DNA from: a virus
Taxonomy: Duplodnaviria > Caudoviricetes
Reading direction: 5' to 3' (one strand)
DNA: 57,680 nucleotides
Virus record (IMG/VR): IMGVR_UViG_3300044859_001932
Coordinates: 1 to 57,680 of that record
The notes beneath the pieces are model-generated. The model was not told the origin of the DNA and did no database searches. It worked only from the letters and a program-made list of their open reading frames with translations. This document shows positions 1 through 57,680 of the stretch, one piece after another; positions within the stretch are counted from its first letter, which is position 1, and each line of letters starts with the position of its first letter. Position numbers and translations under genes: made by a program.

Positions 1-526
1 GTTGTTCCTCTCCATTAATGGCTGTACTTAGAAAAACTATCTTTTCTTCTCCATTATAATCAACAACTATAACATTACTGGGGTAGATAATCTCAACTAT
101 ATAAGTTACATGTGTCATAAATACCTTATCAAAGAATTTATACTTTTCTTTAAGTATTTCCATTCCCTTTTTTGCTTGTTCTGAAGTGAAGGATCCTTTA
201 GTAGCAAGATGCCATTCATCTTGGTAATAAAAAAGTATACCTAAAGATCCGTCCATTTTTTCTTGTACATAAACATAATCGGCTTTAACCGGAACTTGAT
301 CTGCGACTTCTTCATAGTTAAAGAACTTAGAAAAAGCAGAAGCAATAACATTGCCCTTATCGTCTATTATTGTGCCTCTCATATTTAGCGTAACGTTATC
401 CCAAGCCTCGCTGAATTGGCAATCCCTTGAATAGTTGTAGATATCAAGAGGCAGAGTTGGATGAGGATTCTTTAGCAGAAGTCCACGCTCGATATAGTCG
501 TTCAGTATGTTTAAATCATATTTCAT
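1..526 (-). CDS. T4 Rnl1-like RNA ligase (5' part; runs off window)
   Basis: Manual translation from ATG at 526: MKYDLNILNDYIERGLLLKNPHPTLPLDIYNYSRDCQF...MRGTIID...FSKFFNYEE...QEKMDGSLGIL...ATKGSF. Contains KFFN and the EKxDGS nucleotidyltransferase motif I. Confidence 0.85.
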   Translation of the reverse strand, partial: MKYDLNILNDYIERGLLLKNPHPTLPLDIYNYSRDCQFSEAWDNVTLNMRGTIIDDKGNVIASAFSKFFNYEEVADQVPVKADYVYVQEKMDGSLGILFYYQDEWHLATKGSFTSEQAKKGMEILKEKYKFFDKVFMTHVTYIVEIIYPSNVIVVDYNGEEKIVFLSTAINGEEQ

Positions 527-528
527 CT

Positions 529-996
529 TTATAAGATCTTATTACCATTGTCAAGTTTTCTTTCTATGTGTGCTGCAATATCAATAATAGAATTGCTATC
601 AATCCAGTTGTAATTGACCCCATTAAATGTAACAGAGAAATCCCCATCAGTCCAATCATAAACAGCTGCATCAAACTTTTTAATTTCTGTTGTCTGTTTG
701 TTGATCTTATCTATTATCTTATTTAATATTTCGGAACGGCTTTTACCCCTCTTGCTCTTCGTTCCGAAATATTGTGTTCCTTCGTGATTGGCGCATCTCA
801 GCATAAGATTCAGTGTCTTATAGTCATTCACCTTTTTATAGTTGTCAATGATGTACATTTTTGCTGCTTCAACAATCGATCTGATCTCTGCTACAAATTC
901 GATATATTGAATCTCAAAGTTACCTTCTTTGTATTTTCTACTTTCTCTTATTCCTGAAAGAACTTTTTCTTCAGCTTTTGTTACGTCTACTAGCAT
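529..996 (-). CDS. hypothetical protein
   Basis: 155-aa ORF co-oriented with neighbours, promoter-like motif upstream. Confidence 0.7.
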   Translation of the reverse strand: MLVDVTKAEEKVLSGIRESRKYKEGNFEIQYIEFVAEIRSIVEAAKMYIIDNYKKVNDYKTLNLMLRCANHEGTQYFGTKSKRGKSRSEILNKIIDKINKQTTEIKKFDAAVYDWTDGDFSVTFNGVNYNWIDSNSIIDIAAHIERKLDNGNKIL

Positions 997-1051
997 AATT
1001 GGGTTTTATTATTCTACCGCAATTTTAAATAAATCTTTCGAAATAAAAAAA

Positions 1052-1852
1052 TTAAATTGGAAGTTTTACCTTACTTAAAAGACTATTTGAGACGTGTGTG
1101 TAAATTTCTGTTGTTTTAGAGCTAGAATGCCCTGCTATTTTTTGGATAATTCTTAAATCAGTTCCTGATTCTAATAGGTTAGTGAAAGAGGAATGCCTTA
1201 GTGTATGTATTGATGACCCGTCATCAATGTATTTTTTATAAATTTGCTGACAGCTTCGTATTGAATACCATGAAGAATTTTGCCCATTAAAAAGATAATC
1301 TGAAGGTTTATACTCTTTAAAATATTCTCTTAGCAAAGTTAAAACAGTTAATGACAGCGGAACTATCCTATCCTTTCGACCCTTTGCATTTTTAATGTGA
1401 ATTATCATTCGTTTGGAATCAATGTCCTCGATTTTTAAGTTTACGATTTCAGACACCCTTAGGCCAACCGAGTAGGTTAGGGTTAGTATAGCTCTGTGCT
1501 TAATGTTTTGTATTTTAGCAAGTTTGCTCTTAATAAACTCACCATCAATAACTCTGGGTAACTTCTTTTCCGATTTTGGTCTTTTAAACGAAACCTTGTC
1601 GTATTTCTTATCTAAACCAAACTTATATAAAAACCTTATAGCGTTAATCACTTGGTTCTGTTGAGAAACCGAAGTGAATTTATAGTTATCCAAATAAAAT
1701 TGGAAATCTTTGGAACTACAATGGATTATCTGTTTGTCATTAAGAGTATTAAGAAAATCCCTAATATGACACATATAATTGTCTTTTGTTCTTGGTGAGT
1801 AGTTTAAATATATAAACTTTTCTTCACAAATCTTTATAATTTTTTGGTTCAA
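1052..1852 (-). CDS. integron-integrase-like tyrosine recombinase (TTG start)
   Basis: N-terminal YSPRTKDNY and SQQNQVINAIRFLY, KKLPRV; catalytic set GLR(VSE), KGRKDR, HTLRH, AGH, TTEIY(THV). No IntI-specific insertion between YLF and HTLRH. Confidence 0.92.
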   Translation of the reverse strand: MNQKIIKICEEKFIYLNYSPRTKDNYMCHIRDFLNTLNDKQIIHCSSKDFQFYLDNYKFTSVSQQNQVINAIRFLYKFGLDKKYDKVSFKRPKSEKKLPRVIDGEFIKSKLAKIQNIKHRAILTLTYSVGLRVSEIVNLKIEDIDSKRMIIHIKNAKGRKDRIVPLSLTVLTLLREYFKEYKPSDYLFNGQNSSWYSIRSCQQIYKKYIDDGSSIHTLRHSSFTNLLESGTDLRIIQKIAGHSSSKTTEIYTHVSNSLLSKVKLPI

Positions 1853-1859
1853 AGTATTA

Positions 1860-1905
1860 ATTTTAAAGTGTTTAATCTATACTTGTTTATATATAATAGT
1901 TATGC
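1860..1905 (+). other. putative attI-like site (crossover G|TT at 1899/1900)
   Basis: GTTATGC at 1899-1905, 47 nt upstream of the integrase start, complementary to GCATAAC of the first attC-like site, with no hairpin before it. The left boundary is approximate. Confidence 0.6.
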
Positions 1906-2088
1906 TCAATTAATTTTTATTTTCCATTTCTTATGGTCTTTAATCAATTTATGACATTTGTGGCACACTTTAAAAAGCATCGTTAACTCGAATAAATAAA
2001 AATTAACTGTTACTTTTCTGAAAGTGTAATTGTCGTGGGAGCAATCATCCGTTGTTGTGAATGTGTATGTATTTGATTCTGTAAGCAT
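1906..2088 (-). CDS. cassette 1 ORF, small Cys/His-containing hypothetical protein
   Basis: ATG lies inside core site GCATAAC (2085-2091) and TGA abuts GTTATGC (1899-1905), so the ORF exactly fills the cassette. Confidence 0.65.
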   Translation of the reverse strand: MLTESNTYTFTTTDDCSHDNYTFRKVTVNFYLFELTMLFKVCHKCHKLIKDHKKWKIKIN

Positions 2089-2180
2089 AACAATATGTAT
2101 ATGTAATGTGGCTAATTAAATTTATCTGTAAATTGAAAGTATGTGCAAAGCCACACTACACATACATTCAAACGTTAGGC
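2085..2180 (+). repeat. attC-like site 1 (96 bp)
   Basis: GCATAAC-aat-ATGTATATGTAATGTGGCT...AGCCACACTACACATACAT-tcaaac-GTTAGGC. Confidence 0.85.
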
Positions 2181-2181
2181 G

Positions 2182-2586
2182 TTATGCCAAGACCGACTTT
2201 GCGACAATCCAAAATCCACCATAATAACCATTGTGTTCATTGTGGTTTGCCATTTGAAAAACGCCATTACTTGTTTTGACATCTAAAAATTGTACTTCGT
2301 GGTCGCCATATTCATCTTCCATATTTGGAGCATTTTTTAGCTCAAAATCTAAAAGTGTAGTATTTGCATATTCGGTCAAGTCGTCTGCTGTTACCATATA
2401 TCTACTTTCGCAACAACTTTGACCATCATCAAACATTTTCAATCCAGAACCATCTGTAAATTTGAATACCAACTCATTGTTTTCTAAACTTACTTTTTCA
2501 ATTACTTTTCCAAGTGCTGATTTCACAGCTTCAACAGTTTCTTTATTACCACCAAGAGACTGTATCATTACGCCTAATCCTAACAT
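2182..2586 (-). CDS. cassette 2 ORF, phage-type hypothetical protein
   Basis: 134 aa with QSCCE and NGYYGG motifs that I recognise from phage hypothetical proteins; stop abuts the core site. Confidence 0.8.
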   Translation of the reverse strand: MLGLGVMIQSLGGNKETVEAVKSALGKVIEKVSLENNELVFKFTDGSGLKMFDDGQSCCESRYMVTADDLTEYANTTLLDFELKNAPNMEDEYGDHEVQFLDVKTSNGVFQMANHNEHNGYYGGFWIVAKSVLA

Positions 2587-2642
2587 ATTTTTTAATTTTA
2601 ATTGTTTACAAATTTTGACTTCCTACCGAGAAAGGCACAAAC

Positions 2643-2774
2643 GCCTAACATCGGTTTTGTGCAAGTGGGGCTGAACGATTAAATTCAACGGCAGTAATTC
2701 TATTTGGCTTTTGTGCTAACTTGAAACTTTTGTGTTCCAAATCCCCACCTGCACAAAGCCGTGAACCGTTATAA
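2643..2774 (+). repeat. attC-like site 2 (132 bp)
   Basis: GCCTAAC-at-CGGTTTTGTGCAAGTGGGG...CCCCACCTGCACAAAGCCG-tgaacc-GTTATAA. Confidence 0.85.
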
Positions 2775-2933
2775 CCCATTTTTGAGTTTAACCTTATTGT
2801 AGAGCCATAATTTTACTCCATTGGTAGGCTTATTTTTCCAATGTTCTTCAAGCAAATCAATGCTTTCTTTTGATACTTTATTCCACCTATGGAGTAAAAT
2901 ATATTTAACGTATGTTTTTAAAAAATCTATCAT
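2769..2933 (-). CDS. cassette 3 ORF, 54-aa hypothetical protein (not in ORF track)
   Basis: Manual translation MIDFLKTYVKYILLHRWNKVSKESIDLLEEHWKNKPTNGVKLWLYNKVKLKNGL*; the TAA stop is part of the core site. Confidence 0.7.
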   Translation of the reverse strand: MIDFLKTYVKYILLHRWNKVSKESIDLLEEHWKNKPTNGVKLWLYNKVKLKNGL

Positions 2934-2944
2934 AATAAAACGGG

Positions 2945-3077
2945 TTATAACAAAGTATATAAGTAAGTGGCTTTTAACTAGTTTACCCCTATCGGCATTT
3001 ACTTTCTCATAGTCCGTAGTACTCCGTCTATAAGCAATAAGAAGTAAGCCACCTACTCATATACTCAACCGTTATGC
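2945..3077 (+). repeat. attC-like site 3 (133 bp)
   Basis: TTATAAC-aa-AGTATATAAGTAAGTGGCTT...AAGCCACCTACTCATATACT-caacc-GTTATGC. Confidence 0.85.
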
Positions 3078-3146
3078 TCCATGCCTTAGTTCAGTGTTTC
3101 AAATTGAATTTTGTGATGAAAAACAAAAAGAATTTTCTCAACGCAT

Positions 3147-3707
3147 TTATAATCTTCTAATCCTTTTTATTACTGATGCATCCCAAATACAACCAGAATT
3201 TACATCAATAGTATTCATCCAGTAATATTCTTCTGATTTTTCATATAAATTTCTAACACCAAGTTCTTCATAATTTGGAAACTCAATACCTTTATATTCT
3301 TTTGAAACTAAATCCCAATTAATATTGTGTGGATAATTTTGACGTGTACTATATTTTTTTGTAAACTCTTTAAATAAATCTTCTGTATTCAGAATGATAA
3401 TTTCACTCAAATCAAAATATAATTTATAAACATAAACCTCACTATTCATCACACCCTTTAACGGTACGTTTTCCCCAGTGTCCCAAGTAACACCATGTTT
3501 TTTAAAATTAATCCAATTATCACCAAATCCATACCATAAACCAGAAGGTTTTCCATGAACATCTTGATTTTTAACTCTGATTTCAATTTTATCAATTGGC
3601 GTTTTACTTAGATGAATTCTTTCTTTGCTTCCTAATTCCAATCTTTCATTCACAAACTGTTTAAAGTTCTTAATTCTATCTATTTGTTCTCGCATTTCTT
3701 TTGACAT
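3147..3707 (-). CDS. cassette 4 ORF, hypothetical phage protein with capsid-targeting-like N-terminus
   Basis: 186 aa; begins MSKEMREQIDRIKNFKQFVNE; KPSGLWY and SGCIWD motifs. Confidence 0.85.
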   Translation of the reverse strand: MSKEMREQIDRIKNFKQFVNERLELGSKERIHLSKTPIDKIEIRVKNQDVHGKPSGLWYGFGDNWINFKKHGVTWDTGENVPLKGVMNSEVYVYKLYFDLSEIIILNTEDLFKEFTKKYSTRQNYPHNINWDLVSKEYKGIEFPNYEELGVRNLYEKSEEYYWMNTIDVNSGCIWDASVIKRIRRL

Positions 3708-3812
3708 AATATTTTCTTTATATATAAATATTAAGATTTAAAAAATCCACCCTAAAATTCTTTTTTTTTCGTGTTTCAAATCAACATTAGTACTTAATAA
3801 GTCGGCACGAGA

Positions 3813-3906
3813 GCATAACAAGGTGTATAAGAAAGTTTGCTATCAGCAGTTGTGGTAATTTGAAAGTTTATCCAAGCAAACCTTCTCATACACCCAATCG
3901 TTATAT
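3813..3906 (+). repeat. attC-like site 4 (94 bp)
   Basis: GCATAAC-aa-GGTGTATAAGAAAGTTTGCT...AGCAAACCTTCTCATACACC-caatc-GTTATAT. Confidence 0.85.
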
Positions 3907-3917
3907 GAAATGTTATT

Positions 3918-4226
3918 TTAGATTTTGAGTTTAATCATTTTACAAATCATATCAAATTCATCCATAGTATTACATTCACCATTAAACTTAACAGAGTGAT
4001 TTGGACCATCTTGGTTAAATCCATTATCTGTTGTTGTAAGTTTTACTATGTATGTATTGAATGAATGATTTTTACCATCCATTGTATATTCAGTTTTTTT
4101 AGTTTTTATATATAGAAAAGCACCTTGTCCATCATCTTTCCATACATCACCTTTTTCAAATTTCATTTCGTTGTCAAACTCAAAACTGAATTTCCAACCC
4201 TTTTGTTCAAAATCTTCTTTTTTCAT
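3918..4226 (-). CDS. cassette 5 ORF, hypothetical protein
   Basis: 102-aa ORF between core sites 3900-3906 and 4267-4273. Confidence 0.8.
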   Translation of the reverse strand: MKKEDFEQKGWKFSFEFDNEMKFEKGDVWKDDGQGAFLYIKTKKTEYTMDGKNHSFNTYIVKLTTTDNGFNQDGPNHSVKFNGECNTMDEFDMICKMIKLKI

Positions 4227-4266
4227 ATATTCTTCTTTTATTTGTAAAATCTAAAATAACACATTC

Positions 4267-4320
4267 ATATAACAAATGATAAACAACATTAAAACGATTG
4301 TTTATCATCGGACGTTATAA
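4267..4320 (+). repeat. attC-like site 5 (54 bp, minimal)
   Basis: ATATAAC-aa-ATGATAAACAA-cattaaaacga-TTGTTTATCAT-cggac-GTTATAA; perfect 11-bp stem. Confidence 0.8.
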
Positions 4321-4393
4321 GTAATAAATTAGTTCTTCTTTTGTTATTTGTATCTTTTTCATAATGTATAAATTTTAAAGTAACTAAATATAA

Positions 4394-4427
4394 CACAATA
4401 ATAAATAAATCTTTCGGGGTAAAAAAA
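4394..4427 (-). promoter_or_regulatory. putative early promoter facing the cassette array
   Basis: Minus strand TTTTTTTACCCCG...TATTATTG, a one-mismatch variant of the recurring T-run/CCG + TAnnTTTG motif. Confidence 0.5.
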
Positions 4428-4431
4428 TAAA

Positions 4432-5880
4432 TTAGAATCTTTTTAGAACATAAAGCTTTCTACTGGCTCTAGTATAGGAGGTATAAAGTATTCTATTTTT
4501 TTCAATTATATTAAAATTTTGATTTATGTCATCCTCCAGAACAAATGTTGTATTGTATGTGCTTCCTTGCGATTTGTGGGCGGATATTGCGTAAGCGAAA
4601 TTCACATCAGCATACTTTCTAAGGAAGTTGTAGTACACCAACCAGCTTTTATCCTTTCCTTTTTTTTCTATAGCTCTAAGCTTTAGAATATTAGCTAGTT
4701 TTTTAAAATCTTCTTCACTGTCCTCGTGTAAGATTTGTATATTAACCCTTACTGTTTCATCCTCGTCATCAAGATAGCTAACAACAGTTTCATAATACTT
4801 TAGAGTTATCGAAAATGGTTCGGCATCGGGTTGATCTGATATGTGATATCTAAGATCATCGCTACCGATAGTAAAACTATCCACACTGAATTCGTCGTTG
4901 GTGTTCAGAACTATTGACTCACCTTGAATGATCGGATTGTTTGCGATTAGTTTTTCCCCAACCAATATCTTTGATCCTAATGCTTCGTCTCCGTAGATAA
5001 CTTTACGAATAACATCATTCATGGTTGCAACAGTTTTATTTCTCCATGCAATGATCTTTGCATACTCAGAATCTTTTTTAAATTCATCGGTGACAAAATA
5101 GCGTCTTAGTATTTCTGAGAATCCTTTTCTTGTCTCAGGAATATTGAGATTAAGAAATTCTATTCCTTCACCTTTCTCATTTAACTTTGTAACGGGTTCA
5201 ACTGGATTTTTAGCTCTACCTAATTCAGATCTAATAGCCACAGATGATTCGATAATAGCATTATCTTTCTTCTGACGCATGATCTGTTTGAGATTAAGTG
5301 TTTTAATTCTATAACCTGCAGCCAGCTCTTCTCTAAAAGGAATACAATCGGGTTTACCTACTGGAGGAATCTGTGCTGGATCTCCCATGCAGATAATTTT
5401 TATTCTGTCTCTGTATTTTAGTACTTCTTGAAACAGATCATCATTCAGCATCGAAACCTCGTCGATAATAAGTAGCTTTACCGTCTTTATCTTTGGTTGG
5501 AAATCCCCCTGATTAACAAATTCCTGTACACCTTCTTTGGTTATCCTTTCGGTTAGGCCAAGCATTTTATGAATGGTTTGAAACGAAACCCTAGGATTTT
5601 TCAGCCCGCTGGTTTTTTTAATAACCCTCACTGATTTATTGGTTGGTCCTGTAACTGCTATTCTATACCAATTATGAGCTGGGTGTATTACCTCGAGCAC
5701 ATATCTAACAAGCACACTCACACAATAGGTCTTTCCTGTTCCTGCCCAACCCTTCAGAACATAAACACTATCATCTCCCTTATCACAGATGAAATCTCTT
5801 AAATCTTCAAAAGCTGTCTTCTGATCTGAGTTAAGAGATTCTAAATCTATTATTGGTTTTCCTTTTTTAACTTTAGCCAT
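4432..5880 (-). CDS. dda: Dda/RecD-like SF1B DNA helicase
   Basis: Walker A GWAGTGKT, TIHKMLG, IIDEVSM, GDPAQIPPV, AHKSQGSTY, YTRAS. Confidence 0.9.
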   Translation of the reverse strand: MAKVKKGKPIIDLESLNSDQKTAFEDLRDFICDKGDDSVYVLKGWAGTGKTYCVSVLVRYVLEVIHPAHNWYRIAVTGPTNKSVRVIKKTSGLKNPRVSFQTIHKMLGLTERITKEGVQEFVNQGDFQPKIKTVKLLIIDEVSMLNDDLFQEVLKYRDRIKIICMGDPAQIPPVGKPDCIPFREELAAGYRIKTLNLKQIMRQKKDNAIIESSVAIRSELGRAKNPVEPVTKLNEKGEGIEFLNLNIPETRKGFSEILRRYFVTDEFKKDSEYAKIIAWRNKTVATMNDVIRKVIYGDEALGSKILVGEKLIANNPIIQGESIVLNTNDEFSVDSFTIGSDDLRYHISDQPDAEPFSITLKYYETVVSYLDDEDETVRVNIQILHEDSEEDFKKLANILKLRAIEKKGKDKSWLVYYNFLRKYADVNFAYAISAHKSQGSTYNTTFVLEDDINQNFNIIEKNRILYTSYTRASRKLYVLKRF

Positions 5881-5885
5881 CTATT

Positions 5886-6131
5886 TTACTCTCCCTTTTT
5901 TAATCGATATAGATTTATAGCGATCACTAATATGTTCATTATTATTATAGGGTATGCCGACAAAAAAATTCCATATACAACAAACATTGAGCATGCTATG
6001 CTGTTTATGATTCTTAGTTTACTGAAATCCTTCATGGTCATTGAGTAAAGAACAACCAGCATTGATAGGTATCCGAATATTTCTATTTTAGTCATGGCAG
6101 TATAAAAGCGTTGGGTTATCCCGGTGAACAT
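5886..6131 (-). CDS. small multi-pass membrane protein (true start probably about 6095)
   Basis: Three hydrophobic segments, KLRIINSIAC motif. Confidence 0.65.
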   Translation of the reverse strand: MFTGITQRFYTAMTKIEIFGYLSMLVVLYSMTMKDFSKLRIINSIACSMFVVYGIFLSAYPIIIMNILVIAINLYRLKKGE

Positions 6132-6693
6132 CTATTTCAGGATATTGTGATTTGAATTTATTTAGATTGAAAGGTCCGGTTATGATATGAATCCCTCCTT
6201 TAGTTGGAATAAACTTCATCATCGGTTCCCTACCTGTTTCCCTTTGTAAATCCAATATGAGTTCTCTCATTTTATGTTGTTCCTCCGAATGGTTAAAAGT
6301 GTCGATAGAAATATTATCTATATCAACTATCCAAGTCTTATCCGGATCAGAATGGAATCTCCCAGCACAGGACGCAAAGGCGTTCTTAACTGCACGATAA
6401 TTTTCAGACATAATATGTTCTACTGTTATCTTTAAAACTTGCATAGCGACCTTCTTAGCATCCCTACGATTAAGTCTAAAGTATGCTCTGGCATTCTCTG
6501 AGTCACATTGATCTATGATTCTTTGTTTTATGCTATCAAACTGTTCCAGACTATAGATATAGTAGTCCGCAATGTGTATCATATCCTTCCCTAGATCAGG
6601 ATTATCCTTTCTCCTTTTAAGTACTTGTAGAAAATAGAAAGCGTTCTCGTCAGGAAAGCTTAGAATTTTTCTTATGAGATCAAAATTGTTCAT
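6088..6693 (-). CDS. conserved phage hypothetical protein
   Basis: 201 aa; RRKDNP, WIVDID, TKGGIHII motifs (loosely prim-pol-like). Confidence 0.7.
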   Translation of the reverse strand: MNNFDLIRKILSFPDENAFYFLQVLKRRKDNPDLGKDMIHIADYYIYSLEQFDSIKQRIIDQCDSENARAYFRLNRRDAKKVAMQVLKITVEHIMSENYRAVKNAFASCAGRFHSDPDKTWIVDIDNISIDTFNHSEEQHKMRELILDLQRETGREPMMKFIPTKGGIHIITGPFNLNKFKSQYPEIDVHRDNPTLLYCHD

Positions 6694-6696
6694 TTT

Positions 6697-6927
6697 TTAT
6701 TTAGTCTCAACTTTGCCATAAGTTTCTATCCAAACCTTGGCACCGCAAGAGAGCGGTTTATTCTGTGAATAAATTATCTTAGCAGCTGGGAGTCCGTCCT
6801 GTCCATATATCGTGACTTCGTTTGCATAAGTGTTTGTCTTATATGTCTTGCATGTGATAACAGGTTTGCTGTCCCCTTTAGAATTAGCCTTGATGTTATG
6901 CTGGTTTACGTGAATAATCGTTTTCAT
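6697..6927 (-). CDS. conserved phage hypothetical protein
   Basis: IHVNQHNIK and PLSCGAKVWIET motifs. Confidence 0.75.
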   Translation of the reverse strand: MKTIIHVNQHNIKANSKGDSKPVITCKTYKTNTYANEVTIYGQDGLPAAKIIYSQNKPLSCGAKVWIETYGKVETK

Positions 6928-6928
6928 G

Positions 6929-7294
6929 TCAGTCTTGTTTTACTATAGGGTTTCCTCTTAAATTTCTTTTTAAATTCTCTGCTCTTGATATTGCTTCAAG
7001 ATTACTTATGTCGTCGTTGTATCGATCTCCGTCAATGTGAATTACTATATGTCCAATAGGTATTTCGCCGTAGTGATTCTCGTAGATCTTCCTTGGTCTT
7101 CTAACTCTCTTACCATTTCCCTCCCACTCGTGAACACAGTCGCTTTTCATAACCTGTATTCCGCCTTTCCACGAAGGGTGTATTTCTCCAACCTTCTCTC
7201 TTGGTTTGAATTGGGTTTGCGGACTTGGATTAAATCCCTCCAGTCCTTTGTTCCAAGGTGTTGAGCCTTTCTTAAAGCACCCTTTATTTTTCAT
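6929..7294 (-). CDS. HNH endonuclease
   Basis: FKKGSTPWNKG repeat-type N-terminus; VIHIDGDRYNDDISNLEAISRAEN HNH core. Confidence 0.85.
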   Translation of the reverse strand: MKNKGCFKKGSTPWNKGLEGFNPSPQTQFKPREKVGEIHPSWKGGIQVMKSDCVHEWEGNGKRVRRPRKIYENHYGEIPIGHIVIHIDGDRYNDDISNLEAISRAENLKRNLRGNPIVKQD

Positions 7295-7503
7295 TTTTCT
7301 ACCAGATGTACATTGTGATTAATATCCCCGATAACAGCTACCTTTTTTAGATCTTCCCCTTGGATGTCATACCATCCATCAGAAAGCGGATCCTCTCCCA
7401 CCTTAACTGCATCAATTTTCCATATCGTGTTTTCCTTGCCGAAATAGATTGACATTGGCTCAAGCCATTGCTCATTTCTAGAGTCCCATATTTTTATGTT
7501 CAT
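7291..7503 (-). CDS. hypothetical protein (YopX-like N-terminus)
   Basis: IKIWD...VIGDI pattern; directly downstream of a promoter motif. Confidence 0.6.
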   Translation of the reverse strand: MNIKIWDSRNEQWLEPMSIYFGKENTIWKIDAVKVGEDPLSDGWYDIQGEDLKKVAVIGDINHNVHLVEK

Positions 7504-7523
7504 AATACATAGCTTCTTTGAAG

Positions 7524-7555
7524 CAAAAGTAATATCTGTATGCGGATAAAAAAAA
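7524..7555 (-). promoter_or_regulatory. Bacteroidota-type promoter
   Basis: Minus strand TTTTTTTTATCCG...TACTTTTG matches the TAnnTTTG -7 element. Confidence 0.7.
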
Positions 7556-7564
7556 TGTTTTCAC

Positions 7565-7594
7565 AAAAAAAATCCAGACTACTGCCTGGATTTT
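7565..7594. terminator. intrinsic terminator
   Basis: AAAATCCAG/CTGGATTTT hairpin with A-run (U-run on minus strand). Confidence 0.7.
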
Positions 7595-7616
7595 AATTAT
7601 AATAAAAATTTATTTC

Positions 7617-7868
7617 TTAGAATTTACTAAGTCTAGTAATCATATTCTCACTTAGTTTCTGGTTTGGCTGCATAACAGGGGAGTTCTGTAACCATTTAGA
7701 TATGCCTAAAGTTTTGGAAGCAGCTCTCTCGTGATAAGCCTTATGAGGAAATGCTCCGCATGTTGGGCATTCTTTTTCAGAATCCTCTATACCCTTTCCA
7801 CAACCAGAACAAACATCTTGTCTACTTCTTTCCGCTATGAATTCTGTTATTGGTTTAAGTTGTTTCAT
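7617..7868 (-). CDS. zinc-ribbon protein with capsid-targeting-like N-terminus
   Basis: MKQLKPITEFIAE; CxxC...CxxC. Confidence 0.75.
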   Translation of the reverse strand: MKQLKPITEFIAERSRQDVCSGCGKGIEDSEKECPTCGAFPHKAYHERAASKTLGISKWLQNSPVMQPNQKLSENMITRLSKF

Positions 7869-7869
7869 A

Positions 7870-9117
7870 TTATACGTATCTTAATGCTCTAGAAACGTTG
7901 ATCAATCTCTTAGTTAATCCATCAATATCTTCAATCTTAGTTGCCATATCGACATACTGAGACATCTTATCGTTTCCTGTAATTAGACTTTTAATAGACA
8001 TTGATCCTTCTTTCAAAAGATACTTGATTAGAATAGCCTTAGCATTCTCGTGTACCGCTGTTGTGTCATGTTCTTTATCGAAGAAAACCGTTTGACTAAC
8101 TTCTGCAGCTGCATCGTGAAAATAATTTGAAAGAAGGCTGTTAAGTTCTTCCATTGTCTCCTTATCTTCTGCTGATGCTCTCCATCCAGGTATTACCAAT
8201 TTCTCGTCTAGTGATTTACCTTTTGCTCTTTTAAAAGTTCTTTTTGCAATAGCGATAAAAATCGCGTTAAACATCTCAATGTCTTCTAATCTACATCTTA
8301 GAGTGTTTTCTCCAGTTCTAAAGTTAACTGAGTTGATTGGCATTCTTTGAGTGTTAGTAACTGTCCAAGTTTCGTAATCTGTTTTCTGAATCATTTGACC
8401 GTACGTATCACCACCTACTAGATTTTTAATTAGATCCCCATAAAGTTCTTTAGCTCTTTCTAATGCTCTTAGATAGAAATAGTACTTAACTTTACCTCCT
8501 TTAGAAATATCTCTTACTAGGTTAACTGCTTTACTATTACTAGAGTATCTCTCAATCTTACCGATGAAATCAAGTTCGATCAACCTTTGCATTGTTGCAA
8601 GTTGCATTAACTCTGTATTAGTGGGATGAGCTAATTGATCTCCACCCATCATAGGTTTTAATCTCTCTCTAATTTGATCAAGAGTAAGTTGTTCGCCTGC
8701 AGGATACATCTTATCAAAATCAACTTTCTCGTTAACGTCTCTCTTGCTTATAAGTGAAGCGGGAATACCGTTCTTAACAATTCTAAGCCAGATGTGTCTG
8801 AAAAGTTCTTGTGGTGTATCGAAGCTAGCAAATCCGTATGTTTCTAATCCAGGTTTACTTGAGTAGTGTTCGCAACAGTAATTACCGTCCTCATTAACCC
8901 ACATAGCAGTTTTAGGCATTGAGCTTCCTCTGATTTCTAACCTGATCTTTTGATTATCTAATCTCTGAACCGTTACGTCTAGTCCTCTTTTAAGATCCCT
9001 TGCAGAAGGTAGATCGCTGTCAAAAGAATCTATTAATTCTCTTCCTGGAGGATTAAGCCAGCTTTTACTCCAATAGGCTTCTCCGATAAACTCAGAGTAA
9101 TTTGAAACTTTTTCCAT
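7870..9117 (-). CDS. hypothetical protein, putative internal head protein
   Basis: 415 aa; starts MEKVSNYSEFIGE. Confidence 0.75.
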   Translation of the reverse strand: MEKVSNYSEFIGEAYWSKSWLNPPGRELIDSFDSDLPSARDLKRGLDVTVQRLDNQKIRLEIRGSSMPKTAMWVNEDGNYCCEHYSSKPGLETYGFASFDTPQELFRHIWLRIVKNGIPASLISKRDVNEKVDFDKMYPAGEQLTLDQIRERLKPMMGGDQLAHPTNTELMQLATMQRLIELDFIGKIERYSSNSKAVNLVRDISKGGKVKYYFYLRALERAKELYGDLIKNLVGGDTYGQMIQKTDYETWTVTNTQRMPINSVNFRTGENTLRCRLEDIEMFNAIFIAIAKRTFKRAKGKSLDEKLVIPGWRASAEDKETMEELNSLLSNYFHDAAAEVSQTVFFDKEHDTTAVHENAKAILIKYLLKEGSMSIKSLITGNDKMSQYVDMATKIEDIDGLTKRLINVSRALRYV

Positions 9118-9118
9118 A

Positions 9119-10660
9119 TTATAATTTAGATTTAATTCTTTTAGCTATATTTTGCTCCTCTTTGATAACGTTTTTCATGCTTTCAACTTGAGCTGGTTTT
9201 AGGGGAAGATTCCCTTCTTCATTAAGTTCTAAAACGTACTTAATCTCTTCTATACCTTTTTCTGTTGCCTTTAATATATCTTCGATATCAGCTTTGTTGT
9301 AATCGTCACCAATAAGTCTGTCGAATACATTTAGAGTTGCTTCACTGAAGATACCATATTGTTTAAACTCGTTCATGAAGTCACTTTTCTTAAGACCTTT
9401 AACGTCGAAGATGATCTGAGCAACCAATCCCGAGATCTTCTCCCAGTCTTCTTGTGGCATGGCGCCAGCTAAAAAACCTTTTGAAGTTGCTATAAGAGAT
9501 TCGATGATGTTTCTAATAGTAAGACCTGATCCCTCTTTGTAATATCTTTCAAGAGCGATTTTAATATCAGTCTCCATTTTAATCTTTGACATCACGGTGT
9601 CAATAAGATCCTTAGGATAATCAAGTCCTTCTAAAGCATCTTTTAACGTTCTGAAATTGTTACCGTTTTTATCTCTTAATCTGTTATTGGGTCTTGTTGC
9701 ATCCGTGTGAATTGATCCGTCAGTGTTAACTGTGATTCCGATTAAACTGTGAATATCAGTAACAGGAACGTTTGAGTTAATGATGTTGATCTGTACCCTT
9801 CCTTGACCATATGACCAGAATGTTGAATCTGTTCTAATACACCAGTTGGTGTCTGCACATATTGCTCTTTGAGCTTCTGGTGTTCTTGCAGATTCCACGA
9901 TGTAACCGTTTTTAGCATAAAGAATACCTGCCATTGGACCTAGGTCCTTAAGCTTCTTAAGTAATCCAGATTCGTCTTGGTTCCAGCCTTCAACAAATTC
10001 CAATGCGTCTTTAATAACATCGGCGAAAGCCACCTTTTCATCTCTGTATTCGGGATAAGTTCTGGTGTCTTCATATTTCTTTAGACCTTTGGTGAATTCT
10101 TTCCAGGCATTTTTTCCATCCTTGTCTTTTAGTTGTTCTAATTGGTTGGAGATTTCTGTAAGGTCGTCAATTTGTTTGTCTGTTGCTTTTGCGAAAACCT
10201 TTCTCATTTTACCAGTTAATTCGCTGTAAAACTTTCTAAGTTTTCTTTTTCTCTCAATGTTTCTAAGGTCATCCCCTAAAACCTCATAACCTGGACGAAT
10301 ATCATCTTCAGTAGGTTCAACTTTAGCATAATCATTAATATCCATAGACAAATCCTGTTTTAGGTTTTGCTTATATTTCATAAGATTATCGAAAATCTCC
10401 TTTAATTCCTCCATGTGAGCTTTTTGTTCGAATCTGAATTTTACGAACATTGGAGTGTAACCAGGGAATTTTTCTGTTAAATCCTTAACCTCTTTAAATT
10501 TTGGATCTGCTAGGATCTTTTTCTTTGTTTCTTCGTCAATTTCAGAAGTTTTTATTTTTTTTTCTAGAGCATATCTCTTTAAAAGATAGTCCTTAGCAGC
10601 TTGGACATTTTCCATCAGAGCTTGTTTCTCTGAAAATGTGGGGAAACTATATTTCATCAT
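9119..10660 (-). CDS. hypothetical protein, putative internal head protein
   Basis: 513 aa; follows a GATATATA motif. Confidence 0.75.
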   Translation of the reverse strand: MMKYSFPTFSEKQALMENVQAAKDYLLKRYALEKKIKTSEIDEETKKKILADPKFKEVKDLTEKFPGYTPMFVKFRFEQKAHMEELKEIFDNLMKYKQNLKQDLSMDINDYAKVEPTEDDIRPGYEVLGDDLRNIERKRKLRKFYSELTGKMRKVFAKATDKQIDDLTEISNQLEQLKDKDGKNAWKEFTKGLKKYEDTRTYPEYRDEKVAFADVIKDALEFVEGWNQDESGLLKKLKDLGPMAGILYAKNGYIVESARTPEAQRAICADTNWCIRTDSTFWSYGQGRVQINIINSNVPVTDIHSLIGITVNTDGSIHTDATRPNNRLRDKNGNNFRTLKDALEGLDYPKDLIDTVMSKIKMETDIKIALERYYKEGSGLTIRNIIESLIATSKGFLAGAMPQEDWEKISGLVAQIIFDVKGLKKSDFMNEFKQYGIFSEATLNVFDRLIGDDYNKADIEDILKATEKGIEEIKYVLELNEEGNLPLKPAQVESMKNVIKEEQNIAKRIKSKL

Positions 10661-10680
10661 AGGGTATAATTTTATATTAT

Positions 10681-10692
10681 GATATATATATC
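10681..10692. promoter_or_regulatory. palindromic GATATATATATC, putative bidirectional late promoter
   Basis: Lies between divergent genes; GATATATA on both strands; the motif recurs upstream of many genes. Confidence 0.6.
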
Positions 10693-10710
10693 TAAATTAA
10701 AAAACCAACC

Positions 10711-10977
10711 ATGAAAGTTTTCACCAAAATAGAAGAGTTTTTGGCAACTAAGCCCCAAACAGCTCCTAGTCAGCCAACTACAAAGCCTGGAACTGCTCCA
10801 GGAACAAGGCCTACCCCTTCAAGACCGAGCCCAATCAGAAGGGATAAACCATCTGTTGAGCCAGCTCCTAAAGCTAAAGCAAGTAACGTTGTTGATAGAT
10901 TTATGAAGGAACTTAAGAAGGCCAATGCACCTATAAAATTTGACATCTCAAAATTAAAGACTAAATATGAATCTTAA
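10711..10977 (+). CDS. Pro/Thr-rich hypothetical protein
   Basis: 88 aa, coupled to the next ORF. Confidence 0.75.
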   Translation: MKVFTKIEEFLATKPQTAPSQPTTKPGTAPGTRPTPSRPSPIRRDKPSVEPAPKAKASNVVDRFMKELKKANAPIKFDISKLKTKYES

Positions 10978-12391
10978 ACCATTTACACAGCTAGTAGACG
11001 AAGCCTCTTTAAAAGATAATCCAGGAATACCTGGGGAAGGCGGAAAAGAAGGGGATTACCTTTCAAAAGTTGAAGGCAGAGCAAAAGAAAGACTTAATGC
11101 TCTTCAAAGAAGACACGGCGCTGATATTCCTAGATTCATGTCATTTGTTTCTAGAGTAAGACAAATTCAAGCAGGAAAAGAAAAGGAACTAGAAAAGCTT
11201 GCAGAAGATGCAATTAGAGCTTATTACGGGTCTATTCTAGAGGAAGTCACGTTAAACATTAAGTTTCCTAAGGATGATCAGATTAAGAAATCTATGGAAA
11301 ATGTTCCATCAGAACCCCCTGAAATGCCACAGCTTAAGGAACTTAAGGATGCTAACATCATTTCAGAAATTCAAAAAAGAAAGATAGCAAACAATATCAC
11401 TCAAGGTGAAGCTAAGAACACCAAGCTTTGTTTAAATTTACCTGAGGTTAGAGACGGTTTAACTAGAATTCTAGGACAAGAGCAAGGTACAGAGTATAGA
11501 GACCTACTTAATAAGATCACAGAAATTGCTGGATTCTTCGATTGGCAAATACCAATGGAAGTTCAGTTGGAGATGTGGACAAGAGATAAATCTGGATTCA
11601 GCGGATCAGTAACAGTTGAATGGAACACAGATAAAGACGAAGATTCAGAAGATCTTGCACAAAAGATCTTAGGTGAATTAGAAGACGACACAGAGGTACC
11701 GGAAGAAACTGAAGAACTATTCGATCAGACCCAACCTACTATTAATGCTTTAGGTACTGATTTTGCTATGTTACTTCATGAAACTGTTAAAGGAATCTAT
11801 GAACTTATAGCTGCAGTTGGTATTCCTGATGATGAGGAAACAGCAGAAACAGTCATCATGAACACTGATTCATTAGCAGATGAGATTGAAGATCTTAGAT
11901 ACGGGCCAGAAATTGCCGCAGATCTCAGAGACTTTATTAGTGCTTTCCCTGAATATGATAGCATTCCTAACTTAAGAGAACACGTTTTTGGCAAGATGAT
12001 GGCAATGGACGCTAAAGATTTCCTTGATCTTATGTATATGATACTTAATGATGATTCTAAAGCTAAACCAGTTGTACAAGAATTCATCGACGAGGTTGCA
12101 GAAGAGATTGGTAAATATGAACTAGGTCAAGCAGGAATTGATAGTGACGATGATTATGAGCCAAGTGAAGAAACACCAGGTAGAGCACCAGCAGAACCTG
12201 CACAAACAGCACCAGAAGAAATAGATTATTCGGAACTTTCTAAAAGAGAAATAGAAAAACTAATTGATAAAGCTTTAGATGCTAAAGATTTTGACACAGT
12301 TAGAGATCTTGCTAAATATTTAAAGGAATCAAAGCAACAAGATGTATTCGAAAGACTTCATAGAGAGTCTGGTTATCCATCCAATCCATAA
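10967..12391 (+). CDS. acidic hypothetical protein
   Basis: 474 aa; N-terminus MNLKPFTQLVDEA. Confidence 0.8.
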   Translation: MNLKPFTQLVDEASLKDNPGIPGEGGKEGDYLSKVEGRAKERLNALQRRHGADIPRFMSFVSRVRQIQAGKEKELEKLAEDAIRAYYGSILEEVTLNIKFPKDDQIKKSMENVPSEPPEMPQLKELKDANIISEIQKRKIANNITQGEAKNTKLCLNLPEVRDGLTRILGQEQGTEYRDLLNKITEIAGFFDWQIPMEVQLEMWTRDKSGFSGSVTVEWNTDKDEDSEDLAQKILGELEDDTEVPEETEELFDQTQPTINALGTDFAMLLHETVKGIYELIAAVGIPDDEETAETVIMNTDSLADEIEDLRYGPEIAADLRDFISAFPEYDSIPNLREHVFGKMMAMDAKDFLDLMYMILNDDSKAKPVVQEFIDEVAEEIGKYELGQAGIDSDDDYEPSEETPGRAPAEPAQTAPEEIDYSELSKREIEKLIDKALDAKDFDTVRDLAKYLKESKQQDVFERLHRESGYPSNP

Positions 12392-12407
12392 CAGTAAATA
12401 ATATCAC

Positions 12408-12441
12408 AAAAAAAGCCTAGTATATTACACTAGGCTTTTTT
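12408..12441. terminator. bidirectional intrinsic terminator
   Basis: AAAAAAAGCCTAGT...ACTAGGCTTTTTT between convergent genes. Confidence 0.85.
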
Positions 12442-12550
12442 ATTTGCTTGTGTTTATAACCCGGCTAGAAAATAGATCATTGCTCCTGCTATAGCGATAC
12501 TATTTGAATCAAGGCCAATAGTGAAGCCTCACTTAATTTTTTCATAGTTA

Positions 12551-12946
12551 TTAATAGAAGTTTGACATAAGGTTTCGATGATCAGCAGGTGTGGAAACTC
12601 TGAATGTTGTGGTATCGACATTACAAATAGTTCCGGTCTCTGTCGGTACCCCATATTTTTTTATAGCCTGTTTAATAGCTTCCTCTTCATAGAAAGCCAA
12701 TTCGGAATTCCAACCACCGCCTTTAAAATTAAAGAGATATTCTCTTCTATTATCTTTTAAGTCTTTAAGGTGCAGAAGTTCTTCTTCGGTCTCTTTGATG
12801 ATATTTTCTAAATTGTTTAGATGTGACTGGCCAAAGCTCATATGAATAGTTGGCTTAAGCTCATCTATAATAAGTATTAAACTATCTACTCTATTAATAA
12901 GGTCTGTATAACGTTGTAACATTTTATTTCTTTCCGCTTTTTTCAT
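12551..12946 (-). CDS. hypothetical protein
   Basis: 131-aa ORF. Confidence 0.7.
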   Translation of the reverse strand: MKKAERNKMLQRYTDLINRVDSLILIIDELKPTIHMSFGQSHLNNLENIIKETEEELLHLKDLKDNRREYLFNFKGGGWNSELAFYEEEAIKQAIKKYGVPTETGTICNVDTTTFRVSTPADHRNLMSNFY

Positions 12947-12953
12947 TATTGAG

Positions 12954-13304
12954 TTATTTAATTATAGGTTGGAACCAAGCTTCTTTCTGTATATAGGGTT
13001 TACTAACAGACATTAAATCAAACGAGAAGGACATTACCTCTGATTCTATAATAATAAACTCCATCCCTTCTAATACGTATCTGTCTATCTTCTTGTGTAC
13101 TCTACTTTCTTTATTAGGGAAATAAGGGCCGAAATTACCCATTGTCCGGTAGATACCTGCTTTAATAAGGGCTTCTTTAGCACGACGGAAGTCTGTTGGA
13201 CCTTCTGTTAGACCGTTTTGGTAAATCTTTGGTTGTCTCATAGTGATTATATAATTAACTAGAATTTTTAATATTGGGTTCTTAATAACTGTATAACGTC
13301 CCAA
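12954..13304 (-). CDS. hypothetical protein (start may be about 13240)
   Basis: ORF in the same operon as the exonuclease. Confidence 0.6.
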   Translation of the reverse strand: MGRYTVIKNPILKILVNYIITMRQPKIYQNGLTEGPTDFRRAKEALIKAGIYRTMGNFGPYFPNKESRVHKKIDRYVLEGMEFIIIESEVMSFSFDLMSVSKPYIQKEAWFQPIIK

Positions 13305-13945
13305 GCATCTTCTAAAGCATCGTGTGTAACTATGCCTTCTATCTTAGCTCTCTGTTTACATTCATATAAAGAAGGAATTGCTTTATCCTCAGTCCAATTG
13401 GTAAAGATCACAGATGGATCAATAATACGCTGTCTGATTCTAATAACTTGCTTCCATCTAGGTAATCTCTCTAAGAAGTGCTTGTCAAATGAAGCGAAGT
13501 TTTTTCCCGCCACGTTGATAGTAACTGGTTTCATCTTTGAGGTTAACGCAGGATAGCTCTTTCCATTTTCTAATTTAACCATCTGGCTCTTAAATTTCTC
13601 CATATCAAATTCGACTACACCGTTATCGAAAAGCCATCGATATAATCCTTCAACAGCCTGATCCTCCTGATAGAACTGCATGCCAGTCATCTGAACAATA
13701 TCATTCTTCTCGTCTTGATCTTCCGCTGTTTGATATTGCACAATAGCTTCAATAATCTTCTTGTTCATATTGAGTGCAAAAGGCGAACCTGTGATCTCGT
13801 TATGTAAGATAGCTGCGTGGAACTTAGGAATCTCTTCGAAACTAAGCTTCTTTGTTGTGTCTTCGAGAATTGCACCGATTGAAAGGATCTGATAGCGATC
13901 TTTTTCCAACCCTGTTGTTTCGACATCTATTGAAAGGTATACCAT
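13268..13945 (-). CDS. DEDDh 3'-5' exonuclease (DnaQ/oligoribonuclease-like)
   Basis: SIDVETTG, NFASFD, HDALED motifs; start corrected to ATG 13945, downstream of the promoter at 13986-14017. Confidence 0.88.
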   Translation of the reverse strand: MVYLSIDVETTGLEKDRYQILSIGAILEDTTKKLSFEEIPKFHAAILHNEITGSPFALNMNKKIIEAIVQYQTAEDQDEKNDIVQMTGMQFYQEDQAVEGLYRWLFDNGVVEFDMEKFKSQMVKLENGKSYPALTSKMKPVTINVAGKNFASFDKHFLERLPRWKQVIRIRQRIIDPSVIFTNWTEDKAIPSLYECKQRAKIEGIVTHDALEDAWDVIQLLRTQY

Positions 13946-13985
13946 ATTGTTTGTTAATTTATAGGAATTTATTCGTTTGTTGTTC

Positions 13986-14017
13986 CAAATGTAAGATAAA
14001 CACTCGGGTAAAAAAAA
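13986..14017 (-). promoter_or_regulatory. Bacteroidota-type promoter
   Basis: TTTTTTTTACCCG...TACATTTG. Confidence 0.7.
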
Positions 14018-14053
14018 TAAAAGCGGGGGATATATAAAACAAAACAAAAAACT

Positions 14054-14884
14054 ATGCTATTAAAAAACGGATCTAAAGGAAAAGATGTAAAAAAACTCCA
14101 AGAAAAATTAGGCTTAGCAGCCGATGGCGCTTTTGGACCAGGCACCGAAGCAAAAGTAAAAGCGTGGCAAACAGCTAACGGATTAACAGCAGATGGTGTT
14201 GTAGGAGACGGAACTTGGGCTAAGATGTTTGGCTCAGCTCCAGTAGCAGCTCCAGTAGCAGCTCCTGTGGTTATACATCCTTCAGCTTTTAAACTAGAGG
14301 CTTTAAAAGGACACATTCCTGATGCAGTTATTGCACAAATCCCAGATACCGCAGTTAAATTCAACATCACAAACACATTAAGATTAGCTCACTTTTTAGC
14401 TCAGTGTGGACACGAATCAGGAAACTTCAAAGCAGTATCTGAAAACTTAAATTACTCAGCTGATGGTCTTAAAAAGATCTTCCCTAAATACTTCCCTGGA
14501 GCACTAAACGAATCTTATTCAAGAAATCCACAGAAGATTGCTAACAGAGTTTATTCTTCTAGAATGGGTAACGGAGACGAAGCATCTGGAGAAGGATTCA
14601 AATTCAGAGGTAGAGGTTTTATTCAGCTAACCGGAAAAAGCAACTATGCAGCATTTGATAAATTCGTTGAGGATGATATCATAGGAAACCCTGATTTGGT
14701 TGCTACTAAATACCCTTTAATGTCAGCAGCTTTCTTCTTCAATAACAATAAGCTTTGGACAATTTGCGATCAAGGGGCTACTGAAGATGTAGTAAAAAAA
14801 GTTACATTGAGAGTAAATGGTGGTCAAATTGGATTGCAAGACAGAATTAAACACTTTAAAGAATTCTATTCTCTTTTAGCATAA
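14054..14884 (+). CDS. endolysin: peptidoglycan-binding domain + GH19 lysozyme/chitinase-fold domain
   Basis: DGAFGPGT...WQ...DGVVG PG-binding repeats; HFLAQCGHES, ENLNYS, RGRGFIQLTG. Confidence 0.92.
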   Translation: MLLKNGSKGKDVKKLQEKLGLAADGAFGPGTEAKVKAWQTANGLTADGVVGDGTWAKMFGSAPVAAPVAAPVVIHPSAFKLEALKGHIPDAVIAQIPDTAVKFNITNTLRLAHFLAQCGHESGNFKAVSENLNYSADGLKKIFPKYFPGALNESYSRNPQKIANRVYSSRMGNGDEASGEGFKFRGRGFIQLTGKSNYAAFDKFVEDDIIGNPDLVATKYPLMSAAFFFNNNKLWTICDQGATEDVVKKVTLRVNGGQIGLQDRIKHFKEFYSLLA

Positions 14885-14902
14885 TAATTCTCTTAATCTT
14901 AT

Positions 14903-14928
14903 AAAAGGCCTAGTAATCTAGGCCTTTT
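14903..14928 (+). terminator. intrinsic terminator
   Basis: AAAAGGCCTAG-taat-CTAGGCCTTTT. Confidence 0.8.
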
Positions 14929-14973
14929 CTGTGAGGGCCAGAAAAAGATATATAGTTCTAAAAACCCACTAAA

Positions 14974-15825
14974 TTGGCAACAGTTAGAACATTCGCATAC
15001 AACTCAGGAACAGGAGTAACCGGAACAACACAGGTTGGCTATATAGCAGCAGGTGCAACCGCTGCTGATTATGGTGCAGGACTCACGTGGTGGAAAGGTC
15101 CGGATGAGGATCCTGGTTATGTTATATGTCACACATCTGGAGCTAGAACAGCTGGGCAAAACTCGTATGTCGTACCTGCGCCAACAATAGGATTCTGGAG
15201 AAGTGCATTAAAAACGGAAGCAAGCTTTCTTTCGTTGTGTAATGGTCTATTTAATCAGGGATTTGTTAATGCCGGAACTGCTTTATCTTGGCTGAACGCG
15301 AATGGGTATTGGGCATCATATGCAGATCCACTTATTGCAGGTTTATATAAGACGACTTATTCAGGATATTTTGCAGATAACGTTAGTTTCTTTGCAACTG
15401 CAACCCCTGCTTCTGTAGGCGGAAATCCAGCTACTTCCGTACAAACTACTTCTATATTTGAACCGTCTCAAGACGACGGAGAAACTTTCAGTTGTCAATG
15501 GTTAGGATATTTCAAACCAACAACAAGTCAAACATATACATTTTATACATCATCGGATGATGCTTCGTATGTATGGGTTGGAGCAAATGCTATATCTGGA
15601 TTTAGTACAGCAAATGCAGTTGTTAACAATGGAGGTCTTCATGGAACCTTAGAAAAATCTGGGTCTATTGGATTAACTGCTGGTACCTATTATCCAATCA
15701 GAATACAATTTGGGGAATTAAGCGGTGGAGATGTAATGACTTTTAGTTTCTCAACATCAACTATAACAAAAACAACAAATGTAACGGGTTTGGTTTTCTA
15801 CAATAATACAACTAACGGATTCTAG
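14974..15825 (+). CDS. PA14-domain protein (putative virion/adhesion protein)
   Basis: WLGYFKP...YTFYTSSDDASYVWVG...NNGGLH...YYPIRIQFGE. Confidence 0.8.
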   Translation: MATVRTFAYNSGTGVTGTTQVGYIAAGATAADYGAGLTWWKGPDEDPGYVICHTSGARTAGQNSYVVPAPTIGFWRSALKTEASFLSLCNGLFNQGFVNAGTALSWLNANGYWASYADPLIAGLYKTTYSGYFADNVSFFATATPASVGGNPATSVQTTSIFEPSQDDGETFSCQWLGYFKPTTSQTYTFYTSSDDASYVWVGANAISGFSTANAVVNNGGLHGTLEKSGSIGLTAGTYYPIRIQFGELSGGDVMTFSFSTSTITKTTNVTGLVFYNNTTNGF

Positions 15826-15852
15826 ATTCGTATAAAAAAATAAATTAACAAC

Positions 15853-16152
15853 ATGGAAAAAAAAGAACCGCAAAATCAACAAAGTCCAATGAATGGATTT
15901 GCTGATACATTTCTTTCAAAACTCAAAGAACAATCATTCACCATTATAGTTATGGTTGGTATAATTTGGTACCAAGGTAAAATGATGGAAGAGCGAGTAG
16001 CATATTGGCAAAAACTATATGAAGACCAAAAAGCCTATATTGAACAAACGGCAAAAGAGGATAAAGCAATTATGCTAGGTAGAATAAACTATCTTCAGGA
16101 GCAAAGGGACAAGTATGTCGAGGATGCAATAAACGAATTAAAAACAAAATAA
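15853..16152 (+). CDS. single-TM coiled-coil protein (holin-like candidate)
   Basis: Hydrophobic FTIIVMVGIIW; near the endolysin. Confidence 0.55.
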   Translation: MEKKEPQNQQSPMNGFADTFLSKLKEQSFTIIVMVGIIWYQGKMMEERVAYWQKLYEDQKAYIEQTAKEDKAIMLGRINYLQEQRDKYVEDAINELKTK

Positions 16153-16160
16153 ACTAAAAA

Positions 16161-17567
16161 ATGGCAAAGAAAAATAAAAAGCAACCAAATAAAGTTGAAT
16201 CAAAAAAGAAGGAAGTTAGTGCAGGTGCTAGCATTTCTGCAGAAGTTAGCGATAATGTTTCTGTTCAAACAGGAAACGAAGAAGTAGGTGCAAGTGCAAA
16301 CGCATCTTACGATGCTAGTGCAAGTGCAGGTGCACATGCAGAAGCAGGTATCGACGGAACAATGGCTTCCGCATCGGCAGAAGCTAATGTCCATGCTGAA
16401 GTTAATGCTGAAGCAAATGCAGAAGCTCATGCTAACCAAGATTTAGGCGGCGGGGTAAGTATAGGTGCAGAAGTAGATGCCCATGCTGAAGCTCATGCAA
16501 GTGCAGACGCAAGTGCGGAAGCTCATGCAGCAGCAGGATGGGACGGATCAGATGCTAAGGTGGAAGTCGGGGCAAGCGTTGAAGCTAGAGTAGAAGTAGA
16601 GGCAAGTGGAGAAGCAAGCGGCAAAGCTGGTATCGATACTCCAATAGGAGAGGTAGCAGTGGAAGCAAATGCAGAAGGACACGCAGGTGCTTATGCAGAA
16701 GCTCATGCTGGTGTTCATGCAGATGCTTCAGTAGGGGAACATGGAGTATCAGCTTCGGGTGGTGCAATGGCAGGTGCTAGTGTAGGTGTCGAAGCAGGTG
16801 GAAGCGTTGGTGTAGATACTCCTATCGGAGGTGCAGAGGCAAGCGGAGAAGTAGGAGCTAGCGTAGGATTACAAGTTGGAGCAGAAGGTGAAGGCCATGC
16901 AACATACAATGAAGGTGAGGTTAGTATCGGGATCAGCGGAGAAGCAGCTTTATTAGTTGGATTGGATGCTGATGTAGATTTAGATTTAGATCTAAATCCT
17001 GCTATTGATTTAGGTAATGCAATCACAAACGGTGAAGCTGAAGAAAAAGCTAGATTAGCTGCAGAAGCAGCACAAAAAGAAACTGAAAGATTGGCAATGG
17101 AAACTCAAGAAGCTGCAGAAGCTGCTCAAAGAGAATTTGACAGAAAAGCTAGAGAAGCTCAAGAAGCCGCAGAAGCAGCGCAAAGGGAATTAGATAGACA
17201 AGCTAAGGAAGCTGCAGAATCTGCTCAGAGAGAATTTGACAGAAAAGCTAGAGAAGCTCAGGAAGCTGCAGAAGCAGCACAAAGAGAATCGGATAGACAA
17301 GCTCAAGAGGCTAAAGAAGCTGCAGAAGCAGCACAAAGAGAATTGGATAGACAAGCTAAGGAAGCTGCAGAAGCTGCTCAGAGAGAATTAGATAGAAAAG
17401 CTAGGGAAACACAAGAAGCTGCAGAAGCAGCACAAAGAGAATTGGATAGACAAGCAAGAGCTGCTCAGGATGAATTAGATAGACAAGCAAGAGCTGCTCA
17501 AGACGAACTTAATAGAGCTGCTAATGAAGCTAGTAAATCTAAATGGAATCCTAAAAACTGGTTCTAA
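16161..17567 (+). CDS. repetitive Ala/Gly/Glu-rich protein with C-terminal coiled-coil repeats
   Basis: AxAxA strand-like repeats followed by about 8 EAAEAAQRE(L/F)DR repeats. Confidence 0.8.
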   Translation: MAKKNKKQPNKVESKKKEVSAGASISAEVSDNVSVQTGNEEVGASANASYDASASAGAHAEAGIDGTMASASAEANVHAEVNAEANAEAHANQDLGGGVSIGAEVDAHAEAHASADASAEAHAAAGWDGSDAKVEVGASVEARVEVEASGEASGKAGIDTPIGEVAVEANAEGHAGAYAEAHAGVHADASVGEHGVSASGGAMAGASVGVEAGGSVGVDTPIGGAEASGEVGASVGLQVGAEGEGHATYNEGEVSIGISGEAALLVGLDADVDLDLDLNPAIDLGNAITNGEAEEKARLAAEAAQKETERLAMETQEAAEAAQREFDRKAREAQEAAEAAQRELDRQAKEAAESAQREFDRKAREAQEAAEAAQRESDRQAQEAKEAAEAAQRELDRQAKEAAEAAQRELDRKARETQEAAEAAQRELDRQARAAQDELDRQARAAQDELNRAANEASKSKWNPKNWF

Positions 17568-17596
17568 TTTAATATATACGATAAAAAATATAATCA

Positions 17597-18007
17597 ATGA
17601 AACAACATTTTGTTCCCAACCACCTTCACTTGATCGTGAAAGGTTTTGTTACTAATCCTCCAAAGGAAACCGAAGTATTAAATGACTGGCTTAAAAGGCT
17701 AGTTGAAAAAGTAAGAATGGTGGTTGTCTCCGGACCCTCATCCATTTACGTTGATGAACCAGGAAACGAGGGGATTACTGGAACTGTTACGTTAGCAACT
17801 TCACACGCAGCTATCCATGTTTGGGATCGCAATGTTCCTGCAATGTTTCAATTTGATATCTACTCATGCTCAGAGTTCACAGCAGAAGAGGTTTTAGAGC
17901 ATCTAGACGAGTTTGGTCTTATTTCTTGTGAATACATTCGCATCGACAGAAACGGTGAAAGTATGACAGTTATAGAACAAAAGAGGATAGAATATAAGAC
18001 ATCTTAA
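17597..18007 (+). CDS. speD: S-adenosylmethionine decarboxylase proenzyme-like protein
   Basis: GITGTVTLATSHAAIHVW (pyruvoyl Ser-His) and FDIYSC. Confidence 0.8.
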   Translation: MKQHFVPNHLHLIVKGFVTNPPKETEVLNDWLKRLVEKVRMVVVSGPSSIYVDEPGNEGITGTVTLATSHAAIHVWDRNVPAMFQFDIYSCSEFTAEEVLEHLDEFGLISCEYIRIDRNGESMTVIEQKRIEYKTS

Positions 18008-18008
18008 T

Positions 18009-18045
18009 AAAAAAAAGCCTAGTAATTTATTTTACTAGGCTTTTT
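18009..18045. terminator. bidirectional intrinsic terminator
   Basis: AAAAAGCCTAGTAA...TTACTAGGCTTTTT. Confidence 0.85.
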
Positions 18046-18175
18046 GTGAATTGTAATAATATTATTAGGATTCCGAATATTCTAATCTTTCTAATAAGGT
18101 TTGGCTTGTTTATGAACCCTTAATTTTACCTATATTTCACCATTCTTAATAATAATTACTTTTGTCATTTTTATA

Positions 18176-18973
18176 TTATTTATTATTTATTATTTTTGTA
18201 GCTTTCTTAGGAGCACTCTTAGATCTCATGTTAGGATTTTCTTTGTCTAATATGTCAATTGAAACCTGGTATGCTGGTTTAAAATCTGCACCTGTTATCT
18301 CATACCATCTTGTTTGACTATCATTTTTAGCTAACCAGTGATCATTTTCCACTTTATATTTATATTGATCTCCTGTTCTAGAAATAGTCTGGCTTGCTGC
18401 AGAGTTTCCTTTGCTTAGATCTGCCGGAGCAATATATCCTGATCGATTCGTTATCAAACCATCAATTTCCTTTGCTATTGTATCGTATACAGGTAAATTT
18501 GTGTGGGGATCTGTCACCTTTCCGATTGGAGGCTCGATCAAGGTAACCCCTTCAGCTTTAAATCTGTCATAGTATTTTTTAACCTTATCCTCTGTTACAG
18601 ATACATTATTTCCCCAACCCCAAGATCCTTGAACTACTGAGAATTTAGCCTGCGGAAAAACCCTTCTTAATTCAGTCATAAGGCCTTTGATGTCGTCATT
18701 AGGACTAAAAGCTCCATTAGTTCCGATGTTTATTACCACATCTTTAACTTTAGTGTCAACTGGATGTTTTGAAACAGCGGTCTTTAGCCATTTAACTCCC
18801 ATTCCACTTTTCCATAGGGTTTCTTCTGATCCTGTGTTACCCAACATCGTAAGGGTTTTAGCCCTCTTGAATATATTAGGCGTAACTGAATCCCCTATGA
18901 TGATGCTTGTTCCATCACTTTTAGCCTCATTTAGACTTATAAAAGATTTGAAATTATGTATTTGATTTTCCAT
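18176..18973 (-). CDS. SGNH-hydrolase-like protein with capsid-targeting-like N-terminus
   Basis: IIGDS, INIGTNG, DPH blocks; starts MENQIHNFKSFISLNEA. Confidence 0.7.
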   Translation of the reverse strand: MENQIHNFKSFISLNEAKSDGTSIIIGDSVTPNIFKRAKTLTMLGNTGSEETLWKSGMGVKWLKTAVSKHPVDTKVKDVVINIGTNGAFSPNDDIKGLMTELRRVFPQAKFSVVQGSWGWGNNVSVTEDKVKKYYDRFKAEGVTLIEPPIGKVTDPHTNLPVYDTIAKEIDGLITNRSGYIAPADLSKGNSAASQTISRTGDQYKYKVENDHWLAKNDSQTRWYEITGADFKPAYQVSIDILDKENPNMRSKSAPKKATKIINNK

Positions 18974-18996
18974 GTATTATATATCACCGGGAGATA

Positions 18997-19749
18997 TTAA
19001 AGCTCGCTCAAAAGCATCATCTCTTTATCCCAAGCACCTAATATTTGCCAGTAGAATCCAAATGGGCTTTGTACCAATAGGATCGGATCTCTTTTTTCGT
19101 ATGCCTTTCTGAATTTGTCCGGTTCTGCGATAACATAGAATACTGGTTTCTTTTTGCAAAGCTTCATCATGTTGTCGGTGTAGCTCTTCATCGTTTGAAT
19201 AGCAACATCAGGAAACTCAGGAACGAATAGATCTGAAGTATTCATAACTAGATCATACTTGTCTAGAAGATCATCTATCTTCTCGTCTGTTGTGTTCTGA
19301 TATCCATCAAAGAATTTTTTGAACTTGTCCCATTTCTTTCTGTTCTCCAGACGCTCTATCATAGCTTCAACTTCTCTTCTTGAATACTTCTGAGTAATCA
19401 AATCTCTCTTGTATTCAAGAATTTCAATCTTGTCCTGGAGGTTAGACAGCGTCCAAGGTGTAGGTATAGTTTCTAACTCGTTAACAACGTCGATAGGTTT
19501 AACCGCAATCTTCTTTGGCTTTTTGTCGGTCTGGTATGAACTACCTTTATCAGAACTTCCTGATATTCCTGACATTCCATCGAATGAAATGAATGTGCCT
19601 GTATTTCCACCTCCTATATAACCCGATTGGTAGTTTTTGAAATCAAATAGAAATGTTTCATCCAATCCATCAGAAGAAGATAATGTGAATGAACCACTAT
19701 CATTGTTCTTTTTTCTTTTTGTAAAAAAGTTTTTAATTGATTCTATCAT
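18997..19749 (-). CDS. hypothetical protein
   Basis: 250-aa ORF. Confidence 0.75.
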   Translation of the reverse strand: MIESIKNFFTKRKKNNDSGSFTLSSSDGLDETFLFDFKNYQSGYIGGGNTGTFISFDGMSGISGSSDKGSSYQTDKKPKKIAVKPIDVVNELETIPTPWTLSNLQDKIEILEYKRDLITQKYSRREVEAMIERLENRKKWDKFKKFFDGYQNTTDEKIDDLLDKYDLVMNTSDLFVPEFPDVAIQTMKSYTDNMMKLCKKKPVFYVIAEPDKFRKAYEKRDPILLVQSPFGFYWQILGAWDKEMMLLSEL

Positions 19750-20312
19750 ATTAGGTAGTTTATAAGTTTTTCTTTTATCCCTGATTGTTTAATTCCCTCG
19801 TTAGATCTTGGGGTGAGTACAAAGTTTTTTAGACCATGCCCCTGGTTATATTCTGGTGACATGTTTAAATCGTCGATAGCAACCCAATGGGTAATCTCCG
19901 GATGTAGTTCAAGATATTTTTGTATTTCTAATATCCTCTCTTTTTCTTTCCAGCCTCTCCAATTATAAAGACCAGCAGCTCTCTCATCGAAGTCATAGAG
20001 ATCTGGTGTTGTTGCTATGGGTTTCTTTAAAATACCTTGAGATTCGTAATACTCACCAAGTCCTTCTAGATCAGCATGCAACTTCCAGTCAGACGATACA
20101 ACTATCTCCGCACCGGTTTCTTCCAGAACCTCATTGAGAACTGATATTGCTTTTTTATCAAAGTCATCAAATCTCACAGTAACTGGGGCATCTTTTAGTT
20201 CCCTGCTAGACTCTGGATTTTCGCTCCGATACCTAGACCATTTTTTGCTTCGTCCCCCCCAATTACTTGAGAGACAAAGTACTCCGTCATTATCTAAAAA
20301 TATTACTTTCAT
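19746..20312 (-). CDS. HAD-superfamily protein (Swiss-Army-knife RNA-repair HAD type)
   Basis: VIFLDNDGVL, IVVSSDW, WVAIDD. Confidence 0.85.
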   Translation of the reverse strand: MKVIFLDNDGVLCLSSNWGGRSKKWSRYRSENPESSRELKDAPVTVRFDDFDKKAISVLNEVLEETGAEIVVSSDWKLHADLEGLGEYYESQGILKKPIATTPDLYDFDERAAGLYNWRGWKEKERILEIQKYLELHPEITHWVAIDDLNMSPEYNQGHGLKNFVLTPRSNEGIKQSGIKEKLINYLI

Positions 20313-20316
20313 TTTA

Positions 20317-20523
20317 TTATTTGGTTACAGTAAACATATCAGCGTAATCGGATACCCTTTCATCCGCTATCTCCAAAGAAAATACTAGTTGTTTTTCTTT
20401 GTCTCCGTTTGGATATCTTTTTCTCATCAGTTCATAAAGTACAGTTCTTTCTTCTGAAGGTTCTCTTAGAAATCTCCGTTCTTCGTTTTCTTTTTGTTTA
20501 TTGGTCATTGTTAGAATTTTCAA
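20317..20523 (-). CDS. small hypothetical protein
   Basis: Fills the gap in the operon; start probably about 20508. Confidence 0.55.
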   Translation of the reverse strand: MKILTMTNKQKENEERRFLREPSEERTVLYELMRKRYPNGDKEKQLVFSLEIADERVSDYADMFTVTK

Positions 20524-20842
20524 GCTTTTCTAAATCAGATTTAAGTCTTTTCATAAAAGACTCCTCCCCATCATCTCCACTCAAAAGCCAATCGACTCTA
20601 TGAGCGTAAATCTCTGCCACTCTAAGATGTTTAACTGCGTTCTTAAATTCTTCTATTACCTCGTTGGGATACTTATGGTAATTGAGATCCTCCGGATACT
20701 TCTCGTACCAGCTAGGATCCATCCAACTATCTTTAAGCTCCTCCTGAGTTTTTGGTCGTCCACTTCTTTCGATTTCATGCTCTATCTGATCAGCTATATA
20801 GCCGATCTTGTACTGGTTGTAATCAAATGCTCCGCCGCTCAT
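20498..20842 (-). CDS. conserved phage hypothetical protein
   Basis: Start corrected to MSGGAFDY; C-terminal DWLLSGDDGEESF. Confidence 0.75.
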   Translation of the reverse strand: MSGGAFDYNQYKIGYIADQIEHEIERSGRPKTQEELKDSWMDPSWYEKYPEDLNYHKYPNEVIEEFKNAVKHLRVAEIYAHRVDWLLSGDDGEESFMKRLKSDLEKLENSNNDQ

Positions 20843-20843
20843 A

Positions 20844-21413
20844 TTAGGATGTCTTGGGTGTTCCGCAATCGAAACAAGTTTTAATGATAATAAAATAACC
20901 TCCCTCATTATACAGGTGTTGGTTTACTGTCATGTCATCGGATTTAACATACTTACTAGGTCTCAGATAAGTTCTTTCTACTGGTTTGATTTCTTTACAG
21001 AAATCACATGCGTCCATTTCTACGTCTCCGCTCATATTATTTAGTTCTATAGTTTTTTCTAGGTATTCCCAGGTTGATTTAACCGAGTAGAAAATAGGCT
21101 TTCCGTTTTCGTCCGTTGCGCCATATTTCTTTTTCTTTGATTTTTTTATCTTAACCATCTTACCGTCAATGATTTCGTATGAGTCTATATTTCCTTTATT
21201 CCAATCTTTCTCCCCGTACTCAGATTCGTAACAGAACCAGCTAAACCAATCAGCTCCTTTCTCTCCATATACCTCTTTGATAAGTATATTTATTATATGA
21301 TGTAGCCCATCCGCAAAATCATAAACATCTATTCCAACCTTATGTGCTTTTTGTACTGAAGAATCATACTCTTTTAGACGATCTATAATTTCAGAAAATT
21401 CTTTATATTCCAT
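20844..21413 (-). CDS. hypothetical protein with C-terminal CxxC pair
   Basis: 189 aa. Confidence 0.7.
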   Translation of the reverse strand: MEYKEFSEIIDRLKEYDSSVQKAHKVGIDVYDFADGLHHIINILIKEVYGEKGADWFSWFCYESEYGEKDWNKGNIDSYEIIDGKMVKIKKSKKKKYGATDENGKPIFYSVKSTWEYLEKTIELNNMSGDVEMDACDFCKEIKPVERTYLRPSKYVKSDDMTVNQHLYNEGGYFIIIKTCFDCGTPKTS

Positions 21414-21434
21414 ATATTATATAGAGAACGCATC

Positions 21435-22043
21435 TTACTTTGTTTCATTGGCATTTGAAAAGGAGTATATCAAACTACCATTTTTGGTTAGATCTATAAC
21501 CTCCTTGTAATCTTCTTTAGGTATAGAGAAACACCCCCAGCTCCAAGGTGTTCTTTGTACTTCACTGTTATGGAACACTATTGACCTGTCTCTTACCCTA
21601 TTATTTCTCTTTTCTAGTCCATCTACTCTCATCGAATACCCGAATGATCCTTTATATGTCTCTGCTGTTTTCATAAATCCTAGTGAGGATTTTTTAGAAT
21701 CATTAACATTAGAAAATGCTGTAGGTATTGATGTTCTGCCTGATCCGTCTGAACCCATTCCGTGACAAACCTTTGTTGATTTGATGATCTTATTAGAATC
21801 AAGGTCAACTATAAAAAGTCTATCTTCTTCCATTGGCTTATTAAAATCAACTATGATAACTTTCCTGGTCGAAAGATTCTTCTTATATTTAGTGTATCCA
21901 GATTTAGCTAGCGATACAATGCTATCGTTATATTCTTGTGGTTTATTAACCTTATGGTTCACTCTAAGATCTTTATTTGTTTGCGCATCAGTACACGATA
22001 TAACTAATATGATTGCGGTTAAAATACTTAATAGATTTTTCAT
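21435..22043 (-). CDS. L,D-transpeptidase catalytic-domain (YkuD_2-like) lipoprotein
   Basis: Lipoprotein-like signal ILVISC; IIVDF, CHGMGS, FSN..DSKKSSLG, IVFH...SWGCF. Confidence 0.85.
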   Translation of the reverse strand: MKNLLSILTAIILVISCTDAQTNKDLRVNHKVNKPQEYNDSIVSLAKSGYTKYKKNLSTRKVIIVDFNKPMEEDRLFIVDLDSNKIIKSTKVCHGMGSDGSGRTSIPTAFSNVNDSKKSSLGFMKTAETYKGSFGYSMRVDGLEKRNNRVRDRSIVFHNSEVQRTPWSWGCFSIPKEDYKEVIDLTKNGSLIYSFSNANETK

Positions 22044-22062
22044 ATATTTTATTATTTATTTA

Positions 22063-22094
22063 CAAATATAATTCAAAGTTTCGGTAATAAAAAA
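22063..22094 (-). promoter_or_regulatory. Bacteroidota-type promoter
   Basis: TTTTTTATTACCG...TATATTTG. Confidence 0.65.
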
Positions 22095-22098
22095 TATC

Positions 22099-22134
22099 CA
22101 AAAAAAAATCAGAAACAAAAGCTTCTGATTTTTT
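22099..22134. terminator. intrinsic terminator
   Basis: AAAAAATCAGAA...TTCTGATTTTTT. Confidence 0.7.
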
Positions 22135-22152
22135 ATATTGTTTGAAATATCC

Positions 22153-23238
22153 TTAAGACCTTCTTTTCTTAAGAAGCTCTGGTTTAATAACTATTTTATC
22201 TTTCCCTAACGTGTCTGTGATATCCTTATCTGTTACATTATACCAATTGTTAGTATTAGTTTTTACGTTAATGGGCATTGTATACGGCTGTGATTCAACG
22301 TCAATTGCTCCATCCTTTTTAAATGTTGAATAATCAATTTTAACTTCTATTGTTTTATTACCTGTTTTCTCTTTCCACTTAGCATAATACTTAGCAAAAT
22401 CATCGCTATTTGTGATCAAATCTATACATCCGATAGATCCGGGTGCACTTCCCCCATGCAGATAGAAACTACTTCTACCGAATGTGTTTGTACCAGGTTT
22501 AGGGTTTAGTGCCCATCGGTAATCTCCCCAAGCAACTTTAGATGATGCGGTATTCTGATTAAACTCGTGACCTTCTGTATCTTTTACTGTAGACCCGGGT
22601 AATACAGAAACCGTTGATCTAGCAACAACTTTTTTAGCGTAGTTAGGATCCGTTTTCCATTTGGTGTCTATTTCCCTATGTTGGGTTGCACCTAGTGTGT
22701 ATAGTCCGGGAGGTGTTGGTCCTTCATTCTTAGCCTTAGACCATTCTGTGTGGGACACGGTATATCTTTTATTCCAGATAGCAGGTTTTATATACCAGTG
22801 GTAATAAGTTCTTCCTGATACAGCAGTCCAAGATTTAACCGCTTTACCGTTTTCTATAAATTGAAGCTTGTTACCGTTAAAAAGTAAATAATCCTTAGAT
22901 TTTTCTGCGGTATTATTATTAATTTTCTTTCCCCCAGTTTTTTTATCAAGATATTTCATAATCTTTGGAGTAAGAGCTTTACCATCTGTACCCTTTAGCT
23001 CTTTGCTAGTTTCAGCAACTTTTCTAATTGCCTTTTCTGTATTCCCCCCATAAAATCCATCTACCTCTATCTTTGGAGCGTCTTCAGGTAAAGCTAGATT
23101 CAACTTAGCCTGATATTCTTTGATTTTATCGTAATTTTCTCCAGATTTAGATAAATTTATTTTTTGTATTAAACCGGATTTAATTTCGTTTTCGCTCTCG
23201 TTAAGGCTAAAGTCATTGAAAAGTTTTAGGTTTTTCAT
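22153..23238 (-). CDS. PG-binding-like + Tlde1/DUF2778-like L,D-transpeptidase-fold protein
   Basis: VDGFYGGNT; AVSG, GPTPPGLY, RSSFYLHGG...SIGCI; N-terminus MKNLKLFNDFSLNES. Confidence 0.8.
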   Translation of the reverse strand: MKNLKLFNDFSLNESENEIKSGLIQKINLSKSGENYDKIKEYQAKLNLALPEDAPKIEVDGFYGGNTEKAIRKVAETSKELKGTDGKALTPKIMKYLDKKTGGKKINNNTAEKSKDYLLFNGNKLQFIENGKAVKSWTAVSGRTYYHWYIKPAIWNKRYTVSHTEWSKAKNEGPTPPGLYTLGATQHREIDTKWKTDPNYAKKVVARSTVSVLPGSTVKDTEGHEFNQNTASSKVAWGDYRWALNPKPGTNTFGRSSFYLHGGSAPGSIGCIDLITNSDDFAKYYAKWKEKTGNKTIEVKIDYSTFKKDGAIDVESQPYTMPINVKTNTNNWYNVTDKDITDTLGKDKIVIKPELLKKRRS

Positions 23239-23285
23239 TTATAATTTTTTTAAATTTAGTCTATATATCACAATATATATAAGAT

Positions 23286-23507
23286 ATGATACCAAGTAAA
23301 GAATATTTAGATCACATAGCGAAAAGACTGGAAGCAATGAATCCCAATATAGTCAATGGGGTTAATATCATTCAGGAGCCATATAAAATGACAAGCTTTG
23401 AGGATCAATTAGGTCAAACTGCAATGGCTTATCTTGCAAACAAAAAAAATCAGGAACATATAGCCCCTGATCCTCTTTTCACTGATAGAAATACGTATCA
23501 ATACTGA
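23286..23507 (+). CDS. small hypothetical protein
   Basis: 73 aa after an AATATATA motif. Confidence 0.55.
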   Translation: MIPSKEYLDHIAKRLEAMNPNIVNGVNIIQEPYKMTSFEDQLGQTAMAYLANKKNQEHIAPDPLFTDRNTYQY

Positions 23508-23820
23508 TTACTTAACGTATAAGACAACATATTGGTAAACTTATAACTACTATAAGATTTCTTATTTATTCATTCTAGTGGCTTCTAATGAGCTACTAGG
23601 TATTGTTATTTTTCACCATACCAAACAAAGTTACCTAAATTATACATCATGTTTATTAAGAGGTTTTCCAATCCCATTTCGGTCTCATAATAGTTAATAA
23701 AAAAACCATTTTATTCTCTCCTTTTTTAGGAAGATTTCCGTCCGATTAGTTTTTTTATGATTTTTCTTCTACAAAAAGCGAACCGTATTTTATGTTAACA
23801 CATATTTTCATATTTTTATT

Positions 23821-24546
23821 TCATTCCCAGTATTTTTGATCCTCATAGAAGTGTTTCTTGTTACCCCTATTAAACCAATTTTTCATTACCATCCTAAGCA
23901 TTCTAAGATATCCGAATTTTTTAAATCTTCTATTATCCTGTGTTATTAAATTGGGAATAAGTTTAAAGTTCTTTGATTTTATTTGTCTGCTCAGTAACCA
24001 ATCTTCAGACTGGTGAACCATCTCATCAAATCCACCTAGCTCTACGAATTTTTTTCTAGAAATTAACATGAATGCACCTATGGCAAATGGATCAGTTATT
24101 GACATTATTCTAGCGGTTAATTTATTAAAAGAAAAGATCAGACTTGCTGCCAGATCAACTTCACCCATATATTCCGGTGTTGTTCCGATAAGCTCGAGGT
24201 TTGTATTTTCTTTAAGTGCATCAAATGCCATTTCTATTGCTACCAAATCGGTAAATGTTATATCAGCATCAAGGAATAATATGAAAGGGGTTTTAACCAG
24301 AGCAGCACCCCTATTTCTTCCTACCGAAACTGATCCACCTTCTATAACTTCTATATTTAGCTTGTTGTCTTCAGATTTTATGAATTCCTCTATTTTTTGA
24401 ATCGTAGAATCAGAGGATCCGCCATCGGCAATAATAACTCTAATTCCTTTTGTCCCTGATTGAATAGATATCTCATCAAGGGTTCTTTTAATGTAATTTT
24501 CCTCGTTTTTACAAGGAATAACGATGCTCAAATAATCCTTTATCAT
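23821..24546 (-). CDS. glycosyltransferase family 2
   Basis: SIVIPCKNEE, ADGGSSD, RNRGA, FLDAD, GGFDE, SED. Confidence 0.92.
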   Translation of the reverse strand: MIKDYLSIVIPCKNEENYIKRTLDEISIQSGTKGIRVIIADGGSSDSTIQKIEEFIKSEDNKLNIEVIEGGSVSVGRNRGAALVKTPFILFLDADITFTDLVAIEMAFDALKENTNLELIGTTPEYMGEVDLAASLIFSFNKLTARIMSITDPFAIGAFMLISRKKFVELGGFDEMVHQSEDWLLSRQIKSKNFKLIPNLITQDNRRFKKFGYLRMLRMVMKNWFNRGNKKHFYEDQKYWE

Positions 24547-25210
24547 AAACTATATAGCTATTATTTTCAATCCAGTCACCACAGTTAAGATAGTGAATTC
24601 CATCGATGTGGGTATCAGCCACTGTGTGTATGTGACCGCAGATAACTCCAGAGCATCCTCTTTTTTTAGCCTGGAATACTAATTGCTTTTCGAAAGAGGT
24701 TATAAATTTTATAGCCCCTTTAACTTTATTTTTTAAATACTTACTTAGAGATCTTTTATATCCTATACTTTTAAGAAATCTATCTAGCGATATTGCCATC
24801 TCGTATCCAACAGATCCTAGCATGCCAAGCCACTTTAACTTAACAACGCCATCATAAAGATCCCCGTGTGTTATATAGTACCCTTTAAATTTAGCCTCGT
24901 TAACTACTTTTATATTATCGCCAAGAAATAGCGGAACATAATGTCTTAGAAATTCGTCATGATTTCCTGCTATGTAAGTTACATTAGTTCCGTTTTTGCT
25001 GTATGATAATATTTTTCTAATGAGGTTGGTGTTCTGCTGTGTCCAATAGTGTCTTTTCTTAAGAAGCCATCCATCAATAAAATCCCCAACTATAAAGAGT
25101 TCCTCAGGATCGTACATTTTTAGTGTTTCTAAAAGTTTTCCTGAATTCGATCCCTTGCTGCCCAAATGGACATCTGATATAAATAGGGCTTTTACTTTTT
25201 CTGCTTTCAT
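24509..25210 (-). CDS. LpxH-like metallophosphoesterase (UDP-2,3-diacylglucosamine hydrolase family)
   Basis: ISDVHLG, GDFIDGW, GNHD, HGD, CGHIH, NCGDW. Confidence 0.88.
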   Translation of the reverse strand: MKAEKVKALFISDVHLGSKGSNSGKLLETLKMYDPEELFIVGDFIDGWLLKKRHYWTQQNTNLIRKILSYSKNGTNVTYIAGNHDEFLRHYVPLFLGDNIKVVNEAKFKGYYITHGDLYDGVVKLKWLGMLGSVGYEMAISLDRFLKSIGYKRSLSKYLKNKVKGAIKFITSFEKQLVFQAKKRGCSGVICGHIHTVADTHIDGIHYLNCGDWIENNSYIVYDKGLFEHRYSL

Positions 25211-25572
25211 TACTTTTTCATTAGGCTATTGTCATAGTACTCGGTTAAAGATTTAGATAGCTCAATACCGCCATCATAAAAGAATTTAACTGCATATCTA
25301 TCTACTTTAGGTTTATCCTCATTTTCAAATCTTCCGTCCATCTCATAGAGAACATAAAGATCCTCACTTAAAATAAATGCTAAATCAGCTATAAAAGTTT
25401 GCTTTAGTGTGACGTCCAAATCTCCCCACCAGATCTTTTCATCCTTAGTACAAATGTTTGCGTTGAAGATGGATAGATTTTCAGGATGTCTTTCCCTGTA
25501 ACCACTTTTTGAATGAGAGATAATAGCTCCCAGCGAACCTATTATTGATTGTGCTTTTTGTTCTTTGTTCAT
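25210..25572 (-). CDS. hypothetical protein
   Basis: 120-aa ORF. Confidence 0.75.
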   Translation of the reverse strand: MNKEQKAQSIIGSLGAIISHSKSGYRERHPENLSIFNANICTKDEKIWWGDLDVTLKQTFIADLAFILSEDLYVLYEMDGRFENEDKPKVDRYAVKFFYDGGIELSKSLTEYYDNSLMKK

Positions 25573-25576
25573 GCTA

Positions 25577-26041
25577 TTACTTTGTTTTTATTGATTCAAT
25601 AAATTCTTTATTTGACTCTATCATTCGGCCAACTGAGTTTCTGCCCTTCTCCCCGATAGGAATTGGATTTCCCTCCTCGTCGATATGAACGAACTTAATG
25701 TGTGTTTTAAGAACTAGTGCCTGTCTACCTGTGTAAACATTATGTGCTCTGGCCTCGATGTATAAAGTTATTGATGTGTGACCTATGTCAGTAGGTATTC
25801 CATACACCTTAACAAGCTGTCCTTCTTTCGCTGGTTTTTCAAAATAACACTTATCGATAAGTATTGTGACCATTCTTGGTGTATCACATAGCTGCATAGA
25901 ATACCCAGCAGCAGCTGCATCGATCCATTTTAATAATTGACCTCCAAAAAGATTCCCATGAAATCCAAGATCTGACTTTTTAATTGGATGGAAAGTTAAA
26001 ATATCCATTTCCGTTTGGTTTTGATTTACAGTTTTTTCCAT
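25577..26041 (-). CDS. acyl-CoA thioesterase (hotdog fold)
   Basis: DLGFHGNLFGGQLLKWIDAAA. Confidence 0.88.
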   Translation of the reverse strand: MEKTVNQNQTEMDILTFHPIKKSDLGFHGNLFGGQLLKWIDAAAAGYSMQLCDTPRMVTILIDKCYFEKPAKEGQLVKVYGIPTDIGHTSITLYIEARAHNVYTGRQALVLKTHIKFVHIDEEGNPIPIGEKGRNSVGRMIESNKEFIESIKTK

Positions 26042-26051
26042 GCCATCTGTA

Positions 26052-26423
26052 TTAAATTATTTTTAATTTTAATCCTTCTATAACTAATGATGCTGTCATA
26101 TAGTTTGTTGCCAATGGCGTGTTATAAACGTTGCAGATACGAAGCAACATGTTAACATCAACCTGATGTGGATGAACCTCCAGAGGATCAATAAAGAAAA
26201 TAACAGCATCTATTTCTCCATCAGAAACCATAGATGCAATCTGTGCGTCACCACCTAAAGGTCCAGACTTTAAACAGTTCACTTCAAGACCAGCATGCGT
26301 GATATGCTTACCCGTTGTACCTGTTGCAAGTATATCAACCTTCTTAAAGAAATCAAGTCTCTTCATTACAAAGGCAACTATGTCTGCCTTTTTTCCGTCA
26401 TGTGCAATAACTGCTATCTTCAT
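26052..26423 (-). CDS. mgsA: methylglyoxal synthase
   Basis: IAHDGKK, ATGTTG, SGPLGGDAQI, FFIDP, PHQVD, PLATN. Confidence 0.95.
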   Translation of the reverse strand: MKIAVIAHDGKKADIVAFVMKRLDFFKKVDILATGTTGKHITHAGLEVNCLKSGPLGGDAQIASMVSDGEIDAVIFFIDPLEVHPHQVDVNMLLRICNVYNTPLATNYMTASLVIEGLKLKII

Positions 26424-26641
26424 TTTAATTCTCCGTATTCCTGGTTATAGTATTCTTCCGCAGTTCCGTTACATCCTTGATTGAATTCACCCTTATCATA
26501 GGCATCCATTATTTTTTCCTTCTCCTTAGGTAAGCTGTTTTCTAACATAATTACAATCCCATTCATGGTTAAAGTTATTCCCCTAGATTCTATTTCTATG
26601 ACAGATTCTATTAGGTGTTGAAGTGTTGTTTTATTTCTCAT
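26420..26641 (-). CDS. hypothetical protein
   Basis: EKEKIMDAY...AEEYYNQ motif. Confidence 0.7.
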   Translation of the reverse strand: MRNKTTLQHLIESVIEIESRGITLTMNGIVIMLENSLPKEKEKIMDAYDKGEFNQGCNGTAEEYYNQEYGELK

Positions 26642-26777
26642 ATGGATATTGCGAGTTGATAATTAATCCATCCGATTATAAACTCGTAGTTACCGTTTAA
26701 GCACCTGTCGTGTGTTATCTTAATATATGGGATAATATACATCTGGTACATTACCTCGTCTATCCGTATCTTCATGG

Positions 26778-27917
26778 TTAGTTTGATAAAGGTGCTTTAA
26801 TTGTTGGGTGTGATTGATAATTTTCAACAACAAAATCAGTATTATCCAAATGTGTTATTAAACTTAAATCTTCACCTAAGGATTTATAAAACTCATCTGT
26901 TTTCATATGTTTTAATGTTGGTAATGGAAATGGCTCCCTAGTTTTTATTCTCGGAATATCCCATTGGTCAATTTCAGAATGTGATAGTGTGCTACTGTCT
27001 CCAGCATTATAAATTTGATTAAACATTTCTTGTGTAACCATTTTTCTTCTTTCTTCTAAACTTAATTCTCTTCCAATTTGTTCTTTAGCCTGTTCAATAT
27101 GGTTCAAATACAAATGTACATCACCTAAGTTACCAATCAATTCATCAGGAACCATATTTACTTCTTTTGCAATTATTTCTAATAACAATCCATAAGAAGC
27201 AATGTTGAATGGTAAACCTAAGAATGTATCTACTGAACGTTGATTCCACATTAAAGAGATTGCTCTATATTTTCCAGGATTAACAATCTTTTCATCTCTT
27301 GTGGTTGGACGTGTATAAACTTGAAATCCATAATGACAAGGCGGAAGAACCATTTGGTCTAACTCTCCAACATTCCAGCTGTTTACCATTAATCGTCTTG
27401 AGTCTGGGTTTGTTTTAAGGTCGTTGATTAGGTTTTGGATTTGGTCTACACCATCATATCCTTCTTGTTCATTTGTTGGGTGATTAAAATTCCTCCATTG
27501 TTTACCATAGATAGGACCTAATTCACCAAACGTTTTAGCATGCCATTTATCAAGACCTATTGCCTTAATCAACTCATCTTTTGTAAATTTTTTTGGCACT
27601 TCAAATGGTGTAGTTTTACTCATGTTTTCATACCATTTCTCATATGCTTTATAAGCATCTCCATCCCAGATGTGGCAATCGTTATCAATAAGATATTTGA
27701 TGTTTGTATCACCTCGAAGGAACCACAGTAATTCAGTCACCATAGTTTTCCAAGCTATCCTCTTAGTTGTAAGCAACGGAAATCCATCCTTCATGGTATG
27801 ACGGATACTGTAACCGAAAATTGATTTAGTTCCGGTGCCTGTACGGTCTTTCTTTTCTATTCCATAATCCAAAATAGATTGGAGAAGATCTGTGTATTGT
27901 TTATCTAAACTATTCAT
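26778..27917 (-). CDS. thyA: thymidylate synthase
   Basis: DRTGTGT, FPLLTTK, ELLWFL, LGPIYGKQWR, LPPCH, QRSVDTFLGLPFNIASY, HLYLNH; two insertions. Confidence 0.97.
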   Translation of the reverse strand: MNSLDKQYTDLLQSILDYGIEKKDRTGTGTKSIFGYSIRHTMKDGFPLLTTKRIAWKTMVTELLWFLRGDTNIKYLIDNDCHIWDGDAYKAYEKWYENMSKTTPFEVPKKFTKDELIKAIGLDKWHAKTFGELGPIYGKQWRNFNHPTNEQEGYDGVDQIQNLINDLKTNPDSRRLMVNSWNVGELDQMVLPPCHYGFQVYTRPTTRDEKIVNPGKYRAISLMWNQRSVDTFLGLPFNIASYGLLLEIIAKEVNMVPDELIGNLGDVHLYLNHIEQAKEQIGRELSLEERRKMVTQEMFNQIYNAGDSSTLSHSEIDQWDIPRIKTREPFPLPTLKHMKTDEFYKSLGEDLSLITHLDNTDFVVENYQSHPTIKAPLSN

Positions 27918-28480
27918 TTCTTTAGATCTTTTTTAATATCTTTTTCTACTGTTTTTAAATATGATTCTCTCTTTTCTTGCGAAACAAAAGGCACACTCCA
28001 AAACTGCCTTGTTTTTGTCTTAAACCAACCAAAGACAAATGAATAAACACCCATTACTAATCTCAATTTAACCGAGTTAAAATACAATGTTTGAACAGGA
28101 AGAGCTGGTGCTCCGTGTGTTAAATATGTTCTAACTTTTTTATCACTTAATAGTGGTTTTGGATAACCGTACAATTTAGTTAGTGGTATAAAATTATATG
28201 CAAATCCCGGTGTGAAAACTTCATCAAAAAATGTTTCCATTTTTGGGGTTAATCTAAACCACCAAACGGGGGATACTATATAAATTCTATCTGACCAGGT
28301 AACTGTGTCCTTATAAGATTTTACTAAATCGAGTTTAGTACTGGTAAAATCATCGCCATATAAATCTATCACCCTAATTGATTCGTTTGCCTCTTGTAGT
28401 GTTTTATGGATTGTTTTATGTATACCGTTATAACAAAAAGACCCTGTGTTTGGGTGTGCTATTATTATTAGGTTATTCAT
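27914..28480 (-). CDS. flavodoxin-fold NAD(P)H dehydrogenase/quinone reductase
   Basis: IIAHPNTGSF, DLY, PVWW, FDEVFTPGFAY. Confidence 0.88.
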   Translation of the reverse strand: MNNLIIIAHPNTGSFCYNGIHKTIHKTLQEANESIRVIDLYGDDFTSTKLDLVKSYKDTVTWSDRIYIVSPVWWFRLTPKMETFFDEVFTPGFAYNFIPLTKLYGYPKPLLSDKKVRTYLTHGAPALPVQTLYFNSVKLRLVMGVYSFVFGWFKTKTRQFWSVPFVSQEKRESYLKTVEKDIKKDLKK

Positions 28481-28688
28481 TATCGAAATATTTTTTAATC
28501 ATCTCTAATCTATCCTCAGCTTCGGCTAAAAGTTGTAACGATTCTGTTGCATCCTTAAGGAAATCGTTTGCCGTGTGATCGCCGATACCAACCCCTTTAT
28601 TTTCTAATAGATCTAAAGACATTAAAGCCTTTTCCCTGTCTGCTAATGCCTGAGCTTTTAGCGCTAATATTACCCTTGTTTTTTTCAT
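28473..28688 (-). CDS. conserved phage hypothetical protein
   Basis: VGIGDH motif, coiled-coil. Confidence 0.75.
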   Translation of the reverse strand: MKKTRVILALKAQALADREKALMSLDLLENKGVGIGDHTANDFLKDATESLQLLAEAEDRLEMIKKYFDNE

Positions 28689-28689
28689 T

Positions 28690-29280
28690 TTATTTTATAA
28701 TGTATATTCTATTTATTGAATTACCAAATTTAATTGTAAAAAAACCTGGAGACCATAACTCTATATTAATTTGGTTTTGAGTACTATTCCCCTCATAAAC
28801 AACTTTCCCTAAGTAATTGTAAATAATCACTTCTACTACTTCTCCTTCATATTCAAATGATAATTCATTTGACGTAGGATTTGGATAAAAAATTATTGGG
28901 GTTTGTTTTACAATATTTACTCTATTAATTTCCCCTATTTCTGGTTCTTTACAAGTGACACGAATTTCTTCATATATAAAGGTATCACAATTTGTACATT
29001 TATTTTTGAATATGGATTTAATTAAAAACACCCCAGAATCTTGAAAAACATGTTTAAATATTCTTCCTTCATGGTTTTTTTGAGGATAATCTTTAATCCT
29101 TAAATTTTTTATGTAAGTAATGTATGAAACACAAGTATCTTTTGAACCTAATTCAAAAGTGTAAGTATTACACTTATTTGAATAATATATTCCTTGTTTG
29201 GACCAATCACATTTTGAAGTTTGACCCCATGTAAAAAATGATATTAAAATCATTACCGTTGTTAAAATTGTTTTTTTCAT
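28690..29280 (-). CDS. secreted protein with T9SS type A sorting (Por CTD)-like domain
   Basis: N-terminal signal peptide; C-terminal FYPNPTS...IYNYLGKVV...G..TIK...RIYIIK. Confidence 0.8.
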   Translation of the reverse strand: MKKTILTTVMILISFFTWGQTSKCDWSKQGIYYSNKCNTYTFELGSKDTCVSYITYIKNLRIKDYPQKNHEGRIFKHVFQDSGVFLIKSIFKNKCTNCDTFIYEEIRVTCKEPEIGEINRVNIVKQTPIIFYPNPTSNELSFEYEGEVVEVIIYNYLGKVVYEGNSTQNQINIELWSPGFFTIKFGNSINRIYIIK

Positions 29281-30085
29281 ATTTTTTTATTTTTTATTTA
29301 AAATTTAGTACCATTCATTTCTATAGCATGAAATAATTCCTTTCTAATCAGATTATTTTTCCATAAAAAACACTGAATTTGTTTGTAGACATTACGGAAT
29401 TATATTTTATTTCTCTGTGTGAACAACAAGTATGTTTGCAAGCAATACTTACTGCTATAGATTCACATTTCATTTTTTTAGTAATATAATCATGAATTTG
29501 TTGTGTTAATGATTCTTGCATTTAAGGCCGACGAGCAAACCATTTAACAATACGTCCCAAATAATTCCACCGTACCCCCTACAAAATACAATTAACTACT
29601 ATAATAGTTAAAATACTTACCACCCACAAAATCATGTAGGTGAGTTGATTGGATAATACATTAATTAGAATGTTTTTCATATTTTATTGTTTTTAAATTT
29701 GTTGTGTCTGATGATTTATATTGATGCTTTTCTTTGTTGTGTTGACGCTTTTCTTTTATAACCGCCGTTGTTGTTACTAATACAGGAATGACCCAACTAA
29801 TAATAAATATTATTTTTACAATCATTTTGTCATAATATTAGATACTACAACTATTGCTACCGCAATTAACACTAATACAAAGGCCAGCACTGTGGCTCCT
29901 ATTGCTGCTTTAATCATTAATTTATACATTGAAATTTATTAATTGGTTTAGCCGTTGGATTTCTTCAATTACATCATCACCTAATTCAATTTTAGAAATT
30001 ATCGATAAGTCAATTACTTGACTGTATAATACTTTGATTAACTGGTCTTTTGCTTCCTCTTTATTCATGATTTTATTTTTACTTA

Positions 30086-30340
30086 TTAATAAATTTTAAG
30101 GTGTGGGTATTCTGTTATCTCTACGAATCTTTTATCAACTTTATAATACTTTTCTAATACTTCATCTAACAATTTCTCTTTCGAATCTTGGAAATAAAGA
30201 TAACGAGCTGATCCATATCCCATATCAACTATGTAGCCAATGTATTTCCAACTCATGAATGATCTTCTTTGGATTAGATAATTATTCTTCCCTTTTACGA
30301 ATCTTATTTTAATTCTCATTTTCCTCATTATTAATTTCAC
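30086..30340 (-). CDS. hypothetical protein
   Basis: Basic 84-aa ORF. Confidence 0.6.
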   Translation of the reverse strand: MKLIMRKMRIKIRFVKGKNNYLIQRRSFMSWKYIGYIVDMGYGSARYLYFQDSKEKLLDEVLEKYYKVDKRFVEITEYPHLKIY

Positions 30341-30503
30341 CGGTTTCTAAATCAAACCAAACTGTTTCTGGTCCTTCGTTACCCATCTGTGATAGAGCTT
30401 TCTGCAGCATTGGTCCTAAAACTTGATTCATCCATTGGTCCTGTGTCAGATCCGAATCTGGATTATTCTTTAGGTAATTTTTGTACTGTAATTCTAATGT
30501 CAT
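30309..30503 (-). CDS. hypothetical protein
   Basis: 64-aa ORF. Confidence 0.6.
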   Translation of the reverse strand: MTLELQYKNYLKNNPDSDLTQDQWMNQVLGPMLQKALSQMGNEGPETVWFDLETGEINNEENEN

Positions 30504-30521
30504 GTTGATTTATTTTTAATA

Positions 30522-31514
30522 TTAATGCGACCCAAAGCCAATCTCTTTCTGCTTTTTACCTTTCGGTGTTTTTTTCATACCTTTAAGATGCTCTATTGCA
30601 TTTTCGTATTTGTTGTCTAGCAACACAACCGAAATAAAGAGTTCTTTTAAATGAGAAATAGAAAGATCCTCTGTATCATCTAACCATTTCTCTATATTTA
30701 TATCGATTTTATTATCCCCTATTTTATTTTCTAGGTAGGATTTTCTAACCTCTCTAGAAGGTGGAGCAACATAATATCTTCGGTCAAAACGGGAAGGTCT
30801 ATTAGTAATCCTTTCCTCTAGTTTTTCTGGGTAGTTCGTTGTTGCTATATAAACAACATTTTCGATTTGTTTAATTCCATCAAGAATATTAAGTAACACT
30901 GAAGTTGAATAATTGCTATCCCCTGCAACGCTATCGATATCTTCGATAATAACAACTAGTGGACGATCAGGTTCAATCTGTCTTAACTTTGGAACCATTT
31001 CAACATATGCTTTGATAGAGTCTTCGTTTTTAATATTGATAACAACACCTGATAACTCCTTGATGATGTGCATCATGCAAAGCTGTAAAATACCTGACTT
31101 ACCACATCCAGGATCCCCATATAAAAGAATACCCCTTTTGTGCATAAGATTATATGATTTATAAAGTTCTGCTTTTTTCCAGAATAATTTTATATCAGTC
31201 AGGATTTCGTGAATCTCAACTGTGGGAAGCTCGTATAACTCATCAGTGTTAATGGTTTGTCCCATTACGCACCACTCATTAGCTCTGTTGTTCCATTCAA
31301 ATTCATACAGACCCGCAGGAAGTTGTTTCTCTGCTTTAGGAGCTGCGATATAACTACCGTCACCCATAATAGACCATTGGGCAAAATCACTCTTTTTCTC
31401 TTCATCCCCCGAGTGATAAATCACTTCATCAGTAAGATAGTCGTCAGCTTCTATTTCAATATTTCGCATGCCTAAATCTGCCATTATTTTTTCTCTAATT
31501 TTTCTTCTTGACAT
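30522..31514 (-). CDS. AAA+ ATPase
   Basis: GILLYGDPGCGKS, IIEDID, LLNILDG, ATTNYPE, RPSRFD. Confidence 0.93.
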   Translation of the reverse strand: MSRRKIREKIMADLGMRNIEIEADDYLTDEVIYHSGDEEKKSDFAQWSIMGDGSYIAAPKAEKQLPAGLYEFEWNNRANEWCVMGQTINTDELYELPTVEIHEILTDIKLFWKKAELYKSYNLMHKRGILLYGDPGCGKSGILQLCMMHIIKELSGVVINIKNEDSIKAYVEMVPKLRQIEPDRPLVVIIEDIDSVAGDSNYSTSVLLNILDGIKQIENVVYIATTNYPEKLEERITNRPSRFDRRYYVAPPSREVRKSYLENKIGDNKIDINIEKWLDDTEDLSISHLKELFISVVLLDNKYENAIEHLKGMKKTPKGKKQKEIGFGSH

Positions 31515-31563
31515 TTTATGTAGATTATATTATTTTATATTTTCTAATATTATTTAGTTTCAT

Positions 31564-32301
31564 TTAGCTTAAATAATTTGACATGTTAATAGCGGCTTGT
31601 TCAGCTTCTCCCCATGTACTTATCGTTATATTTCCTCTTCTATTAAATGGTATAATCGATGCTATTTCAAACTCTTTACCCTCATCTAGCCATCCCTCTT
31701 TTCTGTTTCTGATTTCCCTCTTATTAGCTAATTTTTTATACTTGTCCCATTCTTCTTTTAAGTAATCGGATTCATCAGGAACATAATTTTCATTAAATAA
31801 CCTATCGCCCAATCTAAATATATTTCCCCCTCTGTGGCTGTATCCATAATATCCTTTTACGAAAGATGAAAAGTAATCCTCAACTACGCCATTCCTTTCT
31901 GCTGGTATATGGAAAAAATCCTTCTCTAAAACTAGTGCAACCCCATTAGGCTTTTTCTGGGTTACAATCATCTGGTTTCTGTAATATCTCCATCCATCAG
32001 ATAGATTCCCGATGTATGTTCCGTCTGGGGCTAAGAAAGAATTTTCTAAAATGTATTCGTCATTAATGAATTTATGCTCTCCTATAATTCCCCCAGTATA
32101 CAGATTGATGAGTTTAACCTTTTCCGGATCAGGGATAAACCCATTAAGATTCCTTCTGACATAAATCCTAGAAACCAACTTGGTGAATCCCAGATTTAAG
32201 TGGACCTTATTAAGTTTGTTGTTTCCTGAAGAATACCAAGGGGACTTCTCAAATTTCAATCGGATCTTTCCTAAATAAGGGGTTTGATTTTTTATTAACA
32301 T
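31564..32301 (-). CDS. hypothetical protein
   Basis: 245 aa; YGYSHRG. Confidence 0.75.
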   Translation of the reverse strand: MLIKNQTPYLGKIRLKFEKSPWYSSGNNKLNKVHLNLGFTKLVSRIYVRRNLNGFIPDPEKVKLINLYTGGIIGEHKFINDEYILENSFLAPDGTYIGNLSDGWRYYRNQMIVTQKKPNGVALVLEKDFFHIPAERNGVVEDYFSSFVKGYYGYSHRGGNIFRLGDRLFNENYVPDESDYLKEEWDKYKKLANKREIRNRKEGWLDEGKEFEIASIIPFNRRGNITISTWGEAEQAAINMSNYLS

Positions 32302-32302
32302 T

Positions 32303-32641
32303 TTATAATAGATAATTAACTAATAGACATGATAATTTATAACCAGTAAATGCTCCCAATGCAGAGGGTATCGGGAACACAATAAGTTTCCCCAGATCGG
32401 TCACATACTTTGGACGATTTACTATTCTACCAAGATAAAAATAGTAAACAAAATAACCAATAAACACAGCAAAATCAACTTTGGTTGATATGAAAACAAC
32501 CAAGGTAGCACCAATAAATCCGTAAAGAAAATTATCTCTAACCCCTTCCCAGATCTCCGCCGTGGTAGCATCTTTATATTCCTTAACTATTTTATCGATC
32601 CGGATAATCCCTTTACCGCGTTTCCCTATTTCCATTTCCAC
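32303..32641 (-). CDS. membrane protein
   Basis: Three hydrophobic segments; the annotated start overlaps a promoter motif and is uncertain. Confidence 0.65.
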   Translation of the reverse strand: MEMEIGKRGKGIIRIDKIVKEYKDATTAEIWEGVRDNFLYGFIGATLVVFISTKVDFAVFIGYFVYYFYLGRIVNRPKYVTDLGKLIVFPIPSALGAFTGYKLSCLLVNYLL

Positions 32642-32672
32642 AAATATAATGTTTGACTACGCATTAAAAAAA

Positions 32673-33278
32673 TTAAATACGGGATTCTTTTAGATTTTTT
32701 ATTTGAGCTTCATATAACCTATTCTGATCCTCAATCAGGACAAGGCTGCTTCTTGCATTTTTCCAGTAGTAGTAGAATTTATCACAGAGTTTTTTTGTTA
32801 GCTCTATTTTCTCTTTATGTAGGAATCTTGGTTCTTTTATGGTGGTAACCACACCGTAAGAATTTACGTACATTAGCCCTGCATAATCAGGAACTTCGTC
32901 TGCCTTAATTAACCCCTCTGGAACGCAATAATAAAACTTATTAGGCCTAAATTTCCATTCGACCGGAGCGTAATAATGTTCTGATATTCTTTTCTTTGTT
33001 TCAGTGTCATTATGATATCTATACTTCTTCTTCATATAGATGCCCTCATTTAATATAAGGTGCTTATTCTTCTTTTTGAAATCATTTAAGAAATCAGATC
33101 TGCTGATTTTTATTTCTATCTCATAACAGTACCCGCTTTTCTGAACTACCAGAAAATCTGTCTCCCAATCTTCTTTAAAAAGATAAAGATTACCTGCGGT
33201 ATATTTAATATTTCCGCTATCGAATCTTTTCTCTAGATTTTTCTGAATGGTTTTTTCGCTGTGCTTGATATCTGCCAT
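32673..33278 (-). CDS. PD-(D/E)XK nuclease-like protein (MmcB-like)
   Basis: ETDF...EIEIKISRSDFLND...PNKFYYCVP...YAGL. Confidence 0.8.
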   Translation of the reverse strand: MADIKHSEKTIQKNLEKRFDSGNIKYTAGNLYLFKEDWETDFLVVQKSGYCYEIEIKISRSDFLNDFKKKNKHLILNEGIYMKKKYRYHNDTETKKRISEHYYAPVEWKFRPNKFYYCVPEGLIKADEVPDYAGLMYVNSYGVVTTIKEPRFLHKEKIELTKKLCDKFYYYWKNARSSLVLIEDQNRLYEAQIKNLKESRI

Positions 33279-33287
33279 TTCTATTAG

Positions 33288-33944
33288 TTAATCCCACCAC
33301 CCACGAAGACCTGTACCATCAAACCATTCGTAGTAATGGTCACGTTCTCTCTGTTCTTCCTCTGTTAATGATTCTGATAGCTTTTGATATTCTTCGTGAT
33401 TCTGACCTTGTAGAATCCTAAATAATTCTTTCCATTCTTGCTCTCCTATTTCACGAGCTCTTTCAAACACCTTTCTATTATGAGCTTTTTCTTCGTCAGT
33501 GTCTTTATCAACTAATCTAGAATATCCTGGTTTATCTTCAACTTCCTTAAATTCCAATTCGTGATGTATAACCTCTCCCAATTCTGCTTCTGCCATTTCA
33601 ATGTACAGATCTTCATTGTAGTTCCTCATAAGCTCCGCAGCTCTCTTCATCGCTTTGACTTTTTTTAGTCTGCTGATGTCAACCTCATTACCGTGTGTTT
33701 CTATTTTGTCGCTCATATCGGAAATCCCTATTTCCAGAAATTTTAGTAAAGCGTGATGATCCCACCAGTAGTGATTTGCTAGCGGCTTTCTGAATTTCCA
33801 AACGTTCTTTATGAATCTGGGAATATCATATCTGAATAGCGAGTATGTTTTATACCACCATGTATTGTGTCTTATCAATCTTTTGATGCTATCACCAAAT
33901 GTGTCTGCGAATCCTATTACCATAAAAAATGATTTGTTTTTCAT
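33288..33944 (-). CDS. hypothetical protein
   Basis: 218 aa ending GWWD. Confidence 0.75.
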   Translation of the reverse strand: MKNKSFFMVIGFADTFGDSIKRLIRHNTWWYKTYSLFRYDIPRFIKNVWKFRKPLANHYWWDHHALLKFLEIGISDMSDKIETHGNEVDISRLKKVKAMKRAAELMRNYNEDLYIEMAEAELGEVIHHELEFKEVEDKPGYSRLVDKDTDEEKAHNRKVFERAREIGEQEWKELFRILQGQNHEEYQKLSESLTEEEQRERDHYYEWFDGTGLRGWWD

Positions 33945-33970
33945 AGATTACGATCAAAGCAAAGTTTCAC

Positions 33971-34001
33971 AAAAAAAGCCAGATAAACTATATCTGGCTT
34001 T
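33971..34001 (-). terminator. intrinsic terminator
   Basis: AAAAAAAGCCAGATA...TATCTGGCTTT. Confidence 0.75.
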
Positions 34002-34020
34002 AAATATTATAAGGTTTTAA

Positions 34021-34425
34021 TTATTCTTCGTCTTCTTCACCTTCTTCTTTCTCATCATCTTCAACCTCTGGCTTTTCCTCATCTTCAACTTCAACCTCAA
34101 ACTCTATGTTCTCAGGCTCGATCATTTCTTCTCCTGATTCTTCTGATGATCCTGCACCTTCAATTTCGTTTCTGATCCAATCAGCAACTTCTTGAATATC
34201 GTCTTTAGACGTAGCAATATGATCAGCAGCCCAATCGTGACCATTCCTAAGATGGTTATCAACTTCTTCCGGATCCATTTTAAGAATTTCTTCTATGTAA
34301 TGTTTAATTGAAGTTAAGTTTGCAAAAAACATGTAGTGCTGTTTTCCACCTTCCATGTTATTGTCGTCTTCCGCTATTTCCATAGCTTTTTTCTTAAAGT
34401 CGTCAAATGATACTATTCTTTCCAT
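34021..34425 (-). CDS. acidic hypothetical protein
   Basis: 134 aa; GATATATA upstream. Confidence 0.75.
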   Translation of the reverse strand: MERIVSFDDFKKKAMEIAEDDNNMEGGKQHYMFFANLTSIKHYIEEILKMDPEEVDNHLRNGHDWAADHIATSKDDIQEVADWIRNEIEGAGSSEESGEEMIEPENIEFEVEVEDEEKPEVEDDEKEEGEEDEE

Positions 34426-34463
34426 TTTTTAAATTTTTATGTTTATGTATATATCTATTTTAA

Positions 34464-35051
34464 TTATCTAATTGAGTAATCAGTGTATTTAGTCTTGACC
34501 GGGGTCTCATTAGGAAAATAGTACTTTATAGTCTTTTTAGACCTTTCTAAGTAGATTGTTTTATAAAATCCGGTAGGAACGGTAGCTCCTGAGGGCAATA
34601 AGATAGATTTTTTGTCAAAAACAAGAGTTACTGTAACTATAACATTTTCAGTCTTAGCCAATTCTCTCTCATATTTTTCTAGCATTTTCCATACACCTCT
34701 GTTTAAATATTGATTCTGTAAAGCGCAGTTTAAGTAGCTAAAAGTTTGATATAAAAGCTCTTTGGTGCAATTAAAATCAGCTGCTGGAGCTAAATGACCC
34801 TTGTCATATATGTTATTCGCATAATCAGCTGCATCGGAGGTTTTAATCGAGTCATTTGTATAAAAGTCCATACCTTCTCTAGAAGCTGTTCCTTCCGTGC
34901 ATTGCACAGTGTATCTTATCCATGTTGGCTGCTCTAGCTTTTCGTTGTATATTACTTCGTAAATCTGTGTTTTTACCTTAACCGATTCTCTAAGTTTCTG
35001 TCCAAATAATAAGGTCGGTAATAATGCTATTAAGAATATTAATTTTTTCAT
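34464..35051 (-). CDS. secreted DNA/RNA non-specific endonuclease (NucA/EndoG family)
   Basis: Signal peptide; YDKGHLAPAAD, TF.YLN, LNRGVW..LE, VPTGFYK. Confidence 0.92.
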   Translation of the reverse strand: MKKLIFLIALLPTLLFGQKLRESVKVKTQIYEVIYNEKLEQPTWIRYTVQCTEGTASREGMDFYTNDSIKTSDAADYANNIYDKGHLAPAADFNCTKELLYQTFSYLNCALQNQYLNRGVWKMLEKYERELAKTENVIVTVTLVFDKKSILLPSGATVPTGFYKTIYLERSKKTIKYYFPNETPVKTKYTDYSIR

Positions 35052-35090
35052 TAACTTTTTTTACTACTATTTATCTTCGACCTGCCTATT

Positions 35091-37442
35091 TTATTTGGAC
35101 CAGCCCCTAGCCTCTATAGCATCCATTACCTGTTTTGCAGAGATTCTCTTGGTGCACTCAAATTGTCTGGGGGTTCCTTTATGCTCAGGACACCAGAACC
35201 AATCTCCTGGGTCAAATGGGAATCTCTCAGGTGTATTAAAGCAGGAATTACAAACGTCATCCCTGTGAATTCTAATGCAGTCCTCATCAAACTCGTTATC
35301 CTTTGTGGTTACCCCTGATATCACAGCCACTTTTTTACCTAGAGCATGTGCTACCCAAGATAATCCGCTGGAAAGTCCTACGAAGAATTCGCAATGTTCT
35401 ATCCAGTGCATCATTTCAGTAAGTTCCATACCTGTCTTGTTCATGCAGTTCTTTGGGATCTCGTTCCAGTTTCCCTCCGTACCAAAGCTATAATATCGAT
35501 CTATGCAAACTGGGGTTAGTCCCTTCTTAGTAAGCATGTCGCATAATTTTTCCCAGGAATTGTTATTGTTCCAATGCTTAGCCTGTGCAGTACTGTGACT
35601 GGAAAAGCAAACATATTTCTTATTTAGTGGGGAAGGTTTTCCTGATGTCTTTAGCTGTGGTCTAACTTTGCCCATATCACCTAATCCTAGCTGTTTAGCG
35701 AAGCCTATTTGTAAAGGTAAGTCATAGATATAGTCACAGCATATAATGTCCGTATAAGCGCTTAAATCACCCGGCATTTGTATCAGATTTACATTGGGAT
35801 ATAATTCTTTGTAAAGAAATCCAAAATTAGATACCACATCACACACTTTGCCCAATCTTCTAGCATATTCTTCTGCATAGGGCATGAAAGATATAGTGTC
35901 ACCCAATGCCGCAGTTTTTAAAATTATAAGTGGGTTGTTTTCTTTAACATGGTTTGGACTAAAGTAAGATATTATCTGATCCGTGTTTAAAACCCGATAA
36001 AATCCAGACTCGTCATCACCATTATATTTAAAATGCGGTAAGTAGATGTCTTCAAGAAACCTTGATTTTTCTGATATAGACGGGATGCACTTAGTTAGAG
36101 ACACAAAGTCCTTAATAATGTCCTTAATATCATCTCTTCTTATGTTTCCGTCCTCTATCAAAACATGCTGATCTGTTAGATCCATCTTGATTGTTTTCAG
36201 AACCTCTGAGCCATCTTTTATAACGATTTCCCAGTCAATATACTCGTTTTTATTATCAGGGACTGTCGACCAAGCTCTTCTGCTTTTTCCAACATTTAAA
36301 AATGATTTAATCGATCCTGTTCTGGCATCTCTAAAAAATATAGCCTGTCCTTCGCCTTCAGGATATGAGCATTTATAAAAATGCGGATCCCTTTTAAACC
36401 AAGAGTAAAATCCATGATCCTCTCTCTTTTCTATTCTCTTAGGAATTGACAGGTAGTCATTAAGTATAAGGCTCTTCTGTGATATCTTACCGAATGAAGC
36501 ATAATCCATAAGCATTCTTGAAACAACAACTTCCCATGATATTAAACTTCTTTTATCTTTACATTCAAGAACATATTGGGGATATCTTTGGAGAACTTCA
36601 GAAACACCATCAACTAGATCTACAGTGTTTGCGGTGTCTACTCTTTTCATCCCTTTTAGATCAGCCTCCATTAAACCAACAACAGGAATACCCATCGCTA
36701 TACTTTCAGTAACTGTTAGGTTAGGATGTCCTGCTTCGATAGCTCCTGGATTTAAAAAGACGTGATGTTTTCTTATTTCAGCAAGCGAATCCTCATAATT
36801 CATGTCGTATATCACATTGAGTCTTATGTACGATGCTATCACATCATTCTTTTCGAAAAACTCCTTGTTGTTTTTACTAGGGCATATTATCGTTATGTGT
36901 AAATTCAGTACTGCTGCACACTCTATGCCTGGAATAAATCCCTTTCTGTCGAATAATGGATCTCCTAAAAGACCATTGTTTGCCATCATGACTAAACTTG
37001 GGCCTTTTTCAATAAGATCTTTGGATCTATCCTCAAAATAATAATCTTCTAAATTAGCCCCGTGGCTAAGGTATCTTAATTGTGGTAAAGAACCAAAATA
37101 ATCAACAAGATATTTAGCATGGACAAATGACAGAACAGATCCTTTTATAGCTTCCAGATTTTGTTTGTAAACATCAGAATCCTTTCCTAAATGATGTGCA
37201 TGGTGATCGTGATGGGAAAAAACGTAAGGAATACCTCTCTCTTTTAAAAGTAAAGCTAGATTAGCCATGTGTACATGGACAATGTCCCATTCACCTAACC
37301 TAACATCATCTGTGTAAATTATTTCAACCTCATGGCCAAGACCTCTTAATACCTTTGTGTATTCCCAGATTATTTTTTCTACTGCTCCCCATCCGTTAGG
37401 TGGTATCGGAATTACCCCTGGTGTGATTTGTGCTATTCTCAT
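35091..37442 (-). CDS. GT4-like glycosyltransferase fused to Aah/TibC-like heptosyltransferase (GT9-like) domain
   Basis: IPPNGWGAVEK N-terminus; ALGDTI, STAQAKHWN, FVGLSSGLSWVA, CNSC...WCP...FECTK. Confidence 0.85.
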   Translation of the reverse strand: MRIAQITPGVIPIPPNGWGAVEKIIWEYTKVLRGLGHEVEIIYTDDVRLGEWDIVHVHMANLALLLKERGIPYVFSHHDHHAHHLGKDSDVYKQNLEAIKGSVLSFVHAKYLVDYFGSLPQLRYLSHGANLEDYYFEDRSKDLIEKGPSLVMMANNGLLGDPLFDRKGFIPGIECAAVLNLHITIICPSKNNKEFFEKNDVIASYIRLNVIYDMNYEDSLAEIRKHHVFLNPGAIEAGHPNLTVTESIAMGIPVVGLMEADLKGMKRVDTANTVDLVDGVSEVLQRYPQYVLECKDKRSLISWEVVVSRMLMDYASFGKISQKSLILNDYLSIPKRIEKREDHGFYSWFKRDPHFYKCSYPEGEGQAIFFRDARTGSIKSFLNVGKSRRAWSTVPDNKNEYIDWEIVIKDGSEVLKTIKMDLTDQHVLIEDGNIRRDDIKDIIKDFVSLTKCIPSISEKSRFLEDIYLPHFKYNGDDESGFYRVLNTDQIISYFSPNHVKENNPLIILKTAALGDTISFMPYAEEYARRLGKVCDVVSNFGFLYKELYPNVNLIQMPGDLSAYTDIICCDYIYDLPLQIGFAKQLGLGDMGKVRPQLKTSGKPSPLNKKYVCFSSHSTAQAKHWNNNNSWEKLCDMLTKKGLTPVCIDRYYSFGTEGNWNEIPKNCMNKTGMELTEMMHWIEHCEFFVGLSSGLSWVAHALGKKVAVISGVTTKDNEFDEDCIRIHRDDVCNSCFNTPERFPFDPGDWFWCPEHKGTPRQFECTKRISAKQVMDAIEARGWSK

Positions 37443-37445
37443 TTC

Positions 37446-39380
37446 TTAACCTTTTCTTTTTGCAAATATTACTCCGTGATCTGCATTGTTGTCAACCTCT
37501 TTCTGTATTAATTCATCATAAAGCTTAACCACAAAATCAGCGCTAACTAATTTTTCTATTAATGAATTGACTCTTCCGCCTTTATTGTCATGGAATTCTA
37601 AAATTATATTATTAGCTTTAGCTAGCGATTCAATATTAGTTTTATCCAGCAAATCATATTCAGCACCCTCTATATCAATCTTTAATAGATCAACTGAATC
37701 ATGATCAGACATCAGAGAGTTTAGTGTTTTCGATTTAACCAAAACCGTATTTTCGCTTATAGTTTTTGCAATGCTAGAAACTAAAGTGTTCTCTGGATTT
37801 ACACTAAGGTTAACATCTTCACCATCACCTGTTAATGCGATCTCGCTGAAAATAACATTTGGATTTTTTGAGTGCATCTTTCTGAATTCATTAGCAGCTA
37901 AAGGATTTGGCTCTATTGAGATGATCTTTTCGAACCCCACATCTAAACAATACTCTGTAAATAATCCAACATTAGCACCAACGTCAATAGCAACTTTCTT
38001 TCTGAATATGCTATCCGTCATAATGTCATATATTCGGTCAGTGAAGAACTCTTCATAATTTCTAAATATAGGATCTTTTGTATCCAATCTGCAAGCCCTC
38101 TTTGTTACGTTTCTAAATCTTATTACTGATTCAGAAATCACTTCCTCTCCCTGCTTATATTCAATTAAGAATCCACCAAAATTTGGGTTATTTTGGAAAT
38201 CATAAATATGGATGGGTACTGGAATTATCCAATAGGATCCACCTAAACTAAAGTTTATAGTGCAATGGAATATATTAGAACCACTGTCCACGTCCTTAAC
38301 ATAAACATCACAATTAAGTTCCTTTATGTTTCTTGAATCCCCTCTATAAACTATATCAAGTTTATTATCCCAAGGGGAAAATTTGTGGATAAACATATCG
38401 CTTTTATTATTCATAACTAATTCTTTTTTAGGGTTTAGTATTTCTCTTATTTGGTTTGCTATCTCTGTCATATCATCACTTCTAAAAAACTTTAGAGTGT
38501 TCGATTCCTGATACATGTCAACATAAACAGAAAGATTTCTTAGAAGCAATGTGGATTTCCAAGATATTGCTTCTTTGATAACGAGTGGACTTGTTTCCTT
38601 ATCATTGAATAAAGGAATTGAGGGGAATATAACAAGATCCGCTGCCTGATAGAATAAATCTACGTCATCTCTTTCCCCCCATACCTTACAATTGGGAGGG
38701 AGATTACTTGTGATAGGATTCCAATACCATTTAAAATTATCAGCCATTGTACCGATAAAATGGAATTCAACTTCCGGTAGCAATCTTGCAATCTCTGCGG
38801 TTTCTCTTTGATTTTTTCTTGGAGTAAATATACCTATCTGGATTATGTGTTTCTTATTAGGATCCAGTCCAAGTTTTGTCCTGCTATCTAAATAATCTCT
38901 TACTGGTTTCTTAGCTATCCCGTGTTCAATAACTTCAATTGGTACTTTAAGATCTCTTAATAAGTTAACCTGCCAAGGACTAACGACAACAAATTTATCG
39001 GGGAGATATATTTTTTCTTTAGGAGAAACTGACGAATCGTGCATGGTCTCAAATATTTTATATTCTCTGGCGTCATAGAATATAATATCCAGAAGATGGT
39101 GGCTTAAGAATTGCTCGCAAGGTTCTTCGAAATGTATAATATCAGGCTTCATCTCCTTGATTGCCTTAATGAGAATATCTTCTGGTTTATCGCCCCATGT
39201 TATTATTCTCTCTGAACCAAGTATGGATTGGATTCTTTTCCTAATTGTGTTGTAGGAAGACTCATGTCTTTTTTCAAAGACCCAAACTTCCGCTTCGTCT
39301 TTGATTTTGTCTATTTTATTCTTTAAATATTCCGGCATTCCTCCGGTAGACAGGTAAGGTACAATATAAAAAACTCTCAA
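37446..39380 (-). CDS. GT4 glycosyltransferase fused to FkbM-family methyltransferase
   Basis: STGGMP, RKNQ, FPS..ETSPLVIKEA; IDVGANVGLF, IEPN, LKIDIEGAE. Confidence 0.88.
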   Translation of the reverse strand: MRVFYIVPYLSTGGMPEYLKNKIDKIKDEAEVWVFEKRHESSYNTIRKRIQSILGSERIITWGDKPEDILIKAIKEMKPDIIHFEEPCEQFLSHHLLDIIFYDAREYKIFETMHDSSVSPKEKIYLPDKFVVVSPWQVNLLRDLKVPIEVIEHGIAKKPVRDYLDSRTKLGLDPNKKHIIQIGIFTPRKNQRETAEIARLLPEVEFHFIGTMADNFKWYWNPITSNLPPNCKVWGERDDVDLFYQAADLVIFPSIPLFNDKETSPLVIKEAISWKSTLLLRNLSVYVDMYQESNTLKFFRSDDMTEIANQIREILNPKKELVMNNKSDMFIHKFSPWDNKLDIVYRGDSRNIKELNCDVYVKDVDSGSNIFHCTINFSLGGSYWIIPVPIHIYDFQNNPNFGGFLIEYKQGEEVISESVIRFRNVTKRACRLDTKDPIFRNYEEFFTDRIYDIMTDSIFRKKVAIDVGANVGLFTEYCLDVGFEKIISIEPNPLAANEFRKMHSKNPNVIFSEIALTGDGEDVNLSVNPENTLVSSIAKTISENTVLVKSKTLNSLMSDHDSVDLLKIDIEGAEYDLLDKTNIESLAKANNIILEFHDNKGGRVNSLIEKLVSADFVVKLYDELIQKEVDNNADHGVIFAKRKG

Positions 39381-39433
39381 TGTTTTGTATTTATAGGTTC
39401 TACTATAAAAGTCAAATAAAATTTCGGGTAAAA

Positions 39434-39456
39434 GTATTGAAGGGGTGCCTTTGTAC
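39434..39456. repeat. left arm of about 23-bp inverted repeat flanking ORF 39462-40274
   Basis: GTATTGAAGGGGTGCCTTTGTAC, reverse complement of 40353-40375 apart from two single-base indels. Confidence 0.85.
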
Positions 39457-39461
39457 GAAAT

Positions 39462-40274
39462 TTATTGATCTAGAGATTCGCCACAGTTAGGGCAAAATTT
39501 CCATGTTTTTTTCTTGGATCTTGTTCCACATCCTGTACAATAATCTCTAATCTCAGTAACCTCTACAGGCTTAACTGATCTTGGAAGAATTTGATACTCC
39601 GATGTGTAACTGCAATACCAGGAGTAACTACCTGAATCTTTCCCAAAGTCCTGATCAGATTTTTCTCCTTTTTCCACTCTACCAGTTTCAAGTGAATCCG
39701 CAACTGAGCAGTTAACAGATCCGGATAAACTATTAGAAGAGTAGCTGATTGGATTACCCCCTATCAATAAAGTACTATTGAAGTAAACATTGTTGGTTGG
39801 GGTTTCTCCGAAAATAATAGGATTTACTGTTTCTGAATTGTTTGTCCATGTTTGGTGATAAGGAACATAGGTTGTTCCAGTTGAAAGCGTGCTCCAACCG
39901 TAATTTGTGTGTTCTGGGTAGAACTCAACCTTTACCTTACCGTTGTTTTTGATTGCCTCTTTAACCTCCTCTACATCATCAACATCGTAAGTCGAAAATA
40001 AGAATTTCTTCTTTTCATCGATGAAACGATCCAAGAAGTATCTTTGTCCAGGTCTAAGTACTAAACCAGAGCTACTGATAATCTTGTCGTTGAGATAGAT
40101 TTTAGCTAAATAAGATGTTGATGTTGGATTATAGAGCTCGATTTGAAACTCTTGTCCATTGTCTAGATAAACTAGATCATCCTTTGCGCCGTAGATTTTT
40201 TGTCTGTTGTTGGATACGGCTACCCAAGCTTGTGGTTTTGGAGTACTGTGTACTCCGATTGTGTTGTTTTTCAT
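39462..40274 (-). CDS. hypothetical protein with C-terminal zinc ribbon
   Basis: 270 aa; CTGCG...FCPNCG. Confidence 0.8.
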   Translation of the reverse strand: MKNNTIGVHSTPKPQAWVAVSNNRQKIYGAKDDLVYLDNGQEFQIELYNPTSTSYLAKIYLNDKIISSSGLVLRPGQRYFLDRFIDEKKKFLFSTYDVDDVEEVKEAIKNNGKVKVEFYPEHTNYGWSTLSTGTTYVPYHQTWTNNSETVNPIIFGETPTNNVYFNSTLLIGGNPISYSSNSLSGSVNCSVADSLETGRVEKGEKSDQDFGKDSGSYSWYCSYTSEYQILPRSVKPVEVTEIRDYCTGCGTRSKKKTWKFCPNCGESLDQ

Positions 40275-40352
40275 TTACCTTTTTCTTTTTTTTTAAAATC
40301 CCATTGCTGCTATTGCTAACAACTCTAAGGCCATTTTGACCCGGGACACTAA

Positions 40353-40375
40353 GTACGAAAGGCACCCTTCAATAC
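40353..40375. repeat. right arm of about 23-bp inverted repeat
   Basis: GTACGAAAGGCACCCTTCAATAC. Confidence 0.85.
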
Positions 40376-40399
40376 ATTCTATATATAATCACTGGTTTA

Positions 40400-40861
40400 T
40401 TACCAGAAATCATCTCCTTCTTGTCCATTTGAAAGATCGTTATAACCTCCGAATGAATTATCGTAGTCATCATCCTCAAATTCTTCATTACTAAAGAATT
40501 TTCTTTCTGATTCAGTAATTCTTTCAAACCAATCGCCATTATCCTTATACCAAACAGTGTTTATAGCAGGTGTTCCCGTTGTCCACTCTATTTTTGAATC
40601 ACTTGATAAACCACCAGGTATAATTGAATCTAAATCATTTACTACTTTTTTTAAATCGTTTTGTAGATCTGTGTCTAATTCTACATCCTCAACGTATATT
40701 TCTAAACATCCATTAAAGTTAGGTTCCATACAATCAATAAAGATGTTATATAAAATAATAAAATCTTCACTTGATTCCATTAGTAATTTAATATCCAATA
40801 TTTCGCTAGCTGTGAACTTGTTATTGGTTATTAGCTCTGCATTTAAAATATAATTTTTCAT
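40400..40861 (-). CDS. acidic hypothetical protein
   Basis: 153 aa. Confidence 0.7.
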   Translation of the reverse strand: MKNYILNAELITNNKFTASEILDIKLLMESSEDFIILYNIFIDCMEPNFNGCLEIYVEDVELDTDLQNDLKKVVNDLDSIIPGGLSSDSKIEWTTGTPAINTVWYKDNGDWFERITESERKFFSNEEFEDDDYDNSFGGYNDLSNGQEGDDFW

Positions 40862-40894
40862 TATTTTTTAGCTGTATATACCATACATGCTTCC

Positions 40895-41227
40895 CTATTT
40901 TATTTGACTTCCCCTGATTTTTACAGTTTCCTCTGTTATTGGACGAGAATAAAGGCTCATTACCTTAGTTCCCCCTATATTAGTAAAAGTGATTCTACTT
41001 TTCTCGTTTGGCTTAAGAGTAATGGTAACATCACCAGGTTCTTCTGAGCTGTCGCTCCATGCAAATACCACAGGAGCTTCATCATCGAATTGGAAAACCC
41101 ATTCAGCTTCTTTGAAATTTTCGGATCCTGCTATTGTAGCGGATTCCCCTTTTAATTCTGTGTTATTATCTTCCATGTTATATAAAGTTTTGGCAAAATG
41201 TTTTTCTGTGGTGTTTCGATAAACCAA
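40895..41227 (-). CDS. hypothetical protein (start probably 41176)
   Basis: ORF downstream of RNase HII. Confidence 0.65.
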   Translation of the reverse strand: MVYRNTTEKHFAKTLYNMEDNNTELKGESATIAGSENFKEAEWVFQFDDEAPVVFAWSDSSEEPGDVTITLKPNEKSRITFTNIGGTKVMSLYSRPITEETVKIRGSQIK

Positions 41228-41756
41228 CTTCTCTTATAACTGAAATGTGTTCAGGTGTTCCATAGCCAACATTCTTTTCCCATAGGTAGTGGGAAAATTC
41301 TGGACTGATAGATTTCATTAGTCTATCCCTATGAACTTTAGCTAAGATAGATGCTGCAGAGATACAGGGTACTTTAGAATCCCCTTTTATCACGCACTCG
41401 TAATCTATCCCTTCATGTCCAGGGAATTTATCTCCGTCGACATAAAGAAAATCAGGAACTATTTTACAAGAATCGATAGCTCTTTTCATAGCTAGAAATG
41501 TTGCTTGCAAAATATTCATCTGGTCTATCTCTTGAGGTGATGCTGCACCTATTCCCCATGCTATTGCATTTTCTTTTATTAATGCTTCTGCTTCTTCTCT
41601 TTTCTTTAAACTTTTTATTGTTTTACTATCCTTAATCCTGGGATCAAAAAAATCTTTTGGCATGATAACTACTGCAGCAACTACTGGTCCTGAAATGGAT
41701 CCACGGCCTACCTCGTCTACCCCGGCGATAAAATTATATTTTGACAAGTCTAACAT
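41178..41756 (-). CDS. rnhB: ribonuclease HII
   Basis: AGVDEVGRG..SGPVVAA, DSK, VDG, KGD, ISAASILAKV, GYGT, HRKTF; start corrected to 41756. Confidence 0.95.
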   Translation of the reverse strand: MLDLSKYNFIAGVDEVGRGSISGPVVAAVVIMPKDFFDPRIKDSKTIKSLKKREEAEALIKENAIAWGIGAASPQEIDQMNILQATFLAMKRAIDSCKIVPDFLYVDGDKFPGHEGIDYECVIKGDSKVPCISAASILAKVHRDRLMKSISPEFSHYLWEKNVGYGTPEHISVIREVGLSKHHRKTFCQNFI

Positions 41757-41757
41757 A

Positions 41758-43320
41758 TTATGGTTTAAGTGTGGTGAATTCACCCTTAATGAAATTGATG
41801 TGCTGAGCTTTACCATCATGGTGGATTATCACGTGTGACTGAAGCCATCCGCTAGGACCAATGTTATAGTTAACCCTTAGCTTAGTTGATGTACCTACTG
41901 CAAGTGCTCCATCTCTTCTACCTGGTGAGTGATAGTGGCCAACTACTATTTTAGTATTTAGTTTCCTGAACTGTAATAAAGATCCTCTAGATCCATTAGA
42001 TCCAATATCACCATGTTGAGCTAATTCCCAACCGTTAACTACTAAACTGTCACTTCTTCCCAGAGTTTTATATTTAGGATATTTAGCGTTTATTAAATAA
42101 GGTATAACTCCGTTTGGCGCAGCACCTTTAAGAAGTAATGCACTGTATTCCATATACTCGATGGAATTTTTCATGGTTGAAGCTTTTCTCCAGTCAGTTC
42201 CTTTTAACCACCTGTCCAAAAAGTCATCATGATTACTTCTAACAATCACAACGTTATAATTTTCAAAGCTTTTTAATCCATCAAGCATCGCATCAACTTC
42301 ACCCTTAAGTGAATTAGTTCCGTCTAATTCTCTTTGATATTGTATGAAAGGATCTTTTGATTCGTGGTGGTTGATAGAAAGTCCATCAAAGACATCATGC
42401 AGAACTACGTGATCTGGTTTTAGATTCTTGAATAGATCAAGTGTTTTTAAAATGACTCTCTCGTCATGTTGTCCGTAGTGGATATCACCTAATACAGCAG
42501 CTGCAATCGAATCAATCTTAGAAACTTCTCCTTCTTCAACTTTATAGTATAAGTCGCAGAAATCACCATCTTCGGTAGCTGTAACCTGTCTGGCAAAGAA
42601 TGTATTTGCATCTTTTATCTCCACAACAACAAAACCTAATGTGTGGTGGAATTCACCCTTCTTGCCTGATTTTGAATCGGTGTAGTTTTTAAGAGTACAT
42701 GCTCCGGTGGTCATCATCATCTTAGGAAGATTTCCTTCGAGGACAGGGATTGTTTCCATGTGAACCCTTGGGGATCCGAAGACGCAAGAATTAATTCCGC
42801 TCATACCTTGTAGTCCTGTCATTGGATCTACCGCAGTAGGCTGGATTTTAACATCCGACATGATCCACATATGTTTATGAACCTCATGACGATTTGCATC
42901 AAGATATATTGCTATTCTATTTGACCATTCGTCGTAACTTTTGTCAGAGAAAACTGAAGTTGGATTTTTATATCTCCCCGCGATGACGTGAATGTCTGCA
43001 GCTATCTCTTTTGCATAAGCCTCTATGTTCACTATAAAATCATCATGAACTGGAGTATCATTTTGTGCCCAAGTAATTATAAACCTTTTCTTCTTCTTAT
43101 CGAATTTTTTTTCCTTTGCCCTTATGTACTGAGGTGATTCGCTTAGTGCTTTTTCTGTTATACCTAATTTGGAAATCCAGTTTTGAATAGTCCTTTCTGA
43201 TTTTCCTATGAGATCACTTAGACTTTTCATTCTCTGATCCCATGTCAAATCTCTATTCCAGTAAATATCCGACATTTTAGATATTTGCTCGTCGTTTAAT
43301 TCTTCAAACTTCATTAGCAA
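41758..43320 (-). CDS. phage metallophosphoesterase-like protein with N-terminal HTH
   Basis: GKSERTIQNW HTH; GDIH, HDVFD, SNHD, HGD, GHYH. Confidence 0.8.
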   Translation of the reverse strand: MLMKFEELNDEQISKMSDIYWNRDLTWDQRMKSLSDLIGKSERTIQNWISKLGITEKALSESPQYIRAKEKKFDKKKKRFIITWAQNDTPVHDDFIVNIEAYAKEIAADIHVIAGRYKNPTSVFSDKSYDEWSNRIAIYLDANRHEVHKHMWIMSDVKIQPTAVDPMTGLQGMSGINSCVFGSPRVHMETIPVLEGNLPKMMMTTGACTLKNYTDSKSGKKGEFHHTLGFVVVEIKDANTFFARQVTATEDGDFCDLYYKVEEGEVSKIDSIAAAVLGDIHYGQHDERVILKTLDLFKNLKPDHVVLHDVFDGLSINHHESKDPFIQYQRELDGTNSLKGEVDAMLDGLKSFENYNVVIVRSNHDDFLDRWLKGTDWRKASTMKNSIEYMEYSALLLKGAAPNGVIPYLINAKYPKYKTLGRSDSLVVNGWELAQHGDIGSNGSRGSLLQFRKLNTKIVVGHYHSPGRRDGALAVGTSTKLRVNYNIGPSGWLQSHVIIHHDGKAQHINFIKGEFTTLKP

Positions 43321-43667
43321 GTGTTAAGGTTATTTGTTGTTATATCCTTTTTTAATCAAATGTTTCGATTATATAACAACGAATAAGGGGTTAAAAATTA
43401 TAAGCTGCATCGAAGAAATTTTCTTGGGTAGCTCTTATAATATCTTTATATATTTTAGATACTTAAAATTATCTTTCTATCTCTTGAAAGAATTTTTATA
43501 TAATTACATTTCTTAAATTCCCAGATAAACTCATAGTATACAAGAAGGGATTCCCTGATGCTTTCTTTCTCGGACTATATCTTTGCCGACAATATGCTAC
43601 CGACTCTATATTTTTCATGGTAGCTATGGAATTTTCAAATACCACTTTATCTATTTTTTCCAAATCT

Positions 43668-43853
43668 TTATGTTGTTGGGTTATCTATCTCTTTTATTAT
43701 ACTCAAAAGACGATTACATTTTTCATAGTCCTCAAAATATTCGAGTAATTTTATGCAATCTAATATTTTATTTTTATCACGGATTCTTTCCCTTACTATC
43801 GCAGAATAGATTATTAGATTGTTATTGTATATTTCCTTTTCGTTTTCTTTCAT
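43668..43853 (-). CDS. small hypothetical protein
   Basis: EDYEKC motif. Confidence 0.5.
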   Translation of the reverse strand: MKENEKEIYNNNLIIYSAIVRERIRDKNKILDCIKLLEYFEDYEKCNRLLSIIKEIDNPTT

Positions 43854-43984
43854 AAGACCATCATCCTAATATTATTTAATTTACAAAAATCGTAGTATTT
43901 GCAAATAACTGGGTTCCGTTTTTACAAACAAAAAACCCTCATACTATATATTAACATGAGGGTCGTTTTTAAGTAGTTATTCTC

Positions 43985-44371
43985 TTATGGATCTACCCCA
44001 AAAATAACTTTTAATGCAATAGCCAATATAGCTCCGAATATAATCCATAAAGCCTTATTAACTCCACTTTGCCATTTCTTAAGTGAATCTACGTCAATGC
44101 TAAATTTCATATAATCCTCATATCTATTTTCTTCAGATAATCTAAATTTAGTATTCTCGTTAACCTTAACAACAACACCAGTTTCAGGATCAAGAAGTTT
44201 TTTCTTCATATCCGAAATATCATCTTTCATTGACCTTTGATCTTTTTTAAGATCTTCCATTGTTGTTTGTAAATGTTTTAGTTCGCCATTAGGCATATTG
44301 GTTTTAAGATGACCCAGTTCATCTAAGATCTGTTTCATCAAAAAATTGCTCGTTATATCCTTTTCTTCCAT
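43985..44371 (-). CDS. coiled-coil protein with C-terminal TM anchor
   Basis: LWIIFGAILAIALKVIF; GATATATA upstream. Confidence 0.75.
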   Translation of the reverse strand: MEEKDITSNFLMKQILDELGHLKTNMPNGELKHLQTTMEDLKKDQRSMKDDISDMKKKLLDPETGVVVKVNENTKFRLSEENRYEDYMKFSIDVDSLKKWQSGVNKALWIIFGAILAIALKVIFGVDP

Positions 44372-44457
44372 GTTTTTTGGTTAATTTTGCCCAATTACCA
44401 AAAGATAACTGATTATATATCTAGCGGGGATATAAGAATCTAAAGGATTTCTAAAAA

Positions 44458-44682
44458 TTATCTGAGTGTTTTTCCTTGAGGATATTCAACTGTTATTCCG
44501 ATTGAGAATTCACTAAATACCTCAAATGCATCCTCTGATGTCTTCACGTAAAACACACCATAAAAAGGCTCATCCTTTTCACACACCTTATCCTTTATTA
44601 TTTCACAGTTAAAGTAGTTTATAAGGGAGCAAGCCTCTATGTGGGATTTTGGATCATGTGTTTTTACGTAAAATTCAACCAT
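44458..44682 (-). CDS. hypothetical protein
   Basis: 74 aa, TAATG-coupled to the upstream ORF. Confidence 0.6.
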   Translation of the reverse strand: MVEFYVKTHDPKSHIEACSLINYFNCEIIKDKVCEKDEPFYGVFYVKTSEDAFEVFSEFSIGITVEYPQGKTLR

Positions 44683-44966
44683 TATTTCTTACCCGTTACT
44701 ATTTCTGATATGGTATTACAATCCATTCTATAGTAATTTTCTTCTGAATCCTTAACTAACATCAATACCTGGTCTATAGTACCCATTAATTTCATATTTT
44801 TTTCCTTGAACACAAATTCTGAACCCAGATGACTAACCTCTAAAGAGGCTCTACGGATCCATTTGGTTTGGTTTCTTCTATAAAGATCTTCATAGTGTTT
44901 AAGCATCTCCTTACTGGGAGCTTTAAATGGGATTAGTTCTGATTTTTTATTTTTCTTATTTTCCAT
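44682..44966 (-). CDS. hypothetical protein
   Basis: 94 aa. Confidence 0.65.
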   Translation of the reverse strand: MENKKNKKSELIPFKAPSKEMLKHYEDLYRRNQTKWIRRASLEVSHLGSEFVFKEKNMKLMGTIDQVLMLVKDSEENYYRMDCNTISEIVTGKK

Positions 44967-45163
44967 ATTAGATTAAGTTCTTACTGAGTTCTTTAATATC
45001 TAGGAGTTTATTGTCTTTTAGCGAGCTTGCTATTTTTCTCATTTTAACACCTAATGCCATGTCGTTTGGTGTTTCTCTAGTGATCGTGAGAATTAAATCT
45101 TTTAGATCCTCGTAGTTTTTTGGTGCTTGTAGTTCATCGCTCATTGTGAATTTAGTTATTTTT

Positions 45164-45958
45164 TTACATATTAGACTGCTTCAATATGCCTTTCTCACTA
45201 TTAAAGCAATGTAACGAAGTTATGTGCATAACAAAGTAACCTGGGGTAACATCTGACCATCTTTCAGGATCTCTTTGTTTTAGGTTGTCTAATAACCACA
45301 TAAGTTTTCTGCATGCCATATAAACATCGTCTCTAAAGTGTCTTATATAATCGCATGACCTTATGTAATATGTCATATGTAACCAATTTCCTCTTCGAAT
45401 AAACTGATACCCTAAAGTACATGGTACACGTTCTCCGTGAACCGTTCCAGTATCTTCGGGAAACCAAATAGGTAAAAATGCTTGTCTGGTAAAAGGTTCT
45501 CTCTCCATAAGATCTAGTACATCTCCAAAATCTCCATATTCGTATCTAATCCCTTTATTGGGTTCATCTATATGTTCGAATTTATCACCAGCAAATTTAG
45601 GCCAGATTCTCTCTGGATATGTATGGGAGAATTCACTATGTCCACCAAATTGAGCATTATTCTTCTGAGCAAAAGGCCATCTAACATGTGAAGGTGGTGG
45701 ATTTAAAGGCTGGCCCCCAATTCTTTCTTCGAAATGTTCATCTGCCCAGGGAAGATTTGGTCTGATCTCAGTTACTAGCTCATCTATGGTGTGTGGCATA
45801 AAAAACTGGAAAGAATGGTTCATGGTCTCCCACATATCATCAGGAGATTCTATCCCCTGCCATTTTTCTGTTTTGACTACATAACCGTGATTAAATAATT
45901 GATCCTTGGTCCATTTAATCGATTCATTCGGTTTGAAAAAAGTTTTTATGCCTCCCAT
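45164..45958 (-). CDS. divergent thymidylate-synthase-family protein (candidate dCMP-modifying enzyme)
   Basis: TRQA, VPCTLGYQF, RSCDYIRHFRDD, ITSLH. Confidence 0.8.
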   Translation of the reverse strand: MGGIKTFFKPNESIKWTKDQLFNHGYVVKTEKWQGIESPDDMWETMNHSFQFFMPHTIDELVTEIRPNLPWADEHFEERIGGQPLNPPPSHVRWPFAQKNNAQFGGHSEFSHTYPERIWPKFAGDKFEHIDEPNKGIRYEYGDFGDVLDLMEREPFTRQAFLPIWFPEDTGTVHGERVPCTLGYQFIRRGNWLHMTYYIRSCDYIRHFRDDVYMACRKLMWLLDNLKQRDPERWSDVTPGYFVMHITSLHCFNSEKGILKQSNM

Positions 45959-46004
45959 TTTTTAGTTTATAAAGGTTTTAGAATAAAGTGAGAAATAAAT
46001 TTCA

Positions 46005-46664
46005 CTATACGTGTAAAATTACTGGAGAATTTCTAACTTCATAATAGAAATCCAGAACGCTAGCATTTACGTAGATTATATTATCCTTTTCGGCTATGCC
46101 CGAAGCCTCGTGGATATGACCAAAAACATGAATCTTTAAATCCGAAAGATCCTTTATTTTATTGGCTAATCTAGGGCATCCAACTCTAAGTCCCGTTTTA
46201 GTAGCATCGAGTGTTAGGTATGGAGGACCGTGGGTTATCAGAACATTGATGTTATTAGGTATAAGATCCCAATGTCTATTTATTTCATCCTCGACTCTAT
46301 TGAATGCCCAATTATGAAACCAAGGTGTTACTGGGCTACCCCAGAATTTTAAACCTTCCAATTCCACCCCGCTATCATTAAGGTATATGATGTCAGAGCC
46401 TATCCTATCTAAGATCTCTTTCGATTTCTCAGGATCCTGCTCAAACAAAAAATCATGATTGCCTGCAATCATGATTTTATTCTTAAACGGTAAACTTTTA
46501 TACCACTCGATAAATTCTTCAACTTCCCAAACTTTCCCCCTGTATGAAATGTCACCCGCATGAACTATTATTGAATCCGGATAATCGTTGTATATTTGTT
46601 TTAAATCGGCATCTATCTCAAGGTGTTTGGTGTGGGTATCCGAGATTAAAACTAAAGTTGACAT
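46005..46664 (-). CDS. metallophosphoesterase
   Basis: ISDTH, HAGD, AGNHD, THGPP, FGHIHE; start corrected to 46664. Confidence 0.9.
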   Translation of the reverse strand: MSTLVLISDTHTKHLEIDADLKQIYNDYPDSIIVHAGDISYRGKVWEVEEFIEWYKSLPFKNKIMIAGNHDFLFEQDPEKSKEILDRIGSDIIYLNDSGVELEGLKFWGSPVTPWFHNWAFNRVEDEINRHWDLIPNNINVLITHGPPYLTLDATKTGLRVGCPRLANKIKDLSDLKIHVFGHIHEASGIAEKDNIIYVNASVLDFYYEVRNSPVILHV

Positions 46665-46677
46665 AGATTTATATTTC

Positions 46678-47001
46678 CTAGTTAGTTGATCCGCTGGCAT
46701 TATTAGTGTCATTTACATTTTTTAAAGATTCAGATACTATTGGCTTTTTATCAACGTTAACGTGTTTTCTGTTGCAAGCCTGTGGGGGCTTTACATAGGT
46801 TGTATCATGGACGTAAACCTTCTCTGGCTTAGGACAAACGTGTTCTACCATTACTTGATTTACCTTGACAGATACGCTATCTTTCTTTTTCAATGTCGCA
46901 TATAAAGTTCCGACAATAAACATGGTAATAATAAAAAATATTAACGATAATGGGATAACACCTGTCCAAAATACTTTTCTAAAGTTATTGCTCTTTTTCA
47001 T
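46678..47001 (-). CDS. membrane-anchored hypothetical protein
   Basis: N-terminal TM helix. Confidence 0.7.
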   Translation of the reverse strand: MKKSNNFRKVFWTGVIPLSLIFFIITMFIVGTLYATLKKKDSVSVKVNQVMVEHVCPKPEKVYVHDTTYVKPPQACNRKHVNVDKKPIVSESLKNVNDTNNASGSTN

Positions 47002-47407
47002 TTAGTTTTTTTATGATTTCTTTAAGACTATGTTGAACATTATTTCTATACTCCCTTTCCATTTGGGTTCTTCTTTTTTCTACCTCCTCTATAAAAGTTT
47101 CAGTTAGCATTTTTTCAGATTTTTGTGAAAGCGGAACGTTATATCCATAGACATGATTTACTATCGATATCTGATTGTTTCCTAAAACTAAAAGCATTGA
47201 CTTATCATGAGCTCTTATGTAGTATTTACCTGACAGTGGTGAGGTAAGAAGCTCTGACTCAGGCTCCTTTAAAAGTTTCCTAAATATGGCTGATGTTTCT
47301 TTTTCGCTCTCGTCCATTTTGGAGTAATTTAAAGGATTCATCAGACGAGAAAATTTAATTCCTATTTTCTGGGTAATTCTTTTTAGAGTATGAATTCGGT
47401 TGTCCAT
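46985..47407 (-). CDS. hypothetical protein
   Basis: 140 aa downstream of a promoter motif. Confidence 0.75.
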   Translation of the reverse strand: MDNRIHTLKRITQKIGIKFSRLMNPLNYSKMDESEKETSAIFRKLLKEPESELLTSPLSGKYYIRAHDKSMLLVLGNNQISIVNHVYGYNVPLSQKSEKMLTETFIEEVEKRRTQMEREYRNNVQHSLKEIIKKLNEKEQ

Positions 47408-47445
47408 TTTTTTAATTTATTGATTATTACTTTTTTTATTTTATG

Positions 47446-47477
47446 CAAATTTATATAGTGACCGCGGATAAAAAAAA
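47446..47477 (-). promoter_or_regulatory. Bacteroidota-type promoter
   Basis: TTTTTTTTATCCG...TAAATTTG. Confidence 0.7.
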
Positions 47478-47486
47478 TATTTCCAT

Positions 47487-47524
47487 AAAAAAACCTGCTA
47501 ATTTATAATATTAGCAGGTTTTTT
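47487..47524. terminator. intrinsic terminator
   Basis: AAAAAACCTGCTAAT...ATTAGCAGGTTTTTT. Confidence 0.8.
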
Positions 47525-47543
47525 AATATAGTTTCGCTATCGA

Positions 47544-47846
47544 TTAGCTTAAAAGCATATCGTTTCCTTTATCCTTTGGCTTTCTTTCTTTCTTAATTGA
47601 AATTTCTTTTTTAACTGGCTTAGCTTTAGGCTTCTTTACCGCTTTTGGTTTCACCTGTTTTTCTTTAGTTTCGGATTTTTTCAATTTCTGTGTAGGTAAA
47701 GGTTCTTCCAATATAACGTGGGATTCTTTCTCGGTAACCTCTGATACTGTTACTTCTGGTTCTGTTAATTCTTTTTTTCTGTTAAATAATAAATATCCAA
47801 TATAGGAAACTGCCAATAGGATTAATAAGACGATTAAGGTTTGCAT
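47544..47846 (-). CDS. N-terminally membrane-anchored Lys-rich protein
   Basis: TM helix then K/P/E-rich tail. Confidence 0.7.
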   Translation of the reverse strand: MQTLIVLLILLAVSYIGYLLFNRKKELTEPEVTVSEVTEKESHVILEEPLPTQKLKKSETKEKQVKPKAVKKPKAKPVKKEISIKKERKPKDKGNDMLLS

Positions 47847-47933
47847 AAATTTAGTTTTTTAATTTGGTTATTATATATCGATTACGCTGATTTGTTTCAA
47901 AAATTATTCTTCCGATTGAAGTAATTTTATGCT

Positions 47934-48776
47934 TTAATTCAACCTGTTTAAATTAACGTGGGTCCAGGTATCACCCCGATTTATTCTTCTAATTGTTGTT
48001 ATTGATGTTTGAAAAATTTTAGCTATTTCGGATACCCTGATATTACAAGATAACATATTTTTTATTTCAATAACTTGAGATTCTATCAATTTAACAGTAG
48101 ATCCAGCTGAATCTGGGAATCTTCCCCCTTCCCATCCTAAATCTATATACTTTTCATATTCAGATGAATCTATTTTTATACATTCCATAGTTTCTATATT
48201 CTTTATCCATTTCTTCCCGAATTGGGAATTTTTATTACCTACTCCATTCAATTTCTTTGATTCCCTCATCTTTAAAATAGTTTCATGTGTATGTGTTTTA
48301 TCTTTAAAAAAACCCATTTTAAGAACTCCGGATTCTTGCAATTCTTTGCATCTAGCAACTCCCTTTTCTCTACATTTTTTCGTGTTATCGATAAAATTAT
48401 CTCTATACTCTTTATCTTTCAGTTTTTCCTGGAATGCTTTATTTCCAGCTTCGCAAAAATCCTTTAGATGCTTTTCGTTTATTATTCCCCCGCCTCCCCC
48501 TGGTTGTATATTCATACACATAGGGTCGTTAATTAATTCCTCATTAACCAATTGGATTTCTCTATTTCTTAAATCCTCTCTAGTTTCAAGGAATTCCAAA
48601 ATATTCTTTCTGTGTGCATCTTTACCGTGCTTCTTAACAGAATTTTTGATTCTTTTTCCGCCACCCATATAACCGTCATTCAGATTATCTGTTGAGTGCA
48701 TTCCAATATAATATCTTTGATTTTTAATACACGTAATCATGTAGATGTAGTGATATTTGTGGGTTTCCCTTGCCAT
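47934..48776 (-). CDS. free-standing GIY-YIG (Seg-like) homing endonuclease
   Basis: YIYMITC...YYIGMHST...DGYMGGG; NUMOD3-like KTHTHETILKMRES; C-terminal HTH. Confidence 0.88.
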   Translation of the reverse strand: MARETHKYHYIYMITCIKNQRYYIGMHSTDNLNDGYMGGGKRIKNSVKKHGKDAHRKNILEFLETREDLRNREIQLVNEELINDPMCMNIQPGGGGGIINEKHLKDFCEAGNKAFQEKLKDKEYRDNFIDNTKKCREKGVARCKELQESGVLKMGFFKDKTHTHETILKMRESKKLNGVGNKNSQFGKKWIKNIETMECIKIDSSEYEKYIDLGWEGGRFPDSAGSTVKLIESQVIEIKNMLSCNIRVSEIAKIFQTSITTIRRINRGDTWTHVNLNRLN

Positions 48777-48777
48777 A

Positions 48778-48821
48778 TTCGTAACCTTTATTTAGACTAT
48801 ATATCTAAACAAAGGTACGAA
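48778..48821. promoter_or_regulatory. hairpin enclosing a GATATATA motif and covering the endonuclease initiation region
   Basis: TTCGTAACCTTTATTTAGA-ctatata-TCTAAACAAAGGTACGAA directly upstream of ATG 48776. Confidence 0.7.
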
Positions 48822-48831
48822 ATGGGGGCGG

Positions 48832-49295
48832 TGGATCCGCAGGGAGTCGAACCCTGGTCTCCTTCAGTTAACTCAAAGAATTCATTCACAGGCTTAGAAA
48901 GTTTTTTATAAACTTACAAACTAATCGGGTTTATGACACCAGCAAACATTTTGCTGTCTTTTAGTGACTTACAGCGTCAGTCAGAGAACTTACGTTAACA
49001 GCGATCTTAAGGGTATTGATGTTATCTCAGGGTTACTGATCATAAGCTCTACTTTTTTTGGTACTGTTAACCCTTTTTCCCAACGTCACATTTTTTTAAA
49101 CGGAGTAAGTGAGACTCCGGAGGTTATGCAGCGTAAGCGTACTCAACCTCAGTTACAGGAGTACCAAACGAGTTGATAGCGTCCCAAACTGATTTTTTGC
49201 CATTTATAGCTTTATATAGGTTATTAAAGTGTTTCCAATACTAACACTGCCTGCATTCAAAGAACTACGCCTGCGGATCAATTCCGGTCGGACCC
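48832..49295 (-). ncRNA. ssrA: tmRNA
   Basis: 5' GGGTCCG pairs with 3' CGGATCC-A with a G3:U wobble; T-arm CAGGG-TTCGACT-CCCTG; internal tag ORF 49201-49124 ending YAYAA*. Confidence 0.92.
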
Positions 49296-49350
49296 ATTTA
49301 TTATGTATCTATAGATTAAGCTGGATTATTTGTTTCGGTGACATATCACT

Positions 49351-50163
49351 CTATAAATAACCCTTTATATTATTGTACGTAGCCAACGCCTTATACTTTC
49401 TCACATCTTCTGGTGGTAGATTAGTCATTTGTTTATACATTAACCCCCTATCCTCATGCACCATCTCCGGCCAGTGTTCTTCTAGAGCCTGCTGATAACC
49501 TATTCCGCTTTTCATTAGCGCAAAGATGGCGTCTAAAGTTGTTTCAGAGACTGGATTGTCATAACAATAGAAACCCCCGTCAACACTCTTAGGTGCTCCC
49601 TCCAGTGAGGTGAGCTGATTACCATCACACCAGAAATCCCCAACAACGCTCTGAGGTGCTCCCTCCAGTGAGGTGAGCTGATTGCCATCACACCAGAAAT
49701 TCCCACCAACGCTCTGAGGTGCTCCCTCCAGTGAGGTGAGCTGATTGTTACGACACCAGAAATCCCCACCAACGCTCTGAGGTGCTCCCACCAGTGAGGT
49801 GAGCTGATTACCATCACACGAGAAACCCCGGCCAACGGTCTGAGGTGCTCCCACCAGTGTGGTGAGTCGATTACCACTACACCAGAAATTCCCAACAACG
49901 CTCTGAGGTGCTCCCTCCAGTGTGGTGAGCTGATTGTTACGACACCAGAAACCCCCACTCACGTCTCCGAACTTAACACCTTTAAAATCTGTCAGACCCT
50001 GGTCGCTACAATCGAAATTCCCATCCACATCAACAAAACCTGTAGATGAATTAAGCTTCCAGCTCCCATCTGCACATTCATCCAGCCAGCTGATCTGATC
50101 TTCAGTGAACACAGTTTTAATAGGTTCAGATTCAAATATTTGATACTCCCTAATGTACTTCAT
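49351..50163 (-). CDS. 22-aa leucine-rich-repeat-like protein
   Basis: About 6 repeats of GxFWCxxNQLTSLEGAPQSV; start corrected to MKYIREYQIFES. Confidence 0.85.
   Translation of the reverse strand: MKYIREYQIFESEPIKTVFTEDQISWLDECADGSWKLNSSTGFVDVDGNFDCSDQGLTDFKGVKFGDVSGGFWCRNNQLTTLEGAPQSVVGNFWCSGNRLTTLVGAPQTVGRGFSCDGNQLTSLVGAPQSVGGDFWCRNNQLTSLEGAPQSVGGNFWCDGNQLTSLEGAPQSVVGDFWCDGNQLTSLEGAPKSVDGGFYCYDNPVSETTLDAIFALMKSGIGYQQALEEHWPEMVHEDRGLMYKQMTNLPPEDVRKYKALATYNNIKGYL
49565..49960. repeat. 66-bp coding tandem repeat (about 6 copies, GC-rich relative to window)
   Basis: Unit GAGGTGCTCCCTCCAGTGAGGTGAGCTGATT...CACCAGAAA...CAACGCTCT. Confidence 0.9.
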
Positions 50164-50338
50164 GCTTTTATATATTCGCAAAAACAAATTAATCAGATCT
50201 TCTTTCAAAATATTTATAGTGTTCTTTAGTCGTTTCTGTACACTTATCTTATAAGCTCATCAACATTTCTATATAATGCGAGCTAAAACTATGATCTATT
50301 AGATCAGCATTCGTATAATTTAGCGGATGCTCAATCTT

Positions 50339-51256
50339 TTATTTTGATCCGTATAATTCTCTGTTCTTAATGACACATTCTATTATATGATCCTTCAGAT
50401 TTAATCTCGATGATATCAGATTAGCAAACAACGACTGTTCTTCCTCTTCTATGTTAAATATTCTTTTCTTAAACCCCCATACATGGAGAAATCCCCTTTC
50501 GCTAATTTCATCTATATCGGAATCCTCAAAATAGCATTTGGTTTTTCTTAGCTTATCCTCAGGCTGATATATTCCACTTATGAGCGAAGCAACTTTAAGC
50601 TCTTTCTCTTTAGCGAACTCGTATAGAAATCTTTGCTCGGGTAGCAATATGTAACCCAATTCAAATGCTGGATTTATTTTGTCCGTGCCGTGAATAAAAT
50701 TCAAGGCCTCTGTAGCATATTCTTTTGCGATTTGGATGTCTCTAAAGTAAAGTAAACTGGTGTTATAAGCTCTTTTATCCCATCTAAATCCATATCTGCT
50801 TGTAAAGTAACCCTTTGTGTCCACTAATTCAGGATCCGGATAATGAACAAGATCGTGATCTAGTATTGCTTCTGCATGCGCACAGAATACGTCACAATCG
50901 GAAAAATCAATCTCAAATCTAACTTCGGCGTCAAGATCAATCATTAAAAATTTTTCTTCCATATCATTTATAGCCATAAATTTCCCTGCTGACCAAAATA
51001 TGGATGGATCAAATTCTGGATTGGTTGGTAAGATGGGTCTTATCTCATCGAAGCATTTATCTAATCCAACCTCCTTGTAATACTCGTGGATTTCTGGGTC
51101 GCAATATAAAATGGGACTTAGGCTATTGTACTCCTTGCAAAAATTCGTTGATCTCACAATCATAGCAATCTCCCAAGGCTTTTTGAACTTGCTAATCGCT
51201 CCTCTTTTTTTTCTTGGCATAAACCAATCAACATATATTGATTTAGTTGGTCTCAT
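50339..51256 (-). CDS. nucleotide-diphospho-sugar transferase-like protein
   Basis: FWSAGK, MIDLD, YNTSL, EQ, FLHVWG. Confidence 0.6.
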   Translation of the reverse strand: MRPTKSIYVDWFMPRKKRGAISKFKKPWEIAMIVRSTNFCKEYNSLSPILYCDPEIHEYYKEVGLDKCFDEIRPILPTNPEFDPSIFWSAGKFMAINDMEEKFLMIDLDAEVRFEIDFSDCDVFCAHAEAILDHDLVHYPDPELVDTKGYFTSRYGFRWDKRAYNTSLLYFRDIQIAKEYATEALNFIHGTDKINPAFELGYILLPEQRFLYEFAKEKELKVASLISGIYQPEDKLRKTKCYFEDSDIDEISERGFLHVWGFKKRIFNIEEEEQSLFANLISSRLNLKDHIIECVIKNRELYGSK

Positions 51257-51344
51257 TAATTAAAATTATCTGTTACTTTTCTTCCTCAAGTAGCCAAAAT
51301 GCAATAACGAAAAGGCAGGCTAACAATAAAACTTCCACCATAAT

Positions 51345-51866
51345 TTATCTTACTTTATAATTGTAAACATCCAAAGCATACTGATTCACCATCGGTCTTC
51401 CTGTATTATAAGCACCAAATACTAATTTCCAATCACCATAGTTTTTATATAGGTGTTTCAGTAATTTCATACTAGTTTCAATATTAAACCTTATGTCGGT
51501 TTTAAGATTGTTTTTATTGATAACCTTATCTTTCCACATCATTCTAGCAGTTGCAGGCATTATTTGCATTGGACCTACTGCTCCGACACAGCTTTCTTGG
51601 CTCGGATTGTATTTCCATTGAAATGGTCCTTCGTATCTCGTTTCTTTCCATGCTACACCAAAAGCGTAGTTTCTTGGTATTCCGTATTGTTCGGAATATT
51701 TTTCAATGTAATAATACATTTGAAGGCAAGGAGGGGATTGAGAATTTATAGGATTCCCCTTTACTGCTATCTCTGCTTCGTTCTCTATCTCTTTTGTTTC
51801 AAAGTAAAAGAACGTAAGTATTGACAGCATAATTGCACCCAAGAGTGTGTATATCCACCTTAACAT
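51345..51866 (-). CDS. lytic transglycosylase (SLT domain), N-terminal TM
   Basis: KET, GAVGPMQIMPATA, AYNTG. Confidence 0.9.
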   Translation of the reverse strand: MLRWIYTLLGAIMLSILTFFYFETKEIENEAEIAVKGNPINSQSPPCLQMYYYIEKYSEQYGIPRNYAFGVAWKETRYEGPFQWKYNPSQESCVGAVGPMQIMPATARMMWKDKVINKNNLKTDIRFNIETSMKLLKHLYKNYGDWKLVFGAYNTGRPMVNQYALDVYNYKVR

Positions 51867-52192
51867 TATTTACCTTTTTGATCATTATAGATCTGATTAG
51901 CACGTTGTGTGAAGATGATGTCCATTATATCTTTACTGTATAGCTGGTAAGAACCTGATTTAATGTCCATCAACATTAATTCATTATCATTAACATATAC
52001 CTTAGTCTCCTTAGCAGTTTTTGGAGTCTGCATCTTATGAGTTTTTAGAGTCATCTCGTATCTGTGATAGATCTCTGATGTTGCATAACCTGAAGCCATC
52101 GCGGTAAAGATAACAGCTACTCTACCTAAATTGTTAAAGAATTTTTTTAAATGCTCAGTAAAGGTCTTGAAGTTAAAATTTTGCTTTTCCAT
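51866..52192 (-). CDS. membrane-associated hypothetical protein
   Basis: TAATG-coupled to the SLT gene. Confidence 0.7.
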   Translation of the reverse strand: MEKQNFNFKTFTEHLKKFFNNLGRVAVIFTAMASGYATSEIYHRYEMTLKTHKMQTPKTAKETKVYVNDNELMLMDIKSGSYQLYSKDIMDIIFTQRANQIYNDQKGK

Positions 52193-52212
52193 ATTTTTTT
52201 TAAAGATTTAAG

Positions 52213-52244
52213 CAAATATAAGACCAGTACTCGGGATAAAAAAA
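52213..52244 (-). promoter_or_regulatory. Bacteroidota-type promoter
   Basis: TTTTTTTATCCCG...TATATTTG. Confidence 0.7.
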
Positions 52245-52520
52245 TTTTTCAAATATTATTCATATCAAGGTATAAATCTCCAATCTCTAAGATCAATAGT
52301 GACATCTAAAAGTTCCGGCGGCAATAGCTAATTGATGTCAGCTATTTTAATATTTAGATGTGCTAGGTTAGATAGCTGTACTTTAGCCATAACGTATCCA
52401 AGCTCGGTTAAATAAATGTCAACTTTTTTCCTTGGCTATGAATCTAATAATTGTTCTATTTATGATATATTGTTGGTTTAGTATTCCAAAGTATATCGTT
52501 AGCAAATAAAAAAACTAGGT

Positions 52521-52838
52521 TTAATACTGAAATCTTTGAACCTGGTCTATACCATTGTAATTAATCTCGGGATTCGGTGCCATTATAACAGAAATACCAT
52601 CGGATAGATCATATATGCTCTCTATATAGCTTTGAACCTCATCTTTCTTAGATTTGTCTATTCCTAGCTGATTAAGTGCATCATTGGTAATCTGATCAAC
52701 CGAATCCATGAAGTTTCCGCTATCATGAAAGTTGAAGTATTTTTCATATTTTTTTAGCCAGTTCCTAATCTCTGCTTGTTGTTCAGGATTAAGATCTAAG
52801 TCTTCCATATAGTCGGAGAATTCTAGTATTTTTTTCAT
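52521..52838 (-). CDS. hypothetical protein
   Basis: MKKILEFSDYME; GATATATA upstream. Confidence 0.75.
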   Translation of the reverse strand: MKKILEFSDYMEDLDLNPEQQAEIRNWLKKYEKYFNFHDSGNFMDSVDQITNDALNQLGIDKSKKDEVQSYIESIYDLSDGISVIMAPNPEINYNGIDQVQRFQY

Positions 52839-52869
52839 ACAATATATATATCATCTAAATTATATTCAA

Positions 52870-53187
52870 ATGCAAGAAGAACAACAATTATCAGGAGACG
52901 AGATATCTACAGATGCGTTTCGATTAAATCAAGAAATAGGGAGAGAAGAAGGACAAGGGTCTTGGGACCAGTTTGAAATTGAATCTGAAAATGATTCTAA
53001 TACTGAAATCGAGGCCGGAGAAGAAACTGACACTGAAAAAACTACCGATGTTCAGGACACACCAGAAGAACCCGCTACTGTGGGGATCAATGAGCCTGAG
53101 GAAGAGGAAGAGACCGAGCAAAAAAATACCCTGCAAGGCGAACCAAACAGAGTATTATCTTTTAAAGACTTCTTTAATCAGAATTAA
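52870..53187 (+). CDS. acidic low-complexity hypothetical protein
   Basis: 105 aa, E/T-rich, ends RVLSFKDFFNQN. Confidence 0.7.
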   Translation: MQEEQQLSGDEISTDAFRLNQEIGREEGQGSWDQFEIESENDSNTEIEAGEETDTEKTTDVQDTPEEPATVGINEPEEEEETEQKNTLQGEPNRVLSFKDFFNQN

Positions 53188-53366
53188 TCTTCTGAAGTAG
53201 TTTTACCTAAATCTCTTCTAATTAGTTTTCTAACATAGTGAGATATGGATACTGGTACATCACCTTTAGCCAATGCATTTTTTGCGATTTTTCTACTAAG
53301 ATCGGTTAAATCCTCTTCAGATAGAAGTACCTGTATTTTTTCTGTTTTTTCTTGTTGACCGCTCAT
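53184..53366 (-). CDS. ribbon-helix-helix-like small protein
   Basis: KIQVLLSEE...SISHYVRKLI pattern. Confidence 0.6.
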   Translation of the reverse strand: MSGQQEKTEKIQVLLSEEDLTDLSRKIAKNALAKGDVPVSISHYVRKLIRRDLGKTTSED

Positions 53367-53376
53367 ATTGTTTTAT

Positions 53377-54831
53377 TTATTTTTCAAAGTATATACCTGA
53401 ATGTGGTTTACCTTTTGCTTTACCTGGACTATATTTATCTTCAGGCTCTTCGGTAACCACAAATGCCTTATTAGGGTTTACTATTAACCCCATTCTTCTC
53501 ATTAGGGCTCTATTTGCTAAGAATGGCGTGCTTTTATCTGTTCTTCCAACAGGGGAAACCTTAACATTAGGTATTAGGCTTCCGTTAAATTCAAGGTTAA
53601 TTTCTATAATAGGTCTAGTGTGTGTATCCCTTCCGATTTCAGCATCGGAATATCCGACAATATCATTAACAAACTTCTTATCACCAACAGTCCAAAGAAG
53701 CTTTTTACCATTCTCTTCAATTTCGTCTGCATGAAGTGTGCAGGATTTTGCTCCATTACCAGTGTCGAATTTAGCTATCATATTGCCAATTCCTGGTATA
53801 TATATTTGCTCAAGATAACCAATTTCTAGATTAGCATAGCTCCAATTATCCTTATCCAGTATGTAATCCAGTACATCATTAACGATTGGTTTACCTATAG
53901 CCTTAGAAATACCTTCTGTCCCCGGAGATGAATTAACCTCTAGTATGTAGGGTTTCTTGGTTTTCTTATCTATCATTATATCAACTCCACACCAGTGACA
54001 TCCAACTGCGTTAGCTGCTTTGCAAGCTATTTCTACTAGATCCTCCGGAATTTCGTAATTTGATACTGATCCACCTAAAGAATAGTTAGTTCTAAAATCT
54101 TTATCTACTGCCTCTCTTTTCATCGATCCTAAGATGATACAGTTGTCAGAAGAAGGATTAATAGGATCGAATTTTTTAACTATAACCTGTATTCTAAGAT
54201 CGAAGTTTGAATCAATTTTTTCTTGTACTAATATCTCGCTGCTTTCGTCTAGTTTTCTTATAGTTTGGTATACAGATTTTAGAGATGCATAAGAATCCAC
54301 AATAGAAACGCCAATACCTTGGGTTCCTGATAGAAGTTTCATAATAATGGGGAATTTACCCCCAATTTTTTCTAAAGCTTCATCTAAGAATTCCTCATTA
54401 GGGACTAAAGCATATTTAGGAACTGGTAATCCAGCTTCCTCCATATATTGTGATGTAATGTACTTGTTCTCGCAAACCTCGATGGATTCCAGAGTATTTA
54501 CTGTAAAATATCTATCAGCTTCTAATTGGGTTAGAATCTGCTTAGTGTAAGAGTTTTCTATCACGCCTCTTCTTGGTATGATTATTGTTGAATTAGGATC
54601 AATAAGGATCCCTTCTTCCCCAGTTTTTAATAGATGTCCATTATAGACTTTTTCTATAACTACGTGGTTTACATCAACTACGTAGCATTCAACACCTCTT
54701 TTTTCACACTGTTCTGCAAAAGACTTAGAGGTCTTACTTCCCTGGGTATTCCCAGTCAGAACTATAACTTTAGTGGTTTCACCCTTTGCCTCATTTAAAA
54801 AGGTCCAAAAATCCAATACTTTACCGGCCAT
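53377..54831 (-). CDS. RimK-family ATP-grasp ligase fused to RimK-associated aspartyl-protease-like domain
   Basis: NKY, FPIIMK..GTQGIGV, QEKI, DLR, FRTNYSLGG, GVD, EVNSSPG; C-terminal AKFDTGN...LHA...RP. Confidence 0.9.
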   Translation of the reverse strand: MAGKVLDFWTFLNEAKGETTKVIVLTGNTQGSKTSKSFAEQCEKRGVECYVVDVNHVVIEKVYNGHLLKTGEEGILIDPNSTIIIPRRGVIENSYTKQILTQLEADRYFTVNTLESIEVCENKYITSQYMEEAGLPVPKYALVPNEEFLDEALEKIGGKFPIIMKLLSGTQGIGVSIVDSYASLKSVYQTIRKLDESSEILVQEKIDSNFDLRIQVIVKKFDPINPSSDNCIILGSMKREAVDKDFRTNYSLGGSVSNYEIPEDLVEIACKAANAVGCHWCGVDIMIDKKTKKPYILEVNSSPGTEGISKAIGKPIVNDVLDYILDKDNWSYANLEIGYLEQIYIPGIGNMIAKFDTGNGAKSCTLHADEIEENGKKLLWTVGDKKFVNDIVGYSDAEIGRDTHTRPIIEINLEFNGSLIPNVKVSPVGRTDKSTPFLANRALMRRMGLIVNPNKAFVVTEEPEDKYSPGKAKGKPHSGIYFEK

Positions 54832-54854
54832 TAATATTCTATTATTTTTATAAG

Positions 54855-55127
54855 CTATATATCACTTATCTGATCTCTTAAAAAGTGCTTGATCATTATT
54901 GCCTTCTTTAATTCATTCAATTCATGAACAATTTCATGTTCTTCTTCCAGATAGAATAGGTCAATCATTTGATCAAGGTTAAATAGCTTGGTTATAGACC
55001 CTATTGAATTGGTCTGGATATACCTCTTTTTGCCCTTTAGGACTAATTCGGTCTCTTCTAATATGAATCTACGATATAAATCATAGTTATCAAGTATGTT
55101 TTCCTGTGGTGCGTTTTCTTTTTCCAT
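54855..55127 (-). CDS. hypothetical protein
   Basis: 90 aa. Confidence 0.65.
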   Translation of the reverse strand: MEKENAPQENILDNYDLYRRFILEETELVLKGKKRYIQTNSIGSITKLFNLDQMIDLFYLEEEHEIVHELNELKKAIMIKHFLRDQISDI

Positions 55128-55299
55128 GGGATTTTATTTTTTCGTAAAGTGAATCTATGTAGTCCATAGATTCCTTTGATCCTATTAGTGCATCGGATTT
55201 TCCCACAACTGCATTCAAAAATTCCGCATCTGAATTATAATCCTTTCTTCTTTCCTCCAGTACTTCTATCTCCTGAATATATCTTTTGTTGAATCCCAT
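55090..55299 (-). CDS. hypothetical protein
   Basis: MGFNKRYI motif, 69 aa. Confidence 0.65.
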   Translation of the reverse strand: MGFNKRYIQEIEVLEERRKDYNSDAEFLNAVVGKSDALIGSKESMDYIDSLYEKIKSHGKRKRTTGKHT

Positions 55300-55303
55300 A
55301 TTA

Positions 55304-56974
55304 TTAAAATAAAGCGTTTATTAAGAATAAATTTGGGCTTATCGTGTTATAGCCCATAACCTCGATGAATCTATTAATAGGGTCCAAAATTGTTTTGGTA
55401 AATTGCATGTCATGGTCTATTGGTGGTGCGTATTCATAAGGATAAGTTCCCTGTGCATAAGCAAAAACGTTATTGTCCATAATGGACTTAGTCTTAACAA
55501 AATAATAGTTTATTTTCTCTCCGCTTCTAATTAAAGGGTATTTATCCTTATATTTTGATCTGTTTAGCAAAAGATTATGATAAGCTGCTGCTCTAACTTG
55601 AATAGGACATCCTTTTGTTACTTCTAAGGCACTTACATCGTTAAGGATATACTTTTCATAGTTATTAATTGCTATTGCAGCAGAGATGTTCCTAGGCTCC
55701 TGTATTTTAAAGTCTCTCTTAATATCCTTAAGCTCTCTTACAAATTCTCTTATATCGAATGCACGTCCTTTAGCAAAGATGAATTTTGTCAGATAAATTA
55801 GTTTCTCCCTAACAAAAGGCGGTGTTCCCCCTTTAATCATTTCTACGCCTACAGTCTTTATTTGTGAAAGCGGCTCCATGTGGATACCGTCAGAATAAAC
55901 TAGGTTGGTAACATACTTCTTCTTACCTAAGAATATACCATTTATTGCAAGATTCTCCATCTCGAAGTCCTGGTAGTTTTGGGTATCCCATTTTTTGGAG
56001 TATTTCTCGAAACATGTCTTAAGATATTCTGCTAGCCTATGTTCGTTTATCTGTAGGATAAGATCTTTAGGATCACCTTTCCAATCACAAGAATCTACTA
56101 CTTCTTGGAAGGTCACATAATTAGAATTATGCACCAATATGTCATTAGCAAAAAAAGTTTGATTATCATAACCCTCCTCATCTATTTCTAGATCGTATAC
56201 ATACTCGTCCTCAAATTCACCAATTTGTTCGCATGATACTATTTTTGAAAATCTGGTTGTTGCTTTTATTTCTTTATCGACAGAAACCTCTAAAACTAGA
56301 TCGGTATCAATATTAATTTCGCTTGCCTTTATGTGGATCTTAATCCCGTCTCTAAATACAGTAAGAGAATGGTCATTAGTTACTATTACTTCCTTACCCG
56401 TTCCAGTAACAAGTTTCCATTTTGGTTTTTTAACTTTATGCCTTATTATTTTTTTGATCGGTGAAAATGTTAATGCAGAATCAACATAATTAAGTGAATC
56501 TATACCATCAGGCTCTATTATTTCATTACCTCTATTATCAGTATGGTATCCGCAGGATCCGCTAAATGTTGAAAATAACTCATCAAATCTAATTTTTGAA
56601 TGATTTTCGCCATATTTAATACAAACAAGGGAGTCACCTAGCAGGCTGTCAGTGTCACCATAGATTACGAGAGGTTTGGCAACTCTTTTAACAGTAGTTA
56701 ATCCTAGCTTTTCGTGGAGATCCTTGTCAACATGCCAATACTCATGGAAGTATTTATGTAGAGCTTTTTCTGAATATTTAATCAGATCTTGACCCTGTAA
56801 TGTAACAGCCTCTGCAACTTCGGGATTAAAGCAAACAAACCATTGGTTTCCTAGGGCCCCGTAGATGGAGTTCATAGTTAATTTTATAGCCTGTTCCTCG
56901 TTCTTTAACTCGTTCTTTAGAGAAGTGAGTTTTTCTATTCTTTCTTCTATTTCATCAATTTCTTCCTTATTCAT
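55304..56974 (-). CDS. family B DNA polymerase, C-terminal subunit of a split gene, intein-containing
   Basis: Starts just before motif B KLTMNSIYG; YGDTD|S; KKKY; no exonuclease domain or motif A. Confidence 0.93.
   Translation of the reverse strand: MNKEEIDEIEERIEKLTSLKNELKNEEQAIKLTMNSIYGALGNQWFVCFNPEVAEAVTLQGQDLIKYSEKALHKYFHEYWHVDKDLHEKLGLTTVKRVAKPLVIYGDTDSLLGDSLVCIKYGENHSKIRFDELFSTFSGSCGYHTDNRGNEIIEPDGIDSLNYVDSALTFSPIKKIIRHKVKKPKWKLVTGTGKEVIVTNDHSLTVFRDGIKIHIKASEINIDTDLVLEVSVDKEIKATTRFSKIVSCEQIGEFEDEYVYDLEIDEEGYDNQTFFANDILVHNSNYVTFQEVVDSCDWKGDPKDLILQINEHRLAEYLKTCFEKYSKKWDTQNYQDFEMENLAINGIFLGKKKYVTNLVYSDGIHMEPLSQIKTVGVEMIKGGTPPFVREKLIYLTKFIFAKGRAFDIREFVRELKDIKRDFKIQEPRNISAAIAINNYEKYILNDVSALEVTKGCPIQVRAAAYHNLLLNRSKYKDKYPLIRSGEKINYYFVKTKSIMDNNVFAYAQGTYPYEYAPPIDHDMQFTKTILDPINRFIEVMGYNTISPNLFLINALF
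56126..56647 (-). mobile_element. 174-aa mini-intein in the PolB YGDTDS motif
   Basis: YGDTD/SLLGDS...VTNDHSL...YVYDLEI...FFANDILVHN/SNY. Confidence 0.93.
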
Positions 56975-57680
56975 TTATCTTAAATTTGTTGGGTCACTCG
57001 TTACTTTAACTATATTTTCAGGATTTCTTGGTGATTTTAGATAAACCCAATTGCTTCCGTCGAATGTATTCCAGTAAATATAATCACTTGGCCCTTGGTT
57101 AGTTTCAATGAAATCATATCCAAAATTTCTTCTGCAGAAATTTAAAAAATTAAATCCTCCTGGATTTTTAACTATTTTCCCGTTCAAATCATTTATAAGC
57201 AATCCGGAGATAGATTGATCGTGTCTGTGCCCAACCTTACCGCAGTTTCCCACATCAACTCCATAAAAATCCCTTATGGGTTCGTCCAATGATGATAAAC
57301 TAGCACACTCATCTATAAGATTCCATTTTAACCACTCTGATACAAAATCTAGGGTTTTCTTGGATTTTTGAAAGACTATCATACCTGAAGCATGCTGTAT
57401 AGAATGGCGATACTTTTGCATATCCATTCTATTCATACAGGACTCTGTGGTAAAGTTCTCGTGTGTATGTGGAGCAACTTCGTTATTAACCATCCAAACA
57501 CTTTCAGTGCTAAGTATACCACCATTTGAGTTGCACAGTTCTTTTATAACATCAAGACTAAACACCGAAGAATCGAATGATAGATTAGTCCAATGCTCGG
57601 GTGAAACGTCATTGTAGATTAAAAAATCTCCATCTCCTATTGACTTTAAAGCTTCCAGAATAGTGAATGGTTTATAGCAT
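56975..57680 (-). CDS. glycosyltransferase-like protein (5' end outside window)
   Basis: Frame open to the window edge: CYKPFTILEAL...GDFLIYND...HRHDQS. Confidence 0.65.
   Translation of the reverse strand, partial: CYKPFTILEALKSIGDGDFLIYNDVSPEHWTNLSFDSSVFSLDVIKELCNSNGGILSTESVWMVNNEVAPHTHENFTTESCMNRMDMQKYRHSIQHASGMIVFQKSKKTLDFVSEWLKWNLIDECASLSSLDEPIRDFYGVDVGNCGKVGHRHDQSISGLLINDLNGKIVKNPGGFNFLNFCRRNFGYDFIETNQGPSDYIYWNTFDGSNWVYLKSPRNPENIVKVTSDPTNLR

Follow-up and report, generated by a model that had tools for sequence, protein, structure and literature searches.

An integron-type gene-cassette array beside a tyrosine recombinase in a large lake-water phage

Integrons are known from textbooks as the means by which bacteria capture and reshuffle genes, and their recombinase is defined by an extra domain regarded as essential. 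In a large phage from lake water (IMG/VR record IMGVR_UViG_3300044859_001932; the analyzed stretch of 57,680 nucleotides is referred to below as the window), a recombinase gene is found beside a row of small one-gene cassettes, raising the question of whether a phage has such a device of its own. The layout is like that of a bacterial integron, yet the enzyme is unusual and the cassettes face the opposite way, which suggests that phages can shuffle accessory genes in this manner. From the sequence comparisons described here, we consider it very probable that a phage-native, integron-type gene-cassette platform is the best explanation of the locus.

Anatomy of the locus

A first-pass annotation of the window had described a recombinase followed by five units, each holding one ORF and closed by a TAAC-hairpin-CGTTA site. 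All of its coordinates and core pairs matched the sequence base for base (Table 1). The G|TT junctions are located at 1899|1900, 2174|2175, 2768|2769, 3071|3072, 3900|3901, and 4314|4315. Each of the five units contains a single ORF, every one on the minus strand, and the stop codon of the cassette 3 ORF is the TTA of G|TTA. Pfam matches for the RNA ligase and the Dda helicase supported the annotation's view that the flanks are phage genes; the RNA ligase and the 155-aa ORF are both kept beside the recombinase in a relative (L005), and phage-type replication genes are present within the window.

Table 1. Positions of the recombinase, the sites, the cassettes, and the flanking genes in the window
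Feature	Positions	Strand	ORF or basis	Recombination site	Core pair (start / end)	Hairpin arms
Left flank: RNA ligase fragment	2-526	minus	Pfam RNA_lig_T4_1; phage backbone			
Left flank: 155-aa ORF	529-996	minus	phage backbone			
Tyrosine recombinase, Xer/IntI-like	1052-1852	minus	266 aa; Pfam, motifs, alignment, tree			
attI-like site	1853-1903	no strand		conserved TTTATATATAATAG|TTA at 1887-1902; crossover G1899|T1900		
Cassette 1	1900-2174	minus	1906-2088 (60 aa)	attC-like, 2084-2183, ~88 nt class	GTTATGCT (1899-1906) / AGCATAAC (2084-2091)	2095-2113/2149-2167
Cassette 2	2175-2768	minus	2182-2586 (134 aa, DUF7448)	attC-like, 2640-2777, ~124 nt class	GTTAGGCGTT (2174-2183) / AACGCCTAAC (2640-2649)	2652-2670/2743-2761
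Cassette 3	2769-3071	minus	2769-2933 (54 aa)	attC-like, 2942-3079	GTTATAACCC (2768-2777) / GGGTTATAAC (2942-2951)	2954-2973/3046-3065
Cassette 4	3072-3900	minus	3147-3707 (186 aa, unknown function)	attC-like, 3811-3909	GTTATGCTC (3071-3079) / GAGCATAAC (3811-3819)	3822-3841/3875-3894
Cassette 5	3901-4314	minus	3918-4226 (102 aa)	short attC-like, 4264-4323, 46 nt class	GTTATATGAA (3900-3909) / TTCATATAAC (4264-4273)	shorter stem, ~4276-4310
Right flank: Dda/PIF1-like SF1 helicase	4432-5880	minus	Pfam AAA_30, UvrD_C_2, PIF1; phage backbone			

The recombinase retains its catalytic motifs (GLR at residues 130 to 132, KGRKDR from 157, HTLRH at 216 to 220, GH at 241 and 242, and Y251) and matches Pfam Phage_integrase with 118.6 bits, as well as SAM_4. 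Its alignment with VchIntIA (2a3v) falls into two blocks, query residues 17 to 178 with chain residues 17 to 181 and 209 to 262 with 260 to 313, and the IntI-specific additional domain around patch III is absent, with approximately 50 aa missing. Scores were below every NCBIfam cut-off, IntI-type and Xer-type alike: 146 bits for TIGR02249 (cut-off, 265), 96 for NF011946 (435), 178.2 for NF040815 (220), 141.6 for TIGR02225 (329.6), and 141.3 for TIGR02224 (335). Canonical IntI identity was rejected on account of the absent domain and these scores, and membership among the Xer dimer resolvases (XerA/XerC/XerD) was rejected because the curated cut-offs of NF040815, TIGR02225, and TIGR02224 were all missed. 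In the tree, the phage recombinases group apart from bacterial relatives, a split with 100% SH-aLRT support. Since the enzyme lacks the IntI domain, tools such as IntegronFinder would probably output a CALIN, its term for at least two attC sites with no integron integrase nearby, or nothing; current finders probably miss or mislabel the whole class, in phages as well as in Bacteroidota chromosomes.

All five window sites combine AAC/GTT cores with a hairpin. A scan for TAAC-stem-GTTA (14-bp stem, no more than 2 mismatches) returned four matches in the window, all within 2088 to 3903, and none in each of 10 shuffles. Only five sites in the 57.7 kb fit a covariance model trained on 35 sites. Those of cassettes 1 (84.8 bits, minus strand) and 4 (90.9 bits) were within the training set, whereas those of cassettes 2 (23.5 bits, E 0.02), 3 (28.7 bits, E 0.0015), and 5 (36.1 bits, E 4e-5) were untrained; the next, unrelated match in the window had an E value of 2.1. 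The five-site array is beyond chance. At the family level, the same model returned 376 matches (E value of 0.01 or lower) across 1.03 Mb; among the 300 matches listed, 11 were on the opposite strand, each echoing a stronger match, and 5 were downstream of the recombinase. No Rfam family matched the sites.

The hairpin arms of cassettes 1 to 4 are 19 to 20 nt each and 89 to 90% complementary. One of the six window cores fits GTTRRRY, the consensus core being GTTA(T/G)NNN. In the consensus stem of the 35 sites there are no bulged bases but a 5-nt/1-nt internal loop, with compensatory changes at 17 of 24 stem pairs and a G.U pair that is invariant in 35/35 sequences, corresponding to a fixed G.T wobble in DNA. 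The cassette 2 site is 73.7% identical to sites of Flavobacterium siphophages. The minus strand is the better folder in all five window sites. Non-Watson-Crick stem positions, read on the plus strand, were A.C (413) and C.A (67) versus T.G (36) and G.T (12); as this asymmetry favors the mRNA-sense strand, selection on an RNA hairpin and selection on folded DNA are inseparable in it.

Cassette exchange among related phages

Relatives of the recombinase are encoded on 201 IMG/VR contigs, and metagenomic homologues number in the thousands. The recombinase-bearing relatives include complete jumbo phage genomes: one record of 265,845 bp, which carries direct terminal repeats, and another of 362 kb each have a completeness rating of 100%; a terminase was present in four of five relatives' records checked. 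An array of at least two sites within 3.5 kb adjoins the 5' end of the recombinase gene in 54 of the 55 loci that continue for 1.5 kb or more past the start of that gene. Cassettes face the recombinase in 333 of 358 cases across the family, as do all five in the window. Their content is highly diverse and mostly of unknown function, with DNA methylases among the jumbo-phage cassettes.

In 77/80 loci, a conserved site that closes with G|TTA is found 45 to 60 nt upstream of the recombinase gene, and variation begins exactly there. Its motif can also be written TATATAATAG|TTA or TATA..AG|TTA. Homology of the window with L004, L005, L006, L010, and L012 ends at 1902 to 1910, and in four groups of loci the same 60-nt left half of attI has a different first cassette attached. 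Evidence for insertion at G|TT of attI is comparative: sequences part right past G|TTA, also where their left halves are identical.

The first-pass annotation had proposed that cassettes joined the array singly at G|TT and that the locus be compared across phages. Relatives do show gain, loss, and changed order of cassettes, with breaks at G|TT(A), in support of single additions beside the phage recombinase. Three loci (L010, L025, and L026) have backbones that are 97 to 99.7% identical and arrays that differ by whole cassettes, breaking at G|TTA. Cassette 5 is approximately 97% identical at the nucleotide level to a cassette of L058/L059 (reverse complement of 10375 to 10788), where the recombinase is 66% identical, and the edges of this homology fall at CG|TTA and G|TTA. 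Other cassettes are common to the arrays of L046/L005 and L063/L068, and matches of the cassette 4 site in relatives stop at 3905 to 3914. Circular cassette junctions, which the annotation had suggested looking for, did not appear in clean form (e.g., 4314 joined to 3901) in Logan contigs of four lake runs, nor did cassette-exact deletions; rare variants drop out of such contigs.

A footprint of circular intermediates was seen in the cassette ends. As the annotation had claimed, the GTT core opening each unit complements the core closing the same unit (5/5 window units). For the family, 317 non-redundant pairs of adjacent sites were used to compare the 6 nt that follow GTT with the 6 nt that precede AAC. 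Complementarity to the cassette's own end was complete in 164 pairs, and that to the site's own hairpin in just 3; the mean numbers of complementary bases were 4.48 and 2.60, respectively, and 2.42 for shuffled partners. In 116/317 pairs, four or fewer of the six bases were complementary, which probably stems from missed sites.

Proposed mechanism and alternatives

With the plus strand of the window named top and the minus strand bottom, we propose that the Xer/IntI-like recombinase exchanges small cassettes in circular form, in each of which one ORF is joined to one imperfect hairpin site. The site would have the form xxxxTAAC-stem-loop-stem-CG|TTAxxxx in top-strand notation, with strand exchange at G|TT. 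Recombination of attI with attC would insert a cassette next to the recombinase, and that of attC with attC would excise or reorder cassettes; such events, and the role of the adjacent recombinase as their catalyst, are inferred. The substrate is most likely single-stranded, namely, the folded bottom strand, on which both the ORFs and the recombinase are encoded. In canonical attC sites, strand and register are marked by bulged bases that are read by the extra domain of IntI; in the phage sites, the G.T wobble and the asymmetric internal loop probably serve as the marks. Since the ORFs face the recombinase, they would have to rely on read-through from the phage or on signals carried within the cassettes, and not on a Pc promoter in attI. 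The array may be used as a stock of accessory or counter-defence genes, e.g., DNA methylases, that can be shuffled. What counts against the proposal is the missing IntI domain, which the literature describes as necessary for integron recombination (10.1101/2022.02.06.479319).

The alternative that fares best, unlikely as we judge it, is that the array is passive: another enzyme, from a host integron or a co-infecting element, moved the cassettes, and the adjacent recombinase has a different job, e.g., in lysogenic integration or in resolving dimers. A 38-kb Flavobacterium siphophage does carry arrays of this site type without a recombinase, and a 462-kb phage carries them with only an 88-aa recombinase fragment; because small phages keep arrays without the gene, an enzyme in cis is not required for array maintenance. 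IntI1 can recombine attC sites of virulent phages, according to section 3.4 of Qi et al. 2023 (PMC9892861), and two relatives carry an IMG/VR provirus label. However, the adjacency of recombinase and array, the conserved site at which variation begins, and the separate clade of phage recombinases all argue against a passive array, as does the finding that the nearest bacterial relatives likewise adjoin attC arrays.

Less probable still is the explanation that the hairpins act in RNA or as regulatory repeats between genes (terminators or processing/stability elements) and that modules were swapped by homologous recombination across them. It would suit the better-folding strand being the transcribed sense with G.U-compatible wobbles, the conserved AATTTGAAAGT-like motif in the loops, and the high copy number of the sites in metagenomes (bin depth of 132 to 640 versus approximately 8 for the flanks). 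Cassette 5, however, is common to arrays in which the neighboring hairpin is unrelated, and its homology starts at CG|TTA, so that no long homology was on offer for exchange. Moreover, a start core of 6 to 10 nt that complements the cassette's own end is the footprint of a circle and is not made by homologous exchange, and the attI-like site is a breakpoint although it is not a hairpin. An artefact, in which phage DNA and a bacterial integron were assembled into a chimera or a contig of bacterial origin was wrongly labelled viral, is very improbable: the window is a fragment rated 21% complete, no structural gene was found among its 10 large ORFs scanned, and related site types occur in Bacteroidota chromosomes, but dozens of independently assembled records share the recombinase-attI-array layout, complete jumbo phages with terminase among them, 24 lake-water runs carry the locus, array GC (0.24 to 0.35) is near that of the flanks (0.32 to 0.38), and cassette polarity is reversed relative to bacterial arrays.

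Beyond the platform itself, a wider joint reading is possible rather than probable, namely, that Bacteroidota phages run a cassette economy of their own, apart from that of bacteria. Jumbo phages of one clade may use a streamlined integrase without the IntI domain to read hairpins marked by a G.T wobble; the cassettes may be mirror images, with the ORF on the recombining strand; they may circulate among co-infecting phages, including small virulent ones that have arrays and no enzyme; and they may constitute a common, fast-shuffled store of counter-defence and accessory genes. If this were true, the extra domain of IntI, which has been called necessary for integron recombination (10.1101/2022.02.06.479319), would be dispensable for recombination of this type. 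The platform in itself, found in a widespread phage lineage, would have three consequences. It would give phages a means dedicated to replacing genes module by module, with a bearing on phage-host arms races, in which the DNA methylase cassettes point to anti-restriction. It would supply a plausible cognate enzyme for the orphan attC clusters of virulent phages. And it would open the structural rules by which attC is recognized, be it through bulged bases or a wobble, to direct tests with a small enzyme.

Comparison with known systems

The likeness to integrons noted in the first-pass annotation holds for the anatomy and the G|TT footprint, but not for the recombinase, which is not a canonical IntI, or for the ORFs, which are inverted relative to attC polarity. 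Classical integrons (class 1 and Vibrio) share a tyrosine recombinase transcribed away from an adjacent attI, single-ORF cassettes ending in an imperfect hairpin with AAC...GTT cores, a G|TT crossover with the cassette start complementing R'' of its own site, a better-folding bottom strand, and diverse cassettes mostly of unknown function. They differ in keeping the IntI-specific domain, approximately 50 aa of which the 266-aa phage recombinase is without, and in their cores (R'' RYYYAAC and R' GTTRRRY versus the phage consensus GTTA(T/G)NNN). Strand choice in classical attC sites is set by extrahelical bases, whereas the phage sites have the G.T wobble and the 5-nt/1-nt internal loop. Classical cassettes are read away from attI under Pc; the phage ORFs lie on the bottom strand towards the recombinase, so a Pc-type promoter in attI cannot drive them. 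The replicon, unlike that of classical integrons, is a jumbo phage.

Closer in enzyme type are the NF040815-type recombinases of Bacteroidota and other phyla, which are 41 to 51% identical to the phage enzyme and likewise without the IntI insertion. Chromosomal attC sites beside them match the phage model in 5/5 genomes tested, and their arrays show the same cassette-end complementarity (26/43 pairs perfect). These bacterial enzymes are, however, 344 to 385 aa long, with an N-terminal extension, and score above the NF040815 cut-off, unlike the phage enzyme. Their arrays are downstream of the recombinase gene instead of at its 5' end, and their ORFs have the classical polarity (41 versus 2), opposite to that of the phage.

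Xer-dependent mobile DNA, such as CTX-phi with its folded single-strand attP and plasmid pdif modules, relies on host XerC/XerD and dif-like 28-bp sites. It is alike in a Xer-like enzyme without the IntI domain and in folded hairpins or short sites bounding modules; the phage locus differs in a phage-encoded enzyme, attC-like sites, and an ordered array that has a dedicated attI. Archaeal integrons (Ghaly et al. 2022, 10.1101/2022.02.06.479319) resemble it in having nonclassical hosts and attI beside the integrase gene, but archaeal IntIs are described there as retaining the additional domain that the phage enzyme is without.

The first-pass annotation knew of no characterized phage-resident example; phage integrons and attC clusters have, however, been published before (Qi et al. 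2023, PMC9892861). The complete phage integrons described there are of bacterial type and in temperate phages, and the virulent-phage cases, Polaribacter phage P12002L among them, have no integrase. Integron parts in phages are known from that work, while no report of the phage-native lineage described here was found. In P12002L and in Flavobacterium Muminvirus phages, sites that agree in sequence and structure type with those of the jumbo phages adjoin DNA methylase genes on the opposite strand, which is the same phage polarity. These CALIN-type phages are without recombinase (checked for Muminvirus) or attI, whereas in the jumbo-phage family both are present and conserved.

Organization and folding of the attC-like sites

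The first-pass annotation had described five single-ORF units adjoining the 5' end of a recombinase gene, and all of its coordinates were borne out when the window sequence was rechecked. The hairpin site xxxxTAAC-stem-loop-stem-CG|TTA, where G|TT denotes the crossover in top-strand notation (top and bottom strand standing for the plus and minus strands of the window), was present at five of five unit ends. The word after each G|TT was the reverse complement of the word before the TAAC closing the same unit, in the pairs previously listed. In the window, G1899|TTATGCT lies approximately 47 nt upstream of the recombinase start. Four sites had stems of 19 to 20 nt with 89 to 90% complementarity, and the stem of the fifth was about 11 bp.

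Features of the cassette locus and the tmRNA gene in the window
Feature	Position	Strand	Description
Recombinase ORF, 266 aa	1052-1852	-	Pfam Phage_integrase + SAM_4
attI motif	1887-1902
Unit 1	1900-2174	-	One ORF, 60 aa
Unit 2	2175-2768	-	One ORF, 134 aa
Unit 3	2769-3071	-	One ORF, 54 aa
Unit 4	3072-3900	-	One ORF, 186 aa
Unit 5	3901-4314	-	One ORF, 102 aa
tmRNA gene	48829-49295	-	Rfam, 63.5 bits; ARAGORN tag peptide EVEYAYAA

A strict pattern scan returned four sites in the window, which all lie between 2088 and 3903; 10 shuffled sequences gave no site. Training of a covariance model of the site, R1, used 35 members of the 86-nt class, window sites 1 and 4 among them. The three window sites outside the training set were each matched on the minus strand, with E values of 4e-5, 0.0015, and 0.02, and the next unrelated match in 57.7 kb had an E value of 2.1. 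The window sites are not due to chance.

In the bottom-strand consensus, the four TAAC/GTTA pairs are invariant and are accompanied by an internal loop of 5 nt/1 nt and a stem of 20 bp; compensatory double changes occurred at 17 of 24 pairs in the 35-site alignment. One G.U pair was invariant in all 35 sequences, and a second was frequent. Read on the plus strand of 374 unique sites, the non-Watson-Crick stem positions, clustered at stem positions 8 and 13/14, were A.C (413) and C.A (67) versus T.G (36) and G.T (12). This wobble asymmetry indicates that the minus strand is the one selected to fold. Folding is selected on the same (bottom) strand in canonical attC sites, although these carry bulged bases where the phage sites have fixed wobbles. 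Since the ORFs lie on the same strand as the folding strand, it is possible that the hairpins act at the RNA level. Rfam searches of the window at gathering thresholds returned only the tmRNA and no family for the hairpin sites. The folding pattern is suggestive of a single-strand recombination mechanism in which the wobbles would play a role. In the loops of the 86-nt class, a AATTTGAAAGT-like motif was conserved (loop columns of alignments A2/A3; window positions 2128-2142 and 3856-3870), and conservation thus goes beyond the stem.

Cassette boundaries and exchange among related phages

Recombinase relatives in IMG/VR numbered 201, the best 80 of which were 58 to 98% identical, and metagenomes contained thousands of homologues of 266 to 267 aa on contigs of up to 343 kb. 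Before arrays were compared, the relatives' loci were turned to the window orientation. Of the 55 loci that extended 1.5 kb or more past the start of the recombinase, 54 had at least two sites within 3.5 kb. Altogether, 474 sites were collected (374 unique), in three size classes (about 46, 86, and 123 nt). Searched with R1 at E <= 0.01, 1.03 Mb of sequence yielded 376 matches; among the 300 matches listed, 11 were on the opposite strand, each an echo of a stronger match, and 5 were downstream of the recombinase. In three phage relatives (L060, L027, and L073), a second small site cluster lay across the recombinase from the main array, at a distance of several kilobases.

The footprint of circular cassettes was scored by comparing the 6 nt after GTT (cassette start) with the 6 nt before AAC (cassette end). 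These were fully complementary in 164 of 317 nonredundant adjacent pairs, with five of six positions matching in 37 more, whereas the same test against the site's own hairpin yielded full complementarity in only 3 of 317. The mean number of matches was 4.48 for cassette ends versus 2.60 for the own hairpin and 2.42 for shuffled partners. Judged by these counts, the circle footprint is general across the family.

The core pairs alone are also compatible with a crossover on the left, AAC side of the site, in which case each ORF would own its downstream hairpin, the classical cassette arrangement. This reading was rejected because of two observations. First, unit 5 is about 97% identical to a segment of phage relatives L058/L059 (reverse complement 10375-10788), and the recombinase of these relatives shares 66% identity with that of the window. 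The homology starts at CG|TTATATGAA and ends at GGACG|TTA, and the left hairpin and the right-hand DNA are unrelated; of the two adjoining hairpins, only the right-hand one is therefore part of the shared cassette. Second, phage relatives L010, L025, and L026, whose backbones are shared at 97 to 99.7% nucleotide identity, have the arrays Y-(B)-C-D-E-F-X-G-H-I, X-A-B-C-D-E-F-X, and X-A-B-G-H-I, respectively, with breaks at G|TTA on the right-hand side of each hairpin. The hairpin belonging to an ORF is consequently the right-hand one in the window, upstream of the ORF on the coding strand.

Other cassettes were common to unrelated arrays (L046/L005 and L063/L068), and window homology to the closest relatives, L004 (92.6% nucleotide identity), L005 (86.6%), L006, L010, and L012, ended at 1902-1910. 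The comparison of relatives proposed in the first-pass annotation thus revealed cassette gain, loss, and changes of order, with breaks at G|TT(A). Of 80 loci, only one shared the Dda helicase flank and six shared the RNA ligase flank, so that the right array boundary was not comparable across close relatives within 8-kb flanks.

The locus was present in 24 lake-water runs. Circular-cassette junctions, which the same annotation had suggested looking for, and cassette-exact deletions were sought in the Logan contigs of four of these (X2, X5, X11, and X19); neither was seen, only branching at repeated sites. The joints 1849>4261, 4328>2087, and 3741>4259 in these contigs were short sided or had unknown letters between, and look like other arrays sharing the repeated sites. 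Loose contig ends clustered just after G|TTA (3904 and 4318-4320) and just before the AAC-side core (3814-3816 and 4259-4270), which fits repeated sites with many neighbors and proves nothing further. Within window 4118-4318, summed contig depth in the four runs was 132 to 640 over the 46-nt site versus about 8 in the flanks, making this short site a high-copy repeat across the community. From the sequence comparisons, the cassettes probably move by recombination.

Unique cassette ORFs 60 aa or longer numbered 262 and formed 239 families. Pfam matches were few among the 149 representatives scanned: N6_N4 methylase (three), D12 methylase (one), and NUDIX, YopX, DUF7446, and DUF7448 (one each). 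A few matches, such as SmpB and tRNA synthetase, are probably backbone genes between stray sites. In the five window cassettes, the only matches were DUF7448/phrog_2650 for ORF2 and a weak phrog_8582 for ORF4.

The recombinase and attI

The window enzyme is Xer/IntI-like by sequence, scoring 178 bits against NF040815 (cutoff, 220), 146 against TIGR02249 "integron integrase" (cutoff, 265), and about 141 against XerD and XerC. Its catalytic motifs are intact, and we infer that it is the catalyst of cassette movement. The alignment with VchIntIA (2a3v) fell into two blocks, query 17-178 with chain 17-181 and query 209-262 with chain 260-313, indicating that about 50 residues of the IntI-specific domain are absent from the phage enzyme. 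That domain is called defining and necessary in 10.1101/2022.02.06.479319. When a tree was built from 67 phage recombinases and 74 genome-derived ones, a split with 100% SH-aLRT support placed all 67 phage sequences together with two from metagenome bins. The latter, genome contigs L084 and L087, come from bins labeled Gammaproteobacteria and Flavobacterium and may represent either phage contigs that ended up in bacterial bins or integrated copies.

In 77 of 80 loci, a motif ending in TATATA(A/T)AATAG|TTA preceded the recombinase start by 45 to 60 nt. Of 62 distinct attI left halves, each of four was joined to two or three alternative right sides, the change falling exactly at G|TT. Many loci had a second GTTTAA/GTTAGA-like word about 25 to 31 nt upstream of the attI crossover (window 1868-1874), a candidate second recombinase-binding element. 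Just after attI, phage relatives L006, L013, L016, and L042 carried ORF-less mini-cassettes, G|TTAxxxxx-CATTAAAACGA-xxxxxTAAC; in the 46-nt site class, CATTAAAACGA also makes up the loop, as at window 4287-4298. Whether the distal array end keeps a shared attI right half (TTATAAGTAAT, the word that follows the last window site) was also examined. A TTATAAGTAAT-like word within two mismatches occurred at 8 of 28 last sites versus 26 of 124 internal sites, which is no clear enrichment.

Phage context and comparison with known integrons

The window record is 21% complete and encodes an RNA ligase, a Dda-like helicase, a DNA polymerase, a thymidylate synthase, and a tmRNA. Among its relatives are two records that are rated complete, one of 265,845 bp bearing terminal repeats and the other of 362 kb, and a terminase was present in four of five relatives' records checked. 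The platform is a genuine integron-like cassette system native to a jumbo phage clade.

Flavobacterium phage filifjonk9-1 (L002 118-5567; record approximately 4.3 to 9.8 kb) harbors an eight-site array of the same site type and polarity, with correct cassette-end complementarity, four DNA methyltransferase genes, and small ORFs; no recombinase homologue was found in this 38-kb siphophage. Two further phages have the site type, LR756500 (462 kb) and Polaribacter phage P12002L. According to Qi et al. 2023 (PMC9892861), P12002L is one of the virulent phages with integrase-less attC clusters, one of its attC sites was recombined by IntI1, and the complete integrons reported are bacterial-type elements in temperate phages. 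That study was the only relevant one in a literature search of limited coverage, which returned nothing about this recombinase clade or lineage and nothing about integrons in jumbo or huge phages. The first-pass annotation knew of no characterized phage-resident example of this type; phage integrons and attC clusters as such had already been published (PMC9892861), and the search gave no report of the phage-native lineage.

The nearest cellular homologues of the phage recombinase were 41 to 51% identical and mostly from Bacteroidota. Chromosomal attC arrays downstream of recombinases of 344 to 385 aa were observed in bacteria and archaea (L119 [Flavobacterium cheonanense], L131, L141, L090, L151, L086/L088, L143, and L136); these enzymes pass NF040815 but lack the IntI-specific insertion, and standard integron finders would probably label the arrays integrase-less. 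The two enzymes examined, from L119 (344 aa) and L151 (385 aa), had an N-terminal extension. In F. cheonanense, one contig had R1 matches spanning at least 255-276 kb.

Several genome loci with arrays downstream of the recombinase gene displayed the classical ORF-then-attC polarity (41 versus 2), and their cassette-end pairs were perfect in 26 of 43 cases. R1 matched sites in all five such genomes tested. The phage arrays resemble these chromosomal NF040815-type arrays in that the sites fit R1 and both enzymes lack the IntI insertion. They differ in ORF orientation, which is classical in the chromosomes and inverted in the phages, where 333 of 358 cassette ORFs of at least 40 aa were on the bottom strand, the same as the recombinase. 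Given bacterial relatives with R1-type sites, classical polarity, and no IntI insertion, the phage platform looks like a derived branch of a wider integron-like family without the IntI domain, in which the cassettes have been turned over.

Follow-up and report, generated by a model that had tools for sequence, protein, structure and literature searches.

Probable attC-type hairpin sites and a cassette array beside an insertion-less tyrosine recombinase gene in a large lake-water phage

A 57,680-nucleotide stretch of Caudoviricetes DNA (positions 1 to 57,680 of IMG/VR record IMGVR_UViG_3300044859_001932; hereafter, the window) carries five hairpin-forming sites near a tyrosine recombinase gene, and the question raised by this locus is whether these sites belong to a cassette platform of the integron type and, if so, how one DNA strand is chosen at them. 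Classical attC sites are reported to recombine as folded bottom strands, and one of their arms has extrahelical bases close to the L box (Nivina 2016). The current account, which has PMC7790495 among its sources, invokes these extrahelical bases in attC and the inserted IntI helix that holds them, and the IntI insertion has been reported as essential for integron function. No description of a recombinase-array system such as the one considered here was found in print. The closest report was that of Qi et al. (2023; PMC9892861) on CALINs in virulent phages, which describes attC-like sites interspersed with small genes and with genes for DNA methyltransferases in Flavobacteriia phages, as well as the recombination of one attC of the Polaribacter phage P12002L by IntI1 as bottom strand only; the term "extrahelical" has 0 occurrences in the main text of that report.

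Cassettes and hairpin sites on the 5' side of the recombinase gene

The features of the locus, with the arms, stem, and loop of each site, were as follows (the arrow marks the breakpoint here and below):

1052..1852, minus strand: tyrosine recombinase of the Xer/IntI group, 266 aa (Pfam Phage_integrase, 3.3e-34)
1884..1902, no strand assigned: attI-like junction, motif TATATATAATAG↓TTA, from the comparison of related loci
1900..2174, minus strand: cassette 1, doubtful 60-aa ORF (1906-2088) plus site 1
2088..2177, minus strand: site 1, arms 2095-2113 and 2149-2167, stem 19 bp, loop 35 nt
2175..2768, minus strand: cassette 2, ORF 2182-2586 (Pfam DUF7448, 3e-18) plus site 2
2646..2771, minus strand: site 2, arms 2652-2672 and 2741-2761, stem 21 bp, loop 68 nt
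2769..3071, minus strand: cassette 3, 54-aa ORF (2769-2933) plus site 3
2948..3074, minus strand: site 3, arms 2954-2973 and 3046-3065, stem 20 bp, loop 72 nt
3072..3900, minus strand: cassette 4, 186-aa ORF (3147-3707) plus site 4
3816..3903, minus strand: site 4, arms 3822-3841 and 3875-3894, stem 20 bp, loop 33 nt
3901..4314, minus strand: cassette 5, 102-aa ORF (3918-4226) plus site 5
4270..4317, minus strand: site 5, short 48-nt class, arms 4276-4286 and 4298-4308, stem 11 bp, loop 11 nt

A palindrome scan for TAAC and GTTA around a stem located five sites in the 57.7-kb window, all of one polarity, and no sixth site in the whole of it. A covariance model run with its filters off recovered the same five on the minus strand, with E values of 8e-17 to 2e-7 (these sites being part of the training alignment of the model), and no other match in the window up to E=1. 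All five have TAACA to the left of the stem and CGTTA to its right, just as the preliminary description had stated, while its spacers of 2-3 and 5-6 nt were recounted as 1-2 and 3-5 nt, leaving the asymmetry of about 3 nt intact. Its statement that no bases are bulged applies to the stems only: in the minus-strand fold, the spacer asymmetry leaves three nucleotides unpaired on one side where the TAAC/GTTA helix meets the stem, and this one-sided 3-nt bulge gives the site an unpaired feature with polarity. In related sites the spacers were similarly unequal, the left one (after TAAC) mostly measuring 1-2 nt and the right one (before GTTA) mostly 5 nt. The motif TTGAAA(G/C)T, also mentioned in that description for three loops, was found again in loops 1, 2, and 4; TTGAAA occurred in 27 of 253 loops of related sites, where mononucleotide shuffling expects 6.5 (maximum 14), and it was rejected as a general feature and regarded as the marker of a subfamily. 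When considering the definition of attC, the sites have an imperfect inverted repeat with R boxes holding AAC/GTT, an unpaired central spacer, though a strongly asymmetric one, and a variable terminal structure, with loops of 6-187 nt (median 63) in related sites and length classes near 48, 88, and 125 nt; extrahelical bases near the L box are missing, with no bulged base in the five stems.

The attI-like junction is situated about 45 nt upstream of the recombinase start codon, and in most of the related loci displayed (judged by eye, uncounted) the motif precedes the start by 40-80 nt. Related loci part company right after the junction G↓TTA, and five of eight relatives lose their homology to the window at 1902-1904. 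Likewise, Muminvirus has a similar junction, and filifjonk9-1 bears an extra cassette placed exactly there. On this comparative evidence an attI with insertion at G↓TT adjoins the recombinase gene, as in integrons, and the crossover probably takes place between G1899 and T1900. This attI has only GTTA in common with the sites and is still the insertion point.

The array comprises five cassettes (1900-4314) with all genes on the minus strand and directed towards the recombinase, each cassette starting with TTA and ending with its own hairpin site, up to the CG of that site. In cassette 1, the start (TTATGCT) and the left flank of site 1 (GCATAA) are reverse complements; the flank GTTAGGC of cassette 2 is complementary to GCCTAAC; cassette 3 has complementary 10-nt ends, GTTATAACCC and GGGTTATAAC; and in cassette 4 GTTATGCTC is complementary to GAGCATAAC. 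Cassettes 1-5 correspond in this respect to the discrete mobile cassettes of integrons, with one attC each and reverse-complement ends. Three of the five window ORFs matched nothing, including that of cassette 1, for which no family match was obtained, and two matched only families of unknown function, the ORF of cassette 4 having a weak PHROG match only. Few sampled ORFs of related arrays matched Pfam, and DNA methyltransferases accounted for 5 of the 150 ORFs sampled in arrays.

Evidence on mobility came from comparing loci. Cassette 5 and its right-hand site are identical in contig L065, whose recombinase is 66% identical; both breaks fall at G↓TTA, the left-hand site differs, and divergence starts right after the right-hand G↓TTA, a comparison by which cassette 5 is shown to be mobile. 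Among 104 homologous segment pairs, 93 kept both neighbouring sites, 8 the right one only (about 3 independent events), none the left one only, and 3 neither (about 2 events). An indel between mumin9-1 and mumin6-3 has AACGTTA at both borders. Comparison of these sequences shows that a cassette travels with its right-hand site and that the gain, loss, or movement of cassettes has its breakpoints at G↓TTA. Breaks on the TAAC side are also encountered, since two phages have different stems after the same Muminvirus cassette. Candidate excision joints in the 24 metagenome runs, which were kept as contigs only, were set aside: the joints 1849 to 4261 and 1902 to 4266 and the back-joint at 3904 had sides of 22-38 letters or low depth at 90% likeness and were not counted, and the skip from 2670 to 2743 matched site-2 variants with another loop.

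The arrangement is repeated well beyond the window. Relatives of the recombinase in viral contigs numbered 201. Of the related viral loci fetched, 62 extended 1 kb or more beyond the recombinase gene on its 5' side, and 60 of these had array sites there. The array side held 331 sites in 318 kb and the other side 7 sites in 429 kb, which excludes chance, and 329 of the 331 had the polarity seen in the window. Site 2 is 73.7% identical to a site in 18 Flavobacterium phage records. Of 253 segments, 189 had their ORFs directed towards the recombinase and 1 had them directed the other way, so phage arrays do not show the integron arrangement of genes reading away from attI.

Pairing and strand bias of the folded sites

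Both strands of the sites were folded with DNA parameters, a check that the preliminary description had proposed, and the minus strand was the more stable in all five: −16.3 against −15.0 kcal/mol for the plus strand in site 1, −22.0 against −21.0 in site 2, −17.5 against −9.6 in site 3, −17.1 against −12.4 in site 4, and −9.7 against −8.4 in site 5. The minus-strand z-scores ranged from −2.4 to −5.5, the latter for site 4. The search for relatives, proposed as well, extended the bias to 253 unique sites of related loci, which came from a gap-free stem scan by which stem-bulged sites could be missed or shortened; the bottom strand was more stable in 234 of them and the top strand in 16. Sites of one length class share descent, and the site counts are therefore not counts of independent events.

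In the site alignment, 97.4% of the cells were paired, compared with 69.9% in shuffles (none of 500 reached the observed value) and with 32-49% when the partners were slid, and 12 of the 19 consensus pairs showed compensatory change, in agreement with the earlier remark that stems differ while pairing is retained. Judging from these alignments, the hairpin fold is under selection for pairing. AAC and GTT were invariant in 75 aligned sites, although the scan behind them required TAAC and GTTA.

The mismatches within the stems are strongly one-sided. Top-strand A·C, i.e., bottom-strand G·T, was found at A2101·C2161 and A2106·C2156 in site 1, A2664·C2749 in site 2, A2961·C3058 and A2966·C3053 in site 3, and A3829·C3887 and A3834·C3882 in site 4; site 2 also has T2655·G2758, of the opposite sense, and a C·T at the tip of its stem, while the stem of site 5 is too short to include the wobble position. 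The recount gave seven A·C and one T·G, as the preliminary description had counted seven A/C among eight mismatches, and the similar positions that it had pointed out turned out to be fixed, with a bias far stronger than five sites could show. Across the 253 unique sites, top-strand mismatches comprised 355 A·C, 26 G·T, and 69 others. A·C was near-fixed at three places, namely beside the AAC/GTT core (A5 100%, C-5 96%), at the extended R-box flank (A at +6 in 98% and C at −6 in 75%), and at site position 19 (194 of 202 sites), whereas covariation was seen in the other stem columns. The bias towards one strand is genuine, though not absolute: besides the 16 sites that fold better on top, T·G stands at site position 10 in site 2 of the window, in 14 of the 253 sites, and in most Muminvirus sites. 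A·C at the wobble positions would weaken the top-strand hairpin, by a median of 2.5 kcal/mol. Counting against our best explanation, G·T in DNA is still a mismatch, and the calculated advantage is modest.

The recombinase and comparison with known systems

The recombinase scored below the curated cut-off of every family considered, with 178 bits against NCBIfam XerA_Arch (cut-off 220), 142 against XerD (330), 141 against XerC (335), and 146, in two stretches, against the integron integrase model TIGR02249 (265). Residues 17-178 and 209-262 align to residues 17-181 and 260-313 of VchIntIA (2a3v), leaving the protein about 48 residues short at the IntI-specific insertion, so the additional domain with the I2 helix that characterizes the integrase of an integron platform is absent; the view of this enzyme as an insertion-less integrase was thus upheld. 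According to Cury et al. (2016), recombinases near attC sites that lack the IntI C-terminal signature are not IntI. XerA and 2a3v were equal as top Foldseek matches, the alignment with 2a3v having 313-317 columns for a query of 266 residues. The catalytic residues R132, K157, H216, R219, H242, and Y251 were invariant in 36 relatives. Homologues were also found in the cultured phages Freya (36% identical) and Ingeline (38%); neither the palindrome scan nor the covariance model detected sites near these genes. In P12002L, two TAACA...CCGTTA sites lie beside methyltransferase genes, and the covariance model gave no match at E≤0.01.

Integron-like arrays with insertion-less recombinases were also present in bacterial chromosomes, including those of Flavobacterium cheonanense (L126) and Desulfitobacterium (L158), among others, with sites of the same family, recombinases 41-51% identical, and a similar attI motif. 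These bacteria belong to phyla in which complete integrons are reported as rare or absent. In contrast to the phage arrays, the bacterial ones are situated downstream of the recombinase gene with genes on the top strand, the gene preceding its site as in classical cassettes. In nine bacterial loci, 13 of 18 segments had ORFs on the top strand and none had them on the bottom strand, site position 19 was A·C in 14 of 14 sites, and all 25 covariance-model matches were on the strand opposite the ORFs. The bottom-strand bias proposed at the outset consequently follows the polarity of the site and not the direction of transcription, as the ORFs are reversed in bacterial arrays and the wobble strand is the same; for the same reason the wobble is a mark on the DNA site and not a feature of mRNA.

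When compared to classical integrons (VchIntIA/VCR, 2a3v), the system has in common a recombinase gene beside attI followed by an array with imperfect hairpin sites, the AAC/GTT core, the G↓TT crossover, complementary cassette ends, a variable loop, an unpaired spacer, and one strand favoured for folding. It differs in that the recombinase lacks the IntI insertion and the stems lack extrahelical bases, the polarity of the phage sites lying instead in fixed G·T wobbles and a one-sided 3-nt bulge. Furthermore, the cassette genes of the phages have the reverse orientation with respect to the site: they are directed at attI, so that each site is located upstream of its gene. Of the RYYYAAC consensus, (A/C)TAAC alone is conserved. 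The protein, a simple tyrosine recombinase of 266 aa with two domains, has its closest relatives in sequence and fold in Xer/dif systems (archaeal XerA, XerC/D). Xer/dif systems use one short dif site, whereas the recombinase described here is accompanied by arrays of 48-229-nt hairpins.

Competing explanations and the proposed mechanism

The sites can be regarded as cassette recombination sites because of the attI junction, the complementary cassette ends, and the identical cassette in two arrays. Our best explanation, to which we assign a probability of about 0.7, is that the five sites are attC-type sites of an integron-like cassette platform in a large lake-water phage, with the folded bottom strand as the presumed substrate. 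Two observations about the enzyme count against it: the top-scoring match is archaeal XerA, which acts on double-stranded DNA, and the recombinase is without the element reported as essential for integron function.

Both of these lend weight to a recombination of the Xer type on duplex or cruciform DNA, in which the A/G and C/T differences between the arms would mark the left and right ends, and the pairing of the arms would matter only for cruciform extrusion or for the binding of both arms by the same protein. The conservation of arm positions in sequence (T11 99%, A12 82%, A19 98%) and the occasional breakpoints on the TAAC side fit such a reading. Nonetheless, most stem columns vary yet stay complementary, with 3-4 pair types per column, which duplex arms do not require; the AAC/GTT cores would lie 48-229 bp apart in duplex DNA, with no core site of the Xer type; and the near-fixed asymmetries are all transitions of one sense, as expected where pairing is preserved on one strand only. 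We consider this alternative unlikely. A passive origin, with intergenic repeats between which modules are shuffled by homologous or microhomology recombination in co-infecting phages and without a dedicated enzyme, has been proposed for the stem-loop-flanked modules of T4-type phages. It would agree with site sequences common to phages at 87-100% identity, for instance sites elsewhere in L012, L013, L019, and L027 at 87-96% identity to site 4, and with arrays in phages that have no recombinase gene, as in Muminvirus, where none is annotated. Set against this are the occurrence of arrays beside one recombinase family, on one side and with one polarity (60 of 62 loci), an attI insertion point that shares only GTTA with the sites, and G↓TTA breakpoints even between unrelated neighbouring stems, and passive shuffling appears highly improbable.

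A smaller probability still is given to RNA elements acting in the cassette-gene transcript (stabilisation, processing, or attenuation), with G·U reflecting selection on an RNA fold. In phages the better-folding strand is indeed the sense strand, 189 of 253 segments carrying an ORF on it and 1 on the other, and G·U pairs well in RNA. As a sole explanation, RNA is contradicted by the bacterial arrays, whose wobble strand is antisense to the ORFs and nevertheless unchanged, and it leaves the attI junction, the complementary cassette ends, and the G↓TTA breakpoints unexplained. The hairpins have no T-run, and a search of 1000-6000 for intrinsic terminators (GC-rich hairpin plus T-run) gave only 1 terminator-like match against a shuffle mean of 1.5, an alternative small hairpin inside site 1; a reading of the sites as terminators was rejected. 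The hairpins may additionally play a second role in phage mRNA.

Returning to the integron-like platform, the observations made on the five sites in the preliminary description are confirmed and hold beyond the window, and its interpretation is partly supported, every part that could be tested computationally having held. The fixed G·T pairs of the bottom strand seem to designate it as the one to be folded and cut, and we infer a bottom-strand substrate in which the wobbles and the spacer asymmetry stand in place of extrahelical bases. The wobble bias, the folding energies, and the location of breakpoints on the R' side favour such a substrate indirectly. The bottom strand (minus in the window) would fold alone when single-stranded, e.g., during replication, as in classical integrons; the recombinase would bind the TAAC/GTTA helix and cut 5'-TAA↓C-3' on the 5' arm, and a single strand would be exchanged, with the junction resolved by replication. 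Since extrahelical bases and the IntI insertion are both absent, strand choice is presumably not made through contacts between them. It could instead be built into the DNA, the wobbles keeping the bottom-strand hairpin continuous and A·C weakening the top-strand hairpin, and the wobble and the 3-nt bulge may also be read directly by the protein.

A broader reading, for which the odds seem even, is that of a separate and widespread integron lineage performing hairpin recombination without the IntI insertion or extrahelical bases, with strand choice in the wobbles and the bulge. On equally balanced odds, the lineage would be found chiefly in large phages of Bacteroidota and of other bacteria, and also in these bacteria themselves, the phage version being back to front. 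It might just as well be true as not that this version has the site upstream of the gene and takes in new cassettes at the far end of an early operon, and there is an equal chance that the phage array serves as a reservoir of small accessory genes, including DNA methyltransferases that plausibly counter host restriction. If the separate lineage is real, folded-strand recombination would be untied from the I2 helix and would either predate it or have arisen twice. Integrons provide the textbook example of a recombinase guided by the shape of DNA and not by its sequence, and here the same cassette logic is encountered without extrahelical bases and without the inserted IntI helix in hundreds of viral contigs and in bacteria. 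The fixed wobble provides a simple hypothesis for strand choice by a Xer-like enzyme, which bears on the evolution of integrons from duplex recombinases, and the compact structure-specific sites, together with the small enzyme, could serve as tools.

Regarding phage biology, the arrays carry mostly unknown small genes along with DNA methyltransferases; between phages that are otherwise nearly identical, they form hot spots of gene turnover. Five copies of site 5 at 98-100% identity were found in L017, with further ones in L014, L024, and L027, and in four lake metagenomes the contig depth at site 5 was 200-900, compared with about 3-10 for the backbone.

Site array, cassette boundaries and putative attI

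The 57,680-base IMG/VR record has a CheckV completeness of 21, so the window covers only part of a large phage genome, and DNA nearly identical to it was found in 24 lake-water metagenome runs. Five imperfect palindromes, with small minus-strand ORFs between them, lie to the right of a tyrosine recombinase gene. A search for stems flanked by TAAC and GTTA located the five sites listed below and no sixth one in the entire window.

Features of the window
1052-1852, minus strand, tyrosine recombinase gene
1884-1902, putative attI
1900-2174, predicted cassette 1
2088-2177, site 1
2175-2768, predicted cassette 2
2646-2771, site 2
2769-3071, predicted cassette 3
2948-3074, site 3
3072-3900, predicted cassette 4
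3816-3903, site 4
3901-4314, predicted cassette 5
4270-4317, site 5
4432-5880, minus strand, helicase gene

The architecture proposed in the preliminary description was borne out: TAACA and CGTTA are present in 5/5 sites, all five stems are uninterrupted (11-21 bp, with loops of 11-72 nt), the right spacer is about 3 nt longer than the left, and the expected loop motif was found in loops 1, 2 and 4. The stem mismatches, described there as biased towards A/C, comprise seven top-strand A.C (G.T wobbles on the bottom strand), one T.G and one C.T. When both strands were folded with DNA parameters, as it had suggested, the minus strand was better in 5/5 sites, with large gains over the plus strand in site 3 (-17.5 vs -9.6 kcal/mol) and site 4 (-17.1 vs -12.4 kcal/mol). 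The spacer asymmetry appears in the minus-strand fold as a 5'-side 3-nt bulge where the TAAC/GTTA helix joins the stem. With positions counted from the T of TAAC (position 1), A.C occupies position 19 in each of sites 1-4, whereas site 5 has too short a stem to extend that far.

Each site has a right flank that is reverse-complementary to the left flank of the site after it (for example GTTAGGC/GCCTAAC, GTTATAACCC/GGGTTATAAC and GTTATGCTC/GAGCATAAC), which is the signature of circular-cassette insertion via a crossover within GTT. For site 1, the counterpart of the left flank is GTTATGCT at 1899-1906, part of ...TATATATAATAG|TTATGCT. Judged by eye and without a count, most inspected loci have TATATATAATAG|TTA or a close variant 40-80 nt ahead of the start codon, and the divergence of related loci starts immediately past this motif. 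Eight relatives are homologous to the window through the recombinase gene; in five the homology ends at 1902-1904, in one it extends to 1910, and in the other two it is lost sooner. Given this conserved upstream motif and the end of homology near 1902-1904, we read 1884-1902 as the probable attI, with a predicted crossover at G1899|T1900, which would make the array one of five cassettes. A near-empty first unit (G|TTA, 5 nt, CATTAAAACGA, 5 nt, TAAC) was seen directly past attI in four related loci (L013, L020, L023 and L049); the 11-nt motif CATTAAAACGA also forms the loop of site 5 (4287-4297) and occurs in 21/253 site loops. The 54-aa ORF of cassette 3 terminates in a TAA (2769-2771) supplied by the bottom-strand TAA|C core that lies at the boundary of the cassette.

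Related arrays and cassette movement

IMG/VR contained 201 relatives of the recombinase, and 80 comparison loci were fetched at 58-98% recombinase identity. In 62 loci the sequence extended 1 kb or more on the 5' side of the recombinase gene, and 60 of these had sites there. The density was 331 in 318 kb on this side vs 7 in 429 kb on the opposite side, and 329/331 had the same polarity as in the window. The 253 unique sites from these viral loci (L011-L090) fell into three length classes, near 48, 86-90 and 124-129 nt.

The sites delimit mobile cassettes, and the breakpoints lie at G|TTA. For instance, cassette 5 is unchanged in the related locus L065, although the recombinases are only 66% identical; the identical segment runs from G|TTATATG to GGACG|TTA, and the left-hand site beside it in L065 is unrelated to that of the window. 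Among 104 homologous inter-site segment pairs from 87 arrays, both neighbouring sites were kept in 93, only the right one in 8 (about three independent events), only the left one in 0 and neither in 3, and these counts did not change under a stricter threshold. Site 2 was matched at 73.7% identity in 18 cultured Flavobacterium phage records (Muminvirus, Lillamyvirus). In these phages an array of this kind makes up the early leftward operon; several of its genes encode DNA methyltransferases, and its left junction, ...ATATTGTAG|TTA, is conserved. At this junction filifjonk9-1 carries an additional cassette, and mumin9-1 and mumin6-3 differ by one unit with AACGTTA at either end. One cassette is relocated within the array of snork9-1, and the stems after it differ between mumin6-3 and snork9-1, so TAAC-adjacent breaks also occur, against a strict single-side rule.

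The mumin9-1 annotation has no recombinase gene, and its gp008 cassette (L005, 4562-4706) ends in a half site that retains an intact right arm and CGTTA but lacks the left arm and TAAC. Directly upstream of a recombinase gene with 36% identity, Freya isolates differ in small-gene content by as much as about 4 kb; palindrome scan and covariance model detected no TAAC...GTTA hairpin sites in Polaribacter phage Freya_10 (L003, 1-4962), whose variable region may use a different site type. In the uncultured 462-kb phage LR756500.1 (L002), a long array at 1642-6098 gave 16 same-strand covariance-model matches, three matches of opposite orientation lay 4.6 kb beyond it (10715-11488), and degenerate sites had a CCATTA end replacing CGTTA. 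Summed contig depth in four lake metagenomes was 200-900 at site 5 (4240-4406) vs about 3-10 for the backbone, and it was raised at site 4 (3739-3905) and attI (1735-1901); the short sites with high depth are common to many genomes of the lake community. Contigs skipping 2670>2743 suggest site 2 variants carrying another loop.

Hairpin fold and strand mark in phage and bacterial arrays

The hairpin is under selection, and it carries fixed wobbles and a bulge on one strand. The consensus of 75 diverse sites, aligned in the bottom-strand sense, consists of a 5-pair TAACG/TGTTA helix and a 14-pair stem separated by a spacer, with two-sided changes in 12 of the 19 pairs. Paired cells reached 97.4% vs 69.9% in shuffles (0/500 as high) and 32-49% with partners slid. 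The 253 unique sites contain 355 A.C, 26 G.T and 69 other stem mismatches on the top strand; A.C occupies position 19 in 194/202 sites and position 14 in 76/252. A5 is invariant with C-5 opposite at 96%, and cassette ends have A at +6 (98%) opposite C at -6 (75%). The remaining stem columns to position 25 are 85-100% Watson-Crick, usually with three or four pair types. Since the position-19 mismatch is kept at 96% while neighbouring columns covary, it is a selected feature and not decay. The bottom strand was more stable in 234/253 sites (median difference 2.5 kcal/mol, DNA parameters), and a covariance model in the bottom-strand sense gave 82 matches over 16 non-training sources, 78 of them on the expected strand.

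An ORF lies on the better-folding strand in 189/253 phage segments and on the opposite strand in 1; the better-folding strand is thus the sense strand, and phage data do not by themselves distinguish folding of the DNA from folding of the mRNA. Recombinase relatives from bacterial genomes were fetched at 41-51% identity, and nine loci had arrays of this site family downstream of the recombinase gene, the carriers including Flavobacterium cheonanense, Arundinibacter, Algoriphagus, a Chitinophaga MAG, Nitrospirae and Atribacteria MAGs, and Desulfitobacterium. Here, 13/18 segments have an ORF on the top strand followed by its site, and 0/18 have bottom-strand ORFs; yet top-strand A.C was retained at position 19 in 14/14 sites, and all 25 matches to the bottom-strand model lay on the strand opposite the ORFs. 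The wobble mark therefore tracks how a site is oriented with respect to attI and not the transcript. No terminator T-run is present in the sites.

Recombinase, proposed mechanism and known systems

Pfam identified Phage_integrase and an N-terminal SAM-like domain in the recombinase, and NCBIfam scores, all under the respective cut-offs, were 178 bits for XerA_Arch, 146 for integron integrase (in two stretches) and 141-142 for XerD/XerC. The absence of the IntI insertion, noticed in the preliminary description, agrees with the alignment to VchIntIA, which breaks at the insertion and falls short by about 48 residues. Across 36 relatives there is no variation in the catalytic residues (Arg, Lys, His-x-x-Arg, His and Tyr), and the AlphaFold model (mean pLDDT 83) matched XerA (5hxy, 4a8e) and VchIntIA (2a3v) equally, with E ~1e-13. 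Metagenomic relatives number in the thousands and are labeled XerD wherever the source gives a name.

By analogy with the integron recombination model, as outlined in Nivina 2016, the bottom strand would fold once single-stranded, the recombinase would cut TAA|C on the 5' arm of the folded strand, and the single-strand exchange would be resolved by replication. An integron-type mechanism is consistent with cassettes keeping their right-hand site. The strand would be set by the wobbles and the bulge, either because only the bottom-strand hairpin is continuous or through direct recognition of these elements. Duplex, Xer-like recombination is a less probable alternative to this folded-strand mechanism.

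Our literature searches returned no description of this recombinase-attI-array system or its wobble marks. Qi et al. 2023 (PMC9892861) reported that virulent phages carry CALINs, among them Polaribacter phage P12002L, whose cassettes include methyltransferase genes, and showed recombination of one P12002L site by IntI1 as the bottom strand only. P12002L has two sites resembling the window's site family, and the covariance model of that family did not match them. According to Cury et al. 2016, recombinases near attC sites without the IntI signature were judged not to be IntI, and Smyshlyaev et al. 2021 describe the insertion as incompletely conserved in their integron-like subgroup. Complete integrons are given as absent from Firmicutes in the account of Cury et al. 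2016; in a complete genome of that phylum, the Desulfitobacterium sp. chromosome (L158, 6001-12164), an insertion-less recombinase is followed by at least five members of this site family with sense-strand ORFs.
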